Assembly: GCA_951406725.2 (NCBI GenBank)
Contig: OX597823.1
Coordinates: 30,318,001-30,382,000 of the forward strand
Source: Octopus vulgaris
Taxonomy: Eukaryota
Reading direction: 5' to 3'
Length of the DNA stretch: 64,000 nucleotides
Positions within the stretch are counted from its first letter, which is position 1. Each line of letters starts with the position of its first letter. Below the pieces are notes generated by a model. The model worked only from the letters and a program-made list of their open reading frames with translations. It was not told the origin of the DNA and did no database searches. A program made the translations under genes and the position numbers. Below are positions 1-64,000 of this stretch, piece after piece.

Positions 1-74
1 ACAAAACATTAGATCGCTGTGGAATAATGAAGGAAACGAATACCTAGGAATTGTGCAAAATCTTTTCTACTCTA

Positions 75-490
75 GGCACGAGGTCCGAAATTTTGGGGGA
101 GGGGGAGTCGATTAGATCGACCCCAGGACGTAACTGGTACTTAATTCATCGGTCCCGAAAGGATGAAACGCAAAGTCGCCCTCGGCGGAATTTGAACTCA
201 GAACGTAAAGACAGACGAAATACCGCTAAGCATTTCGCCCGGCGTGCTAATGTTTCTTATTTATTTATTGCCTACATGAGGCTAAACATAGACGGGACAA
301 ACAAGGACAGACAAACGGATTAAGTTGATTATATCGACCCCAGTGCGTAACAGGTACTTATTTAATCGAACCCGAAAGGATGAAAGGCAAAGTCGACCTC
401 GGCAGAATTTGAACTCAGAACGTAACAGCAGACGAAATGCCGCTAAGCATTTCGCCCGGCGTGCTAACGATTCTGCCAGCTCGCCACCTT
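75..490 (-). mobile_element. tRNA-derived SINE family A, tandem/nested copies
   Basis: Reverse complement begins aaggtggcgagctggcagaa (A-box-like), has B-box gagttcaaattc, then gtcgactttgcctttcatcctttcggg...aagtacc; family recurs many times in the window. Confidence 0.85.
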
Positions 491-504
491 AAAATAATAG
501 GATA

Positions 505-762
505 ATGGATGGAGAAACGAAAGAGAAAATCACTAAAGAGTTCAAGAGGAGAATAAGGAATTAGGAATTAGGAAACAAAATTAAATGAAGAGAATATCAT
601 TTAAGCAATAAATACATGGCTTATGCCCCAATATTGAGACTTTCTGATCCCTTCCTAAAATAAACAGAAACCGAGCTACAGAACTTGAACGCAACTGGAA
701 AACTGCTCACAAAGATTTCGGGAGACTAACTGCTACCAAACCTCAAGATAACATTCCAAGCT
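505..762 (+). mobile_element. Degenerate R4/Dong-like LINE fragment (post-RT region)
   Basis: Frameshifted translation KEKITKEFKRRIR..ETKLNEENII*AINTW..ETELQNL..KLLT, typical of RLE-class non-LTR elements. Confidence 0.6.
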
Positions 763-803
763 TCATGATGATGATGATGATGATGATGATGACGACAATG
801 ATA

Positions 804-840
<37 letters not shown>

Positions 841-1284
841 CGACGACGATGTACCCAATGATTATGATGAGGAGGAGGAAGAGGAAGATGAGGAAGGGGA
901 TGTCGGTGACAACAACGACGATGATGATGCTGATGATAATAATAACAACAATAACAATTCCACTTAACTTAATTAGAACACATAACTGTTCCGTTATGAT
1001 CAAAACATTTGCCGGCCCTCGCACACACACACACACACTCACTCTCACACACACACACACATATACATACACATACATAAGTACATATATAACTGGGTAC
1101 ATACTTACCTATAAAGCATTTGCACGCAGATACTATAGGCGAATCATAAGCATATACATGCATAAATACACACACACATACACAAACACATACACACATA
1201 TGTATGTAATATGTATGATGCATGTGTATGCGTGTGCGTACACACACACATCCCCCCTCTCTCTCTCTCTCTCTCTTTCTCTTT

Positions 1285-1417
1285 TTGCTTACCAGCCACA
1301 CGGTTCTGGGTTCAGTTCCACTGCGTGACACCTTGGGCAAGTGTCTTCTACTATAGCCTCGGGCCGATCAAAGCCTTGTGAGTGGATTTGGTAGACGGAA
1401 ACTGAAAGACGCCTGTC

Positions 1418-1485
<68 letters not shown>

Positions 1486-1680
1486 TTGTCCCCCACCCAT
1501 CGCTTGACAAGCGATGTGTTTACATCTCCGTAACTTAGCATGTCGGCGAAACAGAATGATAGCATATAAGTACCAGGTTTACAAAGAATAAGTCCTGGGG
1601 TCGATTTGTTCGACTTAAGGCGGTGCTCCAGCATGGCCGCAGTCAAATGACTGAAACAAATAAAAGAATAAAAGAATAAA
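1285..1680 (+). mobile_element. tRNA-derived SINE family B with internal microsatellite
   Basis: gggttcagttcca B-box-like, ccttgggcaagtgtctt (resembles CORE-SINE domain start), internal (TG)n, tail gcatggccgcagtcaaatgactgaaac(aataaaag)n. Confidence 0.85.
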
Positions 1681-1713
1681 TTTATATATATATATATTTA
1701 TTTATAGAGAGAC

Positions 1714-1744
<31 letters not shown>

Positions 1745-2059
1745 GACAGACAGAGAGAAAGAGATAGAGATATGTAGACAACCATTCAGGCAGGCAGGCA
1801 AGCAGGCAGACAGATAGATAAACATTATACACAGTCATATATTCATATCTGTATCTATATAGATGTGTATGTACGTGTATGTGTATATGTATGTGTGTGT
1901 GTGTGTGTGTTTGTACTTCATTTATGCCCCATATGTTACGCAAGCATCTACGCATTCAACCAGTAAATGCAACGCCTACACACTGTTTCTTTAAGTTTCC
2001 TTTCGATGTGACCTGCCACGCTGACAAGTACCCGTGTACCATGTAGATGCGTGTTCATA

Positions 2060-2130
<71 letters not shown>

Positions 2131-2224
2131 ATATTATATACATACATATGTATACACCACATACATATATATACATATATATTATATATTATGTATATAT
2201 TATATACATACATATGTATACACC

Positions 2225-2356
<132 letters not shown>

Positions 2357-2871
2357 GCAGGCGGCTATGAGTACATATGTGTGTGTGTGTGTGAGTGTGT
2401 GTGTGTATGCATAGCAATTGCGAATTCTTTCCTCATCGTCAACACACACACACACAGGCACACACAGGCGCGCACACACACACACAGAGGCACACACAGG
2501 CACACACACATACACACTGGTCCGCTAGCACGAATTCATATCCAATCTAAATACAGAAGGAGGCTTTTGAGAACAATTACTCGGAATTTAAGATTTGTTA
2601 CTGAGCTTTTCCGTGAGAAATAGCTTCAATCTGTTCGCTCTTACGCTCTGATTCCCAAACTGGCATTGAAAATGGACGAATAAGCGTCTTTATTGATGTA
2701 ATTGTTGTTGTTGCAGTTGCTGTTGTTATTGTTGTAGATCGCTATGTTTGATGTTGTTATTTCAATCTCTGATGTTCTCGGGAGAACCCAAGTCCTATTA
2801 ATTTGTTGAAAGGCTTCTTTAGTTTTCCAACACCCCACCCACCCATACACACACATATACACACACACACA

Positions 2872-2922
<51 letters not shown>

Positions 2923-3161
2923 CCTATTTATCTATCTTTCTCTATCTCTTTATTTTTATCTGTATGTATCTCTTACTCTCTCTCTCTATCACACTCTCTC
3001 TCTCTCTGTCCATTCTCTTTCTCTGTCCATTCTCTCTCTATCTACTCTCTCTCTGTCCACTCTCTCTCTCTCTCGTAGTCTTACTCCCTCTTTCTCTTTT
3101 CCTCACTCTCAGTCTTTCTCCCTCTCTTTCTAGCTCTCTCTCTTACCCTATCTATCTATCC

Positions 3162-3241
<80 letters not shown>

Positions 3242-3435
3242 CTATATCTTTATTTTTATCTGTATGTATCTCTTACTCTCTCACCCTCTTTATTTCTCTA
3301 TTTCTCACTCTCTCTCACACACACACATACATACACACTCACACAAACACGCACACGTGTGTCGTAAATGTAAAGAAAATCCGACTTCCAGCAGATATAA
3401 TGATGTGGCAACAGATTACATAGAACAAGCGTCTT

Positions 3436-3857
3436 ACCACCACAACCACCACCCCGACCACAACCACCACCACCACTACCACCACAATGACCACCACCAC
3501 TACCACCAAAACCACTACCATCACCACCACAACCACCACCACCACTACCACCACTACCACCACCACTACCACGACGTCCACAACCACCACCGCAACCACC
3601 ATTGCCGCTACTTTCACCACTACTACAACCACCACTGCTACAACCACTACCACCACCACCACCACCACAACCACCACTACCACAACCACCACCATCACTA
3701 GAACCATTACAACAATAACCATCACAACCACTATCATCAGCACCACAACAACCATCACCACAACCACCACTACCATTACCACCACTACCACCACAACCAC
3801 AACCAACACCACCACAACCAACACCACCACCACTGCCATCACTACTATCATCATCAT
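3436..3857. repeat. Imperfect (CAC/CAA/TAC)n trinucleotide tract
   Basis: Directly visible low-complexity repeat. Confidence 0.9.
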
Positions 3858-4019
3858 TGCCTCAGCGTACCCCCGCCTCTTCGACCTCGCTGAGGCCATG
3901 CTTCGTGGAACTTATCACCAATGCCATCAACAGACGAGATAAGATTGTCCCCCGCTGCCACCGCCGCCGCCCCCGCACTCTATTTCTCCTGCAACATTTC
4001 GCTTTCAAAAGAATATTTT

Positions 4020-4477
4020 TTCTTTACTGCACACACAAGGGGCTAAACACAGAGGAGACAAGCAGGGACAGACAAAGGGATTAAGTCGATTACATCGACC
4101 CCCACTGCGTAATTGGTACTTAATTTATCGACCCCGAAAGGATGAAAGGCAACGTCGACCTCGGCGGAATTTGAACTCGGAACGTAACTATTTCTGCTAT
4201 AGGCACAAGGCCTGAAATTTTGGTGGTAGTCGATCGCATCGTCCCCAGTACTCAACTGGTACTTAATTTATCGACCTCGAAAGGATGAACGGTAAAGTCG
4301 ACCTCGGCGGAATTTGAACTCAGAACGCAGCGGCAGACGAAACACCGCTAAGCATTTCACCTGACGTGTGCTAACGATTCTGCCAGCTCGCCGCCTTGAA
4401 CTTGGAACGTAACGACAGACGAAATACGGCTACGCATTTCGCCCGGCGTGCTAACGTTTCTGCCAGCTCGCCGCCTT
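4020..4477 (-). mobile_element. SINE family A cluster
   Basis: Multiple copies of the motif seen at 75..490. Confidence 0.85.
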
Positions 4478-4930
4478 CGCTTTCAGAAGAATATCCATAC
4501 ACATACCATTCTTGCTTGCTTCTTATTTGTTTCAGTCATTTTGACTGTGGTCATGCTGGAGCATTATCTTTCCGTCGAAGAAATCGGCACCAGAACTTAT
4601 TCCTTGTAAGCCTGATACTTATTCTATCGGTCTCTGTTGCCGAACCGCTAAGTGACGGGGACGTAAACGCGCCAACATCGGTTGGGAAGTGATGGTGGGG
4701 GGACGCAAAATATATATATATATATATACTACAAAATTAGAGAATGGAGAAACATACTTAAATCAGTAAAACATCAACTATCCGATGATACTCAATCCAT
4801 ACTTTAATACACCATTACATATGAGTAAAGGCAATATATAAAATGAAATGAGATATACAGTAATAGTAAGAGTAAAAAGATAAAGAGATATAAGTAAAAA
4901 ATTTCAAATATAATATGCAAATAAATCAAA

Positions 4931-5044
4931 ACTGACAGCTGTTTCGGCAGTGAGGACAGTCATACCTCATTTAACCTATAAGCCATAAAGGCAGGTATAA
5001 ATGAGGCATTAACAAGGATGCCCCACGGCCTCTTCAGAGAATTA
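4931..5044 (-). ncRNA. Hammerhead-like motif, type I, with long stem II
   Basis: Minus strand: CUGAAGA-GGC..(~85-nt hairpin incl. 12-bp AUGCCUCAUUUA/UAAAUGAGGUAU)..GCC-GAAA-CAGCUG-UC; palindromic stem III; stem I weak (2 proximal pairs). Confidence 0.6.
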
Positions 5045-5379
5045 AATTAAATTTGTTATAATAGTGAAAAATATTATATAATCATATACATATAAATATA
5101 AAAATATAAAAATGTAAAATATAAAAACTTATACATCATAATGCTACACTTATATAATATAATACACATTTGTACAAAAAGGAAGGTAAACAGAACAAAA
5201 TAAAACAAAATATATAACAGTGTATATATTAATATTAATAAGTACCGATATTATACATATTTGGCTAATAGTTTTTTTTATAAAAAAAAGGGCTAACACA
5301 TATGGAGATGAAAAATAATAATTAAATCCGTGGTACAGTTCATAAAATTCTAAAGCTATAAAAGTTAATAAAAATTACT

Positions 5380-5458
<79 letters not shown>

Positions 5459-5570
5459 TAATAAAAATAGATACAGTTAAGTTAGCACCAAGTCCATCCT
5501 TTCAAGATCGAAATAACTATGAGTTAAGAAATGCTGACCACTAGGTAAAGAAAATTTAGATTAATTCGAT

Positions 5571-5601
<31 letters not shown>

Positions 5602-5604
5602 ATA

Positions 5605-5663
<59 letters not shown>

Positions 5664-6083
5664 CGAGTTTCTTTCAGTTTCCGTCTACCAAATCCACTCA
5701 CAAGGTTTTGGTCAGCCTGAGGCTATAGTAGAAGACGCCCAAGTTGCCACGCAGTTGGACTGAACCCGGAACCATGTGGTTGGTAAGCAATCCTCTTACC
5801 ACATAGCCACTCCTGCGCTTATGTGTGTGCGTGTGTGCGTGCGCGCGCGCGTGTATACGTATAAAGAGGAACACATAGAATGCATGCATATACGTATGGC
5901 ATTATTGATGTTGTTGTAGTTGTTGGTAGGGCGGACAAAATGCCTAGCGTTATTTCTTCCGGCTTTTGTTCTGAATTCAAATTCCGTCAAGATCGACTTT
6001 GCCTTTCATCCTTTCAGGTTCGATGAAATAAAGTACCAGCAGATCACCTAAATTGCTGGCCTTGAGCCAAAATTCGACACCAC

Positions 6084-6138
<55 letters not shown>

Positions 6139-6621
6139 GAGTAGTTTTATTTTTATAGCGTGCTTTCACTTCACTATCGAGCGCAGCTCTGTGTGCCTTG
6201 GGTATGTGCTGTGATTTGTTGTGATGCTCTGATTGTTATTGTATGGAAAGTGTTCTGCGTAGGATGTGTGCAGTGCCTAGAAGTGCAATTTTCTGCATGT
6301 TACATGTGTTTGTAATTCCTGGTGTTTTTGTTATGTATTTGTCTGAATATTTTTTTATCATGCCTAATGCACCTACTATGATAGGAATTGTTTCTGTTTT
6401 TAGATTCCACATTCTGGTTACCTCTATTTCCAGGTCTTTGTATTTTGAAAGTTTCTCCATTTCTTTTAGAGTCACGTTGTCATCTGCAGGTATTGATACA
6501 TCAATTAGAAAGCATCTTTTTTCTTCATGATCTCTGACAACTATATCTGGTCTGTTGGCCTTAATTTCTCTATCTGTGTGTATCGGCATATCCCAGAGTA
6601 TGGTTGCTTTCTCGTTTTCTG
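6139..6621 (-). mobile_element. 5'-truncated R4/Dong-like LINE: RLE endonuclease C-terminus + 3' UTR
   Basis: ORF 6236..6589 ANRPDIVV..FLIDVSIPAD..EKLSKYKDL..PIIVGALG (PD..D RLE motif); (TAA)n on both sides. Confidence 0.9.
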
Positions 6622-6642
6622 TATTATTATTATTATTATTAT

Positions 6643-6716
<74 letters not shown>

Positions 6717-6724
6717 TTTGTTTG

Positions 6725-7075
6725 ACTCAGGCTTGGTCTTATTCCTGCTAGGATTTATGTGGGTAACCTTAGATGTCCACAAGTTTTCAGCAGTCTTTCA
6801 AGTGCTTAGAGCCCTCCTAATAACCCTAGCTGTCCCTAACAGACAAACGTTAGCAGGAGCTTTACAGGGAATACCATTCCAATTTCCATCAGCCATTTGT
6901 CTATATCTTTGCTTACTGTTCCCAACAAAACAATCATCTTAGACAACACGATCTTAACAGTTCTCACGTGCCTAATTCTTCCTATTTCAAATTTAAGGGA
7001 TTGTATGTTTTGTTATGATCCAGTATAGTTTTTCTTTCTCATTTAAGGTTATGTCTGGATTCTTATTCTCTATCT
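6725..7075 (-). mobile_element. Older degenerate RLE-type LINE C-terminal fragment
   Basis: NKNPDITL..IVLLGTVSKDIDKWLMEIG resembles RLE C-terminus; stops present. Confidence 0.5.
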
Positions 7076-8590
7076 CATTGTCGGCTCTTCCTTCCCGTTT
7101 CAAGGAAGAAGGCGCGACAACATTCACGATAGATTCGGTTGATAAACTGACTCGTCCCACACTGCGATAGCAGTCGTTCGACATGGGCCCACAAGTCAGA
7201 AATGGTTGGACATTGTAAGAGTGCGCGTAGAACGGTTTCGTCGCTCTGACCACATCTCGGCAGGTCGGCCCCGTGTTTCTCGAGCCATGTCTGTAGAGCT
7301 TATCCCGAACGGGTGGCGCTTCTCGATAACACTGCCAGCCCAAGGATCTCTGGAAGTTGTCCATAGGTACCGGCCCGAAAGTTGTCTTGAACAGGCGGGG
7401 CAGGTATTTCTCGTCGACGCCCAGGTTCGCTCCCAGATCGTCGTCGCACCTCTCCTCCACTAATCCCCTATAGAATGCTTAGGTTGTGTTGAAGTCGATC
7501 ATGGTCGACCCGGGACGGCATAGTCGCTTGAGAGCAACGCGACACTCGCGGCGCCATTCGCCCTTCCTCGGCCTCTTTTTGATCCACGACTGCAGTTCGG
7601 TCATGGAGACGAGCTGCGGGAAATCGCGCCTCAAAAACGGCGACTACACCTGTTTACCGTCGTCTACGTAGAGCTGGAGGAGTAGCAGTCTCAGCGCGTG
7701 TCTGCCCATCATCAACCACAGCATGCGCAGCCCTCCTTTTAACGGGTGTTGGCAGCAAACGGATCCCCTGACCATCGGAGCGCATCCTTTCCACAAGGAG
7801 CGAAGAGAATGCGTTCTAGTTTGGTGATGGTAGGGTCGGGACAAGGCACAACGGTCAGGCGGTGGTAGATGACGGAAGCGATGTGCGTGATCGCCACTTC
7901 CAGCCGACCTTTTAGGGACAGCTTCCTCTCGGCCAATTGGTGGGCGAGAGTGACCACCCTACTCGTTATCTCGTTCCAGTTCTTCTCCGTTTGGAGGTCC
8001 GGACCAAACCAGACACCGAGCAACTCGACCGGACCGTCGGTCCAGCGTCCCGTGACGGATGCTCTGGTGGACGGCATGGGCTTGCTTCTCCAGGTGCCGA
8101 GCCGCAAGCCCACTGACATTTCCCGGTTGACTTTCGCTCCTGTGACCGCTTCGTAGTCTTTCAGTGTCTCGCCGACCCGCTCGATGTGCTTCTGGCTAGA
8201 TACTATGCCGATGACGTCGTCCGCCTATGCAGACACGCTCGTCCCGCATCCCAATTCTCGCGGAATGCTCCTCAGCGTCGCCAGCTTCCGCAGTAGTGGC
8301 TCGAGAATCGATACGTATAGAAGCGACGAGAGGGGGCATACTTGACGACCCGAACGTGCAACGTCTTGATAGATGTCTATTTACGCGAATTACCGAACGG
8401 ATGCCTCTGTACAAAGCAGCTATCCAACCACGGAAGACGAGACCGAGGCCAGCCGCTCTGAGGACAGCCTCCAAGTATCTAGGGTCTACCCTATCGAAAG
8501 CTTTGGATTGATCCAAATTCATCAGGGCCACACCCATGCCGGGTTCCTTAACTATCCTGTCTATGATGTAGCGCATCAGATGGAGGTTGT
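7076..8590 (-). mobile_element. Degenerate L1/Tx1-like LINE reverse transcriptase fragment
   Basis: LDQSKAFDRVD, A*ADDV (mutated YADD), VELLGVWF..W..RKLSLKGR, GGL; GC-rich, frameshifted. Confidence 0.85.
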
Positions 8591-8690
8591 CATGGATACA
8601 TACCTATATACATCCATCCATGCATACATACATACGTACATACACACATAAATACATACATCCACGAGCACACACCCATATACACATACG

Positions 8691-8754
<64 letters not shown>

Positions 8755-8920
8755 CTTATACATACATATATACATACATACATACATACATACATACATA
8801 CATGCATGCATGCATGTATGCATACATGCATACATACATACATACATGCATGCATGCATGCATACATACATACATACATACATACATACATACATACATA
8901 CATACATACATACATACATA

Positions 8921-9080
8921 GGCAATCTTTATATCCAACTTAACGTGGATGTTTTGTTAGATCATCAAATACTGCATTTATTTACCTGGAGAGGTCTTCT
9001 CATGTGGACGATGATTGATGCTTAAAAGCGCCACGGCGTTCTAACAAAACATCCATTTTAAGATGGATATGAAGATTGCC
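8921..9080. repeat. 160-bp fold-back / MITE-like element with 41-bp inverted arms
   Basis: 8921..8961 vs reverse complement of 9040..9080: 37/41 identical by eye. Confidence 0.8.
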
Positions 9081-9542
9081 ATTTGATATGAATACCGCTT
9101 TTGTCGCAATTAATTATACGCACATACATACTATGCATGTGATCACTGGCGTGGGAGGACGTGCGCGTGATGATACGTGAGAATTAGGTTATAAATCTGG
9201 GACCGTTGACTCCTTTCAGTGGGAACATATGAAATAGGGAGCGGAAAAAAAAGATGAGAAGTCTTGAATGTGTGAATGTATTGAGATTCACGTAACAAAA
9301 GAATCATTTAGATGTGATCCCTAATGAATAAATATTCAAAACAAACGAATAACAACTTGTTATATTCTATGAATTAAACACGCTGATATATATATATATA
9401 TATACGCACACGCTTACATACATATACGCATATATATACATGTTTAGACATATATAGATGTATATACGTATAAAAATACATGTACATATCTAGGTATGTG
9501 TCTGAATATATATCATCATGATCTTCAATCATCTTTAAATGC

Positions 9543-9575
<33 letters not shown>

Positions 9576-10102
9576 CGCGCGTGCGTGTGTGATAATACGT
9601 ATACATGTTATGTACAGACACACACAGAGACGTATGAGTACATATAGAATTACATATTAGATACATACAGATACATTAATCTCACATACATGCATGCATA
9701 CATACATGCATTCGTACATACACACAGGAAGGCAGACGCACTGACACACATGCATACATACATGCACGCATACATACATACGCCTACATACACAAATACA
9801 TGCATGCATGCATACATAGTACGTACAATCGATCAATGAACAGTGAAAAAAATCTTAAAACATTTCAGGGATTCTTCATTTGAGGCTCCATGGTGAGCAC
9901 ATTGCGTGCGATCACACACTCACACATACATACACTTATGGAATACTTACACACTCGTGCATACGAATAGTAAACATACAAGCTTGTGTTCTGTTATAAC
10001 ACGCACACCTACGAATGCGATTTCATCCACACGCATATATAGGCACACACATATATATATATAAAATAAACGAAATCAGATTAACACAAACCCCATGAAC
10101 TG

Positions 10103-10192
<90 letters not shown>

Positions 10193-10193
<1 letters not shown>

Positions 10194-10461
10194 GGCGCAT
10201 GGCTCAGTAGTTAGACCGTCGAGGTTACGATGCAAGACACTTTATTTCACGTTGCTCCAGTTAACTCACCTGTAGAAATGAGTTGCGACATCACTGGTGC
10301 CAAGCTGTATCGGCCCCTTTGCCTTTCCCTTGGATAACATCAGTCGCTGGTATGCATGGCCAACTGCTGGCCTTCTGCAAACAACCTTGCCCAGGCTTGT
10401 GCCTCGGAGGGTAACTTTCTAGGTGCAACACCATGGTCATTCATGACCGAAGGGGGTCTCC

Positions 10462-10462
<1 letters not shown>
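10193..10462 (+). mobile_element. tRNA-derived SINE (additional family)
   Basis: A-box-like tggctcagtagtt head, body ttatttcacgttgctccagt.., embedded in (TG)n. Confidence 0.6.
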
Positions 10463-10527
<65 letters not shown>

Positions 10528-10638
10528 TATGCATGCCAGTATGCATGTATGTATGCATGTATGTATGTATGTAGATGAGTGTGTTTGCTTTACATTATAC
10601 CGAAGGTATTTTACGTCATATATGTCGAGTTTTTTTTT

Positions 10639-10990
10639 AAGGTAGCGAGCTGGCAGAAACGTTAGCACGCCAGGCGAAATCCGTAGCCGTATTTTGTCTG
10701 CCGCTACGTTCTGAGTTCCAATTCCGCTGAGGTCGACTTTGCCTTTCGGGGTCGATTAAATAAGTATCAGTTACGCACTGGGGTCGATATAATCGATTTA
10801 ATTTACTTTGTCTGTCCTTGTTTGTCCTCTGTGTGTTTAGCTCCTTATGGGTAGTAAAGAAATAGGTATTTCGTCTGTCTGTCTTTACGTTCTGAGTTCA
10901 AATTCCGCCGAGGTTCACTTTGCCCTTCATCCTTTCGGGGTCGATAAGTTAAGTACCAGTTGCGTACTGGGGTCGATCTAATTTTGGGCC
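10639..10990 (+). mobile_element. SINE family A
   Basis: aaggtagcgagctggcagaaacgttagcac head plus family body. Confidence 0.85.
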
Positions 10991-11029
10991 TTGTATTTGC
11001 GTCTTTCTTTTATGGATTTGATTATGCAT

Positions 11030-11080
<51 letters not shown>

Positions 11081-11471
11081 TTTGTCTGTTATTTACAGAA
11101 TACTTATTCTGTTCGGGATTGTTTCTGTTTCCAATTTCCATGTTCTGCTTATCTCTTTTTCAAGATCTATGCATTTAGATAATTTCTCTGTTTCTCAATA
11201 TATCTATATTTTCATCTGTTTGTGATTCATATTTCAATTCCTGAAATATTTCTTTTGCTGATAATGTTTGACAAAAATAATATGATGTCGATTTTCATTA
11301 ATCTCCTTGACTATGTCAGTTAGCATGTCCCATGATATAGCCACACACACACACACACATATAAATCTGTTTGGTTGTGAGTATACTCGAAGAAATGTAA
11401 GTATATATACAGGGTGTCCCCCCCAAAATTGACATATATTGTCTGAATCTTATAATGTTAATTACCCATCA

Positions 11472-11565
11472 CGGCTGGTCTTACCAATCGGTTTCGCGTG
11501 GAATTATATATTGGAGTGTTAGGCAACAAACCAGTTAAATAACAAACGCTCGTCAGAGATAGCCG
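11472..11565 (-). ncRNA. Type I hammerhead ribozyme, intact core
   Basis: Minus strand CGGCUAUCU-CUGACGA-GCGU..ACGC-GAAA-CCGAUUGG-UA^AGACCAGCCG; stems I, II, III all pair; predicted cut between 11482 and 11481. Confidence 0.75.
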
Positions 11566-12073
11566 ACATGGAAGAGGAAATGGCGACCGCTCTCCACTGT
11601 TGGAGGTAGAAATATGCATAACCGTAGAATGAAAAAAGTTGCAGGGAAGTCAGTGGTGAGTTATGTCCCTTGGTTAAGTTTGCTGTCTGAGTTGACAAAA
11701 AGAAATTTTGAAGTGGGGAAAGGTTGTATTAAAATTGTGTGGGGTGCGTGTAAAGGATAAAGATGTGTGTGTGTGTTTTATATATTGCCGTGTGGTGGAA
11801 AGTGTAATGTGTGATGTATAATGTAATGCATATCGTGTGTGTGTGTAAGTATACTGTATGTGTATGTGTGTGTGTGTGTAAGTGTACTGTGTGTGTAAGT
11901 GTACTGTGTGTGTTTTGGTTTGTTTATGTGGAGTACAATATGCCTGAGGATGTGTGTGTGCAGGGGTGGGGGCAGTTATCGGCGAGGTGCTTGTCTCATG
12001 TGTGTGTGTGTGTTTGTATAGATAGGTATATTGGTGTGTGTCTTGTTCAATCTCTTTAAGCCAGCCCAAAGCA

Positions 12074-12112
<39 letters not shown>

Positions 12113-12126
12113 ATGTATTTTTTTTT

Positions 12127-12167
<41 letters not shown>

Positions 12168-12188
12168 ATATATATATGTGTGTGTATG

Positions 12189-12251
<63 letters not shown>

Positions 12252-12859
12252 ACGCATATATATATATATATCATTGCTATTATATTAAACTGTCGTATGT
12301 CCAAATTTGGCCAAATGTGCTTTTTTTAATATTTACTTCTGCTTGCGATAGCCGATTCTTTCGGTCAAACTATCGTATCTCTAGCTGCTTCAGATGCCAA
12401 GATTTGAAAATTGTCAAAGTGTAGTACAAAAGTTTGTCAAAAGTGTCGTAAGTCCCACATATGACTGTTCTGCAAAAAATATTTCTGACTGAAAATACCA
12501 AAGATGCATGTAGTTAGGATTTTATGCCCCCAACAGAGTATTATTGTTAAGCTGAAACTGTTGCTAATATAAAAAAGAAATGGAATGGTGAAACTATTTT
12601 TTCGTATTCTGAAGAAGCAACGACTTGGACTTACGACACTTTTGCTTAATAACAACGATATTTATATATATATATATACACGACAGCTTTCAGTTTCCGT
12701 CTACCAAATCCACTGACAAGGGTTTGTTCGACCCGAGGCTATAGTAGAATGCACTTACCCAAGGTGCCACACATTGGGACTGAACCCGGGACTCTGTGGT
12801 TGAGAAGAAAGCCTCTTACTACACAACCACGGCTAGGCTTGTATGTATATATATATGTG

Positions 12860-13065
12860 ATCTCTTGAGCACCACCAGCAAAAAATTTTTTTCCTCTGTC
12901 TTCCCTTCTCGGGATCTTTCCTTCTCCTTTGTTTCCGACGAAGAGCTCCGCTCGAAACGTTAAACCCTCCTTCCCTTCTTTCCTGAGCGTCAAATAATAC
13001 TTTAATTGTTCCACGTCCTCGCGTTGCTGTGGTTTTTTCTGTGTTTTCTTGTTTGGATTAACTAT
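12860..13065 (+). mobile_element. Short Penelope-pLTR-like repeat (family P1) with minimal hammerhead-like motif at 12931..12965
   Basis: GUUU-CCGACGA-A-GAGC(UCC)GCUC-GAAA-CG-UU-AAAC; related copies at ~21920..22015 (partial), 30200..30390 (-), 31318..31500 (-). Confidence 0.65.
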
Positions 13066-13599
13066 ATATATATATACACCCGCATAAATTTATACGCAGT
13101 ATATATGTCCATATGACATGCGGTCGTAGGGTTGTGTATATATTTTTATTGATAATTGGCCATATAAATATTTCACTGACAGCACCAACTAATCAAAATT
13201 AACAAGATTTCATAATGAGATAATAATTTATATCTTTCAAAGATACTTATAAGTCACAACGCTAATTGGATAAATGTATTGAAAATGAAGAGCAGCACGG
13301 AGAAAGTACAAAATCGTAAAATAAGGCTGCATTTCACAGTCCCTGGTGTTGCTCTTGCTGATGCTGTTATTGTTGTTGTTGTTGCTATTGTTTTTTAACC
13401 TCAGGTCTAGTGTTACTGATCAGGCATTTAATTAAAAGAACTCCACATATGGCGCTGCCCCAGCATGGCCACAGCTCGTGAGCTGAAACTAGATAAAATG
13501 GGAAAAAAATGAATGAAAAAAATTGAAAAAATATGAGACATGAGCATCCTGTTTTTCCATGCTTCTAGCTTTTATATGCATATGAAGAAAAAAATGGTT

Positions 13600-13900
13600 C
13601 TCCGTCGGTTACGACGACGAGGGCTCCAGTTGATACGATCAACGGAACAACCTGCTCGTGAACTTAACGTGCAAGTGGCTGACCACGCCACAGACACGTG
13701 TACCCTTAATGTAGTTCTCAGGGAGATTCAGCGTGACACAGAATGTGGCAAAGCTGGCCCTTTGAAATAAAGGTACAGCTGAGTAGACTGGAGCAACGTG
13801 AAATAAATTGTCTTGTTTAAGGACACAACGTGATGCCGGGAATCAAACTCACAACCTTACAACCGCGAGCTGAAAACCTTAACCGTTAAGCCATACCCTT
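13600..13900 (-). mobile_element. SINE related to the copy at 63080..63456
   Basis: Shares tail ..gggtacacgtgtctgtgg..cacgagcagg..cgtcgtcgtaaccgacggag in reverse complement. Confidence 0.75.
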
Positions 13901-13929
13901 TCACTTAACTTCTTAATATAAATTTGAGT

Positions 13930-14150
13930 AAGGCGGTGAACTGGCAGAAACGTTAGCACGCCGGGCGAAATACTTAGCGGTATTTTGTTTGCCTTTTCGT
14001 TCTGAATTCGAATTCCGCCGAAGTCGACTTTGCCTTTCCTAATTTCGGGGTCGATAAGTTAAGTACCAGTTGCGTACTGGGGATGATCTAATCGACTTCC
14101 CCCCACCCACCTTAAAAAATTTCGGTCCTTGTGCCTAGAGTAGAAAAGAA
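13930..14150 (+). mobile_element. SINE family A
   Basis: Family head and body motifs. Confidence 0.85.
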
Positions 14151-14259
14151 TATAAATTTGAGTGATGTTTCTCTGACCGTTACATTTTTATGTTCGTTAA
14201 CTCCTCCTCGACCGTTGGTGCAAGGACAACGAAACTAAAACCAGCAACTCACCTAAACC

Positions 14260-14646
14260 CAGGGAATGTCCTAAGGGGGGGGGGTCTATTTTTTTAAGGG
14301 CCCCCCCACTGGTCCCCTATATTTACTGCATTTTAAACTAAGTACATGGCATTGGTGACCGAATCGGAGCAATAACAATGAATTTCATACCATGAACTCC
14401 TACGAAATATAAGAAGGTTCAATTTCTGGAGGCCCACTTAAATGGGGCCCCACTAACCCCACTATTTTTTTTTTTTTGCAATTATCTTGCGCCTACGCTT
14501 ATTGATTAAATTATTATCAGCATCAGAGCTTATCACATTTGCAGAAATAAGTATCATTACACAAGGGTAGAGGGCCGCAAAGGCCTCAAAGGTGCCCTCT
14601 GCAGGAGCCAGTCTGAATGCCGCCCGAAGGGCGGCTCCAAGCCTAG
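14260..14646 (+). mobile_element. Putative non-autonomous Helitron-like element (3' end clear, 5' end uncertain)
   Basis: Hairpin gccgcc-cgaag-ggcggc (14619..14635) followed by CTAG (14643..14646) then T. Confidence 0.55.
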
Positions 14647-14707
14647 TATTTATATATGTGCACAAAAACATAACAGATCAACGCGCGTACAGACACACAT
14701 AAATGTA

Positions 14708-14858
14708 CCGTATTTTAACGTGGATAAGGAACCCACTAATTTGGGGGGCTTAAAATTTTGAAAAAATGTTTTGTAAGGGATTATGATATGGAATTCCCAT
14801 ATTTTTTAAACCTAAATTTTGCCAAAAAAATGGGTTCCTTATACATATTAAAATACGG
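14708..14858. mobile_element. pogo-type MITE
   Basis: TA-ccgtattttaa..ataaggaaccca...tgggttccttat..ttaaaatacgg-TA: TIRs with TA target duplication. Confidence 0.8.
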
Positions 14859-15055
14859 TAATTATTTATGGGTGTGTTTATGTATGTTTGCTTTTATTTT
14901 TTTATTCTTTTACTTGTTTCAGTCATTTGACTGCAACCGTGATAGGGCGCCGACCCCAGGATTATTATTAACCCTATGACTTATTCTATCGAACACTTCT
15001 ACCAAACCACTAAGTTAAGGATTCGTAAACACACCAACACCAGTTGTGTATCTAT

Positions 15056-15112
<57 letters not shown>

Positions 15113-15302
15113 CACGATGGGCTTCTTTCAGTTTCCGTCTTCCAAATCCACTCATAAGGATTTGGTCGGCCCGAGGCTATAGTAGAATACACTTGCCCAA
15201 GTTGCCATACAGTGGGACTGAACCCGAAACCATCTGGTTGGGAAGAAAGCTTCTCACCACACAGCCACACCTGCGCCTATATGTATGTGCATGTGTGTGT
15301 GC

Positions 15303-15381
<79 letters not shown>

Positions 15382-15612
15382 TGCTTTTATTCTTTTATTT
15401 TTTTCAGTCATTTGACTGCGGCCATGCCGGAGCACCACCTTAAGGGTTTTTAGTTGAACAAATCGACCCTAGGACTTATTCATTGTAAGCCTAGTACGTA
15501 TTCTATCGGTCCCTTTTGCCAAACTGCTAAGATACGGGGAGATAAATATACCGACATCGGTGGTCAAGCGATGGTGGGGGGACAAACACAAACACACAAA
15601 CACACTCACACA

Positions 15613-15668
<56 letters not shown>

Positions 15669-16271
15669 CAATCGGCTTCTTTCAGTTTCCGTCTACCAAA
15701 TCCATTCGCAAGTTGTCATGCAGTGGGACTGAACCCTGTACCATGTGGTTGGGAAGCAAGCTTCGTACCACCCAGTCCTATATGTCAGTATATATCACTG
15801 CTCCAAACATTTGGCCTTGTGACATATCTTTTACTTGTTACAGTGATTGGACTGCGGCCATGCTGCAGCAGCAGCGCCTTGAAGAGCCATCGTCGATTAA
15901 ATGGACCTCAGTATTTACTTTCTAAATGACTGGCATTTATTCTATCGGTACCTTCTGCCAAACCGCTTGTCAAATGTTGGGGGAACAAACAGAAACTCAC
16001 ACGCACACACACACATGTGCACGACGGTATTCCACGCAGTTTCCGTTCCGCAAATTTATCACAACGCATTAGTCGGCACCGCGATACAGTGGAAGACACA
16101 CATCGAAGGTTCCACACATTAGGACTGAACCCCAAATCCCTTGACTGCGAAACGATTTACTTAACCATACAGCCACACCTGCTCCTTATCACAAATCATT
16201 ACAGACCCGAACAGTTCATTATTTACATTATTTACATTTGTCGGATATTGTTCCTCGTCTTGTTTGTTGTT

Positions 16272-16317
16272 AGCACAACGTTTCGGCTGATGTGCCCTCC
16301 AGCCTTCATCAGGTGTC
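16272..16317 (-). ncRNA. Minimal type I hammerhead (inverted copy)
   Basis: GACAC-CUGAUGA-A-GGCUG..CAGCC-GAAA-CG-UU-GUGCU; one stem I mismatch. Confidence 0.7.
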
Positions 16318-16389
16318 TTGGGGAAATTTCGAACCTGGATTCTCATTCCTAAGATATTTTACGAGAACCCAGGTTCGAAATTTCCCCTA

Positions 16390-16435
16390 GACACCTGATG
16401 AAGGCTGGAGGGTACATCAGCCGAAACGTTGTGTT
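16390..16435 (+). ncRNA. Minimal type I hammerhead ribozyme
   Basis: GACAC-CUGAUGA-A-GGCUG(10 nt)CAGCC-GAAA-CG-UU^GUGUU; loopless palindromic stem III (AACGUU). Confidence 0.8.
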
Positions 16436-17172
16436 AACAGCAAACAAGATGAGGAAAAATATCTGTCAAATGTAAATAATGTACATAATTCCTCGTCTCT
16501 TAAATATAGAACTGTATTACCCGAACAGTTTTTAGTTGATCGTTACGACGTTTCAAGCCTCAAACGTTATATTAATACTTCAGCGGCGTCGAGTTGAGAA
16601 AAGACAGAAATTATGACATGGTTCGATCCGCTTGGAGCTCAGCTATTAATGAAAGCCAGTGTAGCCGGCTTAGAGGAACTACTGACTGACAACTACTGAG
16701 AAAAGCATCTGGTTCTACAGCAACTTAATTCCGGTGCTGGATAACATAGACATATAAGTAGAAAACCGATCTTAGAAGTATTTTGTCGATACAAAAACGT
16801 CATAGCAGGTTACGAGAACTTTTTTGTGCAGAAATATAATATAGTTTTAACGTAGACTCTATGTGAAAAAGATATCAGGTTTTATATAACATGCTCTCGC
16901 TAAAACGATTACATACACAAAGAATATCAGGTATCGATATCGGTTTCGTAATATGACATTTGTAGCCGTACCAGAAGTTGTGGTCGTTATTTTTATTGTT
17001 GTTGTGTTTTTTCGTATGATCTATAAGCTATGTGCTTATGTGTGTGCGGGCACGCGCACGCGCACGCATATATGTAGGTTTGTACACCTGTGTGTGTGCC
17101 TGCGTGTATGTGTATATATGTATGTATGTATGTACATACACACACAGATATATATGTGTACATATATATGTA

Positions 17173-17285
<113 letters not shown>

Positions 17286-19016
17286 TCACATAGGAGTAGG
17301 TTAGAGCGGTGTGTTATGGGTAACTTAAGAGACAGACATTTAAATGTACAATGATTCATCAGTTTTTATGAATGGGTCTGTATATGCGCACGTGCATATT
17401 CTTGTGTATGGTTGTATGTGTGTGTGGTTGTCTGTTTGTGGGTGTGGGCGTGGTTGTATGTGTGTGGGCTGAGTCAATGTGGAGGGGTGAGTCTGCCTAT
17501 CGGTCGGTATATTAACATGCTTTATTTTCAAACTTGTTTTATTCAATGAACTGCGGCCATGTTGGAGCACATTCCTGAAGGGTTTAATCGACAAATCGTT
17601 TATTTTTGAAAATTCCTACTTCTCCTATCAGTTTTTTTTTTTTTATTACAGGTACATGAACAAACTAACACCGGTTGCCAGGCGATGGGAGGAGCAATCG
17701 TGAAAGCACACTGCGTGCGTGCATACTGACATACACACACATGCATAAGAGGGGCTTCCATGCAGTTTCCATCTACCATCTTGACTATTAGCCTCCATTT
17801 TATATACATACATATATGTAGGCGCGGAGCGGCAGCAAAATGGGTCTGGTTTCGATTCCCGTGCGTGACATACTGGGCACAAGTCACTTTCTATAGCTTC
17901 GTCTAGACCCGCGCATTGAATGAAATTGTTTTCATGGAAACTGTATAGAAGCCCATCGGGTGGATTGCATTTGCAATTAAAAGATGTACATCCTTCTCAC
18001 ATACCGTCTCACCCTCTGATTCTTGAAGAACAGATGGGTCTGTAACGAACTTAACGTGATGTGTGAATATTCTCGTGCACTTTTGGGGTGCACAAAGCAA
18101 TCACTCACTAGCCGTTACTTAATAATCCAGAATCTCTACTAGTCAGAAACAAACAGGACGCAGACGTAAAATATACATATAACTACTTTATTCTCTTTCT
18201 TGGTAAACAATAACAATAAGTGTGTTATCTGATGTCCTTGATTCTGGGCGCGCAAGGCTGAAAGTTCATAGATTGTAATATTTACAATGTCCAGCCGATG
18301 AAAACAGAAAGGGTCCAAGATGGCGTCGAACAATGGAGACGATGTTGGTCTGCAACAATTTTGGTTAAAAGTCTTCGGCCAAAGGACTGCTAGAATCAGT
18401 TCAGACGGAGAGAATATATGCGTGACTGTCGCCGTCAATCGCTGGGTCCCAAGTCACCGCTTGCTGGACGCTAGCGGTCAAACGTTCTACGACCCCCTTG
18501 CCTCGCTAACTGCTATGTAGGCAATAGGGTCGTGCTACCGGTGGTTCGCGCATGCGCGAGAGGGCCCTTCCTTTCTGTGCCTTGGTGAAGGCACTAACAC
18601 GCGCGAAATACAAATGGTCGGTGCGCGAGCGCGCACCGTTATAATATCACTACAGGGTCTGTGGAATACTCAACCAATTGTAAGTAAATTCGGAGCCAAA
18701 TCGTTCAGTCGATTGAACACATTTCCTAGGACGTAAATGTGTTCCATTCTTTTTGTATAAGTCTTTTGTCTAGTAGAGATAATGTTGGACAGTAGCTGTC
18801 ATCGCGCTGATGAGGGCTGTTAAATCAGAAACACGAGTTCAGGACTGTCCTATTATCTTCATATTATAAGCATGCCCTTTTCTGTAATGGCATGTCAGTT
18901 TTGGAGGAGCTTTGATTTTTGAGATTCTCTCCCTTTACGTACGAAGCTGGTCTCAATTGCCTTTTGATAATTACGATACATCCACCAGAGGGAGATGTGA
19001 GATCAGTAAACCACAC

Positions 19017-19061
<45 letters not shown>

Positions 19062-19255
19062 TATATATTTATATATATATATATGTATGTTTGTATGTAT
19101 GTATGTATGTATGTATGTATGTATGTATGTATACGTACTCTTTTTCTGAGCGTCAAGCTAATACATTCCACATGTGCGTCCTATTGGCTTTTGTTGTGAT
19201 GTTATTTGTCCTTTTCGATTTGCATATATATGTGTGTATATGTATATGTATATGC

Positions 19256-19310
<55 letters not shown>

Positions 19311-19329
19311 AATATTGAGGGAGATAAAT

Positions 19330-19391
<62 letters not shown>

Positions 19392-20580
19392 GTATGTATG
19401 TATGTATGTATGTACGTATGTATGTCCTGGCTATGACATTAAACTGCATCCGGTGATGAGGCTCTACTTTGGGAATTCTGGAGTTGTGGGGAGGGGGCGT
19501 GAAGTCATCCCTTAATTACCATTATTCCCAAATCCGTTCTGATCGACAATAGTAGAACCTGTAAGATTCCCATCTATGGGTTAAGCAGATTTCTCAGGGT
19601 CTACAGGGGAAAGCAGCTCTTCTAGGAGACAGATACTCTGACATGAAGTTTGCAGCCAAAATAGTTGCCAGACGTCTTGCAATGCTTGTCGCTGGAACCT
19701 ACTATGGCTAGCGACAGATTAGCAAAAGTATTGTACCAGTTTTTTGTCACTTAAATCCAATGTCGCACAGATGTCTAACTATCGGATGACGGCTATCATC
19801 TGACATATTGAGGCAATCATCATGTATGGATGTATGTATGTATTATATGTTTGTATGTATGTATGTATGTATGTATGTATGTATGTATGCATGTATGCAT
19901 AGATGTATGTGTGTATGTATGTATGTACGTATGTATGTATGCATGTATGCATGGATGTATGTGTGTATGCATGTATGTGTGTATGTATGTATGTATGTAT
20001 GTGCGTGTATGCATGTATGTATATATGAATGTATTATGTGTTTGTATGTATGCATGTGTATGTATTTATGCATAGATGTATGTATGTATGCATGTATGTG
20101 TGTATGTGTGTATGTATGTGTGTATGTATATATACATGTGTGTATGTATGCATGTGTGTATGCATGTATTATATATGAATGTATTATGAGTTTGTATGTA
20201 TGTATGTATGTATGTATGTATGTATGTATGTGTATGTATGTATGCATGGATGCATGTGTGTATGCATGTATATGTGTATGTGTGTATGTATATATACATG
20301 TGTGTATGTATGTGTGTGTATGCAAGTATGTATATATGAATGTATTATGTGATGGTATGTATGTGTATGTATGCATGTATGTATGTATGTGTGTATGTAT
20401 ATATATTTTTAGAAATAAATTTCATGGTTTATACTTAGAAAAAAACATTATGGCTATGGCCGACCTTTTCTTTCTTTTCTTCTGGTTTTTTTTTCTTCTC
20501 ACATTTACGTCCGTGAGAATTACGTGTGATCTTTTCGCATAAATGTGTATACTTCTTTTGTCCTTTATGAATCGCTGTTT

Positions 20581-20638
<58 letters not shown>

Positions 20639-21082
20639 GTTTAGTGTATGTATCTGTATGTATTTTTAGTGTATTCCTGTATGCGTACATTATGAGTGTG
20701 TATTGTGAAAAAAACTTACACACCACTTAGAAACTCTCGCCTTACGTAACAATGTCAGTTAATTTAAAGCCAATTTACATGTAATTTCATTAATGATTTT
20801 GCCGTAAGTCAAATGAAAAACTAATCTACACTAATTATGTTTCTGCTACATTATCAAGGAATGTTAGGATTATGTCCCCTTCTATTCCTTTCTTTTCAAT
20901 TTCTATGGGTTTTTTTTCGAATTTTTTTTTTCTATTATTAATTGTCTCTCGTTTCCTTCTCCTTCTCCTTTCTCTCTTTATTTCTCTTTCGGGTTATCTA
21001 CGACTCAAACACCTGCACATAATTATCTACAAATGTGAACGTGTTGTATACGTTGAAATGTATTTGTATGTATGTAGGTATG

Positions 21083-21130
<48 letters not shown>

Positions 21131-21133
21131 CAC

Positions 21134-21165
<32 letters not shown>

Positions 21166-21451
21166 ATACATATATATATATATATATGCATATATATGTA
21201 TATATGTATCTATATATATATATTCATTCTTTTATTCTTTATTTCACATATATATATTTATATATGCATGTATATATACATGTAGATGTAGGTACGTACA
21301 TATATGTATGTATGTATGCATATATTTTATTTATTAATTTATTGTATGACTGAGCGCCCTCGCGTCGTTTCGTTTCTTTTCTGTTCTCCAAGTAAGTTAT
21401 ATATATATATATATATATACATATATACACGCACACACATATATATATAGA

Positions 21452-21850
21452 TGCAGGTCTGACTGTGTGGTAAGTAGCTTGCTTACCAACCACATGGTTC
21501 TGGGTTCAGTCCAGCAGCATAGCACCTTGGGCAAGTGACTTCTACTATAGCCTTGAGCCGACCAAAGCCATGTGCGTGGATCTTGTACACGGAAACAGAA
21601 GAAGCCCGTGGTATATATATGTGTGTGTGTGTGTGTCTGTGTGTATCTGTGATTGCTCCCTCCACCACCATCACTTGACAACCGATGCTGGTGTGTTTAC
21701 GTCCCTGTAACTTAGCTGTTCGGCAAAAGAGACTAGTAGAATAAGTACTAGGCATACAAACAATAAGTCCTGGGGTCGATTTGTTGAACTAAAGGCGGTG
21801 CTCCAGCATGGCCGCAGTCAAATGACTGAAATAAATAAAAGAATAAACGA
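21452..21850 (+). mobile_element. SINE family B, near full length
   Basis: ctgtgtggtaagtagcttgcttaccaaccacatgg head, internal microsatellite, family tail. Confidence 0.85.
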
Positions 21851-21891
21851 AAGAATATATATACATATATATGCATATATATACTTATGTT

Positions 21892-21922
<31 letters not shown>

Positions 21923-22150
21923 TCCTTCTTCCATTTTCCTGAGCGCCTAATAATAATAATACTGTTATTGTTCCACGTGTCGTTGTTTTTTCTGTTTTCC
22001 CGTTTGGATTAACCTTATATATATATATAAACTTATATGCATATATGCATATATATATATGCATAGGTATGTGTGTATGTACTTACACAAATATCCACAC
22101 ACATATATATGCACACATATATATAAGTATATATATATGTATATATATAA

Positions 22151-22224
<74 letters not shown>

Positions 22225-22275
22225 ACATATATATAAATATGTATATATATGTACACATATGCACTTCTGTGTGTG

Positions 22276-22310
<35 letters not shown>

Positions 22311-22359
22311 GCGTATGTATGTGTGTATGTGTGTATGTATGTATGTGTGTATGTGTGTA

Positions 22360-22390
<31 letters not shown>

Positions 22391-22736
22391 ATGACAGAAA
22401 CGTGTGAGCGAGACAATGCCACGTCGCATGTATGAGAGTGAGTGAACTTTTGCTTGGAATACTAACCGCCATTCACACAGCAGGAACAAGGGACACCGGT
22501 TATACACGTGTTGCTATCTTCTTAGCCAGTGAGAAACAGTTGCAGTTCCATGAGAGAGTGTCAATACTGGAGCGTGGAAAAAAAAAAAATTAACAAAGGC
22601 TTTTGAAAAAATTAGTGTTTCGAACAATTTTAATGGTCGTATGTATACACCCACACCTTCAAAGAGATACCACCTTACGGGTGACGGTTGAATAATTATG
22701 ACAAGGCAACATATACATACTCTCATAAATGCACAG

Positions 22737-22796
<60 letters not shown>

Positions 22797-22930
22797 ACAC
22801 ACACTCATACTTGCGCATATATGTTTGTGTGAATACGTAAGAATAGAACAAGAAATTCAGTTTGTATTTGTGCTTATAAATATATAATTTCTCGTTCTTC
22901 TACACACGCACCCATATATGTATATGGGTG

Positions 22931-22976
<46 letters not shown>

Positions 22977-22986
22977 ATGTATATAT

Positions 22987-23043
<57 letters not shown>

Positions 23044-23337
23044 TGTATTACATACACACACACATACAAACACATACAAACACACAGACACAGACACCCC
23101 CCACACACATACATATATACATGTAAATATATATTGATTATTATAAAAGCGCTGCCCTCATGTGAGTTTATTGGAATGTTATTTATTTTATTTATTTTAT
23201 CATTTCAGTATAAATAAACCCCCTCACTTTGTGTCTGTCTTTACATTGTCCTCCTCCTCCTTCACCCTGATTGCAAATAAATGCTATCGTTATTATTATT
23301 ATTGTTATCATTATTATTACTATTATTATTATTATTA

Positions 23338-23380
<43 letters not shown>

Positions 23381-23442
23381 CATCATCATCATCATCATCA
23401 TCATCATAATCTTCATCGTCATCATCATCGTCATCGTCATCA

Positions 23443-24159
<717 letters not shown>

Positions 24160-25291
24160 GCAGTTTTATTTTTATATCGTGCTTCCACTTCACTACCCAG
24201 CGCAGCTTTGTGTGTCTTGGGTATGTGCTGTAGTTTGCTGTGATGCTCTAATTGAAAGAGTTTTGCGTAGGATGCGTGCTATTATTATTATCATTATTAT
24301 TCAGCAGTTTTATTTTTATATCGTGCTTCAACTTCACTACCCAGCGCAGCTTTGTGTGTCTTGGGTATGTGCTGTAGTTTGCTGTAATGCTCTAATTGAA
24401 AGAGTTTTGCGTAGGATGTGTGCAGTGCCTAGTAGTGCAATTTTCTATATGTTATATATATTTGTAAGCCCTGGTGTTTTTATGTATTTGTCTGGATATT
24501 ATTATTATTCATACCTATTATGCGCCTATTATTGATATTATTATTATCTATTATTTTATTATTCCATTATTCGAGTTTAGTCTTTATTATTATTGAAAGT
24601 TATTCCATTTATTATTATTAGAAACTTGTCATCTGCTGGTATTGATACATCAATTAGAAAGCATTTCTTTTCTTCATGATCTCTGACAACTATGTCTGGC
24701 CTATTGGCCTTAATTTCTCTATCTGTGTGTATTGGCATATCGCAGAGTATGGTTGCTTTCTTGTTTTCTGTGACCTTTTGTGGTGTGTGCCTATACCATC
24801 TTTTTTCTGTTGTTATTCCATAGTGTTGGCATGGCTTCCAGTGTATGTAGGTCCCAACTCTGTCATGTCTGTGAATATATTCCTTCTTAACTAGGACTGG
24901 GCAGCCAGAGATCATATGATTTATTGTTTTTTGTCCATCTCCACATATTCTGCAGTTACTTGTTATGTTTCTTTTCATATGTTTTTGGTAATTTCTGGTG
25001 GGGAGGCTTTGGTCTTGTGCTGCAATTAAAAAACCTTCAGTCTCTGCTCTGAGTCCTGAGCTTCTCAACCATTGCTGGGATTTTTCTCTGTCTTTTTCTT
25101 TTGCATTTAGTTTAGCCCATGAAGGGCCTTTTCTTGCCATCGTTTTATCATGGTCTGTTTCTGTTCTAGTTTTAGTTTGGATTTAATTTGTTTTATAGCT
25201 TTTGTTGTTACTTCTTCTTCTTCATATTTGTTAGGTAGTATAACTGCTTGTTTGTATTTGTCAGCTTCCTTACATACTGAGAACAGTTTTT

Positions 25292-25292
<1 letters not shown>
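24160..25292 (-). mobile_element. Three stacked R4/Dong-like LINE fragments (24160..24280, 24302..24500, 24620..25292)
   Basis: ORF 24577..25140: ETEGFLIAAQDQ, CRICG..TINHMISGC zinc knuckle, RHDRV, RPDIVV..LIDVS; 3' UTR present twice; pieces delimited by TAA repeats. Confidence 0.9.
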
Positions 25293-25373
<81 letters not shown>

Positions 25374-26469
25374 TATTATTGCCTTTGCACAGCTTCTAAT
25401 GCTGGAGATGTAACACGGTGTCAGCTGTTCACTACCAGTGAACTAAAATAACACCCCCTATTTTTCGAGCACATACTTGTATATATGTATATGTAAGTGA
25501 GTATATGTGTGTGGATGGATTTATGTGTGTGTGTGCATGTCTGCGAATGTCCATGATATATACCCGCCGAAACACCACCCTCTCTAGTTTTCTGCAAGTC
25601 ATTATGATAAGAATATACATAAAAACGAGACAAAATGTCAAGTCAGTAAGGTTTTTGTCAAGTGGTCAGTAAGGTTTTTGAAAGTCATTCAAGAACTAGA
25701 GTCCGTTCCACTAATTTTCACCGTTTGCTCTTCCTTCTTGTTTTGGATAAGATTTCGACAGAACCCCAACTCTCCTTTTTGAAAGAAAAGTGTTTTATAA
25801 TAAGGTGATTTTCATATCTCTATCTCCAAAGTATCCGATTTCTTAACATCAATGGTCTCAAATTCATAATGAACAGATAACAGCTGAACGTAGACGCCCT
25901 GAAGGCACAGCGCAAAATATCTTATCGAAAAGAAGTCACGCATTTTCAGTTCGTTGACTGAGTTACTTGAGATTTACATCCCTATCAGGATACCTTCTTT
26001 CAACTATTTAAACTGTTTCAAATTGCTTTGGCGCTGCTGCCTGCAAGCAGAGCAGTTGTGAACACAGTTTTCCTCAAGCTGCTGATGATTGAGACGTCTC
26101 GCCTGAAACCTGTGATGGATAACACACACAACAGTTTAGGTACAATTGCTATTAATTGACGACATCCCCAAAATCAAAATCATGAAGACGTCGTTTTCCG
26201 TTTTGAGATCAAATACCGAAATGATAAAATTACCGTTCTGTAATTTGAATCGCTATGGACGTTGCTCTCGTTTATCTCATTCTTTTTAACCTTATTTTTC
26301 CTTTGCAATTAAATGCAGAAGTGACTTTGAACTAAATTGTTTATTCGAAGTTAGTATTGACAGAAATTTTTTTTATTAACTGACAGACGCTCTTCAAATA
26401 GCAAATACTGGTAGAGTAACTCTTCATCTGCAGTAACCCTTTTTTTTCTTCTCTTTTCACTGTGGACAA

Positions 26470-27602
26470 ATAACGTAGGCAGAAGCAACATGTAGTTGTT
26501 GAGTTCTTGACGTAGAAGTGTAGGCTATCCGAGATCCACAGAAGGCTGCAGGTTGTTTACGGAGATAACCTCATTGACGAAAGTAAGATACACAGAAGGA
26601 TGGAGAAATTTAAAAGGAAGACAATCATTGATGACAAACCACCAGCTGCGTCCACTGACATGAATCAGTGGTCAGTGGCCGAATTGATTCGCACCAGCAG
26701 CAGAACCACCATCTGTGAACTTACTGCACAGCAGGACAGAGGTCAAAATGCGTTCTAGAAGATAGTGGTAGAATTTAGTCATCAGGAAGCGTATGCAAAG
26801 TTTGTACTTTGGTCATCTATATGCGAATTCAAGGAGAGAAAATCGAAAGTCAGTCCTGATCAGCTGGAAGCATTTGAAAATAATGAAGGGGCATTGTTTA
26901 TCTGAGATAGTGATAAGTAATGAAATACAGTCATATCTTTATGATCCAAACAACGAAAGCTCAGTCCATAGAATAGTACCACACATCTTCTCTATAGTTT
27001 AAAAAGTTCAAGCGCCAGCGATTGCTTCGGTCGTAATTGACTGTTTGGTGGGATGACAAGGGCATCGTTTTCTAGATTTTCTGTGACCTGGCTCTACTGT
27101 GCGCAGCAAGTGGTACATTGAGATCCTCAGGAAAGTATAGCGAAGTCAATAGTGGGAAAGGACCCAACAAGAACCTGAAAACAGTCTACATTCAACATAA
27201 TGCATGACCACACACGTCTCAGCAACAAATCAAGCAATCGGAAAATTCGGTTGGTCAGTGGTCTCCTTTCCACTGTACAGCCCGAATCAGGAACCCTCCA
27301 ACTTCCACCTGTTTCGTCCAATGAAAGACAGTTTTCAGAAACAACGATTTGTTGACACGAACGAGGCGAAAGTTGCTGTGAAGAAATAGATACAACAGTG
27401 TGTAATTGATTTTTTTTTTCAAAGAAGATTCGAGAGTCAAGTTCAACTACGAAGCAAATCCATTGCTTGTGTTAGAAACTATGTCTCGTAGTACCTTTAT
27501 ATAAAGAAAGAATTTACCTTTGAACAGGTGCTTCTTGATCAACCTGTGTCATTTAACAAAAAAGTTATGCCCACTTTTGTATTACTTTCACTTCGACTCT
27601 CG
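26470..27602 (+). mobile_element. Degenerate mariner transposon
   Basis: EIHRRLQVVYGD N-terminus, YDP, WDDKGIV, YSPNQEPSNFHLFRPMK (YSPDLAPSD-like); mariner-like end ttactttcacttcgactctcg-TA. Confidence 0.85.
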
Positions 27603-28379
27603 TATAAAAACTTCATTCTTCTTCATAATTTGAGCCTGAAACTTGCCCCTAGCTACAGCAAAACAATGGCACCGATTCTGTTTGTGGTTTTGTTCCAGGG
27701 CCTTTTTATTTATTCAATGTTGTCCTGGTTTGATCTATAAAGAGATATCACCTTTGAAATGTTCTCACGCTTGAGATTTGATCCGCTTACTTTTTCCCTG
27801 TGTTAACATGTTTATCTTTCAACTAGGGCCCAGTATGTGACCGACCCGTATTTTAAACATTCATTTTCGTGAGAAACCCTCTGCTGTTCCTTTTCTTCTC
27901 TTTTCTTTTCATTCTTAAACATCAGAGGCTTTACTTTGATATAGAGATTTAAGTTACCACCGTTTCGATAAGAAGACTTGATTGTGTGTGACATCCTTGT
28001 TAGGCCATTAGGCCAGATGTTTTTAACTGACAAAAGACTTCAGCGCTTTTCATATAAAGATGTCCTTTGACGTGAATGTATGGTTGACTAATAAGGTTAC
28101 ACAAGGCAATTCACAAACGTGAACAAAGAATAATGGAGACAATTGCAATTAAATTTTTTAAGTAAAATACAAAACTACAAATATTTAAAATATTTTAATC
28201 TCCTGCTTACTTACCCTAATGTTCCAATGCACTAACACACACACACACATACACACGCCTACCTACACATACATACAAACATATATACATACATACACAC
28301 CTCCCTACACACACATACAAACATACCTACCTACCTACCTACCTACATACATACATACATACATACATACATACATACA

Positions 28380-28412
<33 letters not shown>

Positions 28413-28884
28413 GCAAATATACATACAAACACACATAGACGCATACATACAAACATACATACATACTTACATACAAACATACAAACATACAAATATACAG
28501 ACAGACATACATACAAACAATCATATATACATAGACGAATACATACATACAATCATGCATACATACACACAAATATACATACAAACATACATACATGCAT
28601 ACTTACAGTCACTCAAGCATACATACATTTATACATACATACATACATACATACATACATACATACATACATACATACATACGCACGTACGGAAGAGCGT
28701 AGGCTCGAAACCTTAAAGACGTTTTCACTTCCCGAGCGTTATCTAATACATCTGTTTGTCATCTACACCACTTGTCTTAGTCTTTTGTTTTTGTCTTTTT
28801 GGGGGTTTTTTTTGTGATTTCTCCCCTACATACAAACATACACACACAAACATACATTCATACATATACGACAAGTACTCATAT

Positions 28885-29260
28885 ACTTGTTTCAGTCATT
28901 TTACTGTGGCCATGCTGGAGCACCGCCTTTAGTCGAGGAAATCGACCCCAGGACTTATTCTTTGTAAGCCTAGTACTTATTCTATCGGTCTCTTTTGCCG
29001 AACCGCTAAGTTACGGGGACGTAACCCACCAGCATCTGTTGTCAAGCGATGGGGGGGGGGGACAAACACAACACATAAACATACATATATATATACATAT
29101 ATACGACGGGCTTCTTTCAGATTCCGTCTACCAAATCCACTCACACAGCTTTGGTCTGCCCGAGGTTATAGTAGAAGACACTTGCCCAAGGTGCCACGCA
29201 GTGGGGCTGAACCCGGAACCATGTGGTTCGTAAGCAAGCTACTTACCACACAGCCACTCA
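28885..29260 (-). mobile_element. SINE family B, full length
   Basis: Family head, body and tail in reverse complement. Confidence 0.85.
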
Positions 29261-29851
29261 AAAACCTGTGTATTCCTGGTGAGCAACACAACCCAGTGTT
29301 ATTACCATTGTATAGCAAAATTTAAGTGATTTAACCTCTTTCAGAAAGACTCGGTCGGTTCGGTTTGTATAACACCCGTTCCATCTTGGGTAATTTTAAC
29401 ACCAATTGCATGGCAATTTCAAAATCGCTATAACAACTCGTCCCCAGCTTTCTTACTCGTGTATCTAGCTTCCTTACCAGCAGTACTTTGCATTTCTACT
29501 CCACAGACGATGTTACCACATAAACGTTAATGGAGAAAACATGTCGTCACGACCTCCTCATGATCTGTATATTTTGCAACTCTCATACGCTTCCTTGCAC
29601 AAACAATAAATGATTTAGAGATTGCATTAGCGTTATATTTCTAGGAAAGTGCAGTGTGTTTATGAATAGTTATGTGTCCGTCCCAAAGTATTTCATTTTT
29701 AACACGTTATTTATTATAGCAATTGATCATGGAGACAACAACATCTAACAGCCTTGTAAGTTCAAATTATGGGTCTACAGAAAGTGTCACATGATTCGTC
29801 CTCAGAGTGAGATATATAATAGAAGCTTGAAAGACGATCATGTGTGTATGT

Positions 29852-29900
<49 letters not shown>

Positions 29901-30033
29901 TGTGTGTGTCTGTGTATTAATGCTCTTTTTTATTTCAAGTTAGATATAAAAACAATTTTACAGAAAGCTGAAGGATTACTCAATACTTAATAGTAGAGAA
30001 CATGTCTAACGAACTTTTACATGAAAGGGATTG

Positions 30034-30079
30034 GTAGAGACTTCGAAGTTTCGGCTTACTCGCCTTCGTCAGACTCTAC
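30034..30079 (-). ncRNA. Hammerhead-like motif (stem I out of register by 2 nt)
   Basis: GUAGAGU-CUGACGA-A-GGC(GAGUAA)GCC-GAAA-CUUCGAAG-UC-UCUAC; palindromic stem III. Confidence 0.6.
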
Positions 30080-30459
30080 ACGCACGCGCACGCGCACACA
30101 CACGTACACACGTATGTTTGTATGTATCTATTGTATGTTTCATTACATATATGTATGCTTGCATGTAAATGTGTATATCTATATCTATATCTATATATAT
30201 AGTAAATCACAAAAAGAAAAAAGCACAACGCGTGGACGTAGTACATGTAAAGTATTAGCAGACGCTAAGGGAAGGAAAGAAAGATAGTTTAACGTTTCGA
30301 ACAAAACTCTTCTTTAGAAACAGAGGAAAGTCCAATAGAAAAGGAAGACGGAGACAAAAAAAATCGCCAACGATTCACATTTGGCTACATTTAAAAAAAA
30401 AAATTTTATGCATATATATATAAAGTAGAATAATAAAGAAAGACTTCTTAGCACAGTAT

Positions 30460-30507
<48 letters not shown>

Positions 30508-30669
30508 TGAGTAGAGATGGTTTATTTGAGAGGATAATTTTTATTTTAATCTTGAAAATAAAGTTTAAAATGAACATTATTCCACTCCCTCCCCCAAAAG
30601 CCATCTCTACTTATTCTTTCAAATATATATGATACTGTACAAAGAACTCTCTCTTTACTATTCTGTTAT

Positions 30670-30953
<284 letters not shown>

Positions 30954-30954
30954 A

Positions 30955-31088
30955 TAAAGGAAGGATAGGAAAAATATTAGATCTATAAGCCCTAAAATTC
31001 ACTCCATAATTGCCACGGGCATATGGCGTAGTGGTAAAGAGCACGGGATACTAACCCCCAATATTCCGAGTTCGATTCCAGGCAGTGA

Positions 31089-31132
<44 letters not shown>

Positions 31133-31280
31133 TCGAAAAATACCTTAGGAATGAGAACCCAAGATACCTGATGAAGGGTGGAGAGTATATCAGCCGAATC
31201 GTTGTGTTAACAACAAACAAGATGAGGATAAATAACTGTCAAATGTAAATAATGTACATAATTCCTCATCTCTTAAATAT

Positions 31281-31283
<3 letters not shown>
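30955..31283 (+). mobile_element. Composite element: tRNA-like Pol III promoter + (TAA)n + hammerhead-bearing tail
   Basis: A-box TGGCGTAGTGG 31024..31034, B-box GTTCGATTCC 31070..31079; tail 31135..31283 homologous to 16345..16510; hammerhead at 31163..31208 mutated (GAAU). Confidence 0.75.
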
Positions 31284-31322
<39 letters not shown>

Positions 31323-31683
31323 GAAGAACATACACAAGAAAATACAACTACGCAAGGACGTATTAACAGACGCTCAGGGAAGGAAAGAACTGTGGTTTTA
31401 CGTTTCGAGCATAGCTCTTATTCAGAAACAGGAGAAAAAGAAGAAAAAGAAGACGTAGGAAAAAAATCGCCAACGATTCACTTGTGGTTACATTTTGAAA
31501 TTATACATAATCTTGAGATTTTACAACGAACTATTTTGCTTGTTGCAAATCAGTTACCGATGGTCGTTTTGTTTACAATATATTGCTGGCTGGAGTAGAC
31601 CCCGGCTATCGAAACTGAGATAGTCTCGCGATCCTGTAATCTGCTAGAGGATGATAGGGGTTCGCCCCCGCTGCTAGCAATAT

Positions 31684-32052
31684 ACAGGTTGCGATGGGTA
31701 AATTGTTGCCATTTTAAATTTTTCATTTGGCGCATTCGTATTGGTTGTTTTTATTTTATTTTGTTGACTACACAGTAGAGTAGGGTCAGTTGGGGACTAT
31801 TTGTGAGAAAAGCAGCACCATGACGCAATTTATACTGCCAGAAATTGGGAAACGACATGCTGTACTGCTTGGTATTCGCGTCGAAAGCTCTAATACGAGC
31901 ATATCAGAGTGCTTGGGTGTCAATTTGAAGAGAGCGTAATCTGAGGACATGTACCGAGTGATAAAATTCAGAAATCCAGTCAACATCATGGTGTTTCGAG
32001 TGATAACTAGTGATGGCGAATTCATGCCTCCATTCATCTTCCCACATGGCTC
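31684..32052 (+). mobile_element. Internally deleted Tc1/mariner (maT-like) relic
   Basis: TA-caggttgcgatgggtaaattg start; KFRNPVNIMVFRVITSDGEFMPPFIFPHG resembles DDD/E transposase segment. Confidence 0.55.
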
Positions 32053-32961
32053 AGTCTGCTGGTATGAACTAAGAGGTCAACATGTAATCTTTGAATGTAT
32101 ATCATTTTCCCTGATGATATTTTGCCCATATCTTATAAATGCAAATTTAAAGCATAAATTTGTAATCTATTTAATGAGCACAAATGGAAACAGCTGTAGG
32201 AAGTAAGAATTATCAATTTATTAATAAATAATTATTAATTAGCAACTCTTCAATTTCTCACCTTTTATCAATAGAATACGGATATATATATATATGTGTG
32301 TGTGTGTGCGTGTGTGTATGTGTGTGTGTGTGTGTAGGTATGTGTATGTATACATTTGTGTGGGTGTGGGGTGTTGGTTGGTGTCATGAGTGTGTGTATA
32401 TAAAACTACAAGATGTATCTTACTGTTAAATATCAGTAAGATATCTGAATATTAAATTTAAACTACGAATGAGAGAACAAACATAAAAACACAATAACTG
32501 AAAGTATATATACTTGGATGCACGCATGCACGCACACGTGTGTATGTATGTATGTATGTATGTATGTATGTATGTATGTATGTATGTATGTATGTATGTA
32601 TGTATGTATGTATGTATGTATGCATGTATGTATCTACATACCTGTATGCTTATGTTTATCTGTCTGCGTATGTGTTTAGCGCAAGTCTATGGTGATGTGT
32701 TTCCTTCCCGCTGTTAGTGTATTTTATTGTTGTTATCGATACGCTCCAAGTGAACTCGAGTACAGACACATTTAGTACATTCACTTCACTGTTCCACAAA
32801 CGGACATGTATGTCAAATGAGTACGCTCCATTCAATTCATTCACATCGCACTTGCCTGCGCTTTCAGCTTTTCATGTGTGTAAGTATAAATGTCTGTACA
32901 TACATACATATCTATACATGTGTGTAAATCTCTCTCTCTCTCTTTCTATCTACCTACCTAC

Positions 32962-32997
<36 letters not shown>

Positions 32998-33002
32998 ATA
33001 TA

Positions 33003-33235
33003 TATTTCTTTACTGCCCACAAGGGGCTAAATATAGAGGGGACAAACAAGGACAGACAAACGGATTAAGTCGATTACATCGACCCCAGTACGAAACTGGT
33101 ACTTTATTTATCGACCCCGAAAGGATGAAAGGCAAAGTCGACCTCGGCGGAATTTGAACTCAGAACGTAACGACAGACGAAATCCCGCCAAGCATTTCGC
33201 CCGGCGCGCTAACGTTTCTGCCAACTCGCCGCCCT
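33003..33235 (-). mobile_element. SINE family A, full length
   Basis: Complete head-body-tail in reverse complement. Confidence 0.88.
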
Positions 33236-33239
33236 TATA

Positions 33240-33345
<106 letters not shown>

Positions 33346-33351
33346 AATATG

Positions 33352-33429
<78 letters not shown>

Positions 33430-33649
33430 TATACATATACATATTTACAGATATATTGTTGGGTGGCCGTTGGCTGCCCATTAGTTCCTCCGCCATTTGA
33501 CGGGTCTTATTTTTCATCCCATAAGGTGTCCTCCTCACCAAGCAAGCCTGGTGGGGTTGCCAGTTTAGTCACCGACGACCCGACCATGCGACAGTTTGTA
33601 CTGGATGTTACCAGTAGCACTCAAGACCGACTATTTTTCTTTTTTCTTG

Positions 33650-33750
<101 letters not shown>

Positions 33751-34324
33751 TTTTAATTGCATATCTTTTACTAATTTCTACTTACATATATTATTTATAT
33801 TTGAATTGGCAAATCACATATCGTACCTTTTTATGTATGAATGAACTACTCTGCGTCGGTCACCGGAGTGATATTTGATCTCTTTATAGAGTGTTTGAGT
33901 GTCGCTTTCATGTCTGGAATGGGTTAGCTTACCTCATGGGCAGGTAGAAGCTCTTTAACCTTGGTTGGCAATCTACCTAGAAGGATATCTCCGAAATAAA
34001 AACTGAGACCTAGGAAGTTCCTGGTTTTGTTAATTTTCATGTCACACCAGCGAAATTCTTCTTAGGCCAATAGGTGGGGGTAGTGCAGTGCAAGCTACAA
34101 CCACTGAAAATTATTCATCTGCACAGGTACTTCCTGTACTCCAAATTTTACTAAAATCATTGAATTGGTTGGTTGGCAGAAACCTAAAAATGCACTTGTA
34201 ACTTACTCTAAAATATCTAAAACAGATTCAGTAAACGGCAAAAAAGGCTTGGGAACGTCATGGGAACAGGTCTGGCTCGGCAGGTGTCCCAGTGTATTAC
34301 AGGTCGGGCCCGGTCGTCATCCTG

Positions 34325-34920
34325 CCACTGCGGATGAATGCATGCCCAAACAGCTGCTTTATGGTGAGCTTGCAGAGGGAAACACTATCGCTGTAAACAT
34401 AAAAAAAGGTTTAAGGACGGCATAAGGACTACTATAAGTCACTTGGATTGGATCCAGAAGGCATAGAAACCCTTGCTTCAGATCGAGCTGGATGGCGAAG
34501 AAAAGTGTGGAATGGAGTGAAAGCATTTAAAGAGGTCAGGATAGCGCATGCAAAACTCAAAAAATATTTAAGGAAGGATGTAACGCTCAAGGTGAATCAC
34601 AATGACCTTTTTGCGTATATAGTCTGTGACAGACCATGCCTTTCTTTTGCTGGGCTCAAATCTCATTTGCGAACCCATCGAAAACGAACCTCCACCAGCT
34701 ATTCTGCCTATATGTCTGTGTACACTTTTCAATGCAATGTATGCAGATAAAGTTTGCAAATCTAACGGAGACCTCAAAAGACATTTTAAGATTCACAAAG
34801 ATCAGAATTTGTCTGCAGCTTTTGGTGGTCCAAATCAGATATGCAATCTGTGTGGGGGTATTTTCAGAACATTGTCTGGTTCAAAAATCTACATTAGATG
34901 TTATGATGCTTCTAAGGTAT
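34325..34920 (+). mobile_element. RTE-clade LINE 3' fragment with C2H2-like fingers
   Basis: PKQLLYGEL, KRFKD, ETLASDRAGWR, then CDRPCLSFAGLKSHLRTH and two further finger-like units; frameshifted. Confidence 0.8.
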
Positions 34921-34954
34921 AGCTGTTTATACTAATTTAATACACACACACACA

Positions 34955-35004
<50 letters not shown>

Positions 35005-35276
35005 TACGTGTGATCTTTCGTTATTTTTCCCTCTATACCTGCGTAAATTATTTTTGAGTATACATTGTCTGGGAGACTTTTCTTATAATAGAAGAAGTAG
35101 CTAAGATTTTTTAGCTGCTATTTCTAAAAGTTCGGTGTGTGGTAAAGTAAATTATTTTACTGAACCCTAATTATATAACGTAATGTCTTAAATATACCGT
35201 AAATGGTCTTTTTACATACTAAACACTACTTGGTAAAATTAATTAATAATTAATTAATTTTACCCTTTTATTATTG

Positions 35277-35352
<76 letters not shown>

Positions 35353-35914
35353 ATATAGAGGGATTATACATAATGCCCTCTATATATAAATTAATATGTT
35401 CAATAAGAAATATTTTCGAAATTTTTTCTCTTATGTACATATATATACATATATTGTTGGACCACTGAACCACTGGGACCACGTTGGACCACTGAACTCA
35501 ACACGTTTTTTTTTTATTCTCCGTCTATTTATTTCCTCTTATTCCTTTCTGTCAAAGAGCGTAGACTCGAAACATAAAAGACTTTTCCATTTCTCCAGAG
35601 CTTCAAGCTAATACATTTGCTTCTTGTTTCTACACTTGCCTTCGTCTTTCTAATTCTATAAATCTGAACTATATATGCGTGTGTGTTTGTGCGTGTGTGT
35701 GTGTGCGCGCGTGCATGCGAAACTGAACAGTACCAATTGGTCGATAACTGATGAAGCTTTACGGACCTTCTGTTTGTCTCCCCTTCGTTTTTACATTCAG
35801 TATACGTTACGTCGTTTGTTTATACAGTTTTCATTTAGATACATATATACACAAGCATACATACATACATACATATATATTTATGCACACACACATACAC
35901 ACACACAGACATGA

Positions 35915-36105
35915 TTGATCGCGAGCCACTATACCTTTTTCTATTTTCTCTCCCTGTTTATTTCTCCGTCCCTTTCTGTTGAAGAGTGGAGGCTCGAAAC
36001 GTAAAAGACTTTCTCACCTTCCCAAGCGTTAAACTAATATATCTGTTTGTTGCTTACACACCCGTATTCGTCATTTGTTTTGTTTGTTTGTTTTTTGTAA
36101 ATTCC

Positions 36106-36110
<5 letters not shown>
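35915..36110 (+). mobile_element. Short Penelope-pLTR-like repeat (family P2) with hammerhead-like motif at 35972..36007
   Basis: CUUU-CUGUUGA-A-GAGU(GGAG)GCUC-GAAA-CG-UA-AAAG; related copies at ~35445..35670 and ~28690..28830. Confidence 0.6.
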
Positions 36111-36870
<760 letters not shown>

Positions 36871-36904
36871 TAAACAGACAGATTGACAGACTGACAGACA
36901 GATT

Positions 36905-36989
<85 letters not shown>

Positions 36990-37174
36990 CATTTCTTAAG
37001 ACCAACCCGATGAAAGTCATACAAAAGTATATAACTTTTGTCAGTGGTTTGTATTACTACCAGGTATTTGAATATATCCGGTTAGGACTCCTCCGTGCAT
37101 ATCTTCGAGAAGGGATCCTAACCATGACATTAAAATACCGGGTTACCATATAAGCCATCGCCTTGTTTAATTAA

Positions 37175-37558
37175 TCTCTCTCTATATAAACGGCAGTTTG
37201 TCTGTGCGTGTTTCTGTGTGTCTGTTTGCTTGTACCCTCACCCTGACCACGGCTTTCAACCGATTCTGATGAAACTTGACACACACATAGCCCAATGTCA
37301 TAATTCAAAACTAACGCAGCGAAAATTTTGAAAAGTTCCCCCAGTTCTGAAAAAAATCGATAAATTCGACATGGGGTCGAGAATCAGGAATACGAACCAC
37401 AAACTGTCTAGGGGACGCAACTCTACCTTTTTAAATCTCAAAAAAAAATTTACCATCATTTTTTTCCATTTTTTTGCTATTTTTTGGCTATAACTCTCTA
37501 AAAATGCTTTATAGTTATTTCCCTTACAAACCTGAGCAACGCCGGGCGATACTGCTAG
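37175..37558 (+). mobile_element. Non-autonomous Helitron
   Basis: A|TC 5' end, gtttgtctgt subterminal repeats, 3' hairpin cctgagc-aac-gccggg and CTAG|T. Confidence 0.75.
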
Positions 37559-37952
37559 TTTTCTATAAATTGAATCGTTTTTAGCTTTATGTAGAAAATA
37601 TTCAAAACTGTTATTACTTGTTAGTACAACGAAAGAATGAAAGAAAGAAAGAAAGAAAGACAGGAAGTAAGGAAGGAAGAAAGAAAGAATGAAAACGATT
37701 GTCATTATGTCCGCCGTCCGTCCCCTGTCTCACATCGCCTCCCGTTAAAATTACCATTGTGTGTGTGTAGGGGAGGGGAAATTCAATAAAAGATATGGGA
37801 TTCACCTTTGACCTTGAAGAAAGACATGAAAATAGTATTGTTAGACCAGATGTGCAAAATGAATGGCGATGGGACAAAGAGTGACCTCTGGTCAATCAAC
37901 GTGTCACCTAGTTATTTAAGTGGCCATTGTCTCTTAAGGATGTTTGATTATA

Positions 37953-38575
37953 AAGGCGGTGAGCTGGTAGAAACGTTAGCACGCCGGACAAAATGCTTAG
38001 CGAGATTTCGTCCGTCTTCACGGTCTGAGTTCAAATTCCGCCGAGGTCGACTTTGTCTTTCATCCTTTCGGGCTCGATAAAATAAGAAGTAGTTGAACAT
38101 TGGGGTTGATGTAATCGACTTAAGCGTTCCCTAAAACTGCTGGCCTTGTGCCAAAATTTGAAATCAATAAGGCGGCGAGCTGGCAGAATCGTTAACACGC
38201 CGGACGAAATGCTTAGCAGTATTTCGTCTGTTTTTACGTTCTTAGTTCAAATTCCACTGAAGTCGACCTTGGCTTTCATCCTTTCGAAGTCGATAAATTA
38301 AGTACCAGTTGTGTACTGCGGTCGACCTAATCAACTAGCTCCCCACCCCCAAAAAATTCGGGCCTTGTGCCTAGAGTAGAAAAAATCGTTAGCACGTTCG
38401 TTAAAATGCTTGGCAAAAATGCTTGGCCCGTCGCTACGTTCTGAGTTCAAATTCCGCCGAGGTTGACGTTACTTTTTATCCTTTAGGGCTTCATAAAATA
38501 AGTTCCAGTTAAAAACACTGTGTTCAATGTAATCGACTAGTCCCCCACCAAAAGAACTTCCAGGCCTTGTGCTTT
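37953..38575 (+). mobile_element. Three tandem SINE family A copies
   Basis: Head/body motifs repeated at ~37953, ~38170, ~38386. Confidence 0.85.
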
Positions 38576-39662
38576 CCTTTTGTTGAAAGATTGTTATTGC
38601 AACCGTCTTTCGCGTTTAAAACGTGATATGGTTGAAATGGGCAACCATATCACCGAAGTAATAATGGTGATGACACCGACGACGATGATGACAATGATGA
38701 TGATGATAATGATGACCTCGACTACGGTCACGATAATGGTGATCATGATGGTGATGACGAGTTCTGAGTTCGCCTATTACGGCGGTGGTGACAAACTGTA
38801 TCGGCCCTTGTTTTACTCCCTAAACAACATCGGAAACATAGAGAGGAGAGAGCAGACATTCTACATGGACAACTAATGGTCTTCTATAAAAACAAATTCT
38901 ATAAAACCTTGCCCAAGCTTCTGCCCTCGAAATGATTTTTGCTGATGAAGAAATATACTCAATACAGACGAACGGATGCGTTAGATATTGTGCTTAAATG
39001 TGTTGCTTAATGAAATTTTAAACAAGCAGCAGTGCATTGCAAGATTCGAATCCTATTACAGGGCTATTGTGAGGGTCGTGTCCCTCGCCAAATATATATT
39101 CCTTTTGCGTCCCAGTTCATGACGTTGTATGTCCTGTAGGATGATACAAACAATTCACAGCTATGTGTATTGTGGAATGGATGTGAATTCTGTTATTTTG
39201 CAGAGAGTGGAGGTTGACTCCTCAGCTTGCGCCTATGTAACCTAAGTTTCCCTTTGATAGCTCCAGTTTTCTTTCTTGTGCTACAGAGTAAACATGGCCG
39301 CTCCGCTAGCACGAAGCCAGCAATTTCAAGGGAATGGGTAAATCGATGACATCGACCCCATTGCTCAACTGGTACTTATTTTATCGATCCCGAAAGATGA
39401 AGGGCAAAGTCGACATTGGCAAAAGTTTGCCAGGCATGCTAACGATGCTTTTCTACTCAAAGCACAAGGCCCGACATTTCTGGGGAGAAGCCCAGTCAAT
39501 AAGATCGACCCCAGTACGCAACTGGTAATTAATTTATCGACCCCGAAAGGATGAAAGGCAAAGTCGACCTCGGCGGAATTTGAACTCAGAACATAAAGAC
39601 ACACGAAATACTGCTAAGCATTTTACCCGGAGTGCTAACGTTTCTGTCAGTTCACCGTCTTT

Positions 39663-39718
<56 letters not shown>

Positions 39719-39719
<1 letters not shown>

Positions 39720-41042
39720 CTCGGCGAATGAGCAACCTCAGAAAAGGACTATTAAAACAACGAACTTAGCACCTGAGCAACTCTTGACCCCTATAAGAAC
39801 TGAAGAAGTCACCCAGGCACTGCAAAAACTAACCAACTGGAAGGCACCTGGGCACGACAAGGTCCCCAACTTCTGGTTAAAATATCTGTCAGGAATATAC
39901 AAAAAGCTGGCTGAAAATTTTAACGACATACTAGCAGAGCTAGAGACAATGCCTGAATGGCTCACGAAAGGGAAAACTATCTTAATTCCCAAATCCAATG
40001 AAACGGCAAAACCACAAAACTACAGACCTATAACCTGTCTCCCTACAATGTACAAAGCCTTTACTGCAATAACATCGCAAAGATTGAGCAAGCATCTGGA
40101 AGGAAACAACCTGTTTCCAGAAGAGCAGAAGGGATGCTGCAATGGCTCATATGGCTGTAAAGATCAACTAATGATTAATAAAGCCATAACTGAAGACAGC
40201 CGCAGAAAGAAGAAAGATCTCAGTATAGCCTGGATCGACTACCAAAAGGCTTTTGATAGTATTCCCCTCACGTGGATCCTCGAAACACTAGTCATTAACA
40301 AGGTAGCACCAATAATTATAAATTACATAAGACACTCAATGAATAAATGGCAGACAGTGCTACAGCTCCAAACAAAAGAGGGACTCGTGAAAATCAAAGC
40401 CATCCGCATTAGAAGAGGAATATTCCAGGGAGACACGCTCTCTACACCCCTTTTCTGATTGGCACTGACACCTGTATCTGATATGCTAAATAGAACTGGA
40501 TGCGGATACAAATGTTACGGCAAAACAATCAGCCACCTTTTATATATGGATGACCTAAAAATATGCGCTACAAATGATAAACAGCTGGAAAGACTACTAC
40601 ACAGAGTATATGGATTTACCAAAGAAATAGATATGAAATTAAGCCCAATAGGCCAGATATATTTGTCAGAGATCATGAAGAAAAAATGCTTTCTAATTGA
40701 TGTATAAATACCAGCAGATGACAACGTGTCTCTAAAAGAAATGGAGAAACTTTCAAAATTCAAAGACCTGGAAATAGAGGTAACTCGAATCTGGAATAAA
40801 AAAAAACAGAAACAATTCCTATCATAGTGAGCGCATTAGGTATGATAAAACAATATTCAGACAAATACATAACAAAAACACCAGGGCTTACAAATATATA
40901 TAACATACAGAAAATTGCATTACTGGGCACTGCACACATCCTACGCTAACTACTTTCAATACAGTAACCATGAGAGCATCAAAGCAAGCAACAGCTGTGC
41001 TGGGTTGTGAAGTGAAAGTACGATATAAAAATAAAACTACTG
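39719..41042 (+). mobile_element. R4/Dong-like LINE, 5'-truncated and internally deleted (RT + RLE end)
   Basis: WKAPGHD, YRPITCL, EQKG, AWIDYQKAFDS, RGIFQGD, HLLYMDDLK, then RPDI..FLIDV and same 3' UTR as 6139..6240; (TAA)n on both sides. Confidence 0.92.
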
Positions 41043-41060
41043 AATAATAATAATAATAAT

Positions 41061-41119
<59 letters not shown>

Positions 41120-41132
41120 TAATAAAAATAAA

Positions 41133-41243
<111 letters not shown>

Positions 41244-41356
41244 AATAGCAGCAACAACAACAACAACAACGACGACGACGACGACAACAACAACAGCAGC
41301 AACAACAACAACAACAACAGCAGCAGCAACAACAACGACGACGACGATACGACGAC

Positions 41357-41394
<38 letters not shown>

Positions 41395-41577
41395 TGATGA
41401 TGATGATGATGAAGGTAAGCTGAATGAGGGATGAGTCTGAATCTACAACTGTTGATAGATTTAGGTTTTCTTCAGTGTAAGTTGATCTAAAGAAACTCCG
41501 GCATCATACGTGAACGAACATTCAACGATAGGCTTTACGTAGGATTTAGTGGACAAAGGGACAAACAAATATATTAG

Positions 41578-41966
41578 AAAAATACTATTTTTAAATCTCA
41601 CAGCGAGAGATGTTCAGCAACAGTACTTTGGAGCAAAGATTGTTTACCAACATAATATGTCGGTAATGGTTTAGAACGAATGTTGTGGTGATTTAGCTCC
41701 AGGAGACATCGTCTCCAGCTGACTATACGACACGATCTGTGTCCTTATATTTTCGAACAAGGGAATCTAGAACCCCAACTCGGAAATCGTGATATACAGA
41801 TATTGTTTTGAGCTGATTTGGGGTGCTAGATTCCCTTGTTCGAAAATATAAGGACACAGATCGTGCCGTATAGCCAGCTGGAGACGATGTCTCTTGAGGC
41901 TAAATTATTTGCAACAGTCGTCCTAAACCAGGACTGCCATCTTATGTTGGCAAACAATCTTTACTC
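41578..41966. repeat. Long fold-back element (~147-bp arms)
   Basis: 41631..41777 is an imperfect reverse complement of 41819..41966; second copy at 47802..48178. Confidence 0.85.
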
Positions 41967-42575
41967 GAAACAAATATATTGTTTATATAAATAATGAATA
42001 AATAACTAAATAGATAATCATGTGAGTGAAACATTTGTAATGATGCTCATAGCGATTTTTGTGTACATCCGCATATGGGTAAAGCTGTGCATATCTCTCT
42101 ATCGATGGGTATGTAAGGCACAACATGTCCGAATAGTTAAGATGTTGGCTTCGTAAGCACAATGATCTGCGTTCGATCCTACTGACGAATGTCATTTTCT
42201 ATAATCTAGGGGTGCACCCGTAACTGAAAGTAAAATTGATGAGGCGAAAACTGTATAAAATCCTCTGGGATGATTTGTACCCTTATCATACATTGTACCA
42301 CTCTGCCTCAGAATTACGTCTAGGGTACATGTGTCTGTGAAACGCTCAGCCGCTTGCTCATTAGCCTAATGATGGAGCACCTGAGCCCTCGTCATGGAAA
42401 CCGATGGAAAGCTACCCTTGTATAACAGTATGTAGACACACGTGTCTAACTGTATATAGACGATGTCTATAGCAGTATATAGATAGGTATGGCAAGCAGC
42501 CTGCGCACTGTTGTATGAATATATTTTTAAAATTTTAGATTTATAAATTTTTAAGCTTTTAATTTTTTTATTTAT

Positions 42576-42628
<53 letters not shown>

Positions 42629-42720
42629 GCGTGTATGTAGATAAACAAATGTGTATAAATAATTATATATATACAAAATATGTGTAGATAAACAAACGTA
42701 TATATATATATATATACATA

Positions 42721-43090
42721 CAGTGATACCTCACAGTAAGAGTTTAATTTGTTCCATGATCGAGCTTGTCTTAAAATTTACTCGTTTTAAAAATCAATTT
42801 TCCCCATTGAAATTAACTAAATTATAATTAATCCGTTCCAGCCCCTCAAAAACTACTCAAAATTAATTTTTAATGGGTTTTGAAACAGAAAAGGTATAGT
42901 TACAAGTAAAATGACAATTATAGAGAATGCAAAAGGAATATGTAAACTGGTTTTATTAACTGAATTACCTTAGAGATGTATATTCGTACTGTGGATTTCC
43001 GCTCGTACTCCAAGACAAAAATTCACACAAGTCTCACTCGTACAGCAAATTACTCGTACAATGGGGCACTCGTACTGCGAGGTTCTACTG
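42721..43090. mobile_element. Tigger/pogo-type MITE
   Basis: TA-cagtgatacctcacagtaagagt ... actcgtactgcgaggttctactg-TA. Confidence 0.75.
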
Positions 43091-43314
43091 TATTTGTATA
43101 TGTATGTGTATGTGTGTGTTTCTATATGTACAACCGTATATAGACAGGTATGTAAAATGTATACGTGGGTGTTTGTGTGTATAATTCAATATAAACAGTC
43201 ATGTAGAGCAGTATTTAAACATGCTTATATAGGTAGTAGAATGGTGACGTATTTATAGGCGCTGATATACAGGTGTGTATAACTGTATAAAGACAGGTGT
43301 ATACAAGTATTTGG

Positions 43315-43537
43315 ATACCTATTTCTTTATTACCCACAAGGGGCTAAACACAGAGGGGACAAACAAGGACAGACATAGGTATTAAGTCCAGTACGTAACT
43401 GGTACTTAATTTATCGACCCCGAAAGGATGAAAGGCAAAGTCGACCGCGGCGGAATTTGAACTCACAACGTAATGCAGACGAAATACCGCTAAGCATTTC
43501 GCCCGGCGTGCTAACGTTTCTACCAGCTCGCCGCCTT
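43315..43537 (-). mobile_element. SINE family A with target-site duplication
   Basis: Family sequence flanked by tatttggatacct on both sides (~43308..43320 and ~43537..43549). Confidence 0.85.
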
Positions 43538-43848
43538 ATTTGGATACCTGTCTCTGGTTCTATATAGGCGGATGTGATAGCTGTATGTAGACAGTTGTGT
43601 GCCAGTAACTGTGTTACTGATAGAGAAACATAACCAATTTTCCCCGAGCATAGAAACAATATACAACAAACATTATAAGCTAAGCTGGAATATAAAATAA
43701 GCGTTATAGAATTAAACATTATAATATTTATATCAATAGAATAACAAATTGAAAATATCTTTAAATAATGTTAAAATACGTTTATAACTTGTTCATTACT
43801 GTGTGTATGTGTGTGTGTTACAACATTGACTTACATGGGTTAATACGT

Positions 43849-45261
43849 TTATAGTTCATTCCAAAATCCCAACTTGAGTTCATTCTGGTTATCGCATGCC
43901 AATATAATTCCGTTTTGGTTAGTGACAGCCATAGAACAAGGACAAGCTAAACCATCTTTTGGCGACAAGAAGCAACTTAACTTCTCCGTTTGCGTGTTTA
44001 GTCTGAGTATTTTGTCAATGCCGAATCCTTGGCTGATATAAACATCGCTTCCTAGCGAAACGACATCTGTTGGTTGTCGAATGTTATAACTAGTCCAGCC
44101 GACATAGGGTTTGAAACAGTAGACAATCCCATTCGATGTGTCAGCGATATAGATATCCCCTTTCGATGTAAGGTGGACACGTTTATGACCCTTTAAACTA
44201 TAGAAAGGAAGCTTAAGGATTGTCAGTTCGATGGTTGTGTCATGTGTAAGACTTACGAATTTCAGGAGCGGCTCTCCATAACCGATGGCCAAAAGATGCG
44301 AATCGCTATAGAAATCAATGCCACTGTACTGAATGGATGTCCGAAACACATGAAGCAATTCAAAGCTTTTTGTGGGCAACAGCTTAACAACATAAAGTTT
44401 TTGGCAGCTAGCTGTCACTACAATTTTATTTTTACCGAACCAACATATCCCATATGGTTCATGGGATAACACCAAACGAGCCACCACTCGCTTATTATCG
44501 TACAAAGACAAACATTTACGACTAATATTAATCACTACATAATAACCTTCGTTGGTTCTAAGTAATCCACGGTAATTCCAGCCGCGATATGATCTCACTA
44601 CTGGTGACATACTTAAGTCCGTAACTGCTGATTTCTTATACTTGCTGTCGTGTCTTTCTTTGGATTCGCCTGTATCTATCGCCATGTTTCTTCCTCCGGT
44701 TTTATATATTTCTCCACCATTACCTGATGGAGTTGAAAACAACACAGCTTCCTTCAAAAACGGGAGAATTTTGTTCTGGATTTCAATATAAACAGAAATA
44801 ACTTTCTTCATCTGTAATTCTCTGTTTGGATAAAAATGTTCTCCCTTGTTTTGCGGACGACAAACTAAAGATTTCTCTCTATAACACAAATTTTCTTTCA
44901 CCGTCGGAACTTTGTAAGGATCTTCTGGTGCCGCTTTCGTTTTCCTTATTTTACTTTCGTCATCCATTAGATGTTTCAGTTGCTTCTCAAGTCTGACCAA
45001 CACATTCATGCAGGTATCAATGGGAAACTGTGTGACCAATTGATCTAAATTGGAGTTCGATAAACAGTGTATTGATTTACGGCATGTGGGACACAAGAAA
45101 CAGCTTTCCTCTTTGACCTGCTGTAATTTACTGGAAATATATTCCTTCAGACAATTGGTACAATATGTGTGGAGACATGGCAACACACGTGGTTCTGTGT
45201 AATCTTCAAGACATATTATACAGGCTGATAATGTAAAGTCTGTTTCGGCAGCTTCTGCCAT
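43849..45261 (-). CDS. RING (C3HC4) + NHL-like beta-propeller protein, TRIM-like E3 ubiquitin ligase, 470 aa, uninterrupted ORF
   Basis: CIICLEDYTEPRVLPCLHTYCTNCL..CPTCR TRIM-type RING; C-terminal repeats EPYGI, YSGI, DIYIADTSNGIV, IRQPTDVV, LACPCSMAV..ILACD; only long complex ORF in the window. Confidence 0.88.
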   Translation of the reverse strand: MAEAAETDFTLSACIICLEDYTEPRVLPCLHTYCTNCLKEYISSKLQQVKEESCFLCPTCRKSIHCLSNSNLDQLVTQFPIDTCMNVLVRLEKQLKHLMDDESKIRKTKAAPEDPYKVPTVKENLCYREKSLVCRPQNKGEHFYPNRELQMKKVISVYIEIQNKILPFLKEAVLFSTPSGNGGEIYKTGGRNMAIDTGESKERHDSKYKKSAVTDLSMSPVVRSYRGWNYRGLLRTNEGYYVVINISRKCLSLYDNKRVVARLVLSHEPYGICWFGKNKIVVTASCQKLYVVKLLPTKSFELLHVFRTSIQYSGIDFYSDSHLLAIGYGEPLLKFVSLTHDTTIELTILKLPFYSLKGHKRVHLTSKGDIYIADTSNGIVYCFKPYVGWTSYNIRQPTDVVSLGSDVYISQGFGIDKILRLNTQTEKLSCFLSPKDGLACPCSMAVTNQNGIILACDNQNELKLGFWNEL

Positions 45262-45462
45262 TATCCTCTCCTCCTTTTGAAATGGCTAAAGAAACTTTTG
45301 TCTCAGACGTAACATCTCTCCTATATATATACTCACCAACGTGTGTGTGTGTGTGTGTGTGTATGTGTGTATGTGTGTGTGTGTGTGCGTGTGTAAGCAG
45401 ACGCGTAGATTTTTATGTATGAATGTGTATGTATATATATATGTGTGTGTGTGTGTGCGTGT

Positions 45463-45516
<54 letters not shown>

Positions 45517-45769
45517 GCATGATAGTGTGTGTGTGTATGTGTGTATGTAAATGCATCCATGCATGTCTGTAAGCGCGTGTGTGTGTATGAGAATCCGACT
45601 CGTGTGTTTATGTTTTTTGTTTGTGGTGGAATTCAAACTTTGGACTTTCGTATGTTCGGTTGCTTTTGTTTGTGTCTTCGTTTATTCATCGCTCCTCCTC
45701 CTCCTTCTTCTTCTTCTTCTTTGTTGGAGTCTAAATACTAGAGAATGGTATTGTCTTTCACTGACGGCT

Positions 45770-45899
45770 GAAGAAGAAGAAGAAGAAGAAGAAGAAGAAG
45801 AAGAAGAAGAAGAAGAAGAAGAAGAAGAAGAAGAAGAAGAAGAAGAAGAAGAAGAAGAAGAAGAAGAAGAAGAAGAAGAAGAAGAAGAAGAAGAAGAAG

Positions 45900-45931
<32 letters not shown>

Positions 45932-45952
45932 GTAGTAGTAGTAGTAGTAGTA
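45770..45952. repeat. Pure (GAA)n tract (~160 bp) followed by (GTA)n
   Basis: Directly visible, ~0.5 kb upstream of the RING ORF start. Confidence 0.95.
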
Positions 45953-46787
45953 GTTGTTTACCCATTCTGATTTCATCAATTGATGAGGAGGGTGACGACA
46001 ATAACGTTTCATAATTTGGCACAAGGCTTGAAGGTTGGCGCGTAGGCAAGTCGATTAAATCGGCCCCAACACTTTGTTTGCACTTATTTCATTGAGTTCG
46101 GAAGGATAAAAGTCAAAGTCGACCTCAGTGACATTTGAACTCAGAACGTAAAGTCCCAAAAGAAACGGTGCTGCTGATCCGATGCGTTAATGATTCCGCC
46201 AACTCAGCGTCTTAAGTTTGAGGGCAACGTTCAGTTGATATCATCAACCCCAGCTCTTAGGTCGCTGTCTTGGTTTATTGACCCTTGAAGGATGAAAAGC
46301 AGATGTAAACTCGGTGGGACTGCAACTCACGTTAAGACCCTGAAGAAAAGCATTTTTCTGATCATTTAACGATTCTGCTATATCACCACTTTTGATTCTG
46401 ACTTTCATAGGGTATCAAATTTTGGGACAAGACCAGAATTTTTTAAGAGGGTTAAGTCGATTTTATTGACGCCAGTGCTCGGCTGGTACTTATTTTATCG
46501 ACCTAGAAAGGATGAAAGACAAAGTCTAACCGGGGAGACTTTGTGAAGTTGGAAGAAAAGCCACAAAGCATTTTGCACGGAAACGATTCTATCAGCTGAC
46601 CACCTTGACCCTCATAAGAATGTTGGTTTCAAATTTTGACACAAGGCCAGCAATTTCGGGGTAGAGGTTAAGTGGATTACATCGGCTCCGGTGTTCAACT
46701 GGTACTTATTTTATCGACACCCAAAGGTGGAATTTGAACTCAGAACGTAAAGACAGATGAACTACCGCTAAAAATTTTTCTCGGTAT

Positions 46788-46999
46788 ACTCTTTTACTTG
46801 TTTCAGTCATTTGACTGCGGCCATGCTGGAGCACCGCCTTTAATCGAGCAACTCGACCCCGGGACTTATTCTTTTGTAAGCCCAGTACTTCTTCTATCGG
46901 TCTCTTTTGCCGAACTGCTAAGTAACGGGGACATAAACACACCAGCATCGGTTGTCAAGCAATGCTAGGTGGACAAACACACTCACACAAACACACACA

Positions 47000-47038
<39 letters not shown>

Positions 47039-47195
47039 CGGGCTTCTTTCAGTTTCCGTCTACCAAATCCACTCACAAGGCTTTGGTCGGCCCGAGGCTA
47101 TAGTAGAAGACACTTGCCCAAGGTGCCACGCAGTGGGACTGAACCCGGAACCATGTGGCTGGTAAACAAGCTACTTACCACACATCCACTCCTGC
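46788..47195 (-). mobile_element. Full-length SINE family B inserted into an older family A SINE
   Basis: Family A sequence breaks at ..ctcggtat| (46787) and resumes |gctaacgattctg (47234). Confidence 0.85.
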
Positions 47196-47801
47196 GGATT
47201 GTCAGCTCGATGGTTGTGTCATGTGTAAGACTTGCTAACGATTCTGTATTCGGTATGCTAATGATTCTGCCAGCTCGCCACTTTGACTTTGATAATAATA
47301 GAGATTTCAAGGCCAGCAATTTTGGGGGAAGGGTAAATAAATTACACTCCAGTGCCCTGATAATAATCTTAAAAGCTTCTTACATTGGCATAAACCATAA
47401 ATCAAGAGGCAAGGATGTATCAATTAAGTCAAGCTCTGTACTTGGTTGGTACTTTATCATCCGAAAGGATGAAAGAAAAGTCTGTCTGCAGCTGCATTTG
47501 AACTTGGGACGTAAAGAGATGTAATACTTTCTAAGCCTAGATACAAGACAACACAATTTGGAAGAATGAGGTCAATTAATATTAACCAGCACCCATTTGA
47601 GTTGAGATGAAGTCCACGGCCCTTCGCAAGACCAATAAATGCCGAATGCATGCCGTGAAATCCTTCCACGTGAGATGCCGATCGAGAAAGATACGAGATC
47701 AGAGCAAAATAAAAGACAAAGCTGGGTTTTCAGTAAAGTGTGACATATGGTTTATATGGTAACAGCAATCCAGGGCGATAAATAGTGTTGTTGTTGTAAA
47801 T

Positions 47802-48178
47802 ATTGTTTGCCAACATAACATGACAGTCCTGGTTTAGGACGAATGTTGCTGTAATCTAGCCCCAGGAAGCACCGTCTCCAGCTGACTATACGACACGATC
47901 TGTGTCCTTATATTTTCGAACAAGGAAATCTAGCACCCCCTCTCAGCTCAAAACAATATCTGTGTATCGCGATATCCGGTCATTTCCCAGGATAATTGTT
48001 CGAAAATATAAGGACACAGATTGTGTCGTATAGCCAGCTGGAGACGATGTCTTCTGGGGCTAAATTACAGCAACATTCGTCCTAAACCAGGACTGCCATG
48101 TCATGATGGCAAACAATCTTTACTCCAAAGTACTGTTGCTGAATATCTCTCATTGTGAGATTTAAAAATAGTATTTTT
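47802..48178. repeat. Long fold-back element, second copy, opposite orientation
   Basis: Homologous to 41578..41966; arms ~47802..47923 and ~47996..48118. Confidence 0.85.
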
Positions 48179-48824
48179 GCAATTGTTGTTGTTTAGACTT
48201 AGGTCAGTCTTAGTTGCGCTCAGTTACAATTAAAGTCCTCGATGGTGGTTCTCATGTCTCCTTTTAGGACTCTTTTGTTAATCTAACACATCCATCGATT
48301 TCAATGACAGTTTGCTGAAAGACGAATAAGATTTGGTTGCTCTTTCTAGCAAGTTCAGTGACCATGTTGAAGAACCCTTGTTGGTTCGTTGTCGCTGCTG
48401 TTATTGATGTTGCTGTTGCAGTGGTTATATCATTGTATTGTTGTTGGTTGTAGGGTGGTTGTAATGATTGTGATGGTAATGGCGGTTATATTGTTGGTCG
48501 TGGTTATTATTTAGCTCTTATTTATATTGTAGCTCGTGGTTGTTATTTAGTAACCAGTCTGTCCTTCAGTATTTCTTTAGCTACATTCGTCTAATGTATT
48601 CTTCCTTCCTTTCTTTCGGCCGATAGAATGAGATGTGGGAGAGAGTTGGCTGTTATTTCCAGCAGGATAAGTCACTAAGTAGGCTTGTTGGCTCGCATTT
48701 CTATAGATATTGTTCTTCTTGTTGGTGATGGTGTTGACGTAAGTGGTGCTGGTGAAAGTAGTTGTAATGGTAATAGTGATAGAGGTGATGGTGAAGGTGA
48801 TGATGGTGATAGGGGACCATCGCT

Positions 48825-48899
<75 letters not shown>

Positions 48900-48972
48900 A
48901 AGATGTTGCATAAGTATGCGACAATTTAATTAAACTTCAAATAAAGTAAAAAGCCTCCAATATGTTCTTCGT

Positions 48973-49028
<56 letters not shown>

Positions 49029-49165
49029 CATAATAATAATAATAATGCATTAATGCACGTGATGTCATGTGATTGGTTGAAAGATTAAATAACATCGATG
49101 TCGTTTCCGCTGTAATGCAATCGCTTTTCATTAAACGTACCTGACTGGAGCGGCACGAAACGATA

Positions 49166-49199
<34 letters not shown>

Positions 49200-50014
49200 A
49201 ACATACATACATACACATAAGGTAGTTGTTCTGGCGTTGAACAGCGATCGTATATGTATATATGTATGTATGTATGTATGTACATGTGTATATATATATA
49301 TAAACCTCATTGATCATTAGAATATTTATTGTCAGCAAAACCCGTGAGAAATTTCAGTCACGAACAGCTTGCGCAGTAATTTAGCAATTCTTATTTCATT
49401 ATGAAACCAAGGAACCAAAGGGCAAGCTAAATAAGACACCTGCACCAGCAACCTCTCCTAAGGGCATGCTATAGCAAATCTAAAGAATACCCTACTTCTA
49501 GTAGTGGCTTTACAACTCACGGGTTCCCACCGTACCAGAATTTCTAAGCCTTCATGTAACTGCTAGTCGTTGAAACTGAGCTGGGTTGATTTGTCTTTTT
49601 GACATGTATTGTTTTTATGCTAGTGGTTTTTAAACAATTCTCCTCACCAGCCTAGTTATAGCATCGGCTGTACTATCACCGAGAGCCCGACCATGCAACA
49701 AGTTGTAATGGATTGCATGTAACTAGTACTGCTCACAGAGTGACTTGACATACGTGGTGGTGGTTGCCTGCTCCTCATGCAGATTTTGACCACCTCCTGT
49801 ACCTACACCTTAGCACCATCATGGCATCTGATGTGGCTTTTTAAACCAGACAATATTCTGAAAAGACACCCACATAGATTGCACATCCGATTTGAACCAC
49901 TAAGAGCAGCAGATAAATTCTGTTCTTTGTGGATCTTAAAATGTCTTCTGAGGATTTGCAAACCTTCTGGCATGCACTGCATTCAAAAGCGTGCACATAC
50001 ATATATTTTTTTTT

Positions 50015-50240
50015 TTACTACCCACAAGGGGCTAAACATAGAGGGGACAAACAAGGACAGACAAAGGGGTTAAGTCGATTACATCGACCCAGTGCGAAAC
50101 TGGTACTTTATTTATCGACCCCGAGAGGATGAAAGGCAAAGTCGACCTCGGCGGAATTTGAACTCAGAACGTAACGACAGACGAAATACCTCTAAGCATT
50201 TTGCCCGGCGCGCTAACGTTTCTGCCAGCTCGCCGCCTTA
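50015..50240 (-). mobile_element. SINE family A, full length
   Basis: Complete family sequence. Confidence 0.88.
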
Positions 50241-50289
50241 GAGTTGGTGGAGGAGCCCAGCAAAAGACAGACGTGGTCTGTCACAGACT

Positions 50290-50555
50290 TTGCCCACTGG
50301 AAGGTCATTGTCATTCACCTTCTCGATCGTTACATTATTCCTTAGATCTCTTTTAAATCTTACATGCGTTATCCTAGCCTCTTCAAATGCTATCACTCCA
50401 CTCCACACCTTTGTTCGTCATCCAACTCGATCCGAAGCAAGGGTTTCTATATCTTCTGGATTCATTCCAAGTGACTTCATAGTCCTTATGCCGTCCTTAA
50501 ACGTATTTTTTTAGGTTTACAGCGATAGCGTTTCCCCTCTGCAAGTTCACCATAA
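50290..50555 (-). mobile_element. RTE LINE fragment
   Basis: YGELAEGKR..KIRLRTA / MKSLGMNPEDIETLASDRVG*RTKVWSGVIAFEEARI; same family as 34325..34920. Confidence 0.75.
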
Positions 50556-51339
50556 AACATATGTATATACATACATACATACATACATACATGCATACAT
50601 ACATACATGCATACCTACATACATACATACATACATACATACATACATACATACATACATACATACATACATACATACATACATACATACATACATGCAT
50701 CCACACATATTTACATACGTAACTACAGCTATAAATTTATATCAAAGTTCTTTTGAGCACTTGTGTACATGACCCAATACCACTCTTGGAAAGGCTGGAA
50801 TCACAAAAGTAGAAAAAACCCTCCTAATAAGAAGACTGCAGCCTACAAGCTGTCAGACATAATGTCAAAATAGTTGAAACGTTCAGGAAGTTTAACTTGT
50901 AATAAGATCCATAATAAGATCCACTTATGCAACGCTACCTATGTCCATGCCCATGTGCATATGTGCACATATGTGTATGCACACATATGCAATCATACAT
51001 GTATATATGAACTCATATACCCATGCATACATATATGTATGTATATATACAAAGCTACTCTATTTAAGGTTGTCCAAATTGTAATGAAAAAGCGTTTAGA
51101 AATGACTCTTCAACCAAGAACATACATATATGCATATATACATGCTGATTGCCACTTCTTTTCAAAAGATTACATCTCTTCATTGAACATTGCACAATCA
51201 TGTGCACGCAGGTCGCTTTTCAGCCCAGCTTTCGTTCTGCAGAAACATTCACAGAAGTGACAGTTTCTTTTTCAGGACAAATGCACCCACAGTACGCATG
51301 GCGATGGAACTATCTCACAATCAGCTCGATTTCTCCCTG

Positions 51340-51700
51340 GCTTATGTGGCCTTAAGACGGCTTAGGAACCCACCTCTTGGGAGAAGAAATCGTCAACATA
51401 CATTGCACTTCAGTTCCTTCTGGGTTCCTGCAGGGTTTCTGCAGGTATTACACTTGGGCCCCGCTTTCGGGGAGAGCACTTTAGAGAGACATCGAAACGA
51501 AGACTTGAAGTTTCTTACACGTGGGTGTTGAGTGACACTCGACTCTACAGTATTCCATCCGTCGTTTGACAGGTTTTGTTTTTCACTCGGCTGGATGTCC
51601 AACGAAAGTTACCCTCCTTACCAAGAAAGCTTGGTGACGTGGCCACTGATGGCCCGACTATGCGACAAGTTGTACTGGGTTACATGTTACCAATAGCACT
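51340..51700 (-). mobile_element. Internally deleted RTE-like relic
   Basis: KSSFRCL..CNTC..KCNVC finger-like remnants plus UTR-like segment shared with ~33520..33625 and ~49660..49745. Confidence 0.5.
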
Positions 51701-52088
51701 AAGAGCGACCTGACATACACACATACATACATACACACATACTTACACGCACACACACACACACACATACACATGCACCATATATACATACATATACACA
51801 CACCCACATAGACACACACATATATTCATACATAAATACATGCATACTTACAAACATATATAGAAACATACATACATACAGCCACACACAAATACATACA
51901 TCCACACACATACACGCACATGCCACAAACATATATACATACATAAATACATACATACACGCACATACACACACTTATATGCATACATAAATACATACAT
52001 ACAAACATACACACATACACACACATACATACAAACATACATACACACACATACACACATGCATACATACATACATAAATACATACAC

Positions 52089-52149
<61 letters not shown>

Positions 52150-52691
52150 CATAAATACATACACGCACGTACACGCACACATATATACATACGTACACAC
52201 ATACATACATACATGAAATCCAAAAGAAGTATTGTCCGTCGGAGGAACTTGTTCACTGTCTGATTAGATTAAATTACACGGAAACGTTTCATCTTGTATC
52301 CTGCATGAGGATGGTGAAGAGGCCAAAGCTCTGAATATTGTGAAAAGCAGTCCTTGTTATGGCATTCTCAAAGGAAACTGCGATGGAATTTGTCCAAAAT
52401 AAATATTTTTATATGATGTCTAGCAACAGCTTTATCAATGACCCATCCATTTCTCTGGTATCTGATAAGGAATGTTATTATATTTACCTCGGAAAGGAGG
52501 AAGGTATATGTTATGTAAGAAGGAGCGCGTAACCGATGAATATAACACCCGGCGAAAAACAACTCAACAACAATTATACAAATAAGTCAAAATGCCCTGT
52601 GGCATGCATTTGAACAACACAGACAAATACAGCTTTATCAAAATGCCATACAACATGCTGTAGTGTACATGAACATTGTCTGCAACAATTT

Positions 52692-52855
52692 CATTATTGT
52701 TATTCAAGTCAGTGCCTGGATTCGAACTCGGAAACTTGGAGTTAGTAGGCCGCGCTCTTAACCACTACGCCATATGCCCGTGGACTATGGCGTAGTGGTT
52801 AAGTGTGCGGGCTACTAACCCCAAGATTCTGAGTTCGATTCCAGGCAGCAACTTG
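52692..52855. mobile_element. Head-to-head inverted pair of tRNA-like heads (same family as 31013..31092)
   Basis: 52692..52783 (-) and 52786..52855 (+) both contain tatggcgtagtggttaag..gagttcgaWtccaggca. Confidence 0.85.
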
Positions 52856-52931
<76 letters not shown>

Positions 52932-53100
52932 GCCCTGATGCAGTACCAATGCCCTGATGCAGTACCAATGCCCTGATGCAGTACCAATGCCCTGATGCAG
53001 TACCGATGCCCTGATGCAGTACCAAAGCCCTGATGCAGTACCAATGCCCTGATGCAGTACCAATGCCCTGATGCAGTACTAATGCCCTGATGCAGTACCA
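52932..53100 (+). repeat. 19-bp tandem repeat gccctgatgcagtaccaat, 8 full copies plus a ninth running into the element
   Basis: Counted by eye; unit equals the 5' end of the ~555-bp element. Confidence 0.92.
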
Positions 53101-53638
53101 GGCAATGGCTCTCATGGCTTCTGATCTTAACTGATTGGAAGTGTTATCATGTACATTGTTTTGTCTTCGTATAAAAGATGGGCTACAGCAAATATTCTGC
53201 TCAATACCATAGATTTGCTTGTCAGTTGTTTGACCGTAACCAGTTGAGCATGTCCCTTAGTGGCTGACGATATGTGCATCTCTGATCACGAGCAGAAGTA
53301 GTGGGGGAGCATCATAGCCATGTGTTGAGAGGGATTCTTTGGGGTTTGAATAATTCACCTCTGGAAACATGGGTGGTTCTTTCAACATCCTTAAACAACC
53401 CTTATTCAGGGACCGCTTGAGCGGGATGGGCTACTCAACCTGAAGAAAATTCTAACTGGGCCCCACCTGCAAGGTCATGTGCTATTTATCTTGATATGAG
53501 ATCACCATGTCGCGCACATATGGTTGTGATGCATGTGCCTGGTGTGCCCTTATCAGACGGGTAGTCATGATGGGTATATTGGGCTTCGTATATTTTACCC
53601 CAGTGTCACTTTGATGGCATGAACTGCTCTCTCACTCA
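53084..53638 (+). mobile_element. ~555-bp non-coding (TAA)n-inserted element, second copy
   Basis: Near-identical to 23490..24046; ends ctctcactc(aat)n. Confidence 0.85.
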
Positions 53639-53918
53639 ATAATAATAATAATTATAATGATAATATGTGTGTATGCATGTGTGTATGCGTGTGGATGTAT
53701 GTATGTATGTATGTATGTATGTATGTATGTGCGTATGTATGTATGTATGTTTGTATGTATTCGAAATTTCCCCAGGACACCTGATGACATCATCATCATT
53801 GTCATTATCATTTCTCTTTATCACAGGCTTTGTTGGAGCTCCTGGAGTCTTGCATGTGTAGCGGGCTTGCTACCTGCAGCCTACGGTACCATACTATCCA
53901 TTCTTTTCAGTTACCTAA

Positions 53919-54031
<113 letters not shown>

Positions 54032-54042
54032 TACATTCTTAA

Positions 54043-54192
54043 TTTATTGAAATCATCTCTCACCTCCAGAGGATGTGTCGTAGTTACCGAATAGCAATTA
54101 AGACTAGCTCCACCAAGGAGCAAGTCTTAATTGCCATTTGTCATTAGGCAATTAAAACTCATCCTCTAGAGGGGCGAGAGGATTTTAATAAA
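54043..54192. repeat. 150-bp imperfect fold-back
   Basis: Outer arms tttattgaaatc..cagaggatg / catcctctagag..gattttaataaa; inner gcaattaagact/agtcttaattgc. Confidence 0.75.
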
Positions 54193-54662
54193 TCAATGAT
54201 TTATACTGTATGGTATTTGTCTGTTGTTTAAAAATATAGTTTTTCAGAACTCTCTGCATTCTGGAAATTACTATCCCAAAATGACTCTCTCCCTCTCTCT
54301 CTCTCTCTCATTTTCTTTCTCTCTTTATCTATCTCTCATTCACACTCTCTCTCCTTCTCTATCTCTCACTTTCTCCCTTTCTTTTATCTATCTCTCATTC
54401 TCTCTCTCTCTCTCTCATTTTCTTTCTCTCTCTTTATCTATCTCTCATTCTTTCTATTTATGTCTTATTCTCTATCTCTCATTCTCTCTCTCTCTCTCAT
54501 TTTCTTTCTCTCTCTTTATCTATCTCTCATTCTTTCTCTCTCTCTCTCTCTCCCTCTCATTTTCTCTCTCTCTTTATCTATCTCTCATTCTCTCTCTCTC
54601 TTTATTTATGTCTTATTCTCTCTCTCTCATTTTCTCTCTCTCTCTTTTTATCTATCTCTCAT

Positions 54663-54747
<85 letters not shown>

Positions 54748-55114
54748 CTATACTCTGTTGTCTTCCGTTCCCAAGCATTCAGCTCTCTCTTCATTCTTTA
54801 CTTCTGCTCCGTCCTATCAGCATTCTTTGCCACTTCAGCTCTAAGAACAATGAACTAATTTTTGCATCTCACCGTTTGAACACCAAAATTCACCATCGTT
54901 TCTTTTTTTTTTTTTTTTTTCTTTCAGCGTTTCTGTTGCGCAGTAATGTAATCATGTTCAATAGCTGTTGGGCCTTAGTATGTCTTTTGACGTCTCCAGA
55001 AGTGTAAAGAATTTGGCAGAGCAGAACATAATGAACTGGAAATAATACTGCAAGGCTTTTAGCCCGATGCTCTAACGATTCTGCCAAAGTAATATGAGTT
55101 TGTGCGTATGTGCG

Positions 55115-55185
<71 letters not shown>

Positions 55186-55325
55186 GCGTGTGTGTGTGTA
55201 CACTGGAAAACGTGACCTTCACAGTAACTAGTGAGGATATCGCATAAGCGGTCATTGTTCACTTTTTGACCCTCTTCAACTGTGAATTTAGAGAGATAAG
55301 TCAGTCAGTCTGTTGGGCTTATATA

Positions 55326-55389
<64 letters not shown>

Positions 55390-55391
<2 letters not shown>

Positions 55392-55730
55392 CGCAAGAGT
55401 GGCTGTGTGGTAAGAACCTTGCCTACCAACCACATTGTTCCGGGTTCAGTCCCATTGTGTAGCACCTTGGATAAGTGTTTTCTACTATAGCCTCGGGCCG
55501 ACCAAAGCCCTGTGAGTGGATTTGGTAGACGGAAACTAAAAGAAGCCCGTCAATATACAACCGGTTATGGTGTGTTTACGTCCCTGTAACTTAGCGGTTC
55601 AGCAAAAGAGACCGATAAGATAAATACTAGGGTTACAAAGAATAAGCCCTGGGGTCGATTTGTTTGACTAAAGGCAGTGCTCCAGCATGGCCGCAATCAA
55701 ATGACTGAAACATATAAAAGAATAAAAGAA
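55390..55730 (+). mobile_element. SINE family B
   Basis: Family head, body, tail. Confidence 0.85.
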
Positions 55731-55790
55731 TACTTTCACGCATTTATATACAAATATACATATACATAAATGCAAATTATATATATATAC

Positions 55791-55913
<123 letters not shown>

Positions 55914-56092
55914 CATATATATATATGTGTGTATATATATATATTTATTTTCTTATAAAAGAGTGTGTGAGAGAGAGAAGGAGTGAGAAAGAGAGAGATA
56001 GGAAGAGAGAGAGAAGGTGTACTTTTACTTATTTCTAATGTTTGTAGACGGGAAGCTAATCTAGCTTAACTGCGCTCCGCACAGGCTTCCTC

Positions 56093-56142
<50 letters not shown>

Positions 56143-56832
56143 GGAGGAGGAGGAGGAGGAGGAGGAGGAGGAAGACGGTGACGACCACGACGACTACAAC
56201 GTCGGCGACGGCAGCAAGGAAGACGACGGCGGAAGTACCTCGGGTGGCAGTAATGGCACTGATGATAGGCGGGATGCTAATGGAGGAATTATGATGATGA
56301 CAACAACAACAACAGCGATGACAGCAGCAATGACGAGTAAGAAAACTTCATAGAATCATCTGAAAATATCTTGGTTGGTCCCACTGTGTATGTTTTTTTT
56401 TTGTTTTTTGTTTTTTTTCCTCATTCTATAACTGTCGAGGGGCTCATTTTATCTATGGCAGACATTTACAGACATGATTTTCTTTATGTTAACCGTGACT
56501 TGCTTCTTCTCCATTACAAAGTTTTCGCACCGAGCGAAGCAACCAGAAAGAAACTCATCTGGTTTACATATTTCCATGTCCATCATTATTGTAATAAACA
56601 GAGTTGTAAACCTACCTGCAAGCGATTCTAGATGTGTTTTTGGTATCGTATATGTCTTTTGCTGGGTTGCCAGATACATTCGTTCGGGGTTTTTTTCTTT
56701 TTTTTTTACCTGCTCCGTCCTACAAAAACCAAAAACATGTACGATAAAACATTTTTATCGTACATTCGAAGCTTTCTTCCAAGGGATCTAATGCGCTTGG
56801 CTTAGATTTCCCTTGGAGGCTGCCCAGTCGGA

Positions 56833-56893
56833 GCAATTTCAAGATTAATCAGCCGAAATTGCGAAGATGATCCGGTTCTTGACTGATGACTGA
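56833..56893 (+). ncRNA. Candidate non-circularly permuted hammerhead-like motif
   Basis: GCAAU-U-UCAAGA ... UCAG-CC-GAAA-UUGC ... UCUUGA-CUGAUGA-CUGA; stems I and III perfect, stem II with 2-nt insertion. Confidence 0.45.
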
Positions 56894-57368
56894 GGGCTTC
56901 GAATGTCCCGTCCTGTGGTTCTTGTGTCGTCTTCTAGGTGTTTCACGTTCTTGTCCCAGTTTGTATATATTTTTTACTTTTTACATATATATATATATAT
57001 ACGATAAAACATTTTTATCGTACTTGTTTTTATTTTAATCCTTACATTTCATCAACAGTTTTAACAAATATATCACCCAAATATATCTGGTAGACAGAAC
57101 TGCATGGAAACTCGTCACATATGTATGGGGAAGGCGCGAGTTCGACTATGAGTATGTGCACGAGGTCGCGTTTATGAGTAGCTGGAATATATTTAATACA
57201 TATTGCTAGGAGACACAGGAGGTATAGAATAAATATAGATGAGAAATATCAAATACATATAACCGCGACATATGAAACACATACACTTGGGTGATATACG
57301 ATAAGACATTTTTATCGTACTTGATTTTGGTTTTTGTAACCCTATTCTTCCTCTACAACTTTTGTTAA

Positions 57369-58135
57369 TCATTTCTGAAATTTGAATGAATTTTTACCTC
57401 TTTTCAGACATATGATGATGAAGTGCCAAGTGGGAAAAAAAATGAGCCTGTTCGACACCTGCTTCTCTTCGCTTTCAGAAGGTTCCAATGCTGCCAAAGC
57501 CGTTCGAAACATTTGTGTTGTAAATGGAAAAAGGAGGTAATACTGAAATAACTGCACAGAGATTGCTGCAGGCCTCAAGGAGGGGAAATTCGACCACGCA
57601 CACTCTCCGCGTCCCAACCTACTTGCTCAGTTCAATGAGGATCGATTGAACGAGATTATCTAAGAGGATCCGCGCCAGTCCACTAAGGAATAAGCTTAGC
57701 AGACGGGGTTACTTTGTCACCCGTTACTTTCATTCAATTTGCAAGGTCTAAGAAGGACAACGTTCGCTTTCATGTCGCTAATTTGACCAAAAAGTTGCAT
57801 TATAGGAAAATTCAATTGGAACGTTCCACAGCTCTCGCAGAATTCTCTTGATATAATACTTTCAGATTCTTGACTTTTCCGGTCGCTCTCCAGTTTTCTG
57901 CGAAGCATTTTGTTCAACAATACTGTGGGGCTGAAAACGTGGCTTGACGAATTATTCGAGTCAAGACCCGCTGATTTCTGCCATCAAAGCATTGACAAGC
58001 TTGAGGAACTTTAGCAAGAAGTGAACAATGAAGGAGATTATATTTGTTAAAACTGTTGGTTTGTTAAAACTGTTGATGAAATATAAGGATTAAAATAAAT
58101 AGGAAGAAAGCGAACGAATTAATCTGACAACCCAA
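57369..58135 (+). mobile_element. Internally deleted mariner relic
   Basis: RHLLLFAF..GSNAAKAVRNIC..KEGKFD..SPR N-terminus; KTWLDELFESRPADF..GI-like C-terminus; TIR-like end gacaacccaa-TA. Confidence 0.8.
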
Positions 58136-58937
58136 TACAATCCTGATTAATTTCTCCTCTCGTTTATGTCCACTTCAACCTTGGTTATTTTTGTTGTCTC
58201 ATTTTGGTTATTTTTGTTGTTGTCTCATTTTGATTTATTCTGTTTTAATTTTGTGTATGTGGAATTTTTTTCTATTGTAATCTTAACATTGTGTAGGATT
58301 TTGAGACCTGTTGTCTTCGTCTCATTCATCTTTTGATTTTATTTCTGTCACAGTGTACGATTTCTTGAAATATCATTACATATCACATATTACGGGAACA
58401 CAGAAATGTCTGGTTAAGGAACTCGCTTTGCAACCACGTCAGCTTAAGCAAGTGTCTTCTACTATAACGTAGGGCCGAGCAATGCCTTGTGAATGAATTT
58501 GGTAGACAGAAACCGCATGGAAACTCGTGACATATGTATGGGGAAGGCGCGAGTTCGACTATGAGTATGTGCACGAGGTCGCGTTTGTGAGTAGCTGGAA
58601 TATATTTAATACATATTGCTAGGAGACACAGGAGGTATAGAATAAATATAGATGAGAAATATCAAATACATATAACCGCGACATATGAAACACATACACT
58701 TGGGTGATATCTAACGCATATACATATATTTTTATCCCATAGCAATTTATCTCTTTCAACTCATAGCTTGATGAGCAATACGAAACCTGCCCTTACTTCA
58801 ATTATGTTGAAAGAACAAAACTTTATTTTGTACAAAATTGTATATCTTTATTATCATAGCTCTAAATTACTCTTAAATCCTGTAAAACAAATTTTCTGTG
58901 TTTTTTCATCTTTTCTCTTTGTCTCTTTCTCTCTCTA

Positions 58938-58990
<53 letters not shown>

Positions 58991-59035
58991 TTACATACAT
59001 ACATGTGTGTGTGTGCAATATATTTATCACGTATA

Positions 59036-59262
59036 AGGCGAGCTGGCAGAATCGTTAGCACGCCGGGCGAAATGCTTGGCGGTATTTCGTCTGTCTTTAC
59101 GCTCTGAGTTCAACTTCTGCCAAGGTCGACTTTGTCTTTCATTCTTTCGGACTCGGTAAAATAAGTACGAGTTGAGTACTGGGGTCGATGTAATCGACTT
59201 AACCAACCACCCCACCACACACACACATGAAATTGCTGGCCTTCTGTCAAAATTTGAAACCA
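59036..59262 (+). mobile_element. SINE family A
   Basis: Family head and body. Confidence 0.85.
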
Positions 59263-59547
59263 TTATGTTTCACAAACGTGGTGTACGTGGTTGACTTGTT
59301 TTTCATAGAATTTTCGATTAATTAGACTTTGTAAATATATTTATAGAATTTTTGTTCCTTATTTTTGGAGTTGTTTATTTTTATTTTCGGGAAATTCTAA
59401 CTTAAGAGAGCTTGACTTCTTTTTGTGAGCTACTTATAAAAAAAAATAAGAGAAGAAAATAAACAAATATATTTGTCACTTGTAATTTAGTCTTTCAAAA
59501 AATGACATGAAACAAACAAAAATGCTTCGGAAATAAAATTAGATATT

Positions 59548-59707
59548 GGCGTAGGTGTGACTGTGTGGTAAGAAGCTTGCTTCCTAACCACATGATTCCA
59601 GGTTCAGTTTCACTGCGTGGCACTTTGGGCAAGTGTCTTCTACAACTGCCTCAGACCAACCAAAGCCATGTGAGTGGATTTGGTAGACAGAAACTGAAAG
59701 AAGCTTG

Positions 59708-59781
<74 letters not shown>

Positions 59782-59930
59782 GTCTGTGTTTGTGCCCCAC
59801 CACCACTTGACAACCGGTGTTGGTGTGTTTATGTCCGCGTAACCAAACTCGTTCGACTAAAAATACTTCAAAGCGGTGCCCCAGCATGGCGACAAGTGTA
59901 AAGACTGGAGCGAGTAAAAGATAAAAAGAT
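59548..59930 (+). mobile_element. SINE family B
   Basis: Family head, internal (TG)n, tail. Confidence 0.82.
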
Positions 59931-60246
59931 ACGTCAATCAGGGAATATTATCTTCTCCACACACACACCTCTGGTGTACATTTTCTGTCCAACTCTAAAA
60001 GTGTAGGAGTTAGAGTGACACTGTGAATCCTACACACTATCCATAGAACGAAAATCTAGTATAGAATCGCCTCTGGTTATGTGGAGGACCTCTCATTCTG
60101 TAAAGTGTATGCTTCTTGAGTAGCAATAATGCTTGTCTGAGGTCATGCTCTGACATTCCTGGGTGAATATGACCCTCTTGATATTTGATGCCGTTAAACT
60201 TAATGTTACATTAAAGGAATGCAATGATATAATGATGATGATGATG

Positions 60247-60295
<49 letters not shown>

Positions 60296-60467
60296 TAATA
60301 ATAATAATGACGTTGGTCCAAACTGGATGAGATTCCTATGTTTCCGATGCTCTCTTCAAATGGTAGCTGCTGTCACGTTTGAGCTGTTACGTCAGTGACA
60401 TCTATTGGCTACAACGGTGTACGTGCGTGTGTGTGTGTGTGAGTATTTATGTATATGTATGTAAGCA

Positions 60468-60503
<36 letters not shown>

Positions 60504-60534
60504 TGTGTCTGTGTCTGTGTCTGTGTCTCTGTGT

Positions 60535-60583
<49 letters not shown>

Positions 60584-60939
60584 GTCAGATCTGCGAGTTT
60601 ACTCGGAATCCGGTGACGACAATTTAACCTTCATTTAGCTAAGGCTGACCTATTTGTTGTTAATGAACAATTATTAACTTCCTAATCTCCACTTTCTTTT
60701 CTTATATATATAAATATTACCTTTTGTTTTTTACCTATTTCAATCATTGTACACTGGTCATGCTGGAGTACCGTTCTAAAGAGTTTAGTTGAACACATCA
60801 AACCCAGTATTCTTTAAATCTGGTACTTATTCAATCGCTCTCCTTTTGCCAACACGCGCTTACAAGAAGACGAACGCAAACGCAAGGACACAAACATATC
60901 GTATATATATATATAAATGTGTGTGTGGATGGATGGATG

Positions 60940-60972
<33 letters not shown>

Positions 60973-62345
60973 CCGCTGGAGTGGCTGTGTGGTAAGTAGC
61001 TTGCTTAGCAACCACATGGTTCCGGGTTCAGTCCCACTGCGTGGCACTTTGGGCAAGTGCCTTCTACTATAGCCTCGGGCCAACCAAAGCCTTGTAAATG
61101 GATTTGGTAGACGGAAACCGAAAGAAGCTCGTCGTATGTATATCTGTATATATATATATACATATATATGTACCTTCGAAACACGCATTGAGTCGAAACA
61201 GGGGCAGCTGAAGAAGGGGAATGTTCTTTGTGTTGTTTGTCTTGTACTCTGTTTTTTCGTTGTTAAAAAAAGTCCGTTTCCTTGTTTGGTTTTATGTTTT
61301 CGTTTAGTTGTGGTGTTCTGTACTCATATATGCATGTATATATACATATAGATGTAGGTATGTACATATATGTATGTATGTATGCATATGTTTTATTTAT
61401 TAAATTGTTATTATATATATATGTGTGTGTGTATATGTTTGTGTGCCTGTTTATGTCCCCGTCACTTAGCGGTTCGGCAAAAGGGACCAATAGAATAAGT
61501 ACTAGGCTTACAAAGAATGAATCCTGGGGTCCATTTGTTCGACTAAAAGCGGTGCTCCAGCATGGCCGCAGTCAAGTTAATGAAGCAAATAAAAGAATAT
61601 ATATATATATTTCAATCATTTGACTGTGGCCATTCTGAAGCACCGCCTTAACGAGTTTTAGTCAAAGAAATCGATCCCAGGACTTATTCTTTGCAAGCTC
61701 AGTACTTATTCAGTATGCATAGCTTTCGAGCGATTCCTGCTGATGTTTCTTTACTTATACGAAACTGCTGTGATATATTTAACAGCTAATGCATATTAAA
61801 CTTCAAATGAAAAATTTTTATGTGATAAACTTTTGATGTGATATAATTTTAAAATTTTCAGATATTCTTGAGTATTTCAAACGAAACCTTTGCAATCATT
61901 TATTCTTAATGAAAAGAACTGAACAAAGGCGGTAGAGAGCAACAGACAGAGGGAGGGAGGGAGAGAGAGAGAGAGAGAGGGTGAGGAACGGAGGGAGGGA
62001 CATAGAAAGAAAGGGAGAGAGAGTGAGAGAGAGAGGGCGTGATAAATACTGAATGGATGCAGATCTTGATAGAAAATGTATGATGTTATAACAATGAGTG
62101 AGAAAAAGTTGTAAGGATATAGAAATAATAAAAATAAAATAGGAATAGATGCCGTAAAAATAGAAGAGACGGATAGAGAGACAAACAGACAGACAGCGTT
62201 GCAAGGAAACAGCAGATAAGTAGAAGAAATGGAACACAAATTGAATACTTTAAAAAGTGTATGCCGCAGTGAATAAAAATTAGTTTTCTAACTAGCGTGT
62301 CGTTGAAATCTTAAATGACAAAAATGTCTGGAAAGGCACATTTTG

Positions 62346-62384
<39 letters not shown>

Positions 62385-62407
62385 GTGTGTGTGTGTGTAT
62401 GTATATA

Positions 62408-62461
<54 letters not shown>

Positions 62462-62619
62462 CACACATAGTCAGAAACTAATTTTACTTATATACATATA
62501 CATATATATATATATATATGCATATATATACATACATATATATATACATACATATATGTATATATATATATATATATACATATATATGTATATATATATA
62601 CATATATGTATACATATAT

Positions 62620-62684
<65 letters not shown>

Positions 62685-63079
62685 CATGTATGTGTGCGTG
62701 TGTGTATTATTCTTTTATTCTTTTACTTGTTCCAGACATTCGACGGCGGCCATGCTACAGCACCGCCTTTCAAAGTGTTTTAGTTGAACATATCGACTAC
62801 AGGACTTATTTTTCAAGTCTAGTATATATTCTAACGTTCTCTTTTTCCGAACCGCTAAGTTACGGGGGACGTAAACAGACCAACAACGGGTTGTCAGGCA
62901 GTGATGGTGAGGTAGGGACAATCGCAAAGGCACACACACATGGAAACCATTTCCCACAGACAGCAGACTAAGTGACTCTTGTTTACTGATCGTGTTCCGA
63001 GAACCCTGCCGAGAGCCTTTGCAGTTCCAAGTAATGTTAATTTTTGTCGGTGTTCAACCTTTACTTTTGTACCAATAGT

Positions 63080-63456
63080 GGAGGCGCAATGGCCCAGTGG
63101 TTAGGGCAGCGGACTCGCGGTCATAGGATCGCGGTTTCGATTCCCAGACCGGGCGTTGTGAGTGTTTATTGAGCGAAAACACCTAAAGCTCCACGAGGCT
63201 CCGGCAGGGGATGGTGGTGATCCCTGCTGTACTCTTTCACCACAACTTTCTCTCACTCTTACTTCCTGTTTCCGTTCTACCTGTATTTCAAAGGGCCGGC
63301 CTTGTCACTCTCTGTGTCACGCTGAATATCCCCGAGAACTACGTTAAGGGTACACGTGTCTGTGGAGTGCTCAGCCACTTACACGTTAATTTCACGAGCA
63401 GGCTGTTCCGTTGATTCGGATCAACCGGAACCCTCGTCGTCGTAACCGACGGAGTA
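63080..63456 (+). mobile_element. Full-length tRNA-derived SINE (tRNA-Arg-like head)
   Basis: tggcccagtggttagggcagcggactcgcgg A-box, ggtttcgattccc B-box, ~300-bp body; relatives at 13600..13900 and ~42115..42400. Confidence 0.85.
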
Positions 63457-63479
63457 CTTCCAACCATGTACCAATACTT

Positions 63480-64000
63480 TTCAGCCACGTTGGTAGTTGG
63501 GCGCTGATATTTCCAAGTGCACCAATCACTATTTTTATCAAGTCTACTTTCTCCATTGCCCACAAACTGCGTATTTCTCACTTTAATTCATCATAGTTAT
63601 TCGTTTTTTTTCTTCTTTCTCTTCAATTTCCTTGTCACCATGACATGCAATATCAATTATCAGGTAATTTTTTCTTTTTCTTTTCTGTTCACTACAACGA
63701 TGTCAGATTTTGTTGTTCAATCTGATGGTCTCACTAAATCGTTGTATCCTATTGCATTTTGCAATCTTCATTCTCAGTAACTCCTTCTGGAATTTGGCCA
63801 TACCACGTTTTTGATCTTTCTGGGTTATAATTTCCATGGAGCTCCCAAGAGATGATTCTTTTTTTGTGTGTGTTTTATTACCTCTTCCAATTTCTCTTCC
63901 TCAACGCAGTTATCAGTTTTGATGATGGTGGTCTTCTTCACAACTATTAACAATGGTTCCAGGGCATTTCTTTCATCCCACCCTAAATTGTTTTCCACTG
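63480..64000 (-). mobile_element. Degenerate R4/Dong-like LINE fragment
   Basis: KTWYGQIPEGVTENEDCK..KSDIVVV..LIIDIAC..NYDELK*EIRSLWAM..IVIGALG RLE C-terminus with stops. Confidence 0.8.

Follow-up and report, generated by a model that had tools for sequence, protein, structure and literature searches.

The closest described systems to the motif reported here are the type SGC and type CSG hammerhead ribozymes, which have been validated and in which stems I and II are connected by an 'I' helix (Eckert et al., 2023; PMC10085705). The pertinent passages of that study treat block C as indivisible, since in all known alignments CUGAnGA is separated from its stems by no more than 1-2 nt, and give type CSG as five sequences from soil DNA (PMC10085705). 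Hammerheads are also carried by Penelope-like elements (PLEs), where those of metazoans are reported to work as dimers and commonly have one nucleotide inserted at the A9/G10.1 position (PMC4209133). The Naiad PLEs are described as being without canonical hammerheads, eight of them marked 'half core' with no fold given, and the relevant part of File S2 lists no hammerhead for them (Craig et al., 2021; PMC8557442). A literature search, in which the supplement of PMC10085705 was covered by terms only, returned neither a hammerhead opened at A9/G10.1 nor a description of non-circular hammerheads in Naiads, and no opened A9/G10.1 hammerhead was found in the passages covered of Perreault (2011) and Forgia (2023).

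The window, i.e., the whole 64-kb stretch of DNA that was analyzed (G000:C10:30318001-30382000), belongs to a microsatellite-rich animal genome of 2.8 Gb (G000) and includes a motif with exactly such an opening. Positions are given in hammerhead numbering, and the link between A9 and G10.1 forms a metal site in the hammerhead. To our knowledge, there is no natural hammerhead without a covalent A9-G10.1 link. A study by Weinberg from 2015, reportedly a reference for hammerhead variants that carry extra helices, could in part be a precedent. In the window, the RNA of a non-coding PLE-like repeat probably holds a complete hammerhead core in the order cleavage strand, GAAA strand, CUGANGA strand (S-G-C), opened between A9 and G10.1 and with a predicted cut after 56838 that would most likely be brought about by docking of neighboring copies.

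The original prediction of a hammerhead core with this non-circular strand order was borne out, and the core holds across five repeat families (A to E, the window copy belonging to A). All of the parts that it named were recovered in place, namely GCAAU (56833-37), U17 (56838), and UCAAGA (56839-44), followed by UCAG-CC-GAAA-UUGC (56849-62), UCUUGA (56877-82), CUGAUGA (56883-89), and CUGA (56890-93), together with a closing stem (56762-72/56896-906) and a hairpin (~56779-816). The proposed cut position, 56838/56839, is likewise supported at the level of sequence. Stem II takes its 5' strand from further upstream, which opens the core between A9 and G10.1 (Table 1). The closing stem fills this gap and, although it had been taken for a competitor of stem II, is conserved as part of the fold. 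Helix X was absent from the original model.

Table 1. Features of the motif and of the repeat copy that carries it (positions within the window).
Feature	Positions	Strand	Basis
Left 24-bp direct repeat, target-site-duplication-like; last 3 nt overlap the element start	56740..56763	+	Exact match with 57000-57023
5'-truncated family-A copy, ~240 nt, with (TA)n tail	56761..56999	+	40/40 scored copies match from 56761 at 97-99%
Helix P0, 5' strand, at the A9/G10.1 gap	56762..56776	+	MFE and centroid folds; P0 start 0-2 nt past A9 in A, C, E
Hairpin P1, immediately 5' of G10.1	56779..56816	+	Folds; seen in A, B, and D, weakly in C, not in E
Stem II, 5' strand GGCUG (G10.1 = 56818), apart from CUGAUGA	56818..56822	+	Pairs with the 56850-54 columns at 98.8%
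Helix X, 5' strand, analogue of the type SGC 'I' helix; 1-nt deletion in the window copy	56824..56829	+	5/7 double changes, 79.7% paired; deletion from alignment
Stem III, 5' strand GCAAU (U16.1 = 56837) and H17 (56838); predicted cut after 56838	56833..56838	+	Covariation
Stem I, 5' strand	56839..56844	+	99% paired, 4/6 double changes
Stem II, 3' strand CAGCC (C11.1 = 56854), G12-A15.1 (56855-58), and stem III, 3' strand	56850..56862	+	Covariation, fold
Helix X, 3' strand	56869..56875	+	Covariation
Stem I, 3' strand, and C3-A9 core CUGAUGA (G5 = 56885)	56877..56889	+	Covariation; N7 = U, G, or A among families
Helix P0, 3' strand	56892..56906	+	Folds
Right 24-bp direct repeat	57000..57023	+	Exact repeat

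A descriptor of the S-G-C core (stem I of at least 5 pairs and stem III of at least 4 plus A15.1-U16.1), written after the motif had been seen, matched exactly once on both strands of the window, at the present motif. Three S-G-C cores arose in 400 dinucleotide shuffles of the window and none was accompanied by an upstream stem II of at least 5 pairs and an extra helix of at least 5. The motif region was also predicted by folding to be more stable than shuffled sequences (z -2.56). Rfam gave no match at gathering score in the window, and its six weak matches at 56600-57100, up to an E value of 10, included no hammerhead.

Pair counts were based on 20 copies of families A, B, C, and E (17 distinct sequences), picked among descriptor-passing copies out of 120 fetched loci that were the best matches to the queries; family D was kept outside the counts because MAFFT misaligned its cleavage strand and was treated by descriptor. 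Over A, B, C, and E together, 93.1% of 390 cells were paired and 15 of the 23 pairs were doubly changed (1/500 shuffles), counts that stem from four to five related families and in which cells are not independent events. Controls with slid partners were 16-45% paired. Stems I and III stood as proposed, each being 99% paired with 4/6 and 3/5 pairs doubly changed, respectively (17 distinct sequences, four families). The partner of the strand before GAAA proved to be a strand ~15 nt upstream of stem III, with three of its five pairs doubly changed, giving GGCUG/CAGCC in A and E, GGCUGG/CCAGCC in B, and GGGCA/UGCCC in C. The opening pair of this stem II, G10.1-C11.1, was G-C in 17/17 sequences of A, B, C, and E, and G10.1 was present in 21/25 family D loci. 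Helix X adjoins the stem II strand and pairs just 5' of the stem I 3' strand; it was one column out of register in family C and weakest in family A, where an alternative register scored equally. Both the upstream stem II and helix X were found by descriptor in 28/30 loci of A, 10/30 of B, 6/30 of C, 10/25 of D, and 29/30 of E.

The same counts bear on whether the motif is an ordinary type SGC hammerhead with intact block C, whose stem II would be the CUGA/UCAG helix with a CC bulge that had been put forward at first. The four CUGA/UCAG pairs do exist in family A, but in the alignment they were 54.4% paired with double changes in 0/4 pairs, they lack G10.1-C11.1, and they were lost in B, C, and E. 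An adjacent stem II of at least 3 bp occurred in none of the A, B, C, and E loci and in 2/25 of the D loci. With the CUGA strand taken up by P0, this arrangement is very improbable. The consensus of the aligned copies thus keeps CUGANGA and the complementarity of stems I and III, and it is the pairing of that stem II that fails. A classical reading across adjacent units (S1-C1-G2) was also considered and rejected, as the strand before GAAA had no pairing partner downstream of A9.

All of the hammerhead core elements were present, i.e., CUGANGA (C3-A9), GAAA (G12-A15.1), and U16.1-H17, and 13/13 core positions including G10.1 and C11.1 equaled the majority letter in all five families. Variation was confined to that allowed in hammerheads, N7 being U, G, or A and H17 being C or A in the five families. 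G10.1 did not follow A9 by up to 1-2 nt, the spacing given in the passages on block C (PMC10085705), and the strands did not form the nested three-way junction in circular C-G-S order of types I, II, and III, their order being S-G-C. The comparison strongly supports the motif as a conserved fold, with catalysis as a prediction. It is improbable, if still to be reckoned with, that this fold is conserved without cleaving or is protein-dependent, serving as a binding or priming signal for the reverse transcriptase of the element. PLE hammerheads are weak in vitro (PMC4209133) and one PLE hammerhead is described, in the sections concerned, as cutting only with protein and as dispensable for insertion in vitro (PMC11167929), both of which would agree with such a signal. 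In the opposite direction, G8, G12, G5, U16.1, and H17 (not G) were kept across families and phyla while all helices changed, a pattern that is hard to explain without selection for a hammerhead active site.

The A9/G10.1 gap itself has a conserved structure. After A9 the chain enters P0, the opposite strand of which lies upstream of G10.1, with P1 (A, B, and D) or 3 nt (E) between; the close spacing of P0 to A9 listed in Table 1 was also seen in the fold of B, and P0 was weak in D. Splicing or circularization could in principle connect A9 with the G10.1 of the following unit, restoring an intact CSG or SGC hammerhead in the processed RNA, and PLE repeats do carry introns able to reshape the hammerhead (PMC4209133). 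A donor-like GTAAGT site was present ~130 nt downstream of the A core and, in D, 5 nt past A9. Against such joining, no GU followed A9 and no AG preceded G10.1 in 5/5 families, P0 was conserved across the gap, and, as a weak point, the contigs of four runs (contigs only) showed neither an A9-G10.1 joint nor other informative joints or RNA ends, making this the least probable of the explanations weighed here.

An opened core remains the preferred reading, and it is most readily compared with type SGC (HRIMA-1 and its variants), with which it shares the strand order and full core, a short linker between stems I and II (5, 4, 5, 1, and 5 nt in A to E vs. ~3 nt there), and an extra helix between the outer ends of stems I and II, here helix X (PMC10085705). 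Unlike type SGC as set out in the same passages, block C is split here with P0 and the RNA ends between A9 and G10.1, helix X connects to stem III at either end, and the copies are animal chromosomal retroelements in their thousands, 'octopus' being absent from the text of the supplement (PMC10085705). Judged from the pairing, the topology would correspond to a type CSG/SGC hammerhead that has been circularized and reopened between A9 and G10.1.

The pairing suggests a mechanism in which P0 would close a junction that leaves the 5' strand of stem II and the stem I strand with CUGANGA single-stranded. Helix X, a small internal loop, and stem III would form a rod, the 20-nt apical loop of which would carry the cut site and GAAA, and pairing of this loop with such a junction would produce stems I and II. 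The predicted folds of B, C, and D showed the rod of X and III with an open loop; in the predicted ensembles of A (locus L002) and E, stem II was a simple hairpin and the probability of X and III was near 0. The loop of one tandem unit may dock into the open junction of its neighbor, an arrangement to which an even chance is given. It would fit the tandem arrays and the dimer behavior of PLE hammerheads, and the role could be the cutting of tandem transcripts into unit-length RNAs; for other PLE hammerheads, unit-length cutting is a proposal only.

The same helices could instead be formed by one unit that folds on itself as a multi-pseudoknotted monomer, with X folded back against stems II and III, the arrangement proposed for type SGC. 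In the sections on constructs with one copy of the SGC or CSG ribozyme, cleavage took place during transcription and depended on the I helix (PMC10085705). The G000 families have an X of 5-8 bp with linkers of 2-4 and 5-8 nt to a 5-6-bp stem III, approximately the required length, and the linkers of A, B, C, and E share several invariant positions. By step counting, self-folding requires X and its linkers to span stem II, the core, and stem III, which is borderline in the G000 families. The tying of X to stem III at both ends rather than at one speaks against the monomer, as do two Naiad ends, EuTe (1-nt bulge) and Amil (0 x 7 nt), where X and III form a near-continuous rod of 15-22 bp that is too long for self-docking and cannot fold back unmelted (by eye and step counting). 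A self-folding monomer is hence regarded as rather unlikely, and two-unit docking is preferred over it because self-docking needs a strained fold-back and the docking of neighbors does not.

In the window copy, 5' truncation is accompanied by C17U and one deletion, which probably impair it. Its U17 is atypical, being found in 2/30 family-A copies compared to C17 in 28/30, and extended stem III to 8 bp with a probability of 0.63 in the predicted ensemble. This extension would hide GAAA and, together with the deletion in X, would probably make the copy slow or weak.

Family A was abundant in G000, with 7,642 matches to a 25-nt pattern at up to two mismatches compared to 0 for the reversed control. 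Whole units were 720-830 nt, non-coding, and often arranged head to tail (loci L008, L029, and L030), and copies had variable 5' truncation, (TA)n ends, and at times inverted neighbors. As 5' truncation, tandems, inverted copies, and (TA)n targets are given as PLE features in the relevant text (PMC8557442), family A qualifies as a non-autonomous PLE-type repeat, and the window element is a truncated copy of a small, tandemly arranged non-coding repeat that is likely mobilized like a PLE. Searches with diverged neighbors yielded the related families B, C, and E (1,623, 2,327, and 1,609 first-look candidates, 40 scored each), with units similar in build to A. Families A and E were young, with 0.99 identity to the majority among the best copies.

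Several further features of these repeats were observed. A 23-nt palindromic motif occurred three times in the window (56741-56763, 57001-57023, and 57298-57320), two of which flank the insertion while the third lies 300 nt beyond. Upstream of the ribozyme domain, families A, B, and C had retained a small tetraloop hairpin, GUC-GAAA-GAC (L008, ~1365-1380; L039, L044, L078, and L086, ~130 nt upstream of P0). At G000:C27:25601593-25617738 (L210-L220), at least 11 units with a period of ~1.33 kb each held two family-E ribozyme copies and a microsatellite block.

The repeats combine traits of several known hammerhead-bearing elements. With Naiads they share (TA)n insertion, 5' truncation, partial tandems, and inverted copies, as far as the corresponding sections describe them (Craig et al., 2021; PMC8557442). 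Like PLE hammerheads, the motif has a position at a retroelement terminus, a tandem context, likely two-copy activation, and tolerance of insertion between 9 and 10.1. PLE hammerheads differ in their circular C-G-S order, in a stem II formed as a hairpin, and in a stem III that is very small or missing; here stem III is stable, and stems I and II would be formed by docking. Non-LTR retrozymes are likewise non-autonomous, non-coding tandem hammerhead units with a proposed PLE-repeat origin (PMC7229834; bioRxiv 10.64898/2026.07.22.740005), yet they carry classical type I hammerheads, compared to the opened S-G-C form in 660-830-nt units here.

Family D of G000 was identified as the 3' end of Naiad_Obim/Ovul, with 769 matches to a motif derived from Obim. 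It had the same core as A, B, C, and E and wholly different helix sequences (GACACC/GGUGUC, CGGAU/AUCCG, AUGGU/ACCAU, and CUGCCC/GGGCAG, with H17 = A), and an identical wiring was recognized by eye in the Naiad_Obim end, the helix sequences of which are unrelated. Family D lay downstream of Naiad reverse transcriptase (RT) on the same strand in 11/30 RT loci, 10/40 further regions, and L120. The last of these held an endonuclease (EN; N-terminal GIY-YIG), RT pieces, and then the motif in order, with broken ORFs, which places D among the Naiad PLEs; the Pfam matches in L120 were GIY-YIG at E 0.0015 and RVT_1 at E 0.016, both under curated cut-offs. For A, B, C, and E, only the shared fold suggests a Naiad derivation.

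The last ~380 nt of 53/54 published Naiad consensus sequences were surveyed by eye and unaligned (PMC8557442). The opened wiring was found in 10/53 ends (Bfor, 3_Chem, Amil, Anas, Aacu, 2_Movir, Plae, EuTe, Obim, and Ovul), from ctenophore, cnidarian, acanthocephalan, crustacean, and octopus hosts. Two of these were weaker, Bfor having a stem I of just 2 bp and Aacu two mismatches, and P0 and P1 around the gap were visible by eye in Bfor, Amil, and 2_Movir. An intact type CSG with a long I-type helix was seen by eye in six nematode ends (1_Nbra, 2_Nbra, 3_Nbra, Hcon, Hpol, and Asuum), of which Asuum had one extra nucleotide past A9, likewise the position of the common PLE insertion. Within the last ~380 nt, neither form was found in 37/53 ends, with ambiguous ends (the Dst families, Smim, Ptep, and Esco) scored as misses. 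The ends of 4_Chem, 1_Movir, Mgal, Bpla, Mphi, Scon, and Mmer looked twister-like. A further conserved motif was shared by the Naiad ends of oysters, Tgra, Pmar, Skow, Pfla, and 1/2_Chem. Naiads may swap their terminal ribozymes. The type CSG sequences from soil DNA might originate from nematode Naiad-like ends.

Taken as a whole, the proposal that the hammerhead is opened in a fourth way, with the RNA ends leaving through a new helix in the core at A9/G10.1 in addition to the non-circular strand order, that the active site is made from two tandem units so that only multimeric transcripts are cut, and that this form together with the nematode CSG is the missing Naiad hammerhead from ctenophores to octopus is put forward tentatively, its chances falling slightly short of even. 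If true, it would break the rule that CUGANGA and the stem II strand are inseparable, so that permutations beyond the six thought possible would exist, and non-circular hammerheads would amount to thousands of animal chromosomal copies and not just rare metagenomic RNAs. It would also answer the published puzzle of the hammerhead-less Naiads, explain why descriptors and Rfam missed them, and supply a natural example for asking whether the A9-G10.1 link is needed.

Family A itself does not qualify as a Naiad PLE, having neither an ORF nor a sequence link to a Naiad ORF. Six Naiad protein pieces gave a single match in the 120 A, B, C, and E loci, to a separate neighbor. The partner search covered the best 150 of 735 and of 12,461 candidates for Naiad RT and EN, respectively, and the best 150 of 6,136 for GIY-YIG, with 83 regions fetched, and among these best candidates no autonomous partner of A, B, C, or E was found in 30 GIY-YIG loci, 20 further PLE regions, and 73 Naiad loci. 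The motif was missing from the GIY-YIG loci and further PLE regions except for D, which occurred in two of them, and for a family-E insertion in L240 that was truncated; the E pieces in L128 and L240 are separate insertions. The G000 Naiads were broken, whereas A and E are young. Loci L228, L233, and L252-L255 held young PLEs with intact 781-/784-aa frames of RT and C-terminal GIY-YIG. The motif was not found in these young 781-784-aa PLEs, and it is a guess that they could mobilize A and E. The 781-aa PLE family terminated in a minimal hammerhead-like motif, degenerate and with a core of the U3-A8 type.

Elsewhere in the window, fragments of LINE-type reverse transcriptase and endonuclease frames were recognized by eye at 6236-8603, 24577-25182, and 39718-40458. 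An apparently intronless 478-aa stop-to-stop frame at 43849-45285 (-) resembled by eye a protein with a RING-like N-terminus and a beta-propeller-like tail, and nine tandem copies of a 19-nt unit were located at 52931-53099 within a tRNA-like SINE.
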